Assembly (NCBI GenBank): GCA_013239625.1
Contig: MU053873.1
Coordinates: 2,122,524 to 2,186,523 of the forward strand
Source of the DNA: Lama guanicoe
Taxonomy: Eukaryota
Length of the DNA stretch: 64,000 bases
Direction of reading: 5' to 3'
Below, piece by piece: positions 1 through 64,000 of this stretch (position 1 is the first letter of the stretch; each line of letters begins with the position of its first letter). Made by a program: the position numbers and the translations under genes. The notes below the pieces were generated by a model. The model was given only the letters and a program-made list of their open reading frames with translations, was not told where the DNA came from and ran no database searches.

Positions 1-94
1 GGTAAGCAGGGTAGTGTCCACTCCTGATGTGCTGAAATTAGTGGGACAAGAGGGCGTGGCTCGGCACACCGTGGACAGCTCCTACACTTGGACA

Positions 95-480
95 ATAGTG
101 GGCTTCCTGGAGGAAGTGACATATGAGATGAAATCTGGCAGCTGAGAAGCGGTTAAATAGGCAACAGGGTGGGGTGAGGTGAGAAGAAAAGAGCATTGCA
201 GGAAGGCGGAACAGCACGTGCAAAGGCCCCGAGGCAAGAAGGACTGAAGCCACGGGACTGGAGCAGGCGGATGAGAGGAAGAGGAGCAGCACCCGAGACA
301 GGAGAGGGCAGGACCCAGGCCCTGCGGGGATGAGGACATCAGAGACACCCTCCTGGCTTGTGTAGGGAATGGATGCCCGTGGTGGGGAGTGGTGGGGAGG
401 TGATGCAGAGAGAGCAGAGATGCTGCTGCTGGGGTTGTCCAGGTGGGAGATGAGGGTGTGCCAGCCTGGGCTGGTCACCG
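95..480 (-). mobile_element. L2 LINE fragment
   Basis: ggcttcctggaggaagtgacatatgag...ggaacagcacgtgcaaaggccccgaggc is the reverse complement of the typical L2 3' region; boundaries approximate. Confidence 0.65.
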
Positions 481-2299
481 CTGACTCACTGTGATGCCTC
501 GATCAGGCGACTTTTGGCTCCAGACTGTGGTCTCCGCACAGCCTCATGGTCAACACTCCCCAGAGCTGCCGTGAGGAGTAAAGAAGGTCACGTCCATGGT
601 GACATGGCGGGTGCTCGGACCCCTTTATTCCATCCTTCCTCCTCCTCTCTTTCTGACTCTGGACGTCGGAGTGTATTTCTGGGAGGAAGGGGCCTCGCAC
701 ATGTGCTACTGATCGGTGGCAACAGAAAGAGGGTGCTATGAGCCTTGGCTTTGGGACCGTGCCCTCACTGTGGGATGGGGTATGTCTCCCCACCACCCCG
801 TGCAAACTGATGAGTGCTGTCCACCGGAGCATGAGCTGTCTGTGTCCAACAGGGGACAGGAGACTCCTGACTGTGGGGCTCTTTCTCTCCCTCCCATGCC
901 AGGGTGTCATGCAAACGGGACTTTCTGGAGGCCCACTCTCACCCTCAACCCCCTCCATCATGCCACTGCCACTGAGATCTTGTCTCAAATTCTTCCTTCA
1001 TTAGGTTTATCAGTCCACAATCCAGAGGGCTCTGCCAGAGAGACCTTGGAGTTCTGCAGCTTTCACTTTCAATGGAAAACACCCCAGTGGGTAGGAGAAT
1101 TCAGTCATTCACACCTTGGTATGAACTAGGTTAGAGACGGGAATGTGCTAAATGCTAAAGGCAAGTGGCCAGGTTAGTGGCCTGATCAGACAATTGAAAG
1201 GGGCTGCCCCCTGCTAGGCTGGAGGGCAGAGGGATGCTATAGGCAGGGGAGAGGGGTTGGGAGAACCAGGGACCCTACTCTCTTCCTCTACACTTCCCTG
1301 TCTCACTTTTTATAATTTGCGAGCTGGGCTATGCAACCCTAAGGGCTTGGCACCTTGGTGCTCCAAATGGGATTTCTCTGGTCCCCAGCACCAAGCGCGG
1401 TGCCTGGCATGTAGCAAGCACCACATAAGTATCAGACTAACAGATAGATGGACAGATGGATGGACAGACAGGTGGACAAACGGCTGACTGAATGAACAAG
1501 TCAGTGGCTGGATGAGCCGCAGCACCAGGACATCACTGATCAGACCCTGGTGAAACCTGTTTGGGCTGATGGTTTTCATCCCAGAGCCCAGCGCCAGGCT
1601 GCTTGTGTTCCAAGCCTGTGACAACCCACAGTTGCTGTGTGCCCAGCACAGTTGGAATTATTGCACCAACCCTGAGCACAACCCTCATTTTATGGGAGAG
1701 GACAAGGAAGCTGGGAGACAGGAGGCCACACAGTGAGGAGGAGGCAAAGCCAGGATCTGAACCCACGCCCCTGACCCCTGTGTTCTTCCTGGACAACCTT
1801 GGTGGGGACACCCCTAGGTCCGTAAAGAAAGGCCTCATCTCTAAGTCTTCCCTTCCTGGGATGCAGGAAGGCCGCGGCTGGAGACAGCTGGGACGTGATG
1901 CAGCTTCCAGACTGATGAGCAGAGTTATCAGATCTTCACGGTGCTAATAACCGTCCCAGCACATGGAGCAGGCCCAGAAGATGGATGGTGTCTCCGGCCT
2001 CCCTACCACACCCAGTCCTGTCTCCGACCTTCCTTGGGGAATGTGACCCTTGAGAGGAGGCCAGCTCTGGCTCCTCCGCCAGATCTGCAGAGGGCATGCT
2101 GGGGCCAGGGCACACCGACCTCAGCCAAGCATCCTCCCCATGGTGTAGTGGAGGACACTGAATCCAGGCTAAATTGGAAGGGTTCTCACCTGAGGATGAG
2201 AACCAGCTCAGAGTCAGCTTCATTCACAGCAGTCAACCTAGGGCCTCGCATTTAAATAAAACAGCAACAATGAGAAAAATCTACTGATAGCAAAGACCT

Positions 2300-2470
2300 T
2301 GACCATAAACTCCGACACTTGGTGCCTTGTGTGATCATCGGGCAACCTTGTGCTGTTGGCGCTGTTCCCATTTTACAGATGTGAAAGCTGAGGCTCAGCT
2401 CCATAAGTAATTTGCTCGAGGACACAAGATTGCAAGAAGTGGGGACTGCATTTGAACCCACCCCAGCTGA
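2300..2470 (-). mobile_element. MIR SINE fragment
   Basis: MIR core cccattttacagatgtgaaagctgaggctcag followed by tttgaaccca (reverse B-box). Confidence 0.75.
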
Positions 2471-2599
2471 GCCCAGGCCCTTGTGTTTTCATTTTCCATA
2501 CAAGCTGCTTCTCTCCTAGTGGGTTGATCTCTACTGACCTCTTTGACCTTGAACTCTGTGCTAAAAGTGGAGCTCGGTGTGTACATGGTGGGGTGAATA

Positions 2600-2961
2600 C
2601 AGTTGGCCCTCCATATTCACAGGCTACAGATTCAGAATCCATCTACAGATTCAACCCTCCTCAGACCAAAAGTATTTGGGAAAGAAAAAAATTCCAGAAA
2701 GTTCCAAAAGGCCAAACTTGAGTTTGCCAAGTGCTGGCAACTATTTACATAGCCTTTACATCGTCTTTACAATGATTTTCACTGCGTGTACATTGTATTA
2801 GGTATTATAAGTGACCTCGAGATGATTTAAGTGGACAGCGGGGTATGCACAGGTTATATGCAAACACTATGCTGTTTTATATAAGGCTCTTGAGCACCCG
2901 GGGATTTTTGTATCTGCAGGGGTCCTGGAACCAAGGCCCCGAGGGTACTGAGGGCTCACTG
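2600..2961 (-). mobile_element. MER2/MER2B-like TcMar-Tigger non-autonomous DNA transposon, full length
   Basis: Imperfect terminal inverted repeats cagttggccctccatattc / gggtactgagggctcactg, TA on both flanks (2598-2599, 2962-2963), internal cattgtattaggtattataagtgacctcgagatgatttaa and ggggtcctggaacc typical of MER2. Confidence 0.85.
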
Positions 2962-5084
2962 TACTTCTAGTTAAAAATAATATGGTTTGTGACCACCCAC
3001 TGAGCACTCACCCTGAGCCTGGCATTACCAGCGTGATCTGAGTCTGAGAGCCAAGTCTCACTGTCCCCAAATCGCAGGCGAGGGAACCGAGGCCGAGGCT
3101 GCTCCTCTCGTGAGGACAGGCTTGGCCCCACTCGGCCTCCCAGAGGAGCGATCTCCCGTTTCTCCCCGCGTTCATTACAGTTTTGCTCCTGGTGTGTGTG
3201 GGCAGATCCAGGCTCGGGGCCCCCTGGGGGAGACCAGACCCAGCCGTTCTCCAGGGGGCCTCTCTCTCCACGGCCCGGCTGGGGTTCCGGAAGCCGGCAG
3301 GCAGATGTTTGGTGTCCACAGAGCAGGCCCCAGCTGTGGCCCTGGATGCCGAGGGCCTCCTTGGCTGACCCCGTGGGACTGGGAGGGGCACTCTCTGTGA
3401 CGGGGTTCAGCCCGAGGTCGGGGAGGGGGGAGGCCGGGAAAGCACTTGTGCAGGGGTGTGGGTTTGCAGGAACCTTCTGGATCCTTCTCCCAGGGATGGG
3501 GAGATCCCCAAGACCCCCGCGCTTCAGTCTTCCAACACCCACGCGTGTTGGGGTCACTCTGGGGCTGGCTTCCTTGGGCCAAGCAGAAGGTCCCAGCTGG
3601 CTGGCTGTGTGACTGGGGAAGGTCACTCACCCTCTCTGGGCCTCAGTCACCTCATCTGTCAGGGAGCTCTGGCCAGCTGGATCATCTGTCTCCCACAGCT
3701 CGTCCTGCCCCAGGGTCCTGGACGCACACCCAGGAGGACAGCCAGCCCCTTACTCCGCCTTCCCCAGACGCGCCAGCCTGCGGACCTGAGAAGGGTGCTT
3801 CCCCTCCCTGTGCCAGCGCGTCGCACCCGTGAAGTGGGTTTGCTCATAGTGCCTGCCTCGGGGGTTATGCAAAGCTCACAGCAGGACCCTTGGCACATGG
3901 TCTACACTGAATAAATGGGAAATGCAGCCTGATGGGGAAGCCCGCCCCCGAGGGTGTTCAACAGGGGTGGCTGGGTGTGAGACCAGGTCCCAGCTGTGCT
4001 GGGTTCCAGCCAGGTGGCCTCAGTTTCTCCTCTGTGGAGTGGGGCCACAGTAACTCCTGGCTTCTGTGAGGTTATAGAAACAGGGCAGAACAGCAGGGCA
4101 GGGGTCCTGAAGCCCCCTCCCTTCCACTTCCCTCCTCCTCCCCCTCCCTCTTCTCTGCCCCCTTTCTTCTCCCCATCCCCCCTCCCCACTCGAGCCCAGA
4201 CCCCTGGGGAAAATGGAGAGGGGACGTCAGCAGTGTCCTGCTCCTGCTGGGGGGGGAGGGCGCTGCCCAATGCAGGGGGCTTCTGAGGACAGGAGCCTCA
4301 GTGACCTCCCCACCCCTGCAACCCACACGAGCTCCCTGGGTTGTCTTGGTCCAGGTTGGAGGGGAGTGCGAGGGACGGCCCCTGTCCCCTCCCCACTGCC
4401 CTTTCTAACAGGCAGAGACCTCTCACCACGGGTGGCTGATTCACCTGTACGGCAGGCAGGGGAGTCACGGAAGTTCCAGGTCCGCCTTAGACCTGTCGCT
4501 TCACCTCTCTGGACTTCTGTTTTCCCACCTGAGAAATGGGGGTAGTGAAATTTGCCTTTGGGAGGGCTGTTGTTACGAGTGAATGAGACAAAGTTGATTC
4601 TGGGAGGTTCTCAGGGATCCCAGGCCTCTAGCTGGGGCCCAGAGCTTCGATCAGCATAGAGGGGCATCAGAGGTGGTGGCAGTGCTGAGGGTGACCTCGT
4701 GGGGGTCCGGGTGCCGGGGGTGACAGCCTTTTCGTCTCTAAAGCCTTCTTCTGCCCAAAGCCTCTAAATGACATGCCTATTGGGGCCGACTTTAAGTTTC
4801 CCAAAGTCGAAGCCCCTCTCATTACCCTGCAGACTGAAGAGCCAGGACCACCACGCAGCCCCGGCCCCCGTGGGGGGCGGTCTTGGAGCCGGCTGGCGCT
4901 CTTCTCCTGGGGGAGAGGTGGGGGTGGCATGTGTCAGGCCTGCTGCGAGTTGTGGGTGACAGCATCCACTGCCCTGCCCTCCAGTTGGGGGCTGGTTTAT
5001 AGGATTTGAAATCACCCACTCTCAAACGCCAGTGTGCCCAGGAATCCCCCAGAGAGTGGATTACAGTTCTGGTTGTGAGTCAGC

Positions 5085-5245
5085 AGACCGGGCTCTCGGG
5101 TTGGCAGGGCCCAGCGCAAAACGACGGACGGCATGCGATCCTTGTTCTCAAATTGTTTAAAAGAATCTCACGATGTCGAGAGCAGAACATTTAACTCAGC
5201 CAGGGCCCCGTGGGCCTGCACAGGTGCCATGCCCACGATTTCCAG
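5085..5245. mobile_element. MER45A-like hAT-Tip100 MITE (diverged)
   Basis: cagggcccagcgcaaaacg...ccttgttctcaaattgtttaaaagaatctcacgatgtcgagagcagaacatttaa...ctgcacaggtgccatgcccacg; similar to the clearer copy at 54447-54614. Confidence 0.6.
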
Positions 5246-5859
5246 CAAGACCCAGGTGAGGCTGCTGATCCTGGTCCCGGGTCACCCTGGGAGGAGCCGG
5301 TCTGGGGTTTCAACGACAGCCCCAGAAGTACTCAAAGTACTCAGCTGGCGTCGCTTCTGGTCCTCTGCGGTGCGCTGTGAACTCAGACCCCCAGTGTGGC
5401 CTCTCCGGGCCTCAGTCTCCCCAACTGGAAAGTGAGGGGCTCAGACGGGAGAGCCTCCAAGCTTCCCCTCCGGCACCCTGTTCCCCCATGAAGCCCCCAG
5501 ATTCCAGGCTAGGATCAAATTACCAAAGTCACCTCATTCACCCTGCCTGGCTGGAAGTGATTTGGAAACAAAGCCCTCGTTCCCTCCCAGCCTACCCATT
5601 TCCCGCCTTCCCGAGCCCACCACCATGCCTGCAATTTCCTCGCCAAGCCAATGTCTCAGAATAAATAAATGGCGAAACCCTGGCAAGCAAATAAACAAGC
5701 ACATCCCCGCCACACCCCAGCCAGTCCCTCCTTGCTCCAGCGGCTCTCAGAACAAGCGTCCTGGTGACAATGTCAAGACATCAGGGGCCCTGCCAGAGGA
5801 GGAGAGGGGGCTGGGGGCCTGGGGGTGCTGGAGAGGCCACTTGGAATAAGACAGAGGTC

Positions 5860-6630
5860 AGACCCCCGAGAAAGGACAGCCGACTTTAATCCCATAATGG
5901 AAGTCAGGGAGGATTCTGCCTTCGAAGGCTCCCAGCGGACTTTTGTCGTGGAGGCAGCACGCACTGTACACGGATAAAGTGGCTTTTAGAACTATTAGAA
6001 AGTGGGTGTGCTGGGAATGGGGAGGAGGGGGTGCCCAGGATGGGAAAATTAAAATTCCGCTCCTGCCGAAGGTTTCTGGGCTCCAGCTCGCCGCGCAAGC
6101 ATCGATCTGTTCCAGCACTTGACTTTCAACCATGACAAAACTGTGGGCAAATTAATTGTTCACCAGGATATTAAGCATCAGACTCCATTAATCCTTTCTG
6201 AGCGAGATGCTTGCTGAATACTAATCGGGAGGGTTCCGGGCTGCCAGGGGTGTTTTTTCCTGCCCACCGAGGCCCCACCAGGTCCCGCCTTTCTCTGTCT
6301 CCCCTGGGTGTGGGTGCCAAGGGGTGAGCCCCCTCTCTTTCCCCCCGAACTACCTTTATTTCCCTTTGTGGCGGAGGTCAGAGCGGGGACAGGTGGGCCC
6401 AACCTGAACCGCCCCTCCCTCGCCTGGGCGTCTGCTTCCAGGGAAGCGGGGGGACCGGTAGCAAGATTGTTTTATGCAAATTCCAATATCTGTATGCAGG
6501 CACAGCGGTGAGGATGAACACAAGAAATAATTACCAAATTATGCACGTTGAGTTGGTTTTCCTGAATCCCGAGCCCTTTATAAAGAGAAAGCGAAAACAC
6601 AGACACATGAATGTATAAAATGGACAAACA
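5860..6630. promoter_or_regulatory. Candidate enhancer/CNE: homeodomain- and octamer-rich unique segment
   Basis: No repeat signature; TAATCC, AATTAATT and ATTAATCC motifs and ATGCAAAT at 6474-6481; conservation untested. Confidence 0.35.
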
Positions 6631-7424
6631 GCCCGTGGCGCTGGTCACCCGAGGTGAGGTGGGCTGCTGCTCTGACTGAGGGTCTCCCTGTGGACTTGGA
6701 GGGGGAGTCCAGGGCAGGAGTCAAGGGGTCCGGGCTCTAGGCTGCCACCCAATGGCAAGGAGCCTTTGAGTAAGTCACTTCCCTTCCTGGGGCCTCAGTT
6801 TCCCCATCTGCAGAAGGGGAGTAAGGCAAGGGATCTGCCAGTGCTGTGTCTTGCCATGTGGGTGGAAGTGTGATGGGGGGACACACGGAGATCTAGGTGG
6901 GGCTGACCAGCCTTGCACGGCAGGGCTCTGTGGGGACAGGGAGGACCCTGGGGACATCCCCTTGCCCTGCAGTTTCCCTTGGCTTGTTGTCAATGGCAAT
7001 AGCCTTCTTATTCCAATAAAGTTTCATGCTGTCAGCTCATCTCAGGTTTAAAATTGTTGTCCCATTTTAATGACTGCTGCTCAGAGACGGAGAGGCACCA
7101 AGTCAAAAATCACGTCCTGTAGGAGACAGAAGGACGAGATGACATGTCTGTATGCCCATCCTGGGACAGTTCTACACCCTTCCCACCCTGAGCTGCCTCT
7201 CCTGGTTAGCTGCGGCTGCTGCTACTTGCTTCCCTCCCACGTGGAGAGATCAGTACTGCACCGAGCAGGGTGAAGTTCTTGCCTCCTACTGTCTCAGCTC
7301 TTTCTGGGGCATCCTGAACACAGAGGATTCACCTGGGGTCAGACCCCAGTTTAGAGACTCCCAGATCGAATCACGAAAGGAAGCTAGAATCAGCTCCACC
7401 TCTGTGGCCACCGTCACCCCCAAA

Positions 7425-7635
7425 CCTCGTGGAGCACTTTGTGTGAAGCACTTTCCGTGCATCATCCCACAGGCCTCTCACAACCACTCCATAAGGAGGT
7501 CCTATCATGATCCTGTTTTCTGGAGAAGGAAACTGAGGCTCAGAGAGGCCAAGCCACTTGCTCAAGATCACACAGCAAGTCAGTGACAGTGCTGGGGTTC
7601 AAATCTGCATCTGATTGACTTCAGAGCCCACTAAC
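7425..7635 (-). mobile_element. MIR SINE, near full length
   Basis: gaaggaaactgaggctcagagaggccaagccacttgctcaagatcacacagcaagtcagtgacagtgctggggttcaaatc. Confidence 0.85.
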
Positions 7636-7799
7636 TATACTATAGATGTAGCTTATCTCCAGTGCCTCTTTCCCCCTGCCCTGGGGGGTGGGGAGGCTTT
7701 CCTCGCCTCCGAACTCCCAGCGGCTCCACCACACCCCATCTCTCCCACGAAGCCTTCTCTGACTGCAGTGGGCACAAAGAAAAGCCTGCCAACTACTTG

Positions 7800-7940
7800 C
7801 TGACTGCACGGATATTTATGCCTGTGCAAACACCGCACAAGGCTTCTGCATGATTTGGAGCTAAATGCAGTGTGACTTAATTAATGCACACGTAACATGC
7901 GAGAATATTACACCTATTAGAACTCACAATTAACACTCTA
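7800..7940. promoter_or_regulatory. Candidate enhancer/CNE
   Basis: AT-rich unique island with ttaattaatgca and caattaa motifs; conservation untested. Confidence 0.3.
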
Positions 7941-8075
7941 GGGCCAGTGCTGCCACCATGTCCCATGACAAAGGCTCTGAAATCACCCCTGTGCTGAAAT
8001 CAAGACCTCAGCAATACGCATCTCCCTACCCACGCTCTGTCCACTTGGCCTCTCGGCTTGGGTTTCCTCTCATCC

Positions 8076-8262
8076 TTTTTTATTTATTTTGGTTTTATTT
8101 GTTATTTTACTTTTTCAGCTTTATTGAGATATCATTGACACATAACATTGTGTAAGTTTAAGGGGTACAACATAATGATTTGATGTATGTATGTACTGCA
8201 AAATGATTACCACCATCAATTCAGTTAACGCATCCACCCTCACACAGTTCCAAACTTTTTCT
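8076..8262 (-). mobile_element. L1 3' end (L1MA9-like)
   Basis: T-rich tail then cagctttattgagatatcattgacacataacattgtgtaagtttaaggggtacaacataatgatttga. Confidence 0.8.
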
Positions 8263-8989
8263 TGCATTCCCTTCCCTTTTTCTTTTTTAACTTTTCTGTA
8301 TTGACTCTCCCAGCTTAGGCAATTTGGAGTCATTACATATTAAAAATTATTACGTATAAAACTTTACGTTATACGTTATATTACATATTTTAAAATTCTG
8401 ATTTGGAGGCATTTTGTGCATCAGAGTTTCTAAGCTGCCAGGGGTAATAGGTCATCAAATATTTTTAATTTCTTGCTTTCCCAAACCTGAAGAGACTAAT
8501 TTTTTTCTTGTTTGATTGTTTATAAGAAAGAAAAAAGTCACCTCTTCCAGGGAGCACCCCCTGATTGTTTCAGCCCTTTTGGACACTTTTCTTCACTGAT
8601 ATCTTCCAACATTTAAGATGTTATAGGCTCCATGAGGGCAGGGACCCCATCTGTCCTCCCTTCACCCCCCCCAACCCCACGATATCCCAGAGGGCCTCAG
8701 CTCTCCCAGTTGTGAAATGTGGTCCAGAAAACTTTTCTACCTGTTCTTTGGGGTTGCAGGGAAGAAGGAGCAAGATGTGGGCATTATGCAAATCTGCAGC
8801 TGAGTGTGATGCAGTGTCTTCTCTGTATATCCATCTTTCCATCTGTCAAATGGGCATGCCAACACCTTCCTCGAAAGCTTGGCCTGAGTGTCGAAGGATC
8901 TGTCATCACACATAAAGAGCTGAGCCTGGTGCCCAGTGCTGGGGTAAATGACCTCATGCCTGCAGTATCGCACAAGTTAAGCATCCTCT

Positions 8990-9300
8990 ACCCCTTCCCA
9001 AAGTATTTGTTGAGCATCGACTTTGGGCGAGGGCTATTTTGGAGGTTAAGGTAGAGTCGCTCCCTTGCTTCAGGAGATTTCCAGTCTATTTGGGGTTGAT
9101 GGACACTAAATCCACAAATAAACAAATACATGGATGATCCTGGCTCACTGTATAGGTTAGAAAGAAATATCTGATGACAAGGTCACAGTGATGAGTACGG
9201 TCTCTTTCTTGGGCTGGTCAGGGAGGGCTTCCTGGAGGAGGTGCCCTTTGAGCAAAGGTCCAGAGAAGGGGAAGGAGTTGACAAGTGACAAGGAGGATGA
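8990..9300 (-). mobile_element. L2 LINE 3' fragment
   Basis: aagtatttgttgagcatc ... gggctggtcagggagggcttcctggaggaggtgccctttgagc. Confidence 0.65.
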
Positions 9301-9479
9301 ACAGACTCAGGAGGTAGATGCCCTGCCATATCCTGCCCTCCCAACCCCCGTGAGCTGTCCAGATGGCCGCAGGAGCACGTTGGGTCTGAATGTAGGGCAG
9401 GAGAGTAGTGTGGGGAGGGACAGCCTCCCCTGGGGGGAAGCAGCCCTCACTTGAAGGCAGAGGAGGGCTGGGGTGCAAA

Positions 9480-9730
9480 CCCCCCACCTTCCTGGCCCAT
9501 TGGGTGGATGACCTGAGATGCGTGATCTACGCAGTCTCCCAGAGGCCCCAGCACACCTGAGCCCCAGGTGCCCTAAGTGGAAACCTCATTTATGCAGCCT
9601 GACTTGGCTGCCATCCCTTCGTGCCTTCCCAGTCTCATTACCCCCGTCCTCTGTGGGTGCTTCTCAGGATCTACTTCCAGATAAATTAGCCCTGGAGTGG
9701 TTAGTGCAGGGTCTGTGGCTGAAGCCTCCC
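9480..9730 (+). mobile_element. Old ERVL-type LTR fragment (LTR16/LTR33-like)
   Basis: ttggctgccatcccttcgtgccttcccagtctcattacccccgtcctctgtgggtgcttctcaggatctacttccagataaatt resembles the 3' part of LTR16-family LTRs. Confidence 0.4.
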
Positions 9731-9899
9731 ATGCAAAGATCCTCAGGGGTCAGGGGGTGGCAAATGGCTCTGGGCCTCCAGCTCGGGGTACCCCTAGAAC
9801 CCTCCTGAGACCCTCCCCTCCGTGGTCCCCTGGACCTTCCTGCCCAGGCCGGGGGCGGGATTAGGAGGGTCCCCAGAGCGGCAAGTCAGATCCCTCCCC

Positions 9900-10330
9900 A
9901 GACACTGTTTCCAAAAAGGATTAAATAAATACGTCCAGTGGGAGGGGGAGCCCCGGCTTTCACTGCCCGCTGGCGGGAAATTAAATAATGTTCATTTCTG
10001 CCGCTGTGAGCCGGAACACGGCTGGCCGAGCCGCAGGGCCCGGCCAGGAGGCAGCCGCGATTGGCAGCTCGTGGCAAGCCCTAAATCAGAGGAGCCGATG
10101 AAATTTCTAATAGCGGGAGCACGACTGGCATCGGCGTATAAATAAAGCTCCCCTCTTGAAAGGCAGCTTATTCCAGCCTTGCCGCCAAGGATATTAAGCC
10201 CGGAGGACTGGCGGCTGCGGCCAGGCTGGACCCAGGCCAGAAGCCAGCTGGGCTGGGGAGGCATGAGTCCTTCCCCGGCGCAGGTTCCGCTGCCCCCGCA
10301 GCATCGCCTGGGCTGGAGCCCCTGGGCGTG
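9900..10330. promoter_or_regulatory. Candidate enhancer: CpG-retaining unique segment with homeodomain/forkhead-like motifs
   Basis: ggattaaataaata, aaattaaataatg, ctaaatca, tataaataaa interspersed with many CpGs; conservation untested. Confidence 0.35.
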
Positions 10331-10744
10331 CCCAGCCCTGAGCCGGGTGGGTGCACGTTTCCAACGTGAGGGTGTTAATTTGCAGGGCAGGTTTGATCAT
10401 TCCCATTGCCCAGGTGAGCAAACTAAAGCTCAGAGGAATCAGGTGTCCTGCCCAAAGTCACACAGCTAATAAAGGGTCGGTCCCTTTGTGTGGGTTGGTG
10501 GGAGAGAGGGAGGGATTCAAAGCCACAGCTCCTCACAGCTGTAAAACGGGCCCAAACCACCCTGCCCGGGATCTGAAGCCCTGCCCAGGCTGGCCTTGCC
10601 CCACCTCTCTGTTCTGCACTCAGGCTGCTCCCTGCAGGGTTAAGCCAGCCCCATCCCTGCTCCCGGGGAGCCACAGTCCCGTGGGGTTGGGGCAGACCTG
10701 TCTACTGATAACCTTCGTGGTCTCTTCAGATTGGCTCCAGTCTA

Positions 10745-10960
10745 CTGAGTGATTGAGTCCATGGAGTCTGGAACCAGACTGCCAGGGACTGAATCCTGTC
10801 CCCACCACACTGGCTCTGTGGTCTTGGGCAAGCTACCTAAACTCTCTGGGCTTCCTTATTTGTAGAATGGGGATAATGGTTGATGTGAGAATTGAATAAG
10901 ATGATTCATGTGGAAGGCTTGGCACAGGTCTGGCGTGAGTGCCTCATAAACATGTACTTT
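10745..10960 (+). mobile_element. MIR SINE, near full length
   Basis: ggagtctggaaccagactgccagggactgaatcctgtc...ctgtggtcttgggcaagctacctaaactctctgggc...gtagaatggggataatggttgatgtgagaattgaataaga. Confidence 0.85.
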
Positions 10961-10964
10961 CATT

Positions 10965-11146
10965 TCTCACCATTTATCCACCCCCTGTCCATCCATCCAC
11001 CCACTCATCCACCCCTCCGTTCATCCACCCACCTATCTATGCATCCATCTACCCATCTATCCACTATCCATCTGTCCAACCACCCATCCATCCATCTTTT
11101 ATCAATCTACCCATCCATCCACCTTTTCATCCATCTACCCATCCAT
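10965..11146 (+). repeat. Degenerate (CCAT)n simple repeat at the tail of a minus-strand L2
   Basis: ccatccatccacccactcatccac... continuing into L2-like sequence to ~11480. Confidence 0.85.
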
Positions 11147-12539
11147 TTGCTGCTGTAGCCAAAGTGCCCAGCACATAATTGACGCTGTATACAATTTAAT
11201 TTCCTATAGTTAGACATGTCACTGTGTCGCCAGGTACTGCGGGCACTGGCAGGTACAGGAGAAGCATGGCAAGTGGAGGTCCCTGCCCTCACGGACACTC
11301 TGGTCTAGAAGGGCTCAGGAAGATATTGAACAAGTCTTCACAGAAATAATCGTTGTCAAAGAGGGGGTGTTCAGGGCTATGCGCGTACAACCGGAGGCCC
11401 CTGGTCCACTGCGGTTCAGAGAGGACTTCCCGTAGAAGGAGTCACCTTTCCTAGGGCCTGAGTGTGAGAGGAAGGGCCTTCCAGGCAGGGGCCCAAGCCA
11501 GGCTGATCCTGGGTTTGCTGCATTCCAGCCGCTGCGTTCCTCCCAGGACGAAGGGCTCACGCCAGCTGGGGGATGTTCAGTCCACCGGCCGAGTAGGGTG
11601 CATGTCTCAGCTCAGCAAATTCTCCCAAGAGCCCCAGGAAGGAGGAACATGGGTCTGCTTAACAGAGGAGGGAGCTGGGACTCCGTGGGTTCAACACAGC
11701 TGTCAGAGAAGGAGCTGGGTTCAGACCAGGAGCACATGCTGGAATCTGGGCTCAGCCTGCCCTGCCTGGGCCATCCTGCCTGGGGAGGAGGTGGGCCGAT
11801 GGCAGCGGGTGGACGGTGGCAGTGGCACCAAAGAGGGGGCAGGAGCGAGCAGAGCTTCCCCCTCTGTCCTTCTTGGGCAGAGAGTGTCCGCTCAGGCCTG
11901 GCCACTGCCGGGACAGATGCTCTGGTCCCTCTCCCCTTCTTTGTCCTTCCCCTATTGTCTCTGGATTCTGGTTCCATTTCACAATCTGACTTCACACGGC
12001 TCGGCCCTTTTGTGCAAACTGCAAAGCCCTTTTCTTTGTGATTATAATTTTTTTTTTTTTTGAATCCAAAATCTCTTGACAGGAAAATCGGTGCTTGAGG
12101 TTGGAGAAGTCGGTTTCCTTCTCCATGCGAAAGCCATTACGGGGCTGTCCAGGACAGAGCCCACGCATGTGTGCGCACAGACGGTCCAACTCCCTTCCCT
12201 GCACCCTGGAAAAGTGTGTCCAGCTGTCAGCCTGGAGCCGGCCCGGCCGGAGGTAATGCAAACCAGGCCGCTGGGAAGCACATTCTTTAATCAGGACTCA
12301 GGTCCCCCCGGCCCTAGTCCTGCTCCTATCAGGTGCCTGCTCCTTCCTTCGGGGTGGGGGCTCCTTCATGGCTGGAGAAACAGCCCAGGCGGGGGCCTGG
12401 GGGGTCCTGGGGGCGGGAGGGATGTGGGGGAAGCTTCTTGGCTGGTCCAGGCCCCTCCCAGTTGGCGCGGCCGTGGAGCTAGGGCTGGGGGGTTGGCAGA
12501 GCCGTGCTGATGCAGGTGAGGGTGAGGGGCAGAGGGCAT

Positions 12540-12835
12540 CCTCTGAAGGTGAGTGTGGGGAGGGGTGCAGGGGAGAAGAGAGGGGGTCTCGGGAGGAAAA
12601 GGGAGGACAGGGAGAGAAGGGAGGCTGAGGCAGGGACAGTGACATGGGAAGGGAAGTGGAGAATGGAGAAAGGAAGGCGGGGGTGGGGGTGCCAAGGAGA
12701 GAAAGAGAAATGGAGGAGACAGGGAGAGATCCAGGAGGAGAAGTCAAGGATTAAATGAGGACGTGAAGACACACGGAGAGACATAAACAGAGAGAGAAGA
12801 GCAAGTAAGGGCGAGAGGCAGGAAAAGCAAAAAAC
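12540..12835 (+). repeat. Purine-rich (GA) low-complexity tract
   Basis: Strongly A/G-biased on the + strand. Confidence 0.7.
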
Positions 12836-14959
12836 GATCCCGCGCTGGATTTCCAGCAGTCTACGGGGAGGCGGCTGGAATCCCTGGGCCCGGCCCCAGC
12901 CAGGCGTGGGTTTGACTCACTTCCAGGATGGGTGACCTTGGCGAGTTTCTTCCTCGGCCCAGACCTCAGTCTCCAGATCTGTAAAATGAGCCGCCGGGGC
13001 TGCGGTCCCCGAGGCTTCTCCAGGGAACGCCCAGGAGGGTGGAAACCGGGTGGGAAGAAGGGGGCGGCTGGGACCGTGCCGTAGGCATGGCCTCGTTCTC
13101 AGCCCACGAGCTGCAGGGATTTCTCGGCCCCAGAGAAACGTGTTGCAAGGCCTTTTGCGAGAAGTTTGATTTCTGTGTTTACTTTGGTCCAGATCCTGAC
13201 GCCCAGCAGCTAGAGACTAGCTGCTTACAAGGCCAACAAGATTGCGTGTGTGTGCGTGTGTACATGTGTGTGTCAGTGCATTCACACTCACCAGAAGGCA
13301 CCTCCCTTCCCAGGCAGGACCCCACAGCACCCGGAGTCCCCCAGTGTCCCCGGGGGGCTGGGTTCTGGCCCCACTCGGGAGTCCCTCTCAGGCCCGCAAG
13401 GCTATTGCTGATGCTGACGGATGCCCAGGGTCGGCTGTGGCCCAGGCAGGCCTCCGTCATCTCCCACGGGGACCAGCAAAGAGAGAATCCAGGTCCAGGG
13501 TGGTCCTGAGGCCGAGGAGGGCAGTGAGATGATGGAAAGGGGACCCTGAGGTTGGTTGGGGCCCAAGTCACTGTCCCAGCTCTGAGCACCTTGTCCTCAT
13601 CCGTGAAATGGGCTCCCAGGTCTCTCTCATGAGATGCTGTCCAGACAAGTGCAGTAAGACCAGCCTCTCTGACCCCCCATCACTGCCCGGCCCTCCTAGT
13701 GCTGTGCCTCCACCTCTGGCTGTGAGCCGGGACTGCATAGGGACCACGCCTGTCTGGCTAACCTAGTGACCCAGTGCCCATGCCTTCCAGCTGCTGTCCC
13801 CTTCCTCCCGGTCCCGCCCTGTCCAACGATCTTCGTGTCTGCCTTGACCTGGAGCCCTCAGGCCAGGGGTTTTATCCCAGCCCCTTCCCCGTCTCTCTGC
13901 GAGACCACGGAGGCAACACTTGGGCCCTCAGTTTCTCCATCTGTGAAATGGGTCTGCGTGTGCCTGTGTTGCCCACCTCTCCGGCTTGTAGGGAGGGCAA
14001 GGGAAAGGGGCGCTCTGTCTGAGGTCAGCAGGCCAGGGGGCTTGTTCTTGCCGCTTGCAGGAGCACTGGATCAGGAGTCTGAGGGTTGGGGTCTGCGCTC
14101 AGATTGGCGATACAGGCGTCAGTTTTCCCGTCTGTGACTAGCCCGTCTTGTGGTCTCTCCCTGCATCCAGTTCCCAGTGGTCCCTGGGCTCCTGGCTCTG
14201 GCCCCACGGCCCCGGCTGTCATTGTGTTCTCATCTCCCCACTCTGTCTGGTCTCTGCCTCTTGCCCGCCCTCCATTCATCCCTTGTCAGAGGTCACGGTG
14301 GGGGAGGGGCCTTCCCTTCCCGCCTGGTGGAGCTTTATCTGTAATCTAATGCTGGCCCCAGGGACAAGGGTCAGGGGCACTCTGGATGAAACAGGAGGCA
14401 AGCGAGGATGAGTCCTGCAAGAGGGAGCTGGGGGGAGGGGAGGTGGTGGTGGGAGGATCTGGGTCCACTCCCTCTCTGCTCTGTGAAGGCCCCTTGGGGG
14501 AGCAACTCCAGGCCCCTCTGCATCAAAGCGGGGGAGCCTTGAGCAAATCATTTATCCTCTTGAAACTTCAGTTTTCTCCTCTCACAGGAGGCAAGGATCC
14601 AATGAGCCCTAGTACTCCTTACACAGCCAGTCTACGGGTTCTCGGCTCTAACGCTCCACCGGCCGCTCTGGTGACTGCTGAGAACACTGAGGCTCAGAGA
14701 GCTGAGGTCCAGGGCAGGGGGAGGGAGGGCGACCTGGGATTTAAAGTCAGTTTTGTGTGTCTCCAGGGCCACAAATGTACTTTCCACAGCAGACAGGTGG
14801 AAGTCAAATGTTAAAGTCCCTTCCCGCAGGTCCGGGAGGAGAGTGAGTTATCTGCCACTCACAGATAAGGGCTCTCCTCTGGGTGGCCGGACCTCCTCCT
14901 TGCGGCAGTTTGCAACTTTCCAGAGAAGGTGGCACTTGCAATATTATTTATGAGGGAGT

Positions 14960-15530
14960 TTTATAGAAATTACCAACATGAAAGAGGCAAGGAAGGGCAT
15001 CTTTGGCAGCGGGAACAGCACACGCAAAGGCACAGATTTGTGAATCAGGACGGTGTTTGCAGAGAAGCGGGTGGCAGTTCTGTGTGCAGGAGTAAAGGAT
15101 GCTTGAGGGAGTGAAGTAGGAGTACGCATCTGGGGAGGTGAGCCAGGCCAGGGTGCATTTCTGGCTCTTGATGGATAGTTTTAAGCAGATTCTCTTTTAG
15201 AAAATTCTTCCTGGGGGCGGGGCTGGATGGGTACACAATTGGCAGGGACAAGTCTGGATGGGGGAGAGTAGTTCATAGATTTGTGTTTGGACGATTAAAC
15301 CAAGCATGAGAGCCAGATGTTCAGGTGAGATGAGTCCACGTCCAGAGACGTCTAAGGGTGGAGTTTGCGGCACAGCACCTGTAAGGGAGAAGGGTAATAG
15401 AGCAGGAAGAGTTGAGGGTGATGTCCAGATCTCTGTCTTGGGCAGCTGGGTGGAGGGTGGGGGCATTCCATGAAATGGGGGGAGGGTCAGTAGGCAGTTT
15501 GACGGCAAAGAAAATGAGCTTAGCTGGGCA
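14960..15530 (-). mobile_element. L2 LINE fragment
   Basis: ggaagggcatctttggcagcgggaacagcacacgcaaaggcacaga and gatgtccagatctctgtcttgggcagctgggtggagggtgggggcattcc. Confidence 0.7.
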
Positions 15531-15556
15531 CGTGTCATGCCTTAGGAGTTTGCAAG

Positions 15557-16010
15557 TGTATCAGTTATCTATGACCACAATAATGATGCATAACAAACAG
15601 CCACTAGCTCAGCAGAATTCAGCGATCAACATTTATTCAGCTTGTGTGCTTCGAACTGGGCTGGGCTGATCTTATCTGGGATGGCTCAAAGTTCTAGTTG
15701 GGGCTGGCTGCCAGCTGGTCTAGGTTGGCCTCACCTGGCATGACTGGGGAACTTGGCTCAGCTCCGCATATCCCAACCTCCCACAGGCTAGCCCCAGCGT
15801 GTCCTCATGACCTTGGCAGAGATACAAAAAGCCCAATCACGCAAGCGCTTTCCAAGCCCCTGCTGGCGTCACGTTTGCTAGCATCCCATCAGCCAAAGCA
15901 AGAGGCTGAGCCCAGAATCAGAGGGGGATGGGGCTCTGGAAGTAATTTGGTCACATGGATATAGAGAGAGGGAAAGATGGTAGCCAAGAGGGGGTGTCAA
16001 ATCAGCCACG
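15557..16010 (-). mobile_element. MLT1 (ERVL-MaLR) solo LTR, MLT1G/H/I-like
   Basis: Starts tgtatcagttatctatgaccacaataatgatgcataacaaacagccac; internal gcaagcgctttccaagcccctgctggcgtcacgtttgctagcatcccatcagccaaagcaag. Confidence 0.75.
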
Positions 16011-16829
16011 TGGAGAAACCAGAGGGCGGTCATGCATCCAGGACTGGAGACGTGAGGCTGTTGACCATGGACAGTCCCTGAAGCCATGGGAGGGGAAGGG
16101 TTGCCCAAGCCAGTGGTGTGGCTGGGACAGAGCTGGACACCTGGGTGAGCCTCTCCTTTTGTGCCACCCCACAACGTTCCCAACATCCTCTGTGTCTCAT
16201 GGGAGTGAAAACCTCAAGAGCTCAGATGGCCACGGAGGCGTTATGTGGCCCACAACAGTAGGTGCTCAACAAGAAAAAACAGCAGAAGGAACACAGCTGG
16301 GCAGGCCGAGGGATTAACCTCTTGTGTGCCAGCAGCTAAATGCCAATGTGGAATGACGGTGGGAAGCCCGTCAGACCCAGAGGTGTCCCCACCCTACCGA
16401 GGAAGCGCCCACCCCAGGTCTTGCTGTGAGCAAAGATGGTGGCCCATTTTCAGACCAGAACGGCATCTGACCTGAATGAGTTCACTGGTTGTCTCCAAGA
16501 TTCTAGACCTTTCTGCGCTACCTCATCCCCGCCTCCTGACAGTCCCAGGGCGATGCAGCCATCGTGCTCCCCGACCCCTTCCCCTTTGCAGCTGGAGAGA
16601 CTGGAGGTGCAGCCAAGCTCACAGGGGCTGCTCAACGGCAGGCCTTGGAGTCTCAACCTCAGCTCTGCCCGCCGCAGCCCCCGCCCCACTCTGGGGGGTT
16701 CCCTCCTTCATGCTGCGGCCCGGGGTCCGGGCTTCGGCGGGGGAGCGTTTAGTCAGGCGGCCTGCCTGGCTGACGACCCCCCACCGAGCCACCCAGCCCT
16801 CCCCCTCACCAAGACTGAGTCCCTCGGAG

Positions 16830-17130
16830 GAATTTTTTTTTTTTCTAAAGCAAGAAACAGCAGGAAAATCTCTCTCCTGCTGCTTCTTGTATTTCCTTTA
16901 TAGTTTCCTTTGTTCTATATTTAATTTTTTGTTTTAAACCCGGTTGAAGAGAGATGGGCGAATCACCGATGGTTATTGATTTATTATTTATGGCGAATCA
17001 TACATCGCTTTAATCGCGTCTTCTGTGCCTTTCCTATTCTACATACTTGAAGGACAACCCAAGGAAATGGTCCGAGGCGTCAGAGGCGCCTGCTTATTTC
17101 TACACTGCAACCTGTTGGAAGAAAACTAGA
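16830..17130. promoter_or_regulatory. Candidate enhancer/CNE next to a small CpG-rich patch (16640-16790)
   Basis: AT-rich unique sequence with tattgatttattattttatgg (PBX-HOX/CDX-like) and retained CpGs; contains a 15-bp inverted repeat. Confidence 0.4.
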
Positions 17131-17443
17131 CACGTTTTGGGGAGTGTGCTGGCTCCTAGCTTTGCTCACAAGGGCAGAGGTGCGACCCTGGGCTGGCTGA
17201 GTCAGGGGTGACCTCTCCTTGGTGACGTGGTGGCCCTCAGGCGATGCTGAGGGATGTCCCGATGCTTCTGGCTAGTCCCGTGGCTAAACGGCCTCAACAT
17301 TTGTCTTTGCTGGTTACCCTGGCCTCTTTCCTTCCAGTTTGTGTGGACACCCAGCTCCCTGCCACACCTCCGGTGACACCTATGCAAAACTGCAGGCAGC
17401 TGTCAGAATGCTAATACCAATAATAATGACCAGCAATCCACCT

Positions 17444-17925
17444 GGTCTGTTGGGAGTCTTTGGTTATAGAAAGTAGAAAATCCAGCTCAAAGTGGCTTAA
17501 ACCAAAAAAGGAAATTCTTTGGTTTCCAGAGCTGAAAAGCATCGTGTAGATAGGCTTCAGGTCAAGTTTGATCCAGAGGCTCCCTTCATGGTGGTGGGAC
17601 GCCACCTCAGCAGGCCTCATATCCTCATTCTGCACCCAAGAGGCAGGGGGTGACCTCTGGTAACCCTCACTTAAGAGAGGAAAGTCTTGTCCCAAGTCTC
17701 AGCACAATCTCCTTTCATGGCGTGACTTTCTCTGCACTGATCTCTGCATTTGGGAGAATGGAAAAAGTTGGTAGATTTAATCCAACCAGGCTCCATCCTT
17801 GGAGTAAAGGGTGGAGCCAACCCCACCTAAACAGGGCTGAGGTCAAAGTGGGAGGGAGGGGTCTCCCCAGAGGAAAACTCTGAGTGCTGTTGGTGGGACA
17901 AGGAGGCACACACAGGGACAGCTGT
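17444..17925 (-). mobile_element. MLT1K/L-like solo LTR
   Basis: gagtctttggttatagaaagtagaaaatccagctcaaagtggcttaaacc...ggcttcaggtcaagtttgatccagaggctc...tctccccagaggaaaactctgagtgctgtt. Confidence 0.7.
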
Positions 17926-18769
17926 CGGCAAAGACCCTGCAGCCGCCAGGGCAGCTCCTGATGGTTGGCTACTCTGTGCTGGAGGGCGGAGGGCCCGGTC
18001 TTACCCTGTCCTGCTCCCTTCTCCCTGCCCTTGATGGCTCCCTACTCCTCCCACCGCCATCTCCCCACCATCTCCCCACCATCTCCCTCCAAACGCCCCC
18101 GGCTGGTCCCTCTGCCTCCTCTCACCTGATGCCTTTCATTTTCTCACCTCCACACAGTTTCCACTGCCCTTGCTCTTAGCTTTCCCATGACCTCCCCCTC
18201 TCCGAAGGCGTTTCACTCCTCAGAGTCCTGCTCAGATGCCACTTCCTCCGTGCGATGCACGTGGAGAGATGCTCGCTCTGGGACTCTCCAAACACAACCC
18301 TCATCCCAGGACGTGGTCCTCACAACAGTGGGCGTTTGTCTGTCTGGTTCACTGTGGTGCCCCATGTCTGGGATCCTGCCTGGCACAGAGGATGTACCCA
18401 AGAGATAGTGGATAAATCCATGAGCAAATCCCTTTCTCCCCCACTGCACCATCAGCTTCAGGAGGGCAGACACTACTGGGAAAAAGGCACAGCAGAGATG
18501 TTCAAATCAACAGACTGGGTTAGAATCCTGGCCTCCCTCATCTCTTAGCTATGGGACCCTGAGCAAAATACCCTCTCTGAACCATTCTTTCTAGATATGC
18601 AAAATGGCAATAATTAGACTTCTCTGGACAACCGCATAAGACCTGGTCCACCCTGGCACAGCCCTGGTGAGACTGAAGGAAAGGAGCCAAGGTCCAAGGG
18701 CACCTTACCTGGAACAAAGGAAGAAGTTTCTGATGCAGGGTGTGCATCTTTTAGAACCAACAGGGCCAT

Positions 18770-18960
18770 GGACACCCCCTTGCCAGGATTGGTTTGCACA
18801 TGTACTAAAGAAAACAGTGTTGAAATATGGTGATTACAGGCAGCCAATCAATTAGCCCGTGTTCAGGAATCTGTTCATAGCAGTCAATCGGTGATTGCCA
18901 ATCTGCATATTTAGTCAGTATCATTAATTATGCATCATGCGGCATTAACCCCCATCACAT
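18770..18960. promoter_or_regulatory. Candidate enhancer/CNE
   Basis: ccaatcaattag, ctgcatattt and cattaattatgcat (POU/homeodomain-like) in non-repeat sequence. Confidence 0.35.
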
Positions 18961-19153
18961 GCATGTGTGCGTGCTGTGGAACAAGGCTTCGGGTCCTGTC
19001 TAGGGGAGGATGCTTGAGGAAGCTGCTGGCATGGTGTGTGTTTTGGGGTGGGGGGCACCTCTCACGTGGTGGCAGCCGGTTGGCATGGAGACAGATTGAG
19101 TGCTGTCTGCACTGGCCACAGAAACTGGACAGAGGCTGGCTTTTTATTTAAAT

Positions 19154-19368
19154 CTGGGATTGCAAACTGGTGGATGGCAGGACTGATCCAGCCCGCTGAT
19201 GAGTTTTACTTGACTTGGACAATAGTGGGAAAAAAAGGATATAATGCCTTTAGTGTGGGCCTGCCAGTTTGCCATAGTCCCCACTCCTCCTTATTGCCTC
19301 ATATGCCACCTGCTTTACTCCCTAAGTTTCCTGCCTGGCCCCTGTGGGCATTTGAATTGGAAACGAAG
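19154..19368 (-). mobile_element. MER102-like hAT-Charlie MITE (internally deleted)
   Basis: ccagtttgccatagtccccactcctcccttattgcctc...cctgcctggcccctgtgggcatttgaattgg; inverse orientation to the copy at 22076. Confidence 0.7.
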
Positions 19369-20069
19369 AGATCAGGGGTTCCTCATTTTAAAAATGATTG
19401 TCCCCCTACGGAATCATTTTAGACATTCCCTTCTACTTGTCCCTTCTCCCCATAGTGACATTTTAATACCACAGATACATTGGATATCTGTTTATGTTCT
19501 GTATGTATATCTGTAGGATTTTTCGTCCCCCAAGGAACAAAATTCATCCTTGTTGAGAATGCATCCTCTAAGTTACAAGGTTTCTGCCTGTCTCTCTGGT
19601 GGTTCCCATGGTGGGGTAGGGAGGGGGTTGGCAATGAGGTGCTTTGATCTGTATAATGATTTAATCTGTATAGATGACCCTCCATATTGGCTGCAAGGCT
19701 CTCCTTACTGCTCCTACACTAGCTCCAGGAGGTCCAGATTCCACTCACGTGGCCATATTGCCCCCCACCCCAAGAGCACTAAATACTCAAGACTTGGGTC
19801 AAACATCCCCTCCTCCAGAGTCTGGCGAGTTAAAACAATTGTACATGAGTATTTTCGTGTCAGAGAGGGAAGCCTCTTGGGGAGTTGCAATTTCTCAACT
19901 TGTATTTTGCAGATGAGTAAATGAAAAGGGACTTGCCCCAGCTTGCACAGCAAATCAGGAAGAGGTAATCACTATGACTAGATTTTAAGGCCAATACTTT
20001 CCATCCACCCCATTTGCTCCCTAAGGCAGGTTTGTCCACCCTTGCATCATCTGGGCCTGGCACAGAGGC

Positions 20070-20225
20070 AGTGCTTGTGGAGGTTCACAATGCACAGCAA
20101 CACATTCAGACATTAAAGGCTCTGACAAGTCCTGCAGGAAAACAAACAATTTTAGTTTTGTAGCTTTTACAAAATTAATAAATTTAATAATGTAGCTTTC
20201 CTTGTGTTTGATCACAGACTGGAAA
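20070..20225. mobile_element. hAT-Charlie MITE fragment, same family as 28479-28750, opposite orientation
   Basis: ggaggttcacaatgcac...cattaaaggctctgacaagtcctgcaggaaaac is reverse-complementary to tgcagcaggacttatcagagcctttat near 28592-28620. Confidence 0.55.
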
Positions 20226-20249
20226 ACTTCTAGGTGCCATGTACTAGAT

Positions 20250-20770
20250 TAAACTATTTATAATTTTAAAATAGCCCCAAACTGAAAACGACCCAAAGCC
20301 ATCAATAGTGAAACAGATAAAGAGATTCTGCTATGGTCACACAATGGAATATCCCACAGCAGAGGAAGATGAATGAACTATAGCTCCTCACCACAACATG
20401 TGTGAATTTCACCGTACAATGTTGAGGGGAAGAAGTTAGACACAAAATAATAATGATGGAGTAATTATTAGGAGTAATAATGATTACTCCTATGATTCCA
20501 TTTATACAAAATCCAGAAATTGGCAAAATGAAACCATGTTGTTTTCAGGTCTAAAGAAAACCCAGGAAAATGATGATCATCAAATTCAGGAGGGTAATGA
20601 AATCTCCTGGGGTGGGGGTGGGGGTGGGAGGGGAGAGAGAGGCGTGGAGGAGGCACCGGCAGGTGCTTCTGAGATTTTGTTTCTTGTCTGGGGCTTACCT
20701 AGGTGTTTGCTTGATAATCATTAAATTGTGCAGAACTAGATTTTCTGCGCTTTGCTGTATGTGAGTTTTG
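20250..20770 (+). mobile_element. Old L1 (L1ME/L1MC-like) 3' region
   Basis: aatagccccaaactgaaaacgacccaaagccatcaatagtg...cacacaatggaatatccc...tatgattccatttatacaaaatccagaaattggcaaaatgaa. Confidence 0.8.
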
Positions 20771-22075
20771 TTTTGCGATCGAGACTGAAACAGCTTGTGC
20801 TGGCTTTGGCTCTAGGGGCAGGAATGGAGGCTGGGAGGCCACAGAAGTTGCTGCTACAGCCACCCAGCCATAAGACGATGGTGGCCTGGACTGTGGGAGG
20901 GACAACTGGGACAGAGAGGAGCAGCGGGATCCCAAAGGGACTTAGCAGATAATTTGGTGACCCCCCCAGTGTGCTCACTGATGCATTTGGCTCCAGCTTT
21001 TAACCACACCCCCCAGGACCTCATCACCATAGTCCTTGGTCATGAGCACCAGGAGGCCAGATGGGCCTCATCAGAGAGAGGATGTGGAGAGCCTTGGAGA
21101 ACCCCATGGACAGGCAGCCAGGAAAAGAGACAGGGGATCTGAGTGTGAAAAGAGAGTGGGGAAGAGGCCATTCCTCAAAGCTGTCAGCAGGGGGGCCCCA
21201 GACACCCCGCATTCCATTAGCCGCTTCTCAAGATCGTTTCATTGGCCAATGTGCCCAGGTGGGGTGGCAGGCCGGCCAGGGTGACCTCTGCAGATGTGAC
21301 CGGAGAGACAGGACATCATCCGTGGAGAGACCAAACCCCGGCCCCCAGGCCCCTGCCCAGTCCGCACCTTCTAGCGCCTTCTCTCCCGCCTCCTGGGGAC
21401 AGCCACCGTGTTTTCCGTCTGGCCGGCCATGCCTGGCTGTGCTCGGGAACACAGGCCCCTTCAGAGGTGCCCCCCAAGCCGGCCGAGCTGTCCGAGCCCT
21501 GACAAAGTCTTGAGGGAAGCGGGCGTCGCAGCCCCAGCTGTGTAAATGTTTTTGGTTTTCCTGCTGAGGCTGGGGGTTGAGCCGGTGCCAAGACAAGCCT
21601 CGCTTGAGTTTTCTTTGGCAAGGCGGCCCAGCTCAGGAATGTCAGGAGAACTTTCCAAATGGGATGGTTTGTCAGTGGGACCTCAGGCTGAAAGCTGAGC
21701 CCTGGGTACACTCTGCCGTCATCTCATTACTGTGTCCCCAATTAGAGTCAAGAGCTGGGCCCTGGCCTGGTCAGATGGGAGCGATTTTCTCCACTCACCC
21801 TCCTCTTCCCGGGAGGGGCCAAGGCCATTCTGGAGGCTCTCGGGGCTCATCAAGTGAGCGTGGTTGGAGGGTGGCTCTCACCATCCAGAGGGTGGTGGAG
21901 TTTCTGGTGGGAGGAGGCGAGGGTGTGAGGGCCATCTGGGCCCAGGATGTGAAGTTGGGAGAAGAGCCCATGGAGTCTCTGCGAGGTGGATTTTTTCTCT
22001 CCTTGTTGAACTCCACTTGGTTAACTGTGACTTGGACCTTCCTCAGTACACCTCACAGAAGAGAAAAATCTAGCG

Positions 22076-22462
22076 CAGGGCTTCCAAAGGCAAACTCCTC
22101 CCCGGAGGCAGGCGGATTACCTAAATGAGTGAAGCTGGCCAGGAGTGAGGCAATACGGAGGGGTGGGGACTGGGGCAGACTGGGGAGCTCACGCCTCATC
22201 TCCAAGGGTGGAGACTTCTCAGCTCACAGCTGACCTTGGCTCTGGGTGAATGTGATTCTGATGTGGCCCAAACTTCTGAAGTTCCAAGAGAGACCAAAAA
22301 AAAAAAAAATCTGTGTTTTATGTGAAATCCCTCCATCTTGAAATGTTGGCAACTAATTCAATTAGGGAAAAAAATTATTTTTGACAAAGCGCCACGTTCA
22401 CGAAACAAAACACACCTGGGAGCCGGATGAGGCCACCAGACCACACATGTGTGTGACGCTGG
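22076..22462 (+). mobile_element. MER102b-like hAT-Charlie MITE, near full length
   Basis: taaatgagtgaagctggcc...ggggactggggcagactgg...ttttatgtgaaatccctccatcttgaaatgttggcaactaattcaa...aaacaaaacacacctgggagccggat. Confidence 0.8.
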
Positions 22463-22529
22463 GCTCTAACTTCCTGACCCGTGACTGCGAGCTGAGGGGA
22501 CAGGGGGGCGACAGTGACATCAGTCACAA

Positions 22530-22760
22530 CAGCAATGACATAGCTCCGTCTGTGCCCTGGGCTGACCCAGGCATGGTGCTGTGCCCTCTGCCCAGGCTGA
22601 GCTTCGGTTCTCACGTCAGTCTGTTGGGCAAATATCATCACGCCCACTTTGCAGATGGGAAGACTAACATCTCCAGGAAGGGCTGCAATGGGGTCAGGGT
22701 CACGCGATTCATAAGTGGCAGAGCAAGGACTTGATCCCGGGTCTGTCTGACTCCCAGCCC
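22530..22760 (-). mobile_element. MIR SINE
   Basis: cccactttgcagatgggaagactaac...gtcacgcgattcataagtggcagagcaaggacttgatcccgggtctgtctgactcc. Confidence 0.75.
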
Positions 22761-22900
22761 TGGGCTGAAGTCATGAGATTGGCTTTTTAGCTCCGATGCT
22801 CACCACTATTATCAACGTACATCTACCCCCATGAGCAGACCATGGAGGGGGTGAGGGGTGTGGCGGACCCTGTAGAAGTATGAGGAATACGTAGCCTCTT

Positions 22901-23337
22901 TTATTTTTTAATTGAAGTTTAGTTGATTTACAATACTGTGTTTGTTTCATGGTGCGGCAAATTGATTCAGTTACACACATATATATTCTTTTTCAGATTC
23001 TTGTCCATTATAGGTTATTACGAGATACTGAATATAGTTCCCTGTGCTATATAGTAGGTCTTTGTTATTTATTTTGTATATAGTAGTGTGTATCTGTTAA
23101 TCCCATTCTCCTAATTTATTCCTCCCCCCACCTTTCCCCTTTGGTAGCCATAGTTTGTTTTCTATATCTGGGAGCCTGTTTCTGTTTTGTAAAGAAGTTC
23201 ATTTGTATTATTTTTTTTTATTCCACATATAACTGACATCGTACGGTATTTTTCTTTCTTTGTCTGACTTCACTTAGTATGATAATCTCTAGGTCCATCC
23301 ATGTTACTGCAAATGGCATTATTTCATTGTTTGTTAT
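22901..23337 (-). mobile_element. 5'-truncated L1 with an artiodactyl-type 3' UTR (relatively young)
   Basis: ttgaagtttagttgatttacaatactgtg...ttcagattcttgtccattataggttattacgagatactgaatatagttccctgtgctatatagtaggtc; possible target-site duplication tagcctctt (22892-22900) / tagtctctt (23338-23346). Confidence 0.85.
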
Positions 23338-24135
23338 TAGTCTCTTGAAAATGCCCAGCCTTGTGGGTCTCAGCTAGATGCTACCATTGACTCCATGACT
23401 CTAGAATTGACTTTCTCAACTCTAATCTGTGAAATGGGTACAGTATGGACCCAGTCAGAGTCACTAGGCACAGAAGTTCAGACCGAGGTGGTAAAGCCCT
23501 AGGTGGTGAATGCTAGGAGGAGGCCTTGACCATCTTGGTCCCCCCAGGGGCAACAGTGATGCTCGTGAAGGTGCCTAGCCAATCTGGGGGGCCAGAAGGC
23601 TTTGGGAGAAGACAGCCAGTCCTGTAGTATTGAGGCAAAGTCAGGGTGCAAGGATGACACCAGCTGAGGCTCTGAGTCCTACTCTGTGGGGTGAGGGGAG
23701 TCTGGACAAAGGTCCTTAGGGCAACCTGACATTTACAATTTGCAAAGCACTTTACAGTTTGCAAAGCCAGACTGTAAATCCAGCTCTCCCTGCTCTCAAG
23801 CATTCACTGGCTCCCCATTGCCTCTTAATGCCCCCAGCGAGCCCTAGTTAAAAGTTCCAGTGAGTGAGTGCGCAGTGAGCGAGTAAACACCACACATGCA
23901 CAGGCGGCCTCAGGCTGCCAGGGTCCTTACCCGTCCGCCTGGTCATGGCTTCAGCCCCATGTGCAAGGTAGTTTGGATGCGGTTGGGTGGACAGAGTCCA
24001 GAACTTGGCATTCTGGTAGAATCCCAGGGGGATCCAGGAGTTGGGGATGTCCAGTAGAGAGGCCAAGCCAACCCAAGTGCTGGCTTCTTGGTTTTATTTT
24101 GGTCCCATTTCATGATGAGAATTCCTGCTGGGAGA

Positions 24136-24515
24136 GTACCTTTGTCAGCTGGAGCTGCTGTAACCAAAATACCATAGACTGGTGGCTTATAAACGGACAT
24201 TTATTTCTCACCGTTCTGGAGCTGGGAAGTCCAAGATCAGGATGCCAGCATGGTCACGTTTTGGGGAGAGCCTTCTTCCAGGCTGCATCTACCAGCTTTT
24301 TGCTGTGTCCTCAAGTGGCAGAGACCGAGAGAGGATGCCACAAGTTCTCTAGTGACTCTTATAAAGTCAGTAATCCCATCAGGAGGACTCCACCCTCATG
24401 ACTTCATCTCATCCTAATTACCTTCCAAAGGCCCCACCTCCTAAGGCCATCCCATGGCGGGTAGGGTTTCAACATATGAATTTTCAGGGGGGTCACAAAC
24501 ATTCAGTCCATGGCA
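24136..24515 (-). mobile_element. MLT1A-like solo LTR, full length
   Basis: gctgctgtaaccaaaataccatagactggtggcttataaac...cctaattaccttccaaaggccccacctcc...gtttcaacatatgaattttcaggggggtcacaaacattcagtccatggca. Confidence 0.88.
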
Positions 24516-24569
24516 GACAGTGAGCTCCCCTCAGGCCAGGGCTGAATACCAATCTCGACAAAGACAAAT

Positions 24570-24770
24570 ACAAAAATTTACGTTTCTTGAGCGTTTATTG
24601 TATGATATGGGCACAGTGGAACTGCATTGGATCCCTCCACCTGCCCTATTAAGTATGCCCATTCTGCAGAAAAGGAAACTGAGGCTCGGCATGAAGTCAC
24701 ATAGTGGACAAGTGGTGAAGCCAGAACTTGAACCCAAGCCTGTTTGCATCCAATTGCTGCTTTTAGGAAC
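24570..24770 (-). mobile_element. MIR SINE
   Basis: cccattctgcagaaaaggaaactgaggctc...gtcacatagtggacaagtggtgaagccagaacttgaaccca. Confidence 0.75.
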
Positions 24771-25169
24771 ACACCCTGTTTACCCACAATCCAGGACAAC
24801 GAAGATGTTACTGCCACACCCATCTCTCAGGGGCAGTGGGAGAGGAGGCCTGTCCACAGGCCCACAATGCTGTGGAGTGGACCACTCCCAGCCCCACCCT
24901 CCCACTGCCCCAGGCCCCTACCATGGCAGGTTCAACCAGTGGTTCCCACCCACCCATTGGATGAGGTTAAAGGCTGATCAGACATGAACTTCCCACCCAG
25001 GAGTGTCGCTAAGGGCTCCCTGAAGCCCCCAGGCCCAGGGTGTACAGGGTAGGCATGCAGCCTCTCCCTGGGGGCTGTTCCAGAGCCCAGAGCCCAGCAG
25101 CCGCCAGAGGTGGGTGATTTGGAATCAGAACACATGGCTCTTCCTGGTATATAATGAGCAGGGAGTGAG

Positions 25170-25335
25170 CTGATAGATATGCTAATTTCATTATTCATGT
25201 ACATAATTACAATCTAGAAGTTGGCAGCTTTCTAGGTAATGACAGGAGGGAAGGGGAAATTTACCTAACTTTTGTAATATATGTGTGGTATTATTTAACT
25301 CTTAAATTAAGATCAGGGACCTAATTCATTGCATG
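25170..25335. promoter_or_regulatory. Candidate enhancer/CNE
   Basis: atatgctaatttcattattcatgtacataattac: ATGCTAAT octamer variant plus TAATTA in an AT-rich island. Confidence 0.3.
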
Positions 25336-26369
25336 AGGCCCACGGATGTGAGGCACTGAGGAGGAACTTTCCGGTATCTCTCCACCGAGGAATCCTCCCT
25401 TCCTTCAACAAATCTCCACAGTGTGCCAGGCCTTGTGCCAGTCTGAAGGTTTCTATGGTGATGGTAGCCTGGTTCCTGCCCTTGGCATCTCACGGTCCAG
25501 GACACAAATTAGTGTAGGAAGTTTACAGCGCAGGGTGAGAGGGGCAAGATGGAGGATGAGCAGAGAGTCAGAGAGGGCTTCCTGGAGGAGGAGGCATCAG
25601 CACTGGTCTTGAAAGGTGACAAGTAAGAGTTGTCCATGCTGAGAAGAGAGGAAAGGCATTTGAGACTGGTGCAGGGGGCACAGCTTGGGCATAGGCCAAG
25701 AGGTGAGCCCGTGGGGAATTTTTGAGGATGCTGGGTTGGAAACGGGGGTGGGGGGTGGGGGGGAGGGCTGGTGTGTGGTTCTGAGAGTAGGCCTCTCCAG
25801 ATTCCAATCTTAAAAGCAGACATGCTTGGCCTCACTGGGTCACTGGGAAGCCCAGCGTGCCGGGGGCTGATGTGGTGGGCCCCACCTCCCTCCTCACTGA
25901 TAAGGCCTGGGAAAGGGCTGTGGGAGGAGGGCTCTTTGAGGCCCGTTTGTTGCCTGCTGGCCCCTGGCAGGGCCCCCAGCTACGATAATTGGGACTCAGG
26001 CCTGGAACAGCCCTACAATGGGCCAGTTTGGAGCCCAGCCCTCCAAACTGGGCAGGGGCATGTCCTGGAGTGGGGTCCCTGCAGTCCCCAGCAGCCCCTG
26101 AACAAAGCCAGCTTTGGGTTTTCACCCAGCTGGACGTGGGGTCTGCAGAGGGGCCTGGTCCCGATGGGGGTGTGAAATTCTTGATTAGGGCCGGCCGGGG
26201 CCTGCCCCTTCCCCGACACGGCTCTTCCTGCCCCCTCCCCACGCTGGGGGAGAGGGAGCAGCTGCACAAACACAGGCTCAGGCAGGGAGGCGGCCGGCAT
26301 GTGAGATGCTGTCTGCCCAGCAGCCCCACACCCCACGCTGGCGCCCACGGACGCTTTCCTGGGAGACTC

Positions 26370-26945
26370 TGCCACGTGTGCAGCACTTGTGAGTGTGTCC
26401 CATGGCCAAGGAGGGTGGGAAGGTTACCGCGTGAGTGTCTGTGCTTGCGCGTGTGGGCGGAGGCACGTGCCTAGTCTGTGGCCGCGTGTGTGGAACACAT
26501 GTTGGGATATGGGCATATCCGCTGTGTGTGCACGTGAGTGTGTAAATGCAGATGACTGGGAGCGTGCACGAGCGGCAGTGTGTGCACTAAGTCCACGCAC
26601 ATGTATGCGCGCCTGCACACAGGCAGTTGTGGACGTGCACATGCAAACACCAGAGGTGTGGCACGTACGCACACGCGTGATGGCACGTGTGCGTAAGAAG
26701 TGGACCCCATGTGTGCCGCACGTGTGATCGCTTTGGGGGTGTGTGTGTATAAGTTAGGCTGTGTGCATGCGCATGCGTGTGTGAGTGGGATGGCCCATGT
26801 GCGTGGAAGGCATAGGTGTGTGATTGCATTTTCTGTGTGTGCATAAGGTATGGGTGCACGTGGGTGCATGTGTGAGATTGCGTTGGTCTGTGTCTGTGTG
26901 TATGTAGAAATTATGGGGGGGTGTGTGTGTGATGTGCTTGCACTG
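26370..26945 (+). repeat. TG/CA-rich degenerate alternating purine-pyrimidine tract
   Basis: About 570 bp dominated by gtgt/gcac/gcgt; six CACGTG copies. Confidence 0.75.
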
Positions 26946-27729
26946 CAAGGAGAAGGGGCTTGTTTGGAATGTCATGGCAGGTGAGGGTCTGAGTCGGGGT
27001 TCAGGGTCCGAGTGACAACCTCTTGGAATGTCCCCTGCCTCCCTGGATGCCTCCTGCCTGTTCCCCACTCCCAGCCGCTAGCATCTCCCCCAAGGCCGCA
27101 GTTCCTCCCTCTGGCTCGTCCTCCATGGCTGCGTTCCTCAGAGGGAATGCTTTGTTTTCCCTTCAAGTCCATCCTTCTATAATTGTTTCCATGTATTTCC
27201 CTTGATTTGCAGTTTGCATTTCTTCTCTGCCCAACTCCGCTCCGCTGCCCAGGACCTAGCTCAGTTCCAGGACCACAGATGGAGGGCCCGTCAGCTGGGC
27301 CAGGCGACGAGGCTAGGTGAGGACCATGGGGCACCAGGCACCAGGTCACCAATGCCTCTTCAGTCTCCAAGCCCTCCTAAGTCTGCTGGAAGGCTCAGAC
27401 TTTTATATGAAGCAGCAGGACCCTGGGATTCATTACATCCTCTGCTTAGACAACATGTGTGCCTGAGGCTCACAGAAGTTGGGTGACTGACAGAGCCCTC
27501 GGGAACCCCAGCCAGGATGGGAACCCAAATCTGACTTCCTAATCCATGCCCCGTCACGCCTCGTGGACCCCCTTCCCTGCACCCTTCCCGGCCAGGCCAC
27601 CCTTTCTCCATTGGACCTTCTTCTCCAGCAAAGGGGGAGGATTCGGGAGGAGTCTGCCGTCCTCCAGGTGAAAATGGAGACCGAGGGAAATTTATACGAT
27701 TCCACTTTCCACTTCTTTCTGGATCCCTC

Positions 27730-27980
27730 ATCGAGCCAGTAATGTATTCCCCCTTCTTGCTAACACACTTTTTAAAATGTTAATAGACTGTAAATTACTT
27801 TTCTTTTTATACTTCTTAAAATAAGCGTTTCCTCTTGTAGATGGCAAGGCGACACTGGAGTTCCGGGCTTGGTTTTATTACTGTCGAGATGAGATGGACT
27901 GGAGAGAGCTCATACAGCTTTTATAGGGACTATTTTATTTATAAGAATTTTCCTAATGTCAGATGGATGTGACATGCCTG
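27730..27980. promoter_or_regulatory. Candidate enhancer/CNE
   Basis: AT-rich unique island with gtaaattac, ttttattac and ctattttatttata motifs. Confidence 0.3.
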
Positions 27981-28039
27981 GTTTCCTTCTGCCCAGTTGT
28001 GAGAGAAGATGGGAATTTAGCATGGCCAGGGCCCGGGCC

Positions 28040-28400
28040 AACATTTCTTCACCTTGGAGACTCCAGAATTGTAGAAGGAATCTGTTCTTTAGCAGCTCAA
28101 GTGCAATTTTCTTTCAGTTTCTACTTGCACACTTCTAGTGATGGGGAACTCACTTCCTACCAAGACAGCCAATCACCAGTGAAAGCTCCAACTTTCCTAC
28201 ATTAGTATCACTTACTGGTCCTGTCTCTGCTCTCTGGAACTAAAGAGGATCACACCCCTATCGCCACAGAACACTCAGGAGCCTCCCAGGAATTTGAAGG
28301 TGGTCACCATGGCCACCATGCCCCATTCTGGGTCTTCATTTCTCTGCATGCGGTAGCTCCCTGGCTCTTTAAATATTTCCCCCTCACTTCATCGTCTCAC
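28040..28400 (-). mobile_element. L3/CR1 LINE fragment
   Basis: ttgcacacttctagtgatggggaactcacttcctaccaagacagccaatc is the reverse complement of the CR1 ORF2 C-terminal region. Confidence 0.6.
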
Positions 28401-28478
28401 CCATCCTCCAAAACGTATTCAGAATTTTTTTCTCCAAGGTCAGAAGGACTATTTTAGCTTCTCTTAGTTACCAAAACC

Positions 28479-28750
28479 AGTATTTCCCATTAGCAGTACT
28501 GGAAAATCCCAATTCTGGTCATGTTGGTAAGGACTGCATGCTCAAATGAATTTTGGGATTGCTGGCCTAAAGAAATAGAAACAGATTCCTTTGCAGCAGG
28601 ACTTATCAGAGCCTTTATATGATAAATATACATGGTGACTCTCCAAAGTGAGTACAACAGGCAGCATATTACAAACTGAAGTGACCGGAACCATGGATTT
28701 GTGAAAGACATCCCAGAGGGTATGTGTACCCAAAACTGTTTAGAAATGCT
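28479..28750. mobile_element. hAT-Charlie MITE (MER103C-like; subfamily uncertain)
   Basis: cagtatttcccat ... aaacagattcctttgcagcaggacttatcagagcctttatat ... tgaccggaacc ... tttagaaatgct with quasi-inverted ends. Confidence 0.65.
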
Positions 28751-30099
28751 CCAGGGTGGTGAATTTCAAACAAAAGAACAGTGCCCGTGAACTCATGGAA
28801 AACCAGTGTGTTGGTACTGGCATAGCAATTTCCGATGGTGGTTTCTGCTTTACTGTGGCTGCCTCAGAATGGCGCTAGTGGCAGTCAACGCAAGGATGGA
28901 GGATTCTCAGCATGGCGGTGGGCACCTTGCCTCCCCCGCTTCCAGGTTCAGTTTTCCTGTTATGAATAATGAACCAGGTAAATCTGATAGCCTTTCATGG
29001 TCACCTCTAAGCTCTGACCTTCTGGGAAGCTACGGTTTGGGGCAGGTGAGTCTGGGCTCACGGGGCAAGTCATGTTAGAAAAGGTACCCAGCTCTGTCAT
29101 GTATTACCTATGGGACCTTGACAATGACTTTGCCTCTCTGACCTTCCGACTCCTCATCTATGATCTGTGATTTATTTCAGAGCCTTCTTTCCAGGGCAGG
29201 TGGAGCCCAAGCCCTGGCACAGAGGAAATGCTTGAGAAATGCCAGAGGATCATTCACAGCTTTTAAAAGACCCCATCTGGTGTCATCTCCTTTGGAGCAT
29301 CCTTACTCTAGCCAGGCTCAACTTCCTGCATCTCCTCAAATGTGCCAAGCCTGCCCTTGCCTCAGGGCCTTTGCACACACTGCCTTTTCTGCTTGGAACA
29401 CACTTTCAGGCTGTATCCCTGTGGTGCATGATAGATGCTCAATAAATAATGCCTGAACTGCTGTGAGGTGAAGGTCCGGACATATCTTCCCCTCCCCGAG
29501 GCCACCCAGCTCATGCCCACAGACTAGCAAGGCCTGAAATCTGCTCTTGTCCTGCCTTGACAGAGCAAGAAGGCCCTTGCACGCATCCACCCACAAATGC
29601 CTGTTAGAACAGCATTCAGGAAGCTCTGGGGCAGGAAGGACGTTGGCTGGGGGTTGGCAGTCGCACACCCTGGCCACCCAGCCCAGCCCACGGCCCCTGC
29701 CAAGTGCAGGTGATGTGATCAGGGCAGACTGCCGGTCCGTTCTCCAGGTGCCCGTGCTCGCCACCAACTTAATCAATCTTGAACAATTGGCCACAGGCTT
29801 GTTTCCTTCAAAGTGATGTTACCTCTAATTATCTGCGACAGGATGAGATGCAGGCCCCTTAGTCTCCCTTTTCAGCTCATCAGAGCACGTGCGGGCACCA
29901 TGGCTGGGATAATTGTATCTTCTTTAAACCAACAGGCTGGAAGAGGGTGATCTGGCCTCCTAACAAGAGTCCAGAAGGCCAAGCTGGGGCATCCGCCAGG
30001 ATCAGGGCAGTGTCTATGTCCCCAAAGGCTCTGCTCGCCCAGACGTCACCTGCCATTGATCTGTCACATACCTGATACTCCACGGTTTGGTTGCATCTT

Positions 30100-30305
30100 T
30101 GGGTTGAGAGCCTGATGGCCTCTGTTCAAACTTCAGCTGGGTCACTTTTGAGCTGTGTGATCCTGGCCAAGTTGCTTAACCTCTCTATGCCTCAGTCCCT
30201 TAGTTTCACCATCTGTAAAATGGAGGTACCAGTCGTATCTCGTGGTTGTATGTCGAAGAGTGCCTGGCACACAGTAGGTGCTGTGTCAGTGTGGCCACTC
30301 TTACT
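30100..30305 (+). mobile_element. MIR SINE
   Basis: agctgtgtgatcctggccaagttgcttaacctctctatgcctcagt...catctgtaaaatggagg...agtgcctggcacacagtaggtgct. Confidence 0.85.
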
Positions 30306-32009
30306 GTCAAGGGCCCTTTTTGGGAGTTTGTGGGCAGAGTAGTGAGGGGAATTTTATGACGGCTTTACATTGGGAATTATATTTTTAAGTTAACCTTTTA
30401 ACCCTCTTCCTGCCCTGTCCATCCCCTATGCCGTAGGGGACAGTGGCCATCTCTGCAAAGAGCCAGACTCCTTTATCTCTCAGGTTCATGGTGAAGGATG
30501 TCCCGGTTAACCTCTGCCCCACGTCGCGTATAGCCCTATGCCGGGGGATGGCACCAGCGGGGCCCTTAAGAACCATGGATGCTGCTTCTGCTTTTAGACC
30601 TCAGAACAGGAGGCGGGGTGTGTGTTGGGATGGAAAACACTGCTCCAAAAAGACAGGGTTGAGGTAAGGAAGATAATTTTCTCCATCTTCCACAACGTTC
30701 CTGCCCACCACGCCCTCCTCTCGCACCTTCATCCACACCGGTCCCTGCCCACCTCCCACCCCCAGAGGCCCGCATGCGGGGCACACCAGCCAGCCCCTGT
30801 GCAAATCCAGCCAGGATGATCCCTGCCCTGGCAGACAGACGTCTCCTAATCATTAAACAAGCGTCAGTTTGTTGAGCCGGAGGGGCCCTTGATGACAGGG
30901 CTAGAACTTTTTGGGACGAAAGCACTTTGTTTCCAGGGCAAGTGTGGCTCAGTTGCCCTGGGAATCAAATATGTTCTCAGCCTCACTCCCTGCAGGGCCC
31001 ACAGGACGCCAGTCACGGAAGGAGGAGGCAGCGTGGGTGCGTCCAGCTTCTGGGGCGGTGCAGGCGGGCAGCTCAAGGAGTCTCGAGACCCGAATGAGAG
31101 AGAGCAAAATCAATAGCAACGACAGTAATAATAATGACGAAACGCCTGTTGACTGAGGGCTTACTTTGTACCGGGCACCGTAGAAGCATCTGATGTGCTC
31201 AGCCCGTCAAAGAAGAAATTTTCTACCACTTCCAATTTGTAGAAGGAGAAATTAGGCTCAGGAGGAGAGCGACTGGTCCCCCCTCACCTCCCCTCCCAAG
31301 TGCAGGAGCCATCAAAGCCCAGGCCAGTCTGGGTCAAGTTCATGGGTTTCAGCCTGGTGGTCACTCTTTCTCCATCTGTCCCGGACTTCGGCAGTGACTC
31401 GCTGAGCCCCGTGGGTGTTGGTGCAGACGGCTCCGCCCCAGGGCAGCCCCCTGTGTGTGGGCGAGTGGGGGGCATGCATGCCCCGTGTGTGGGTGACATT
31501 CACCCACTGTGGGTCTCCCCCCATTCTTGTGCCAGCAGAACATGTGCAGGTTCAAATGTATGTGGAATTCACGTATGTTCCCGGGATACAAGGCTCAGTC
31601 AGTTCTCACAACTCCTCGAGCTCCTGGCCCGGTACCTGGTGCACAGTGGGCCCATATAAAGCGTTTGTTGAATGACTGACCGTCAGTGCAGGCCCAAGTG
31701 TGTGCGGCCCTGAGTACCTGCAGGCCCCTATGGGCACACACACGCATGGGTGGGGACACACACATGGGGCTCGAGGTGTGGGTGGGCTTCAACTCGTTCT
31801 TGCATGAATTTGTTTATGCATCTCTATACGGCCCCCCCCGAGACATAATACTTAATACCTGAAGGAAAATACTTTCTACTTAGATTTGTGTCACCCAGAG
31901 GGGTCATTAAAAAATGTGTAGGGGTGAGGCTAAGGTCATACTGATCTGTGTTGGACACCTGGCTCCTGAAGATTCTAGCTTTGAAGGATGAATCTGCAGG
32001 TCTGCCCCA

Positions 32010-32580
32010 ATTATTCATTCATTCAACAAATATTAATTAGGAACCTATGTACCCAGCACTGGTAGGTGTTGGTTGGGGCGGGGGCAGAGATTAAAGGAGA
32101 CAAGGTCCCTGCACTCTTGCTTCTCACAACCTTACAGAGGAGACAGGCATGAACTAAGGTACTGCCTCAGTTATAATTCCAGCCAGCCAAGGGCAGGTTG
32201 GGGGGGAACTGAGAATGTCCAAGGGGAGGATGAGGTTAGAGAGGACAGAAGGGCTTCCCTGAGGAAGTGGTACTCCACCTGGAGTCTGAAGGATGAATTA
32301 GATATAAGCAAGGGAAACAGGGAGCGAAAAACATTGAGGCCAGTGGGGACAGCATGTGCAAAGGGCCTGTGGTTGGCAAAAGCCTGGTGAGGGTGACCCC
32401 TGAGAGGAGGAGGTCCCATGTGTCGGGAGGGAGGGGCAGTGTGGTGGGGGGTGTGGCAGGGGTAGTCCTTGTGGCTCCAGTGGAGTTTGGCCCTTTACTC
32501 TAAGACCCCCCAAACCATGAAAGCTTTAAGGAAAGATGTGATAGTCTCAGATCTGGGTTTCTGAAGGCTCCCTCTGGCTA
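32010..32580 (-). mobile_element. L2 LINE 3' fragment
   Basis: attcattcattcaacaaatattaattaggaacctatgtacccagcactg...ggggacagcatgtgcaaagggcctgtgg. Confidence 0.8.
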
Positions 32581-32739
32581 CCCCACACCTGGGCGGGCTG
32601 TGGCCTCAGGATTGGGGGGTGCAGCTGAGACTTCTATGTCAACCGGTCCTGCCCAGGGCACCCCCAAGGGGAGGCTGGGGCCTGTACAGCCTGTTGGGAG
32701 GCAGGGAGCCCAGAGCCTCCCTCACCCCCAAGCTGGTGG

Positions 32740-32870
32740 GCTCATTTACATGATCCCAGCTTAATTCTCCCAGGGTATGCAAATGTATGCAAACCACGAT
32801 CCAGGAGAGGCAAAAATAGCAGGGCGCATTAGCATCCCCCACAGGAATATTGTTTTATGCAAACGAAGTG
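32740..32870. promoter_or_regulatory. Cluster of four octamer/POU-like sites
   Basis: ATGCAAAT 32777-32784, ATGCAAAC 32787-32794, ATTAGCAT 32828-32835, ATGCAAAC 32857-32864. Confidence 0.45.
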
Positions 32871-33099
32871 CTTGGGGCTTGCTGAGTGGGCGGAAATGGA
32901 AGAGGCCAGTGAGTCTGCCCCCTTTGCCCTTCGAGGCCCTGGCCTGGCCCCTGCTGCCAGGGGAGGCTCCAGGGTGCAGGGGAAGGTGGTGGACGGAGGG
33001 CCTGGCTGCCCAGTGTCCAGGGCCCAGGCAGGGTCTTCAGGATGGAAGGACCACTGACCTCAGGGCCACCTCTGTCCTGCTCTGGCCTCCACCCTCTGA

Positions 33100-33600
33100 C
33101 TGTCTTGTCTTGACCCACCCCCCCAGTCTCCCCCTCCTCTGCTCTCTGGACCATCTCACCTTCTTCTTTGCTTCTGTCTGATCTTTTCTCCCCTCGTCTC
33201 AGCATCCTCCAGCCCTTCCTTGGCCATGGAGGCTTCTCTCTGCCCAACCTCCTGGTCCCTTCCCCCGAGAATTCGCTCTGGGGGCCTTCTCTTGGTACTT
33301 GTCTCTCTGGGCCTCCATCTCCAACCCGTCTCTGTCTCTGTGACTTCCTGTCCCTTTGTCCTCATCTGTCTCTGAGATTTTCTGTCTCTCCTTGTCTCTG
33401 TCTCTCTCCGCTTCTGTCTGTTTCTCATGATACGCATCTTTCCTGTCTGGTCCTTCTGGCTCTGCTGGTCCCTCTCTGTTTTGTTTGAATGTGTTTCTCT
33501 CTCTGTCTTCCTGTCTCCCTTGTTGTCTTCCTGTCGCTGCCTCCACACCACCTCTGGTCTCTCTACTTCGTGATTTTTCTGTGCCTTTTTCTCTGTAGTC
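33100..33600 (+). repeat. Pyrimidine-rich (CT/CTGT) low-complexity tract
   Basis: tctctgtctctgtg...ctgtctctccttgtctctgtctctctcc; explains the Arg/Glu-rich minus-strand ORFs. Confidence 0.7.
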
Positions 33601-34859
33601 CTCACGCCAGCATCGTCTTCCTCCAGGGGGTCCAGAAGACCATTCTGGGACATGCGGCAGCATCTCCAAGCTCAGGTCTGGTCCAGGGACCCCTGCACAC
33701 ACCTCCAAGTTCCAATGGGCACCAGACCCCTGACTAAAGCCCAGTTAAGCCAGCTATGGATTCTGCTCCGGACAGCTTGGGGGTTTGGGGAAGGGGCTGG
33801 ATCTTCCCAGATCCCTGGAGGCCTAGATCTAGCCTGGGTCTGGTCATGCTGGCCGGACGTTGCCTGAGACTGGGGTACTGGGGAGAGAGGGCAGAAATCA
33901 GCCAAATTCTCTCTGGGCAGGAAAAAGTTCTAGCAGTAGACACTCCCCAGCTGTGGGACCTCTACCCATGGCTTCCTCTTTCTGAGCCTCAGTTTCCATC
34001 TCTTTAAAATGGGTTGATACTAGCATCCAGGCCTCGGTCTTGGGGTGGGAGTGGCCAGCTTGGCATCATTTATGAGGTGTGGCGCTTAGTAAATATTACC
34101 TGCTACTGTTATCATTATCCTTATCGCTCCCGGAGTTCCCCTAAAGCTCCCTGTGCCTCGGCGTCCACGTCTGGAAAATGGGGAGAATAGTTTTCACATC
34201 ACTGGGTGGTTGTGAGAATGGGAGGAGATGGTTGCAAACTAGGTACACAGTACATGTTCAATAAAAGGACTGTTTTTTTCTTTCTTCCTTCTCAGAGTAG
34301 CTATGTGGTTTTGGCAAAGCGCCCGTCCCTCTCTGGGCCTCGGTTTTCTCATCTGGGATGAGAGCAGCACTGAGTTTTCAGTGCTTTCAGACCTGGTTTT
34401 GCCCTCTCTGAGGTCTTTTGGTCAAACTGGACTGGACTGCGGTTCATGGGGTGGCTGCCAGTTGGTGGCAACTCCACAGTGCCACCAAGTGGCCATCCAG
34501 GTCACCATGCTGCAGGCTCCCGGGGTCTGGGGCTGGGGGCAGGGGTGGGCCTGACCTCTGTGACCTCCACAGAGCCCTCAGGAGGGGAAGAGACCACCTA
34601 AGGGCACACTGTCAGGAGTTCTGGGTTGTGGTCCTGGAGCGGTCTCTGACTTGCTGGGTGACCTTGGGTCAGTGCATCCTCCTCTCTGAGCCACGCTTTC
34701 TTTCCCACATCAGATGGAAGCTTCCTCCAGCATCCATGACCTCCAACCTCATGGCTGGCCTAAGGCTACACTACCTTGAGAGTTCACAATTTTGTTAGAC
34801 GCCAGTGTTATGAGCAAACAACAACAGTGGCCATGATAATACTAGTAAATCATCATTAA

Positions 34860-35190
34860 TAATGAGCGTTTCTAGGTCCAGCCTTACACTAAGCATTTGG
34901 GTTCACAGTTTAGTGGGGAGACACACAGCGAGCAAAGAAAACACCGAGGAATGCAAACTCGGGAACTATTATGAGATCTAAGGGAAAAGAACAGGGAACA
35001 GTGACAGAGAAGAGGAATGAAGGCAGGGGGATCAGGGAAAGACAGCCTGGAGAAGGTGGCATTTAAGCTGAGGCCCAAGGGAGGATTAGGAACCTCCAAA
35101 GGGTGGAGTGTGGAGGCCGCGGTAACAGCCTGTGCAAAGGTCCTGTGGCAGCGACAAGCTTGCCCCATCTAGAAAGTGACAGGAGGCCTA
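34860..35190 (-). mobile_element. L2 LINE fragment
   Basis: gatcagggaaagacagcctggagaaggtggcatttaagctgaggcccaagg...gtaacagcctgtgcaaaggtcctgtggc. Confidence 0.7.
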
Positions 35191-35980
35191 TGGTAGTCCT
35201 TGAGCACAGGACTCGCTCCACACCTCCAGATTCCCACTGAGGTTCGACTGAGAAAATCTCCAGAAAGCTTTAAAGAAAGACCTATGCCCAGGCCCTGCCT
35301 AGGGCAATCCTATTAGATTCTTTGTAGAGCGTGCTCGCACAGGTAATTATTTTAATCCTTTGGGTGATTCGAAAGACAGACTGGAGATCCTTCAGACTTC
35401 AAGGCTGGGGACTTGCTAAACTCTCTTGCCCCCATGGCTGGGGGCTGAGCAGGGAGGAGGGCTCCCCTTGAGGGTAACATTTATCAATATTTTCCCTTTT
35501 ATAGGCCCAGCTCTGCCCCCTTGGATGAGTCTGTATGTGGGACCCTGGCTTATCGCACAAATGCATGTGACCACGGATCTGATGAGTTAACCTTAAGGGG
35601 TAATATTTGCACTCTAACAACCCGCACAGAGCTAGGTTTGCTCCCCCAAAGGGGTACCCAAACAGGGAGGCCTTGGGCAGGCCCCTCGGAGCTGTGCCCA
35701 GGCCCGTCTGCCTCTGGCCATCACTGGCCCCTGGGACTGCCTGGCTGGAGGGAGAGACTCAGGCCACATCTGAGCTGGGGGCGGGGAGAGAGCCAGATAG
35801 AGGGGCACTCCACCCACCCTGGGGGTAATCACCGCTGTTAACTCTATGTAGCCCCATTCAGGCCTGGCACATGGGGTCACCCCCCGAGAGGAGGAAGGAT
35901 CCAAGCCCACTCCATCGCTTGCTAGCTGTGCAGCCTGGGGGAGCTTTGTTTCCCCATCTGTTAAGTGAGTTCACAGATCA

Positions 35981-36613
35981 TAGTAGTTTTTCTAGGACTG
36001 CCGTAACAATGCTCCACAGCCTGGGTGGCTTTAACAACAGAACCTCATGTTCTCACAGTTCACTCAGCTGGAAGTCCAAGGCCAAGGTGTCGGCAGGGTG
36101 GCTAGCTCTTCGGAGGCCTCTCTCCTTGACTTGTAGGTGGTCACCTCTGCCTCTGTCTCTGTCTTCACAGGGTCCTTCCTCTGAGAATGTGTCCTAATCT
36201 CCTTTTCTTCTTTTTAAAAAATTTTTTTTTAAATTCTTATTTTTATTTTTAATTGAAACTTAAATTCTTTTCCTTTAAAGGTTTTTTTGGAGCGGGAGGT
36301 AATTAAGTTTATTTATTTATTTTTAATGGAGGTACTGGAGTTTGAACCCAGGAGCTTGAGCATGCTAAGCACGTGCTCTCCCACTGAGCTGTACCCTCCC
36401 TGCCCAATCTCCTCCTCTTAACAAGGACACCAGCGTCTTGGATTAGGGCTCACTCCAATAACCTTATTTTAACTTGTTTGCCTCTGTAAAGACACTATCT
36501 CCAAATTCAGTCATATTCTGAGCTACCAGGGGTTAGGATTTCCACATGATATGGATATGAATTTTACAGGGACACACTATGAATTTGCTGGGAGCACAGT
36601 TCAGCCCAGAACA
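35981..36613 (-). mobile_element. MLT1B/C-like solo LTR interrupted by a SINE
   Basis: ctaggactgccgtaacaatgctccacagcctgggtggctttaacaacagaa...[SINE]...aaggacaccagcgtcttggattagggctcac...gtcatattctgagctaccaggggttagga. Confidence 0.85.
36210..36405 (-). mobile_element. tRNA-derived camelid SINE (vic-1-like)
   Basis: Minus strand reads GGGAGGGTACAGCTCAGTGGGAGAGCACGTGCTTAGCATGCTCAAGCTCCTGGGTTCAAACTCCAGTACCTCC (A and B boxes) then (TAAA)n and an A-rich tail; flanked by aatctccttttctt (36196-36209) / aatctcctcctctt (36406-36419), 12/14 identical. Confidence 0.85.
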
Positions 36614-36734
36614 ATACTGGAGCATTCACCTTGGAGGGGTGGTGGCGGCCCTTTGAGAACTGCCCGTCTGTCTGCAGCAAACATCTTGGGGGTGAGGGCG
36701 AGGGTGAGGCATCAGGCACCATGCCCTTCCTTCC

Positions 36735-37200
36735 AGGTGTCTGTTGCTGCATAACAGACCATCCCGAAACCTCCAATAATGATTTTTATTCGGTTCATGG
36801 ATCTGTGAGATGGGCAGGGTTCAGCACGGAGAGCTGGCCTCTGCTTCATGGGGTGGGCTCCAAGTCTGAGAGTGGGAAACTGCAGAAGTCTTGTCGGCTC
36901 ACACACATGTGGTTGACATCAGATGGGGGCCTGTGGGCTGAGACTTTGGCTGGGGCTGGTGGGTGAAACACCTGCACACGGCCGCCTGCTCCCATCATGG
37001 TCTGGGCTTCCCCACAACATGGCGGCCAGGTTTCCAGGGCCAATGTCCACATTGCCTTCCACGACCTCGTCTCAGAAGTCACTCCACGTCTGCTGCGTTC
37101 TGCACAGTCCACGCGGTTGCCAAGACCTACCCACTTCCAAAGGGAGGGAAATTAGCCTGCCCTTCCTGTTTAGCGAGTTCTGAAAATGTTGCTGGAGTCA
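36735..37200 (-). mobile_element. MLT1F/G-like solo LTR
   Basis: tctgttgctgcataacagaccatcccgaaacc...gggcttccccacaacatggcggccagg...cacattgccttccacgacctcgtctcagaagtcac. Confidence 0.75.
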
Positions 37201-37646
37201 TTTTTTTTGGGAAAACACAATTTGCTCTAATTACAGATGAGGCCGACAAAGCTCAGAGGAGGAAGGACTGCCCAGGCCCACACAGCATAGGATGCCCACC
37301 CTCCTCCCCTCATCCCAGAGGGCCCCTTGGAATGTGTCCACCCCCTGGAGTGGGGGGGACAGCGAGGTGGCCTTCCTTCCCCGGGCCCCACACAAAGGCC
37401 TGTAGCTCAGCCTCCATCTGGCTTGTGGGATGGATTTGTCACTGGAGGAAAATAACTGATTTTCTGCTTATTTTTTCTTAGCTCCTTATTCACATGTTGC
37501 CCAGCGGGGAGTAATCAGGGCTCTGTGGTCCTCCTGGCTTGCTTAATGCAGCCAAGACCCCTCCCTCCTCTCCCCTCCCGCTTCTCTCTCATTTGTTCCT
37601 CCCTGAGTTTCTCTCTTCTCTCTCCAGGCTTCTCCCTCTCTCTCCC

Positions 37647-37687
37647 TGTCCCGTGTCCCATGTCCCATGTCCCGTGTCCCGTGTCCC
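37647..37687 (+). repeat. 7-bp tandem repeat (TGTCCCR) x6
   Basis: tgtcccg tgtccca tgtccca tgtcccg tgtcccg tgtccc. Confidence 0.85.
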
Positions 37688-37894
37688 TCTCGCTCCTGTG
37701 GTATGTGCACCCCACTGACATCCTGCACTTCATTTCTGCCCCCTCGAAGGGATTACCCTCAAGGGAAACAGGCTGTTTAGTGCCCAGGCATGTCTGCTTC
37801 GGGGGACGCCCCAGCATTCACCTCCCCCACACTTCATCCAAGAAGGCAGCTGGGAAGGAATGCGCCAGCTGCCACCCTTGCTTATATTATTTAA

Positions 37895-38477
37895 AAAAAA
37901 TTTTTTTAATGGAAGTGAAATTCACATGACATTGACTTAGCTGTTTTAAAGCGAACACTTCAGTGGCTTTTAGTACCTTCACAATGTTGTGCAACCACCA
38001 ACTCTACCTGATTCCAAAACGTCCCCATCACTCCAAAATTATCCATCAACAGTTCACTCTCACCCCATCCCAGCGTCCACTAATCTGCCTTCTGCTTCTT
38101 TGGGTTTCCTGATTTAGCGCATTTCATATAAACAGAGTGGTACAGTATATCCCCCTTTGTGTCTGGCTTCTCTCACTTAGAGCACAGTTTTTAAGATTCA
38201 TCCACATTGGAGCATGTGCCAGTACGCCCTTCTTTTTTTATGGTTGGATACTATTCCATTGTATGGATAGACCATATTTTGTTCATCCATTTATCCGTCG
38301 ATGGATATTTGGGTTGTTTCCACCTTTTGGTGATTGTGAATCATGCTGCTACGTGCACGTGTGGATGAGGATTGTTTGAACACCTGTTTTCAATTCTTTT
38401 GGTTATATACCTAGGAGTGGAATTGCCGGGTCATATAGTGATTCCACGTTTAACTTTTTGAGGACCTGCCAAACTGC
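37895..38477 (-). mobile_element. L1MB-like 3' fragment
   Basis: gtgaaattcacatgac...ttcacaatgttgtgcaaccacc...tattccattgtatggatagaccatattttgttcatccattt...atacctaggagtggaattgccgggtcatat. Confidence 0.88.
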
Positions 38478-38694
38478 CTTATCATCTTATTGTGCAGACC
38501 TGAATGATGTCTTTAGAGGAATTGTGTTGGCATTCTGAAACCTTCTGTCTACCATCATTGTCCTGTCCATTTATATCTGAGGGTTAGCAGGGAAACCTCA
38601 AATCAGGTACTAGCTGTTCAGTGATGAGACATTGGAAGGATTAGGGAAGGAGAGACCAGTGCAGTAGTAGACGGGGCTGGAAGGTCAAGATTGT

Positions 38695-39150
38695 GGATTC
38701 ATTCATCCATCCATCCATCCATCCATACATTCATTCACAAATTCATTGGTTAAAAAGTTTACCTAGCACCCACCACATGCCAGGTCCTGTTCTAGGTGCT
38801 GGAGAGAGATGCATAAGATAGAGCCATGCCCTCAAGGGGATTCCAATCTGGGGGTGGGCAGAACAGTCGCATAAATAAGCAATTAGGAAAGCATGTGATA
38901 CAATCCCACATGGAAGCCGTTTAAGGTATTGGAAGAAGCACTGAGGAGCAAGCAGCTACCTGTCAGGACCAGGTAAGTCTTGATAGATGGGCACCTCTTT
39001 AAACTGGGTATTGTAGGATGAGTAGGAGTTTGTCCTGTGGCCAAGGCAGGGAGAGAAACTCCAGACCTAGGAAATAGCCTGAACCAAGTTAGGGAATCTG
39101 CAGTTATGGTGAGTCTTAGGTGTGGCTGGAGAACAAGGTAAATCTGGTGG
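38695..39150 (-). mobile_element. L2 LINE 3' fragment with (CATC/CATT)n tail
   Basis: ttcattcatccatccatcc...agcacccaccacatgccaggtcctgttctaggtgctggaga. Confidence 0.75.
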
Positions 39151-39336
39151 AAATAATAACGAAATGGTCGGTGTGTTGTTATAAAATAACCAAAGTTTAT
39201 TAATAATGTATTAGGGAGTCTGAGTTATAATCTGGGGGTGGTGGGGAGCCATCAAAAAATTTAACCCTGAGTGATTAGAGGCAATAATTGTAGACTTCAT
39301 GCCCCTGCCTATAAAATGGAAGCCTTGTAGTAGCTT

Positions 39337-39700
39337 GTATCTGTCAGGATAAACTGGGTTATGCTGCAGTAACAAAAAATCCCCAAATCTCAATTGTATG
39401 AAACAATGTGTTTTGTTTCTGGCTCATACTACATGTCCATCGCAGGTTGGCTGGAGGATCTGCTTACACATTTCCACTATGTAGCTTAGAACCTTAGTGG
39501 GTGAGGCAGTTACATTCTGGCACATGGCTGGTGACAATGGCAGAAGGAAAAAAGAGGGGAGGATCTCAGTCCTAAAGCTACTATGCAGGAAGGATATCAC
39601 ATAAGACACTGAAGCCAGTCCTGCCTGTGCTACACGCCTCTAAGTGGGCCAGGAAGCAGGGTCCTCCCACGGGCCTTGGAGGAGAACAAGATATATGAGG
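39337..39700 (-). mobile_element. MLT1I/J-like solo LTR
   Basis: tgtatctgtcaggataaactgggttatgctgcagtaacaaaaaatccccaaatctcaattg...ggctcatactacatgtccatcgcaggttggctgg. Confidence 0.75.
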
Positions 39701-39769
39701 TGGGCAACGTGAGTGACCCCCACGTAGGTTCTCTCTCAGTTCCGTTTACATTTGTGAAAACAGAAATTT

Positions 39770-40021
39770 TGCTCAGGGACGTTCACTGCAGCATAGGTTG
39801 CAGGAGCCCAAAGCTGGAAGCAACCAACATGCCCATCAATGAGGGATTAATTACGTGTTGCTACAGGCACACTTTGAAATACCACACAGCTACTTAGAAA
39901 AAAGGAGGCAGATTTTTATTTGTTAAAATGAAAAAAAATGCATCAAGTATTTTGTTAAATTAAGGCAGTCACTTGAAGATATAGAACATAGTGCCTGGTA
40001 TGATTAAATTCGTTTAAAAAG

Positions 40022-40057
<36 letters not shown>

Positions 40058-40120
40058 TTCCAGAAACATAATGCAATAAATAGTTAACATTAATTAGCTC
40101 TGAGGATAGAGACTGGGGAA
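39770..40120 (+). mobile_element. Old L1 (L1ME-like) fragment
   Basis: ggacgttcactgcagcataggttgcaggagcccaaagctggaagcaaccaacatgcccatcaatgagggattaatt. Confidence 0.6.
40025..40056 (+). repeat. (GT)16 microsatellite
   Basis: Perfect dinucleotide run. Confidence 0.95.
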
Positions 40121-40559
40121 AGGATTTTGCTGTTTTTGCTGTTCTGTTTAATTCTATATCCTCAGAGCTTAGCACATAGTAGGTGCTCAGTCTTGCACAC
40201 AGTAGGTGCTAAAATATTTGTCAGATGGATGAATTAATATTTCTAAGGAGAAGGAATTTGACCCTTTAATTTTACACCTTTCTGTGCAGTCAGGATTTTT
40301 TAAAAATCCTGTGTGAACATAAAACACAGAATTTGATTTTTTTTTTTCCTTTTTAAAGAAAATGGAATCATTCCATTTCCTGAGCTTCTCCCATCCGCTC
40401 TGCGAAGAAGACAAAGACTTGGGGTCACATTTCTCTGAAGAGGCACAAAGAGCAGTAAATAAGTGTAGCTTTTGAAAAATCAGGGGAAAAACTGCTACGT
40501 CAGTCCTATAAAAAAAAAAAAGAAAAAAAATCTCAAAAAACAAACGAGGGTGTTTGTGC

Positions 40560-41110
40560 TAGCCGTTCCTCGTGCTGCGGGGATATTAGTCTTGTAAGAC
40601 ACTCGGCAAGGCCTCCCTCGTTCGCCTCCCGGAACGAGGCTGCCAGGGGAGATGGATCGCTCCCGAGGTCCCCCGCACCCCCGCGCGACATGGGGGTTCA
40701 ATTAGCAGAATCCGCTCCTACATCCCCGCGACGGAGCGGCACCCGGCATGCGCGCCGCCCTGCGCCACCAGCCGCAGCCCGCGTGTGCGGAGGAAGCAAT
40801 ATATTTTTTTTAATCTTAAGTCTTTTAATGGCTTCTGTGCTGATTTCTTGCCTGCCACCCCCTCTTCCTTCAACCCTCTCCATCCCCCCCCAACATCAGA
40901 ACCTCGCTTCCCTGCAAGAATAATGTTCTTGCCGGGAAAACAGCTCAGCTTCGCTGATTCATGGGAGCGCGTGTGACCAGCTACAGGGAGCAGGGAGGTG
41001 GGGTCCTTTTTGGGGGGGCGGGGTGTCGGGAGATGGGGGCTGATGCCCGGTGGCGCCTGAGACCTCCGTCCCGGCAAAGGCGGGAAAACCTCGCTCCCTG
41101 CCACGGAGCC
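40560..41110. promoter_or_regulatory. Small orphan CpG island (candidate enhancer or non-coding promoter)
   Basis: Dense CpGs (ccccgcgcgac, ccccgcgacggagcggcacccggcatgcgcgccgccctgcgcc) well above the window background; partial NRF1-like GCATGCGC; no coding exon seen. Confidence 0.55.
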
Positions 41111-41270
41111 TTATGGTTGGGTCCAGACAGCCTGGGTTCAAATCCTGACTCTGCCCGGGCACAGCAGTGCAAGCCGTGGCCGGAGCGACTCCACTGCCCT
41201 GGCCTCACTTTTGTCATCTGAAAAGAGGCGGGGAATAAGTAGCAGAGACTCTGAGGGTGCTGTGAGCGCT
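41110..41270 (+). mobile_element. MIR SINE
   Basis: cagacagcctgggttcaaatcctgactctgcc...ggcctcacttttgtcatctgaaaag. Confidence 0.7.
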
Positions 41271-41564
41271 TCAGGGCATAGAGGTTGTACTTTTATTTCA
41301 TCGTAAAGCCACTTTGGGGTAGACTGGCCACAGATGGAAGTGATTTTGCAGGTGAAAACAAGCGCCCCATCTTAGAAGGTGTGTATTCAGGGAGCCAGCA
41401 GCCAGCTCGCCCCCATCTGAGGGATGCGCTTCCAGAAGTGAACTAACAGTGGATGAATGACCTCCAGTTTTTTCTAAGACTTACACTTCAATGAAAATGG
41501 AAAAAAAAAATGAACATTTACTGAGGACGTCTCTGCCAAGCACAGTGCCACTTGCGTTGTGTAT

Positions 41565-41856
41565 CAGGGGCTGCAAACCACCCATCTGGTTTTGTAGGAT
41601 CTGTGAGCTCAAAATAATTTTTACATTTCTAAATCATTACACTGAAAAAAAATCAAGAGGAAAATACTATTCTGTGACACATGAAAATTATATGAAATTC
41701 AGATTTCAGTGTCCATAAATAAAGTTTTATTGGAACAAAGCCACGCCCACTTGCTCACATTTTGTCTAAGGTTGCTTTGATGCTATAGTGGCAGCGTTGA
41801 GTAGTTGTAACAGAGACCATCTGGCCCTTTACTGAAAACGTTTGCTGACCTCCAGT
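41565..41856. mobile_element. MER58B-like hAT-Charlie MITE nested inside a minus-strand MIR (41510-41955)
   Basis: caggggctgcaaacc...catgaaaattatatgaaattcagatttcagtgtccataaataaagttttattggaacaaagccacgccc...ctggccctttactgaaaacgtttgctgacctcc. Confidence 0.85.
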
Positions 41857-44149
41857 ATCTATCACTGCACTGAAGGCTCAAGGCAGCTCTGTGAGGCTTG
41901 TTATTATTAACCCATTTTATAGGTGAATAAACTGAGGCTATGGGAAGGTAATTTATTTGGTGGCAGGGTTGCAGGGAAAGTAGTTATTGAGTGACGTTAT
42001 TGTTACACCCATTTTACAGATGAAGAGACAGGGACCAGCAGAGGAGAAAGCAACTTGCTCAAGGTTATTGACTGAGTGAAACAAAGGCTGTCTGGGTACC
42101 AGAATCCTGCTCTTAAGACTGGGGTCATTTTTCTCTGCTCCTGCCTCTTGCGTGGGACTTACCGATAGCTCTCCCAGAGTACCAGGAAGCAACTGTTGCT
42201 GATGGCTGGCTGGTTCCTCTTCTGGGTGGTCACGTACCCCTGTAAGCTGGGGACTGAAGCACGGCTGACTGGGAGGGGGAACCAGACTTCCAGGAGTGGA
42301 GTGGGGAGAGGAGAGTCGGAGTTAGAAGAGGATCAGGCTGTGCACATGTGTGTGCTTTCCAGTTTGCTCCTTGGCCTCCGCCATATCTCTGCCCATTGTT
42401 CCAGTGAGGGAAGCAGGTGCAGCTGGGATGCAGAGAACACGTGTTTTTGTCACCACTTGGTAAATAGCTGATCGCTCGTGTCGTAAGTTACATCTCCAAA
42501 CACAAGCTCTAAAAAGACAACTCCTCTCCTGGGAGGCACCGCACCATACACTGGTCTTAAAACGCTTTTCATTTAGGGTCACCCTAGATGCTCATGTGGA
42601 GAGATGTGATGTGCCCTGCTCCTCCTCCCTGCACACTGAGCCACAACAGTGCTGCTCACTTGGGGAGACAGAGAAGCATGAATGATGGGGAGAGGTACTG
42701 ATGCTGTGTTAGAGAATCCAGAAGCAAGTTTCAGGACTGCCTTCGGGGGGAATCACTTTACTGTGGCAAACTTATGTTTCCAAGCATCCACATAACAAAG
42801 GCCCCCATCAAAAGTAGATGAACAAATTACATTCAGAGGTGGATAAAACTAGGAAAGAACTTAAAGCAGGTAAGAGAAGAGCCTGCCTGGGCAGAGGCAG
42901 CCTTGGAACAGTGGTCAAGGACCATTTGAGCTGAGAACTAACTAAGCAATAAAAAGAATGACCTTGCCAAGGTGGGTAAGGAACAGATTTCCAGGCAGCG
43001 GGAACAGCAAGTGCAAAGGCTCTGTGGTGAGATGAACCTGCTGGGGATCAGGGTCTTTGTAGAACCTCCATTCGCTGCATCTGCACGTGGCTTCCATCAT
43101 GTTCAGTCCCATAATTAACCACCAGTGCCATCTTTTCCGCTACCTGGGGGAGCAGGAGACTGTTCTTATAATTCTGCCTTTTTTAATGATCTGCATTTCA
43201 AAATTATGTCCCCACATCCCAAGGCCCCTGGGTACCAGGTATATTTCTCCAAGTTCCAATAAATAAATACAGTAAATCCATGTGTTTCAGGGATTTTTAT
43301 GGGCCAGCCTGCCAGGGAAATGGGCTGGTTGCCTCAGAGGGCCGGGCCGATGGAGCTGGTGAGGTAATTAGCTACTGAGTTATGGGGGCCACTTGAAGTC
43401 TAATTATTGAGAGATCTGAGGCCCCCGCCTGATCTAGGTCCAGATTTACATGGTGCTGGGCAGGCTCCTCGGGTAGGTGTCTCCATGGGGATGAAGATGG
43501 AAGGGTCGCTAGTGGGTCTCAGAGTGGAGGGACTTGGAGGCCCAAAGGGACACCTAGAGTGGGGTATGTCTAAGCCAGGGTGGCAGAGCCTCCTCAGGGA
43601 GCCATCTGGATTCTTTCCAGCAGGTTCCAGCAGCACTGTCATATGCTATGATTCCATTCTGTGCCTCTGGTTTAGAGCTATCTCCTGGTATCTATTTGTT
43701 CACAGGTCTCTCCCCCTCCTAGGCTGGCTCATTCATTCATTCATTCATTCAAGAGATCAGTAATACCTATTGTGCATCAGGGTTGGATATAAAGGTTCAA
43801 GAGGTGAGAGAGAACCTCTTATTAAACCGTGGGCTGAACAGTTAATGCACAGTACACATTTGTTGCAAGAACACAAGTGTGATCACTCACTGTGTAAGAC
43901 CTTGCTCACCACTTTAAGTTCCGGGCTGGATGGTGCAGACTGTGTGCTCGCGCGTGTGTGCGTGTGTGCGGACGCGCACATGCATTTCAGGCATAGACCA
44001 CAACTGCAAAGCTCCCGTGCTCCGGGTAGGTGCTAGATGCTCACATTCAGTGTCCCTTAGAGGTCACTGTCACCTCTGTCCCAGAAGGCTACTGCAGGCT
44101 CCTCCTGCATCTCTCAACTTTCTCCCTCCCCACCCAAAGCCGTCCCCTC

Positions 44150-44720
44150 CCCCTCCCCATGGCAGCCCAGGATGAGCTGCTGAAAGTAAAGCAGATCTTG
44201 TCACCCTCTGCCCTCACCCTCCAGTTCTGTCACCTCCCAAGGGAGAAGCCAGAGCCCTAGAATGGCCTGCAGGGTCCTGGCCATTTGACCCCCTATGACC
44301 CACCCTCACTCACCCGCCCCAGCCACACCGGAGGGTCTCCTTGCTGCTCCTTCCCCTCTTCGGACTTAGTCCCATCCACCCCCGGGCCTTTGCACACACG
44401 GACTCCACTGCCAGGAGTGTCTGTCTCCTGGAGAAATGCCTGCCTCCTTCCCTCCTGTCTTTTGTGTCTCTGCTTGACTCTAACCACTCTACCCCTTCTC
44501 TGCTCTATTATTTTTTTTCAGCCCTCCTCACTATCTCTCATGATACGTATTTATTTGTTCCTTGATTATCCTCTGTCACCTCGCCCTCTGCTCGCAGAGT
44601 TTCAGCTTCATGAGGGCAGATGTTCTGTTTCTTTATGTCACTGCTCTGTTTCCAGTCCCTGGAACAGTGACTGGAACATGATCAGTGCTCCACAGATCCT
44701 TTTTTGAATGAATGAATGTA
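44150..44720 (+). mobile_element. L2a-like 3' fragment with terminal tail
   Basis: gggcctttgcacac...cagcttcatgagggcagatgttctgtttc...ctggaacagtgactggaacatgatcagtgctc...tgaatgaatgaatg. Confidence 0.8.
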
Positions 44721-45379
44721 GCTTTTCATTGACAACACCTAGTGCCATAGCTGGCATTCAACAGGGGCTATATCGTGATTCAACTAAATTAAAGGACAAG
44801 TATGTAGAAAATATGCCAAAACAGGATTCGTGTTATTATCCATAGATGATCAAAGAGTCACAGAAAAGTGGGAGCGCCCACAGGGGTCCTGGGGGCAGGG
44901 GAAATCTATTGGGGGCGTTTTCCAAAAGCTAATGACCCTTGAGCTGAGTGATGACAGGTGAGCAGGAGTTTGCCAGACAGCGCATGTGGCGAAAGGGTCC
45001 AGGGGAGAGAACCACTGCATCACTTGGGAGGGTCTGACAGCGCCCAGTGTCAGTATTTGCAAGAAGCGTAGAAAGACCCAGGGCTGAGACAGGGACCTAG
45101 TCCTGGAGCATCTTGAATGTCAGGAACCTAGGAATTAGGATTTAATCCTGAGGGCCCCGGAGAGACTCCAGATCTCACAGTCTACAGTCAGATTGGGATT
45201 CTCAGATCATCTCTTTGATGGTTATGGAGACACCATGGTGGGAGCCAGGCAGCCCAGGAAACAGAGACTAAGGGCTGATCTGAGCTGGTGACATCAGGGA
45301 CCAAGGGGAAGAAGAGACCTGCCTGGGGGAGCAGGGTTACAGATTGGATTCCTACATGGCTGCGCAGACCAGACGTGGA

Positions 45380-46200
45380 GAGACTAAAATTCCATCATTG
45401 CCAAACCCGCGAGAGGCAGAGAGCCCGAGCACCTGGCTCCAAACTCAATTAACCAGATTTTTTAAAAATTGTAATCGCAGCCCTCGTCTTTCTCCCCTCC
45501 TTCCTCTTCTCTTAAAAATTTTTATTATATATGCTTTTTGACAGCCAAAGACTTCAGGATACTTGATACGCTGTATATTAAGCAGAGTGGCAGCTGCGAT
45601 ATTGCCAAGCGAAACAAAATACAAAATTTACAGCAGTAAATTCTTCTCTCTTCAGGGTGGTTAATTATCTTAATTACTTTTATTATCTTTTCTCTTTTAA
45701 GATCCTAAATTGCTTATTGTTGCCTCTCCTGCCAAAGGCGACCACATATCTTTTGCTGGTGCATGCTGAGTAAAGAGTCGTATGTACATCTTTCTGGTGA
45801 AATTTAAAGGCACTTTGATTTATACCTGACTTCTCCTTGTGCTTTTAATTGCACTAACTAGTGAAAACAAAGTTATGTGAAATATCGGCTGACGGCGGGA
45901 AACACACACACACACACACACGTGCACGCACGAACTCCAAATCAGACAAATGCTTCCCTTTCCTTTTTTTATATCTGCTCCTCTCTCTCCTGCATCCTTT
46001 GTGCGATGTGGGGAAATCCATTTCTCTCTAGCAAATCTGAACTCGGGAGAGAAAAGAATTACAGGCCTTGCAAACTGTCACACTTTCCCCGGGAACGGGG
46101 AAAGGTGATTTGGTTTGAAATAAATCCATTCACGGTTAACATTTTAAAGCAAAGGGGAAAAAAGGAGGCGGGGGGTGGGGTGGAAATCACCAGGCACCTA
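45380..46200. promoter_or_regulatory. Long candidate enhancer/CNE
   Basis: About 800 bp without a repeat signature, AT-rich; caattaa, tgacag, ttaattatcttaatta, ctttgatttata, ttaattgc and aacaaag motifs. Confidence 0.4.
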
Positions 46201-46869
46201 GACACGGGGCTAATTCAGGCTGGGGGATCTGGGGACAGCTCAACCAGCTGCAGCCTGACTTAGGGGGAGCAGTGGGGGCACCGCGAGCAGGGGAGATCGG
46301 GTGCCTAGCAAGTGACTTCGTTAAAACTCAATTTTGGAACAGATGTCTCAGAAGTCACAACCCAAAGCCAGAGCCTTGGGTCCAGATATGTCCTGGAATT
46401 TAGAATTACTGTCGGAGGTTAGAAAGGAGCAGCTCTTTAGGGAGAGCACTCTGTTGGGACTCAAAGCTACAGCTTGAGGTCCCGGTAGGCCTGAGTTTGA
46501 ATCCTGCCTCTGCCAAGGTTGAGCTATGTGACTCTGGCACATATGGTAATGTGGGTACAATAACTTGAGTTCTGTTGTCCCCACAGTGTGATGGGAAGCT
46601 AAAGCTCAGAGAGGTCAAGTCACCCGCCTAGGGTCACACAGGTTCACACAAGGAGATTATCGTACCGCCTCTTCTGATTTCACCTGGGGGCTAGGATTCT
46701 GCAAACTCAGGGTCAAAAGCTCCGGGACAACAATCTGGGAAGGGGTGAGAGACAGACCCAGATGGAGGCGGGATATGGAAGGGGGCTCCACTGGAAGGAG
46801 GGGGGAATGTCTGTAGTTTCTTTTGTTCAAAGTGCCTGGTGGGCGAGGGGAGGTGGCATCAGGGAGGGA

Positions 46870-47232
46870 CAGTTCTCTTGGCTCAGGCTGCTCTAACGAA
46901 AGTGCCGTAGACTGGGTGGTTTATAAACAGCAGAAATTTCTCGTGGTCTTAGAGGCTGGCAGTCCTAGATGGAGATGCCAGCGGGGCAGAATTCTGCTGA
47001 GAGTCTTCCTCCTGATTTGCAGACGGCTGACTTCACACGCGGCACAGAGAGGAAGCCACTGTCTCCTGACTCTTAGAGGGACGCGAATCCCATCCGTGAG
47101 ATCCCCACCCTTGTGACCTTATCTAATCCTAATTGCCTCCCCAAGGCCCCCCCTGCTAATATACCATCACACACGAGGGGTGGTGTCCCAGCACAGGAAT
47201 TCCGGGGGAACCCGAGCACTCAGTCCATAACA
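46870..47232 (-). mobile_element. MLT1A-like solo LTR (diverged)
   Basis: ctcaggctgctctaacgaaagtgccgtagactgggtggtttataaacagcagaaatttc...ctaatcctaattgcctccccaaggcccc...cactcagtccataaca. Confidence 0.8.
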
Positions 47233-47280
47233 ACAGGCATCCCCTTCGAGCACTCAGTCCATAACAACAGGCATCCCCTT
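47213..47280 (+). repeat. Perfect 34-bp tandem duplication
   Basis: cgagcactcagtccataacaacaggcatcccctt at 47213-47246 and 47247-47280. Confidence 0.95.
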
Positions 47281-48289
47281 CCTGCCTCTGTCCAGAGAGG
47301 AAGGTCAAGTTTACGACCATTTAGAGGAAGATTGTCTGAGTTTCACTGAGGCCTGTGAGACTGGGGACCCGTTACCCCAAGCAACCCCCCAGGGCTGCCC
47401 AGCAATGGACCCCGGCCCGGCCTAGGGGCGGGGCACCTGCCAGTCCCTTTCTGACCACCTCCTGCTCTCTCCCCCGCCCCATGCAGGTGTTCCTCTTGGC
47501 ATCTGTAGTTCTTGGTGAGGTGTCCCTTCAAAGAACTTACCCAGCCTTAGCACAGGAAGTTCCACATCCCACGTGACTTTTTGGACCCAGGCAAACCGGG
47601 ACGCTGGGTCACCTGTATCTTGAGCCTCTTTCTCTCAAGGATTCTCTGGTCCTTTTTCTGTTCCTGTCTCTCAGTCTGGGTCCATCCTTCTGTCTGTCTG
47701 TCTCCTACCGTCTCCTCTTTCTTTTATCCATCCCTGCTCCCCTGGCGTCCCTCCTCCTTCCTCTCCTCCAGACTCTCCACCTTTTGCTCTTTGGCAAGAA
47801 AAGCCCTGCATTTGCGTCTCCAGAGGGCCTAGGAAACTGGGTCCAGTGACAAATGTCTGGGAGGGATGAGGGAAGGCGGGGGAGGGGCAGTTGGCTGGGA
47901 GGAGGGAGGAGGCTCACCTGTCGGGGAAGGGCCCACATCCTCCGGTCCCACAGGGAGACTTTCTAAATGCTACTGGGTTCTGCACACGGGCCTGTTTTCC
48001 CACACACTTCCATGCCATGCCAGAGGGAGAGGTGCGTGCGTGTGCGGGTGTGAATGTGCGTGCACGTGCATGCAGGCCCTGGTGGCAGGGCCACTGGAGA
48101 CGGCAGGGCAGCACGTGGGGACAGGGAGCTGCACCCCCTCTGCCAGATGCTGGTCGCCTCTTGGTGACTGTCTCCAGGGCTTTTGGGGCATCTACATCAG
48201 GAGACACTAGGGGGCAAGAAAGCAGGATGCGGGGTGGAGGGGCCACGGCTGCCACTGTCCTTGAGAATTCTCAGGGGGGAACAATTTAC

Positions 48290-48715
48290 CCCACGTGGGT
48301 AATCAGTGCTTTACATGTGGCCAGTAGGACTGAGGGGCTGAATTTTAAATTCAATTAGACTTTAATCATTAAATCCAAAAACGGATACTCTATTCAGTTG
48401 TTGGAAACTGTTTAAGTACATTTGGAAGAACGTGGCCACGCGAGTCTACATTTTGAAGTGAACTGAGAGGTGCTGTAAGTGCGAAATACAAGCTGGATTT
48501 TGGAGGCTGGGTACCAAAAGGAATGAGTGTGACCTCCCTGATTAAAAATTTTTAATATTGACTACAGTTGGAATAAAACACTAATATTTCTGATTCATTG
48601 GGTTAAAGAAAAGACTAAAATTAATTTCCCAGGGTTTTGTTGTTTTTGTTTTTGTTTTGCATTTTAAACTGCTAGAAAGTTTCAGATGACGTATGTGACT
48701 TGCATTCTCTGGGCC
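48290..48715. mobile_element. Charlie1-derived hAT DNA transposon remnant (Charlie1a/b or MER33-like)
   Basis: atgtggccagtaggactgaggggctgaattttaaatt...aactgagaggtgctgtaagtgcgaaatacaagctggattttg...ctagaaagtttcagatgacgtatgtgacttgcatt. Confidence 0.75.
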
Positions 48716-49539
48716 CGGGAAGCTCTCGGACTTAAGGACTGTCCTGTCACCAAGGAAGTATTCCTCATGGCCCTGAGAGAGGAAGCCACCTTGTTTATCT
48801 CATCTAATTATCACACCACTACCATGGTGAGGCTTGCTGTTCGCCTCGTGTCACAGAAGAAGAGCCTGCGGTCAGAGAGGTGGAAGCCTTGCCCAGGAAA
48901 TACACATGCTGCAGCTGGGGCTCCCAAATCTCATAAAGCTTTCCTCTGAGCCGCCTCCCAAATGCTCCCAGGAGGGTAGGGATTGGAGGTGTCCCCTGCC
49001 CTCTGTGACCTCGCCTCCTTCCAGGCCTGCCTCCTTGCCTCGCTTTCCCTCCTAACACTCTCTGAATCCGTCATCCCCGCTTTTAATCGAAACGCTCAGT
49101 GAACCGACATGTATTTTTAGCCTGCACCACCTCTTGGGATAATGAGTCTCATATGTTTACTTCCCACTGAGTAAAGCGCTACAGCACTTTAATTTTTCCT
49201 AAAATGCCTTTGAGTATCCCCGTGAGATGTAGGTGAGGGGAGGAGAGACGTCTGTTTGGCTTCTCCTACACCACGGAGCCTCAGTCTCTCTGTAGTGGAG
49301 CCACTTAGACCTGCGCCTGCACCTTCCCCCAGGCTCCTGCGTGTGGGGAGCTGGGCAAGAAAGTTCACCTCGCCAGGCTTGGTTTGCTCCTCTGTGCATG
49401 GGAAACAGGGAAACTAAGCCTGCAGCGCGTGGGTACCACTGATGGGATTGTGTGGGGTGTGGAGAAGGAAGCCTCTCTGCCCACCTTTGGCGTGGCAGTA
49501 TTTTGTGGATACAGGTGGAGTGAGAAAAGAGTGGATACA

Positions 49540-50050
49540 GCACCCTATTTCTAGTCTGTGAGTTGTAAAAGGCATAGAATGCCCACCACAGTCTGCATAG
49601 TGGCCTTGATACCTCCCTGTCTGTGTCCTCTCCACTCTCCCATGCTCACTCTGCTCCAGCCTCACGGACCTCTTACAAGCCAGGTATGCTCTTGCCCCAG
49701 GGCCTTTGCACTGGCTGTTCCCTTCCCTGAAACGCTCTTCCTTGCAATATCTGCTTACACACCTCCCTCTGCTCAAATGTCACCTTCTCATCAAGGTGTC
49801 CCCGCAACCTCTTTTGAAAATCACGCCCCCCTCCCTCTGGTCCCTGTATTTCCCCTACTCTTTCCTGACTATTTTTTTTATAGAATTTGTCACCTTCTAT
49901 CAAACTTTATAAATTATCTACTTACAAGGTTCATGTTATCCACCTCCTCCAGGGCAGGGAGTTTTTCTCTGTTCTGTTTCCTGCTGCCCTCAGCACCCAT
50001 AACGCTGCCTGACACACACCTGGTTCTCAATAGACATGGCTGAAGTGAAT
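49540..50050 (+). mobile_element. L2a-like 3' fragment
   Basis: ctcactctgctccagcctcacggacctc...cagggcctttgcactggctgttccc...gctcaaatgtcaccttctca. Confidence 0.8.
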
Positions 50051-50679
50051 GCGTAGTCTTCACTCTCAGCAGGTTGGTAAATGTTTTTATGCACCAAAGA
50101 AACAATAACAGTGCGATTGTTGGGGGGTGTCCATGGTCAAATGCATTTCATAAAAAACTGATGTTAAAGGAGAGTCTTACGTGGCACAGGACGTGGCCGG
50201 CTCTTATCCTGGGGATCCCCACTGGGAAAAGCCAAGCTAGACCCACTCACCCATTTCACAGGTCAGGAAACTGAGGGTCTTGGTCTCTGAGACTTGACCC
50301 AGATCTCTGACTTTCTAACAGCTCTGCCTGGCTCTCCTCACTCACTTTTCTCCTGCTCTTGGCTACTCTGTTGGAAAGGGGCTTCTTAAAGACCTCATGT
50401 TGGTGGCCCATGTCTGTAGGGGCGAGGGAAACCCTTGCAGAGCATATGGGAAACCCTGAAAAATGTGGGTCAGAGACCCTTGGCTTCGGCTTTTTCTTTC
50501 TTTATTAGTTTGTGGCCCAGGTTCAGAGGCCATTGAGGACATTTAAGAAAGATTTGTATTTTTTAATGCACAAAAGGGAATGGCTTTTGATTTTTAAAAA
50601 TCCCTAATTTTACTGAAAATGATCATGACACTGCTGACCATATGATATGTACTGACCCAGCCTCAGGCCGGCCCTCAGA

Positions 50680-50835
50680 ACCTTACACCTTGATTTCATT
50701 CTAATTTCCCCATGACGGTCTCTCAAGGCATGAATGGGCCCATTTTACAGATGAGGAGACCGAAGCTCAGAGGAGGGGAGTTACCTAGAGTCACAGGTGA
50801 AGGGAGGAGCAGGGATTCAGCCCAGCCTGTCACAT
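50680..50835 (-). mobile_element. MIR SINE
   Basis: cccattttacagatgaggagaccgaagctcagaggaggggagttacctagagtcacag. Confidence 0.8.
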
Positions 50836-51149
50836 TCTGGAGGCTGAGATTTTTACCTCTGTGTGGCAAGGGGACTAAAGGGTGGGGGGAATAAAACTAA
50901 ACCAAAAAAGCCCCTTAATTCTTACAAGAGGAGAATAGACTATGGCAGACCCTCCCCCCTTCCCAGAAAAACAAAACAGATCAGATGCCTTAATTTCCAT
51001 TTCCGTCAATGTAACCAGAGGGGATTTTATTGTTTTATGGTTTCATTTAGAGTCTTTATCCTGTGCCTTTTTTCTTTTTTTTATTTAAATACTTGACATC
51101 ATATTTGCTGTGTAATTCGTGTCTCTTTTTCCCTTTCAATTACTATTAT

Positions 51150-51810
51150 GTTACAATTATGTTTCCACGTTGTTACTCATTTTTGTAAACATTTCAATGG
51201 CTGCATAATATTCTCGCCTGTAGATAAGTCAGGATTCATTTTTCACTTTCCCTTGGGTAGACGTTTAGGCCTTTGCCTGTTTAGGGGCTCATACGTAACG
51301 TTCCAGGGTGCGTCCTCTTCTCTGTGTTGTTTTCCTTCGATCCCCAAGGTGTGCCCTCAGGAGCTGGCACCCAGGGCCAGGGCAGGCCCTTTTGTGAAGA
51401 GCTTGGAAGGCAGCACAACATTACTTCAGAGACATCCTGCCTCGTGTTACATCCCCACCGGGGACATGTTACATCCCCACTGGGGACATGTTACATCCCC
51501 CCCGGGAACATGTTACTTTCCCACCGAGAACATGCTACTCTCCCACTGGGAACATGTTACATCCTCACCCGGAACATGTTACTTTCCCACCGGGAACATG
51601 TTACTCTCCCACCGGGTACACGAGGGGCCCTTCTCACCACACCCTGATTTTCACAGACAAGTCACCTTAACAGCAACAGCAACATTTTCTAAGAAAATTA
51701 AATGCTTGAAATGTTCATTGCTTTCATTCTCTTTTTCTCTGATTCCCATCAAGTCTGAGCTGTCCCCATATGTTTGTCAACCAAGTACACTTCCACTTTG
51801 TGACAAGTCT
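51150..51810 (-). mobile_element. Very old L1 (L1ME-like) fragment hosting a minisatellite
   Basis: aatggctgcataatattc...gtagacgtttaggc and tactctcccacc...gaggggcccttctcaccacaccctg resemble antisense L1 3' sequence. Confidence 0.5.
51445..51620 (+). repeat. 22-bp minisatellite, 8 units, consensus TGTTAC(A/T)(T/C)(C/T)CCCACCGGGAACA
   Basis: Units start at 51445, 51467, 51489, 51511, 51533, 51555, 51577 and 51599 with no indels. Confidence 0.95.
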
Positions 51811-52449
51811 CTTTATGGGAGGAATAGTCTTGTTAAAATAGAATTCGAAAAATATTCAGAAGCAAGAAATGAAGATGGAAACTAGAAAGCAGGCAGCAGA
51901 CCCAGAGACTGTGCCCCCGCAGGCTGATTTCACTCCCCTCTTTGGATGCCAAAGCTGCTGATGCCCTGCCGCGGGCACGGGTCTAAGGTGGAACAGGGAC
52001 TGGGAAGATGAAGATATGGACGGGGACCCCACATGGAGATGGCCCTTAAGTTGGAGCCGAGAGGATGGCTCATCAAGGGATGCGACCCACTTGCCATCCA
52101 GAATCCAGCTCCCTCCCGTTGCAGGCGCAGACACAGGCCTTTATGCCCCGCTGTGCTCTGGGCTGTGATAGGATTGCCCCGGGGCTAAGGGGGTACAGGG
52201 CAGACCCTGACACGGACTAGGGGGCTGGGGGTGCAGAGAGGCAGCCCTGTTGTTGAGCCTTTACATACACTGTTCCCTCTGCTTGGAACACTCTTCCCGG
52301 GATCCATGCAAGGTCCTCATCGTGGACATCTTGGCCCAGACATCACCACCTCAAGGAGGCCACCCATGATTGCTCTTCAGACTCTCCCTTCCGAGACCCT
52401 CTCTTCTTCCTTCACGGCTCTGAGCTGAGCCTGAAGTATCCCTGAACCC

Positions 52450-52610
52450 TACGCCTTGATCCTCTGAGGAGCTTTCAAAATATACTGATGCCTGGACTCC
52501 GCCCCAGACTAATTAAATCAGGACCTCCGAGGGGTGGGTGGGGGCCTGGGTTTGTCCTAAAAGCTCCCCAGGGGATTCTAATGTGCAGCCAGGGCTAGAA
52601 CCACGGCTGT
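52450..52610. mobile_element. MER5A/B-like hAT-Charlie MITE
   Basis: ggagctttcaaaatatactgatgcctggactccgccccagactaattaaatcag...aaaagctccccaggggattctaatgtgcagccagggctagaaccac. Confidence 0.85.
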
Positions 52611-53049
52611 AGGAGGTGGCTCATTTATCGCATATTTGTCACCTGCCACCAGCCCCCCACCAGCCGCCACCCCCTAATGAGAGCTTCACAAATGGCAGCA
52701 GTGGTACTTCATACCCTGAGCTCTGCCGTCGGACGCCAGCACCTCGCCCGGCACTTTTGTCCTATGCAGTGTGTTTTGAGGGAATGATTTTTCAACATAG
52801 GCCCCAAGAGACGACAATTCAGCCACCACATAGCGATGTCCCCATTTTTCAGATTGGGCATCTGAAGGCTGGACACCGGAAGCGGCGTGGCCACCATTCC
52901 CAGCTCGGATTGGAGGAGCGTCGCCAGCAAACGTTGGGGAAGGGAGGGGACTGCACCCCTGCCAATTCAAAGACTAAACCACGGAGATTTGAAAACAATG
53001 GCAGGGAATTCAGCCGACTTGGCCTCTCTCTCTTTGGAAGGAAGAAATA

Positions 53050-53500
53050 AAAAGACGGCATGTCTTTAAGGCATCGAATGTGGGAAAAAAAAAAAAGGAG
53101 GCACTTCATCCAGCGCCCCTCCTGGGCTTGTCTGTATTCCTGCAGCAGCCCGGCCCGCATAAACATTCGGCACGCAGCACTTGCAGACACTTTTTAATAG
53201 AATCGCTTAAAACAATTAATTACCAGAGTTTTCATTCAAGCTGCGGTGCAAAAGATACGCCGGCAATAAAAGGCATTTATCCGCGGGTTTCTCGAGGCCT
53301 GTTTGTTATTAAGATGTAAATTAAATCATCACAGATGTTCCATTTTTTAATCTAGGCCTGGGAAGATCGGGACCGAGTGTGGCCTAAACGGGTTGATTTC
53401 ATTACCCGCACATTCATTAGAAACTCACCGTCTTATTCGATATCATTTTTCTTGGGTGCCGACCCCCCTTCCTTAAACAAATTATCAGGATAATTTGTTC
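53050..53500. promoter_or_regulatory. Candidate enhancer/CNE, AT-rich but CpG-retaining
   Basis: aacaattaattac, caataaaa and gtaaattaaatca motifs plus many CpGs; no repeat signature. Confidence 0.45.
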
Positions 53501-53999
53501 ATTTCCCTTTCTGTTTGTTCTCAGCTCTCACCAGCCCCGGGGTGGGGGCCGGGGGCCCCTGGGCGAGGGGCTCTGTTTGTTCGGGGTCCTCTGGGGATGG
53601 TTGGCCCTGCCAGAGGTAGAGGAGACACCGCATCTTCTCCAGGGGTGGAGTTGGGGGGGATCATCTGGAAATTCCTGGAAAATAGCTCCCTCCCCTAGTA
53701 GAGTTTGCATGGTGGGTGGGGTTGAGAACCCAGGCTCTGGCTCATAAAGAGTTTAATTTCTGAGTCAGAAGGAACCATCTCTTCCCAGCACAGAGTCTCC
53801 CCTCTCTACCCTGGTCGCCATCCAAAGTTACTCTATAGCTTTTGCTTCATTTTTTTGCTTTCAGTCTGGGCTGTCAACCCCGTGAGGGTCAGGGCTGCCT
53901 CTGTCTGTTCACTGTGTGCTCAGAGCCTAGCCCAGTGCCTGGCATGGAATAAGGTCTCAATTAGTAAATGAATACATCTTAAGGGTTACTATTAAAACG

Positions 54000-54200
54000 C
54001 CCGGCCTGGTGCTCCACACAGCAATCTCATTTAACCCCCAGCAACTTAGACAAGAGACAGTGTTGTGATCACCCCCATTATAACATGAATTCACCATGTT
54101 GTAGAGAAGGGCAGGGTTTTGCCCTAGGTCATGACTGGTAGGTGGAAGGGTTGGGATTTGAACCCAGGCCCGGCTGGTTCCCAGTCGCTGTGACTTAATT
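54000..54200 (-). mobile_element. MIR SINE
   Basis: atctcatttaacccccagcaac...ttgccctaggtcatgactggtaggtggaagggttgggatttgaacccaggc. Confidence 0.75.
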
Positions 54201-54446
54201 CCTCGCTGTTCTACAGGTGGGCCCTGGGTGTTGAGTCCAAAACTCACTGGAGGGTTTAACACAAATCTATTTGGTGCCAAGCACCATGCGAGGCACGGGA
54301 AGTGCTCGGCACAGCCCAGGAGGCCCTGGGAAGAGTGCAGGCATCACCGCGTCACCCTGAGCATCCTTTCGGCACCACCCAGGGTGCCTGTTTCGTAGAC
54401 GTGGTAGCTGACATGCAACCACAGAACGCATACGTAGGCTGAGATG

Positions 54447-54614
54447 CAGGACCAGCCACACAATTCGCAGGGCCCGATGCAACCTGAAAATGTGGGCCTC
54501 TTCTTCAAAAATTATATGAATTTCAAGAGCAAGGCAGCAGAATGATAAGCCAAGGGCAGGGTACCTTGGTGCCCTGAGTGACGGCAGAGCTGGCAGGCCC
54601 ACGAGTTGGCCCTG
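54447..54614. mobile_element. MER45A-like hAT-Tip100 MITE, full length
   Basis: Terminal inverted repeats caggaccagc / gttggccctg; flanking 8-mers ctgagatg / ctgagacc (6/8, hAT-type target-site duplication); internal gaaaatgtgggcctcttcttcaaaaattatatgaatttcaaga. Confidence 0.8.
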
Positions 54615-55959
54615 CTGAGACCCCCGGCTCACTTTCCCAGTTCTTTCCACCATGTACTCAGAACCAAGATGATCCCAGGCAAGCCAGCTTCTAGGCTGCC
54701 CCACTCCACCTCCTTGACCCACCTTCCTTCTTGCCTTTCCCACAACTTCATCCCAGTTTCAGTTGAATCAACCCCCCCCCCGGAGCTTTGCGTGACACTC
54801 ATAAATCAGAGAGGATCAACCCACGTGGTCCCAGCTGTCATGCTCTCGGGTTATTTCCTTGTCTCTCCAACAGCCACGTGAAGTAGATGCTCCTATTCGC
54901 ATTGTGCAGGGCAGGAAACAGAGAGGTGGGGTGACTTGCTCAAGGGCACACAGCCAGTATGTTTCAGTCTTGCTGTCTGTGTCATCTGTATCTGTGGCAC
55001 TTGCTTCTTTTTAAAAATCATCCTTTGCAGAAGCTAAAGTGGAAGCCCAGGTGATTTGTCTGAGGTGGGGTGGATGTCTGATCGCTCTCCATCCCCAGGG
55101 AAGTCAGGAGGAGGATGGATGTGGTTTCCTAGAGGTATGTTCTTTGCCGAGTTCAAGCAGTTAGCAAGAGGCACATGACCTTGGATCTGCCAGCATCCCT
55201 GAACATGTTCTCCACCCAGAAGTCAGAAAGCGTTTGCTGGACCTCTTTGACATCTAATGCCACCCCTTGGGGTGGGGGCTAAAGTGCAATGTCAGACTCA
55301 TCCAGACCCTGACCTTACCCACGGGACCTGGGGGGTCGGAGACCATCATGGCAGGAGGGTCGAAAAGGGAGCAGCTGTGGGGACCCGAAGAGGGGAGGGC
55401 CCCCGCCTCGGGCTGCAGAGAGAAGACCATCCCTCAGAGGCACCGGCCCGACAGCCCCCTCCCGTCCGACGGTGCACTGTGTACAGGCGCAGCGGCCGCC
55501 TGCTGGGAAATGATCATTTTCTGCTTCCTGCCTGTGCAGGGGCTCATGTTTTCATCAAGTTCTAAAGAAAAACAATGGGGAAATATTGTGCCTTTTATCC
55601 CCCCCTGCGTGCTGGAGAAATTGCCTTTTTATGAAAGTCTTTTTTAGTTTCATGAATGTTTCACGGATTCTCAGGGCTGGGGGACCCCTTAACATCTAGC
55701 CTCAGGGCCCCCAACCTCCCTGCCTTCAGAAAGTTGAGAAACACTGGATTGGAGTTTGGAGAGTGAACAGGGCAAGTGGGAGACATTAGAGGGAGACACT
55801 CGGAGAAGATAGTTGAAACCATGCGTATGATGTCAGCTCCCACGAGGATATTAGAATGAGGCGGTCCGTCCCCCCCTTGACATCCAGAGAAAACTGGTGT
55901 CAGGCAAAAGGGCACAGGTCTAGTGAGCACGCAGCCCAGGTTTCCAGGCCTGTCTGTGC

Positions 55960-56110
55960 AGGCTGAGCGACCTTGGGGCACTGGCAGGACCTCTCTGAGC
56001 CTGTTTCCCCATCCATGAAATGTGACGGCCGGCTCCACCACGTGGGGCGTGATGAGGATTAAATGAGGGGCTGCTTATAAAGCCCCCAGCATGGTGCTGG
56101 CACACAGCAC
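55960..56110 (+). mobile_element. MIR SINE
   Basis: gaccttggggcac...cctctctgagcctgtttccccatccatgaaatg...gatgaggattaaatgag...ctggcacacag. Confidence 0.8.
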
Positions 56111-57930
56111 GCTCTCCACACAGGACAATTTGCCACCCACCCACCTCATTTCCCTTTAAGTCATTTGGCGACAAAAAATAAATCTCATGAGATTAAAATC
56201 TCTTTTTTACCCATCCCCTCCCTCCCCCAATTGGGTGCATGCTGAATGTATAAATAGTTGGAAAAAAACGCTTGGCCACATTCCTGCATAATTGCACCGT
56301 GCAGTTATTAAAGGTAAAACACCTGCCGAACGACACCCAGTGGGCGTCTGCCCCCAGGTCCCATCCCTGGGTGTCAGGGTCGGCTCATGTGTGGCGGACA
56401 CCAGGAAAGGCAGCCCCGGCTGTGGTCCGCCCGGCCAAAGGCCTTTACTGTTGTGCAGAGGTCATGGAAGGAGTCACATGTTTTCTCATTGATTCCCCCT
56501 CCCGTTTTTTTTTTTCAAAATTGAGATCTTCACGACGAATTCAGTTTTTTAAGTCACAACCTTAAAGAATAAAGTATGCACACACACACACGTGCACACA
56601 CGTATAGGCACACACCTGCACACACGTATACACATACATGGACTCACATCTATTTTATTACATATATGTGATAAAATATATTTTAAATCCTTGGTAAGAT
56701 TTTGGTACAAACGGGTCTCTTTCTCATTGTTCTTAGTCACCCTGCTTAGCTTCAAAGTCCCTGCAAGTCGCACAACTAAGACAATTCAGCTAAGAACAAA
56801 GCAGCGAGAAAAAGCAAATTAGCAAGGAGTAATAAAAAATAGAATCAGACCACACGAGCATACTTTTTTTTTTCAGAACTGTCTTTCCTGGGAGCGATGT
56901 CACTATGAATTCTGCTCCTTTGAGGGCACCGCGCAGGAATCATTCATTTGGTTCATAAATGAAGTCCCGTTTGAGAGTTTTATTTCAGTGTTCAGAGTAA
57001 GGATGTATTTGGTCAACATGAAGAAAATTTCCATACAAAGTTTATTCATCTTGCTTTTTAAAAATCAATTCATTTTCTTTTTGCCCAGGTTTCTAGAAAG
57101 TTCCAAGCAGGACTTTACTTCCAGTGCCCAAAATATATTGTCTATTTTATTTATTTTTCTTTAAACTTTTGGATTCCTATAGCTATTTGTCGTGTGGTAT
57201 GATTCTTTTCATTTTTCTAAAGGAGTTTCTGAAATCATTTTCCCCCAACATAATGGGGTACAAATGCTATTTTATAAGGCAGAAGACCAGGCATCGCATT
57301 TCTCTTTGCTTTTTAATGTTCAGCTTAGTTGGTGTTTATGGTTAGGTCTTATGCACCCCACCTCACACAACGCCCTAAAAGATTTATGTAATAAGGACTC
57401 TATGTCAAAGTATCTTTCTCTGAGGAGGTCATCCAAATGGGGACATAATATGCCTCTGAAGTCACTGGAAGTTCATATAGTATAAATATATTTTTATATA
57501 AATAGCATTAGCTCTCTGAGAAGCTGGGAGACTGCCTCCACCCAAAGGGTGAAGTGTCCTTTGACCTCCATTGGGCCCATGGCACTGGGGAGGGGGCACA
57601 GATAGATTGATTTGGGTGCTGGACCCAGCCAACTTGGGGACGCTTAGGGTTCTGCAGAAAGGAGAAGACCCAAGTTCTCTCTGCTGCTGGTCCACTGCTT
57701 TTGCTCCTCCCCAGGGCCACCGGGGAGCTCAGAGAGGATTTGCAGCCCCATTCCAAGTCATCCTAATTCCATTCTGAAGGGTAGAGAGGACAAACTCATG
57801 GGGATCTGGGCACCTCCCCTTGCTCTTTGGGTCTAGATCCCCCTGGATCTGGCTGACAACCGCCAGCAGTGATGCTCATGGAAATGCCCGCGTGTCTCTG
57901 ACACCCTGGGCAGGGCTCTCCCTCGTCTCT

Positions 57931-57996
57931 CCCCTTTCATTCCATTTATCTTTCTCTCTCCCCTTTCATTCCATTTATCTTTCTCTCTCCCCTTTC
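57931..57996 (+). repeat. Perfect 29-bp tandem duplication inside a CT-rich tract
   Basis: cccctttcattccatttatctttctctct at 57931-57959 and 57960-57988, then a partial third copy. Confidence 0.9.
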
Positions 57997-58151
57997 TCAC
58001 TCCCGAGCCCCTTCTCTATTGGATTTCCTCTCTTCCTTCTCTCTTTCTTTTTCTTTCCTTCTGTCTCAGCCATTTCCTTTGTTCCCTTTTCTCCCTTTCC
58101 TCTGGCTACTCTACTCCCCTCCCTCACATCTGTCTTCTTTGCCCTGCCTGG

Positions 58152-58153
<2 letters not shown>

Positions 58154-58184
<31 letters not shown>
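58154..58184 (+). repeat. (AC)15 microsatellite
   Basis: Perfect dinucleotide run. Confidence 0.95.
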
Positions 58185-58185
<1 letters not shown>

Positions 58186-59039
58186 GCATGCGTACTTCCT
58201 TGAAAACATGGCCACGTTCTTGAGAAGACTCAGAACCAAACATTTTGTGCCTTTGGTCTGTATTGAAGGCACTGTGTCCTTACCAACCTGATACACCAAA
58301 ACAAACAAACAAACAAAAAACCCTCAGAAAACAAAAAAGAAAAAAAATGAATGCAGCCAAGCTCTCTGACACCGAACACGGGGTGTGAGGCACCAGGAGG
58401 GTCTTATATTGATCTGCTTGAGGGGGAACCACCTCCCCTCCCAGACCTGTCAGCGTTTCAGATGGTCCTGAAGGACCTAGGAGACGGGGAACAAAGACGC
58501 CTCTCCAGGCTGCCTGACATCCCACGTTAAGCAAAGGGACAGGTCTGGCTGGATTTTCTGAGGGCCAAGGCTCCTGGGTGGCGGAAGGTCATGCAGTTTG
58601 TGATTTCAAAAGATGGGAGGGGAGGCGGCAGCAAAGGATAGCCCGGATGGGGAGGTGGGGGGCACCTGTGGGGAATCTGCCCGAGGCTGGAGACCCCAGT
58701 GCCTCATGCTGGGCTGGGTGACTGGCTCCCTGTCCTTCATGTTTTCTTTACATGCAGGGCTGTCACCTCTCCTGCATCCGAGTGGGGCCCCACTCTCTGC
58801 TCCAGGGACTCTCCAGGTGTTGGGGAGCAGGTGGGGATGGGGAAGATTAATAGGCAAGCCTGGATCTGCCAGCTGGGCTCACTGTCAAGCCTCCTCATTC
58901 ATTTCTTCAACAAACATTCATTATGCACCTTCTGTATACAAGTTACTGGGCAGACAGCAGTGAATAATGACAGGGACCTGGTGCTCAAGTATAGCTGAGG
59001 GGACAATTTCAAGAGGGCACGAAGGAGCTCTGCAAGTAA

Positions 59040-59500
59040 CCTGGACACAATGAACCAGCAATCCCACTTCAAGGTGCACACTCCACATTCATGCCTCCAT
59101 AGTGGTCGTGACAGCAGTGGAACAGAGACATCAGCGGTGGTCCACCCACGTGACAGAACCCTATCCGGTAGCACAACGCGTGATCTACCACTACCCGCCA
59201 GAGCACCGATGAACCTCCCACTGAAGGTGACACACAGAAGAGAGAGTGGTTCCTGTACGGTTCTGTTTCTTAAAAATCAAGAAACCAATCAACGTGGGGG
59301 TCCCGGGCAGGGTAGGAGTTACCCTTGGGGGTGTTGAATGGAATGGGGTGCATGGCGGAGCTGCTAGGGTGCAGATTGTATTTTATTTCTTAACTCTGGG
59401 TGTGCTGACTTTGTGAACCTTCTTTGAGTTGTGCACATTACGCTATGTTCCTTTTTCATGCTTTCGTAGCTTACATTTTGATTTAAATGTGTTACTAAGG
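59040..59500 (+). mobile_element. Old L1 (L1MC/L1ME-like) 3' fragment
   Basis: atgaaccagcaatcccacttc...gattgtattttatttcttaactctgggtgtgctgac. Confidence 0.55.
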
Positions 59501-60055
59501 AAAAGTAGATGACGGTGTCTTTCGAGAGCATGGCGGGCTGAGTTCTGTAAACCCCCCCCTCCCCCCAGTACAAACACACAGAATTCTGGACACAATATAG
59601 TCATAAAATAATAGCCACAATGATAAAAATGTCCCTAGGATGATGGAAGAAGAAAACTCCCCAGGATCTAGAAACAAAGACAGAAATGGAAGACTGAATC
59701 TTAAGGGAAGTAGACATGAAAGCAGTCTGCCATGGTCAGAGCAGATAAAGACCCCTGAGGTCTGGGGTCCTAACACCACAGGGGACCAGAGCCATGACAA
59801 GATAGAAGGCTCAGAAAAACCCTCCCTCACTGCCTCCACTCCCATCCTGGAGAAGTGGGATCACACAGGCTAAAAAAATCCCCCCCCCCACTAGCTCCAA
59901 GAGAACACTTATCACAGTCAGTTATTTTGTTTGTTTACTCGTTTGTTTCTTCTTTTCTCCCCATTAGACCCTCAGCTCCATGAGGACAGTGCCTTGAGTC
60001 TTGCTCAAGGCTGGATTCCCAGTGCCTGGAATCAGACCAGGTCCTGAGTTGTTCG

Positions 60056-60168
60056 TAGGGTGACCAACTGTCTGGTTCTCCTGGGACTGTCCTGAGTTTA
60101 GCACTGAAAGTCCTATGTCCCAGGAAACCCTTGAGCCTCTGGCACACAGGAATGACTGGACACCTTAC
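60056..60168. mobile_element. MER81-like hAT-Blackjack MITE
   Basis: tagggtgaccaactgtc...gggactgtcctgagtttagcactgaaagtcctatgtcccaggaaaccc...ggacacctta (inverted ends). Confidence 0.8.
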
Positions 60169-60984
60169 CTGTTAGAATGTATCCATTTTGAAATGAAAAA
60201 CACCCCTGTTAAATTTCAGTACCTAGTCTGAGAAAATAGCCACTATTATTTAAATAGAACTTCACATCTTTCCTAAGCTCCTTTTACATAAATGATCTTA
60301 AAATTAGGGCTTAGGAAAACCTGGATAGTAGGTGTAATTATTTAGACACACTGTTGGATCTCCAGACCCTTCAAGAGCAGGGGGCCCTCAACTTCTCGCA
60401 GGGGTCCTGTTCCACAGCGGCCTGAGAAGAAGCTGGAAGAGACAGGGTCCTCCTGCTCTTCCTAACTGCTGAACTCTGGCCGAAGCAGGCTTTGGATAAC
60501 TTTCTCATTTTGTAAAAACGGTGTCAGCCAAGAAATCACAACAACAGAAGGATAAAAGGCCAGGAGAATTGCTTTATTAACTGAGCTAAAAGGCCCAGTA
60601 GGTGAGAGAGCCTTGCTAACTATCACGTAATTAGCCATCCTGGAGGCCTTCTTTGTCCAAGGTCTCAGAGCGAAGTCCCTCTTGGTCACAGGTAAGCAGC
60701 CCGCTTTCCAACCAGCACTCTAATTGCCTGATTGGGGGCTCACACATCTGCTGGGAGCAGACCTGCACGGTCAGGGAGGTTGAATGCAGCCACACGGTTC
60801 CAGGGGACCTGGCTGCCTGGGTCAGCTGGATGGAGTGTTTGTCCTGGGCTGGGTGCTCCAAAGTGTGTGCAGCCAGGAGAGGGGGGTTTAGTCCTTCAAG
60901 ACAGTGCCACTCCAGTCCACAGTTCTCCCTGGCTCCCCACGTCCTTCTGAAATATCCAGACCAGACTAGCAGTTTCCCAGCATG

Positions 60985-61125
60985 AATGCTCTTTCCCAAC
61001 AGTTTTGTTAAAATGCAGGTTCTGATGTGGGAGATCTGGGTTGGGCCACCATTCTGCTTTTCAGCAAGCTTCCAGCGGACGGGGATGCTACTGGTCCATG
61101 AATCGCACTGTAAGGAGCAGGGCTT
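60985..61125. mobile_element. MER5A-like MITE fragment
   Basis: ttgttaaaatgcaggttctgatgtgggagatctgggttgggcc...ctgcttttcagcaagcttccag...gatgctactggtccatgaatcgcac. Confidence 0.7.
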
Positions 61126-61384
61126 CGAGACATACCTGGATGGACTTGGGAAGCAGGTCAAAATGGGCATTATGCCTGGCTGCCCTTCAGTCTTGATCCA
61201 GAAGCTCCTGTTCCTGGCATCCTGGGCTGCTTGCAGTGGGGGCAGAGGGCCCTTTGGTGATGGAAATTCCAAATGACACATCACCCCTCATGGCCCAAGT
61301 CTGCACTCCTCACAGACCCCACGATGGCATCTCATGAATATTTGCTGAGCTGCTCAGATATGCAGCGGGGAGAACCAATAATAA

Positions 61385-61414
61385 AGAGGAGAGAGGGAGA
61401 GAGACACAGGGAGA

Positions 61415-61460
<46 letters not shown>
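61385..61460 (+). repeat. (GA)n microsatellite
   Basis: Pure (GA)19 at 61419-61456 with a degenerate 5' extension. Confidence 0.95.
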
Positions 61461-61559
61461 AACCCAGACTTCCCTTTACATCTCAGAGACAGGACAGAGT
61501 AAGAGGATGCTGGTTCGACAGGGATCTGGTTGGAGAGCGCGAGCTTTTCCAGGGGGATA

Positions 61560-61770
61560 AAGGGAACAGCTTCTTGTATAATGAGATTGACTCTTAAATT
61601 GAAAGTGTTAGCGCCTGCGCTGCCGTTCAGACCCCCCTGCTGTGCGTTTATTCCCAAGGCTCTAACATTAAGACATCGTACATACAAGCTGGGAGCATTC
61701 AATTAGGTTTTCTGTTATTAATCAGTCAATTAAGCTGCAATCTCGGGGTTATACATTTTCACTCTTAAAG
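61560..61770. promoter_or_regulatory. Candidate enhancer/CNE
   Basis: caattag and tattaatcagtcaattaag motifs in non-repeat AT-rich sequence. Confidence 0.3.
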
Positions 61771-62630
61771 AGGTGAGAAGCATGCCGGGGCCCCCGATGT
61801 GGTTTGGAATGCCAGCATGGTCTGGAGGGAGAGGCCGGGGGCCTGAGGATGCCGCCAGGAGAGGAGAGAGGATGGGATAGGGTTAGCAAGAGAGACTGGG
61901 ACCTCTGGGCAGCGTGGGTGTTTCGGTTCTGGGGGCTTCTGGGAGGATGACGGTTTGAGGTTTTTCTCATGGAGGAAATGACACCTGGAGACCAGGCAGA
62001 AGCAGGACCAGGGGCTGTGGAGTCCGGCAGACCTTGGAACCAGGTCTGGCAGGAGAAATACGTCTTTGCTACTCTGAGCCTCAGTTTTTCCATCTGCAAA
62101 ATTGGAAATTCTAATCCCTGTTCTTGATTTCTCCCTCTTTTGTGAGATGCAAGTCCAAGAGGGCATGGAAACGTGCTGTAAGCTACCACATGCTGGAGGG
62201 GGCATAAGGAGGTACCAGTGGCCGTGATGCACAACATATTACACTTATGTATAAATAGACTGAGGACAGCAATAGTCCCCTTGAATGTGCAAGACTATTA
62301 CATAGACTGAGTAGCAACTAAGTACCTGTACTTCCGTTAATAATTTCTTCAGATGGTCCCAAACAAAAGGAAGAGAGTATGCTCATCTGGGTGATACTTC
62401 TGAGCCTGCTCTAAGAGACAGTTCCTCAGATTCACAGCACCCCAAAATGTGATTCAGACTGTGATAACTCCGCAGGATTAAGGGAGGGGGGAGGATAAAG
62501 AGAGGGTCCTAAAATCTTTTCATTATGGACTCAAATTTTATTTGTATTTATAATGAGTTATCAACCAGAAGAAAGCTGTCAATTTGTCGATGACAATGGG
62601 TCCTTAAAGGGAACAGATAAGAACAGCTAA

Positions 62631-63206
62631 TAATTAGTACATAAATCAATTGCAAGTCAGTGTTTGGATTTGTGATTAGCATACAAGTAATTTGTTGTTT
62701 GACATTTTTGAGATTAAGCGTCGGTGTAATTAGCACATAAATCATTTGCACATGAGTGCTCCTGAAGTGTCTGGTGTGTAATTAGATGTAAATCATTTGT
62801 ATTTGGGGGTTTCTAAGGTATTTGGTGTGTCATTAGCACATAAATCATTTGTACATTAGTGTTTTTAAAGTGCTGTGTAATTAGCACATGGATTATCTGC
62901 AAATATGCATTTCAAATTATTTGTTTGTTATTAGCATGCAAATCATTGGTGCATAGAATCTTCTAAATTATTTAGTGGTCAGTGAGTACGTATTTAATTT
63001 GTAAATAAGACATTCTAAAGTGTCTTTTGTAATTAGCACATACACCAGTTGTGTATATGTGTATGTTTGAGTTGCCTGATTTGTGATTAGTGCACAGATC
63101 ATTTTCTGAATGAGCTCTCTTAAGTGACTTATAGTTTGCATAGAAATCATTTATCAATGGGCGTTTCTAAGGCACTTGATTTATAATTGACATATACGCA
63201 ATTTGT
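62631..63206 (+). repeat. Degenerate ~51-bp tandem array, 12 units, conserved core TAATTAGCACATAAATCATTTG
   Basis: Core starts at 62631, 62673, 62727, 62779, 62830, 62878, 62928, 62979 (weak), 63030, 63084, 63132 and 63184; spacings 42-54 bp. Confidence 0.88.
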
Positions 63207-63835
63207 AGATGGGTCTTTAATAACTGCTTGAAAAAAGTTCTTCCTCTCTTAAGAGATACTCTTTTATCCTGTGTACATTTGCTTAGCAAGCATAATTGCA
63301 CTTGTAGAAAGAAAGATTTATCAGTTGCTGAGGTTTTCTCTCTTCTCACTCCAAGCTCAGAATGCACATCTTGCATCTCAAAACATTTCACAACACTGTG
63401 CTGTTGGCTTGTATGAGACCAAAAGCCTGGTGTCTCTCTAGAGATTCAGGTCAAATCTCAAAGTCTCTTTCAGTGAGGTGAAGGTGTCTCTTGTGTTCTA
63501 GGAGATCAGAAAGCACCGTCTGGACCTAACTGATAAGAGGGATTTGGCAAAAAATAATCAAATGGGAATCACTAATTTGTGAATAAATACAAACTTTATT
63601 CAAATAAGAAGCCCAGTGACTCCCCAAATAACTATGAAGGAAACAGGAAAGGGAATTAAATTTTTGGTCAGTTAGTGGATGCCAGGAACCGACCTAATCG
63701 TAGGGGAGAAATCTCACTTAGTTATAATAACCATCCCGACGGACACTCATTGCACCTCCAGCATGAATCAAAGCAACAGAAAGAAACATCCCAGAGTTTA
63801 AAAACTCTTGAGAATGTGTTTAAAAAGCACCCTCA

Positions 63836-63880
63836 CATATACTTATATACAACTGGTATATGTGCTAATTACAAAAGATA
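63836..63880 (-). repeat. Inverted copy of array unit 9 (63021-63065)
   Basis: Reverse complement tatcttttgtaattagcacatataccagttgtatataagtatatg matches tgtcttttgtaattagcacatacaccagttgtgtatatgtgtatg at 40/45 positions, ungapped. Confidence 0.92.
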
Positions 63881-64000
63881 TGATAGATAAAATAATGAAA
63901 AGATGACCATGACTAGATAAATTCTGGCTTTGAATCCCAGAGGCAACTTACAAATCCTTTAAGAATCTAGACAGGAAAAATGAAACATTAAAAGAATCAT

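Follow-up and report, generated by a model that had tools for sequence, protein, structure and literature searches.

A degenerate 12-unit tandem array with repeated homeodomain-type sites, probably an ancient and partly constrained enhancer

The window that we analysed, a continuous stretch of 64 kb, carries on its plus strand a tandem array of 12 degenerate units (62631-63234) with a period of about 52 bases, each unit consisting of a 22-base core and a 30-base spacer. The units begin at 62631, 62673, 62727, 62779, 62830, 62878, 62928, 62979, 63030, 63084, 63132 and 63184, and the last one ends at about 63234. A preliminary description of this DNA had listed 12 units with spacings of 42, 54, 52, 51, 48, 50, 51, 51, 54, 48 and 52 bases, in exact agreement with these starts; the array that it described as having a period of about 51 bases is there, with the period being 52 on a periodic alignment. 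Mean pairwise identity among the units is 0.59, with no clear drop with distance between units. A unit profile recovers the 12 units, which match by construction, and one inverted copy, all at E<=7e-5; the same search finds no further copy in the 64-kb window (next best E=0.053). Tandem Repeats Finder (TRF), which had been proposed as a check, detects units 3-5 (62727-62877, plus strand; period 51, score 164) and not the whole array. Their cores are the best kept: over 19-20 non-CpG columns, units 3 and 4 have no mismatch and unit 5 has one. By eye, a possible remnant of an extra unit lies upstream of unit 1 (62579-62612, plus strand), a segment that the profile search does not report as a unit.

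The window is non-coding mammalian DNA, and its right end is occupied by an AT-rich island (62500-64000) that contains the array; GC content per 100 bases is 0.26-0.45 in the island compared to 0.44-0.60 in the other 2-kb bins. No coding exon was evident on reading the whole 64 kb, and the surroundings of the array are a gene-poor stretch or gene desert. The array itself is not protein-coding, because a period of 52 shifts the frame at every unit, stops are present in all six frames across the array, and none of the 11 frames tested near it reaches the Pfam cut-off. A 17-residue coding repeat was considered and is ruled out by the period and the stops. A search of Rfam returned three weak rows near the array (best E 1.6), none of them near threshold. 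Elsewhere in the window, the one gathering-level Rfam match is to a tRNA (36327-36398) within a tRNA-derived SINE on the minus strand (about 36230-36400), which looks like the camelid Vic-1 type and marks the genome as camelid. The segment 59500-59760 resembles an old L1/HAL1 5' fragment, and two frames tested there have no Pfam match. Other repeats include a young 22-base minisatellite (51445-51620; eight copies, 82% matches, higher period 66 bases) and an exact 34-base tandem duplication (47213-47281).

The inverted copy, which makes a 13th unit and is absent from the preliminary description, lies 770 bases downstream on the minus strand (63835-63887). It matches 45 of 53 bases of a plus-strand arm that begins late in unit 8 and takes in most of unit 9 (63014-63066), and it resembles unit 9 (40/44) more closely than any other unit (at most 32/44). 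A short quasi-palindrome around CAGTT is found both in unit 9 (63036-63066) and in the inverted copy (63835-63865). Over 44 bases these two differ four times, and three of the differences, one in the left arm and two in the right arms, complement each other, a pattern expected from hairpin-templated change or from a stem that has been kept. Outside the left end of the array, a 13-base word (62514-62526, plus strand) is the exact inverse of a word located just outside the inverted copy (63892-63904, minus strand). A match of this kind was equalled in 2 of 5000 shuffles of the flanks, which had been chosen after the match was seen. Local template switching could give both the inverted copy and the 13-base words.

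The cores are better preserved than the remainder of the units, as had been claimed, and this holds on both alignments. With MAFFT the scores are 0.82 for the core and 0.62 for the spacer, a gap reached in 7 of 3001 permutations, whereas the periodic alignment with period 52 gives 218/266 (0.82) for the core and 241/326 (0.74) for the spacer, and an alternative periodic alignment gives 219/266 and 240/329 (0.73). The gap that is left after careful alignment is half of that in the naive alignment. Nevertheless, divergence is not uniform between core and spacer: neutral star simulations, which began with 12 identical units and included CpG hypermutation and indels, reach the gap in 0-4 of 150 runs under each of six settings. 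Indel events are distributed as 3 in cores and 11 in spacers. A CpG-decay pattern (CG/TG/CA) occurs at columns 10-11 and 31-32, with log-likelihood gains of 2.5 and 2.9; CpG loss together with alignment error as the whole cause of the gap is refuted by the periodic alignment and the simulations.

Compared among the 12 units, the core nevertheless looks like plain decay, because there is no excess of invariant core columns (three observed, 2.5 expected) and core pairwise identity (0.706) is the same as in an old dispersed-repeat pair of the window (0.711). The yardstick for age was provided by two such pairs, with 246/346 and 48/73 identical positions; they are located at 24154-24511 with 46887-47228 and at 60057-60168 with 47530-47620, and we assume them to be MLT1-like and MER81-like. 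If judged from the units alone, a neutral fossil that inherited its difference between core and spacer would be a fair verdict.

The grammar of binding sites that the preliminary description read into the core, with PBX-HOX and POU words held in helical phase, mostly fails. The full 22-base core is intact in one of the 12 units. The exact word TAATTA is present in five of 12 units only, although as a block it is among the best kept (63/72), together with the closing TTTG of the core (43/48); in the form TAATT[AG] it opens six of the 12 units and the inverted copy. The POU word ATTAGCAT is found in two of 12 units and is doubtful as a kept site, since it is this rare and falls at a position with the CpG-decay pattern. 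The PBX-HOX word ATAAATCA occurs in three of 12 units and RTAAATCA in four, and the PBX-HOX block (65/84, 0.77) is no better kept than most of the spacer (77/100 and 86/111). Helical phasing finds no support: the observed concentration of R=0.42 at 10.5 bp is reached by 28%, and that of R=0.53 at 10.2 bp by 18%, of 20000 simulations with neutral indels. On the minus strand, ACUAAU, which had been described as repeated, is limited to two of the 12 units.

A different pairing, TAATT[AG] followed after 10 bases by CANNTG, is present in units 1, 3 and 9 and in the inverted copy, with a spacing of 9 in unit 4. Among the units, the fixed E-box positions (41/48) are no better kept than the free ones (22/24), and co-occurrence of an intact homeodomain site (six units) with the E-box (five units) is without support, four units having both (p=0.12). 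Another TAATT[AG]-10-CANNTG is located at 45451 on the minus strand. Several further stretches of the window are AT-rich and TAAT-rich (6100-6230, 9920-10200, 25170-25330, 45440-45900 and 53180-53500), and by eye they resemble conserved non-coding elements set in a GC-rich desert. A cluster of octamer-type words is found at 32745-32870, in which ATGCAAAT occurs twice, 10 bases apart, at 32775-32793 (TRF).

Related DNA in other lineages was found for the left end of the array. The probe was a stop-free frame of 77 codons on the minus strand (62551-62781), which spans the left flank, units 1 and 2 and, from unit 3, the core and some of the spacer, together with part of the start of unit 4; it matches no Pfam family and we claim no gene. 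The relatives are accidental gene calls on related DNA, and the comparison is one of codons in which synonymous positions are invisible. Among 1.84 billion representatives there are four matches, two of them close; P0003 and P0004 were dropped as chance matches (31% and 28% identity, repetitive). In the 90% collection, 12 records in four clusters are related to the probe frame, and a profile search returned the same four clusters among 399 candidates. Differences from the window amount to 3 of 60 codons for P0001, 4 of 39 for P0002, 4-7 of 60-61 for the nine records of the P0005 cluster, and 14 of 58 plus a 3-codon gap for P0006. All clusters except P0006 show 88-92% codon identity. Of the 39 codons shared by the window, P0001, P0002 and the P0005 cluster, 2-8 differ in mutual comparisons. 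Beyond codon 72, the frame of the window is one base off from that of all relatives, and here P0001 also shows three further differences from the others; P0001 is therefore somewhat less close than the count implies. The P0005 cluster contains six nested haplotypes up to five codons apart, with many records from metagenome assemblies, a make-up that, as a guess, would be consistent with host DNA from a clade of ruminants.

If the three close clusters are non-camelids, their identities are far higher than expected for neutral DNA. Among simulated neutral descendants of the probe whose frame stays open and which remain findable, the level of 88% codon identity is attained by 40 of 2073 runs at d=0.13, by 1 of 1240 at d=0.17 and by 0 of 508 at d=0.23, and the codon identity expected neutrally at d=0.13-0.23 is about 61-75%. 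At d=0.04, a camel-like distance, 8289 of 9319 runs (89%) reach this level, so one of the close clusters may simply be Camelus. Camelids offer only two deep lineages. The other two close clusters would then be non-camelids that change about four times more slowly than neutral DNA, unless they are paralogues. For scale, the distance from alpaca to its nearest neighbour in a 44-way tree is 0.205 according to Table 1 of PMC3031029. P0006 fits neutral divergence at d=0.13-0.17.

In the three close clusters, the changes are unevenly distributed along the stretch with signs of slow change (62551-62751), which consists of units 1 and 2 and the core of unit 3, preceded by 80 bases of the left flank. 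Counted by hand under a star phylogeny, changes in the window and these clusters number one at 40 visible core sites, nine at 35 spacer sites and six at 43 flank sites (core versus spacer, p=0.006). With P0006 added, the changes number 7 in the core, 11 in the spacer and 13 in the flank (core versus spacer, p=0.16). With 13 changes at 43 visible sites, the flank is about as slow to change as the array, so constraint extends beyond the repeat. Of the core changes in P0006, the two in unit 1 hit the two free positions of CANNTG and the remaining four lie in unit 2, where the sites had already been broken. The fixed homeodomain and E-box positions of units 1 and 3 have no changes where 2.8 are expected (p=0.06).

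Other searches were less productive. A frame over units 8-11 gave no candidate relative, a result that says little because the search needs a called open frame. An exact look-up of nine window frames returned 0/9, and the best score in an atlas search (0.79) is at chance level. Scans with the core pattern gave one locus in viral contigs and none in prokaryote genomes; three loci in metagenome contigs, each a lone core with no second unit, were taken as chance. Alignment searches confirmed 0 of 90 candidates in viral contigs and 0 of 63 in prokaryote contigs. In sequencing runs, the share of the words is 0.94-0.98 in 14 of 24 rows (six organism codes, five studies), one row being a possible source. 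The share is 0.05-0.17 in six rows, some of which may be RNA and none of which enters the evidence.

Weighing these observations together, we consider it somewhat probable that the locus is an ancient tandem array, now frozen and at least partly constrained, that probably acts as an enhancer with homeodomain sites. An old regulatory element is likelier than junk because the end of the array that can be compared appears to have changed unusually little between mammal lineages. Selection on a homotypic binding array, as proposed in the preliminary description, is the leading reading, because the difference in preservation is real and the comparison across species gives indirect evidence of constraint for units 1-3; these parts of the proposal find some support, but its PBX-HOX and POU words and its phasing do not. 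The 52-base tandem expansion would be ancient and would have ceased homogenising long ago, and at least units 1-3 and the left flank would now form a constrained non-coding element. As a putative distal enhancer, the array may offer in its repeated TAATTA(G) a homotypic platform for homeodomain factors, which would depend on the number of sites more than on their strict phasing along the helix. The core may also have a partner site at its 3' end, given the CANNTG 10 bases downstream in three units and the inverted copy. We infer that the relatives include non-camelid orthologues, and purifying selection follows from this. If the stretch is constrained, then the units would be much older than their 59% identity suggests at a neutral clock.

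An alternative explanation is that the array is a fossil minisatellite in neutral decay, the gap between core and spacer either predating the freezing or reflecting a local bias in mutation or indels, and the close relatives being camelids or duplicates. The decay of the cores at the pace of old dispersed repeats, the lack of surplus invariant columns, the CpG-decay patterns, the absence of a phase signal and the neutral-like distance of P0006 all fit this explanation. However, as many as three clusters at 88-92% are more than one sister genus would supply, and the six haplotypes of the P0005 cluster suit a clade of several species. The split of changes between core and spacer in the three close clusters (1 versus 9) also speaks against it. 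Uniform decay along the unit does not agree with the rarity with which the neutral runs reach the observed gap. We regard a neutral fossil as unlikely.

The layout of the locus also suggests a mobile element: terminal inverted words enclose 12 units in subterminal position at the left end and, next to the word at the right end, a single inverted one, within an AT-rich island with a sharp change in composition. Under this explanation, the segment 62514-63904 is what remains of a single non-autonomous DNA transposon whose cores were once kept for transposase binding, and any present constraint is local and not tied to the repeat. The rarity of the 13-base inverse match in shuffled flanks supports this explanation, which would account for the core-spacer gap without host selection. 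However, the inverted copy matches the inner unit 9 and not the outer unit 1, none of the seven frames from 62551-63887 matches Pfam at cut-off, the relatives amount to four clusters and not to a large family, and template switching could have produced both inverse matches. No target-site duplication was seen by eye in the flanks, where it would be eroded at such an age. We find a relic of this kind quite unlikely; a transposon origin is, however, also compatible with the array being a constrained enhancer. A combination of the two would hold that an undescribed, very old DNA transposon with ends at 62514 and 63904 had its subterminal array taken over as a 12-fold enhancer, with homeodomain site and E-box one helical turn (10 bases) apart in a composite different from the Coordinator motif, and with intact units constrained while broken ones drift. 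The changes in P0006, on free CANNTG positions and in the broken unit 2, are as this combination predicts, and we give it a slim chance of being correct.

Finally, the array might be the repeat domain of an RNA, in a lncRNA or a long intron, whose AUUAG/CUAAU words bind an RNA-binding protein and whose unit 9 and inverted copy form a 53-base long-range duplex, as the retention of ATTAG in nine of 12 units, the predicted energy of the arm duplex (-66 kcal/mol on the plus strand or -56 on the minus strand) and the pairing of the arms in the minimum-energy fold of 63000-63900 (49 and 45 pairs) would allow; however, any inverted duplicate would fold likewise, the scarcity of ACUAAU, a branch-point-like word that as read from the sequence lacks a following pyrimidine tract, and the lack of an Rfam match near threshold speak against it, and we consider this explanation improbable.

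If the constraint on a homeodomain-site enhancer holds at the nucleotide level, then the array is a natural experiment with 12 replicates, in which paralogous units of one origin can be compared, and intact and broken units across mammals would show which bases of the homeodomain composite matter. The array would also illustrate how a tandem expansion becomes an enhancer, and that function is possible in arrays which tandem-repeat finders mostly miss. Should the constraint not hold, the array is one more fossil minisatellite.

Searches of the literature by core strings and topics, which covered few subscription papers and main texts without supplements, found no description of this array, and we compared it with four kinds of known system. 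Like the old decayed minisatellites of mammalian introns and deserts, it has a period of 40-55 bases, low identity between units, CpG loss and near-invisibility to TRF; unlike them, its uneven decay goes beyond neutral simulation and its change between lineages appears slow. With non-autonomous DNA transposons that have subterminal repeats the array shares inverse end words and oppositely oriented units at its two ends, but neither a target-site duplication nor remains of a transposase nor a family of copies was seen. DNA transposon families with subterminal repeats exist, and mobile elements have been exapted as regulatory DNA. Background on such exaptation is given in part of PMC3428314.

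The Coordinator motif combines TWIST1 with ALX/MSX/PRRX homeodomain sites at a 6-base spacing, as set out in portions of 10.1101/2023.05.29.541540 and PMC12102336. The array shares with it TAATT[A/G] and CANNTG at a fixed spacing (units 1, 3 and 9 and the inverted copy). However, the spacing is 10 bases, or 9 in unit 4, as compared to 6 in Coordinator, on which grounds we rejected an identity of the two, and the 64-kb window has no match to the Coordinator type with 6-base spacing.

Homotypic clusters of homeodomain sites occur in vertebrate gene deserts. Like these clusters and the conserved non-coding elements found in the same setting, the array is non-coding and AT-rich with repeated TAATTA, has gene-poor surroundings and appears to change slowly between lineages; unlike them, it consists of 12 head-to-tail 52-base units plus an inverted 13th copy. 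Background on conserved non-coding elements can be found in sections of PMC3526296 and PMC3428314. To judge from its motifs and its apparent rate of change, the array has the features of a putative conserved non-coding element that carries a homotypic cluster of sites, the conservation being that seen in codon-level relatives. The array probably belongs to a known class of element, and what is unusual in it is the anatomy of the repeat.
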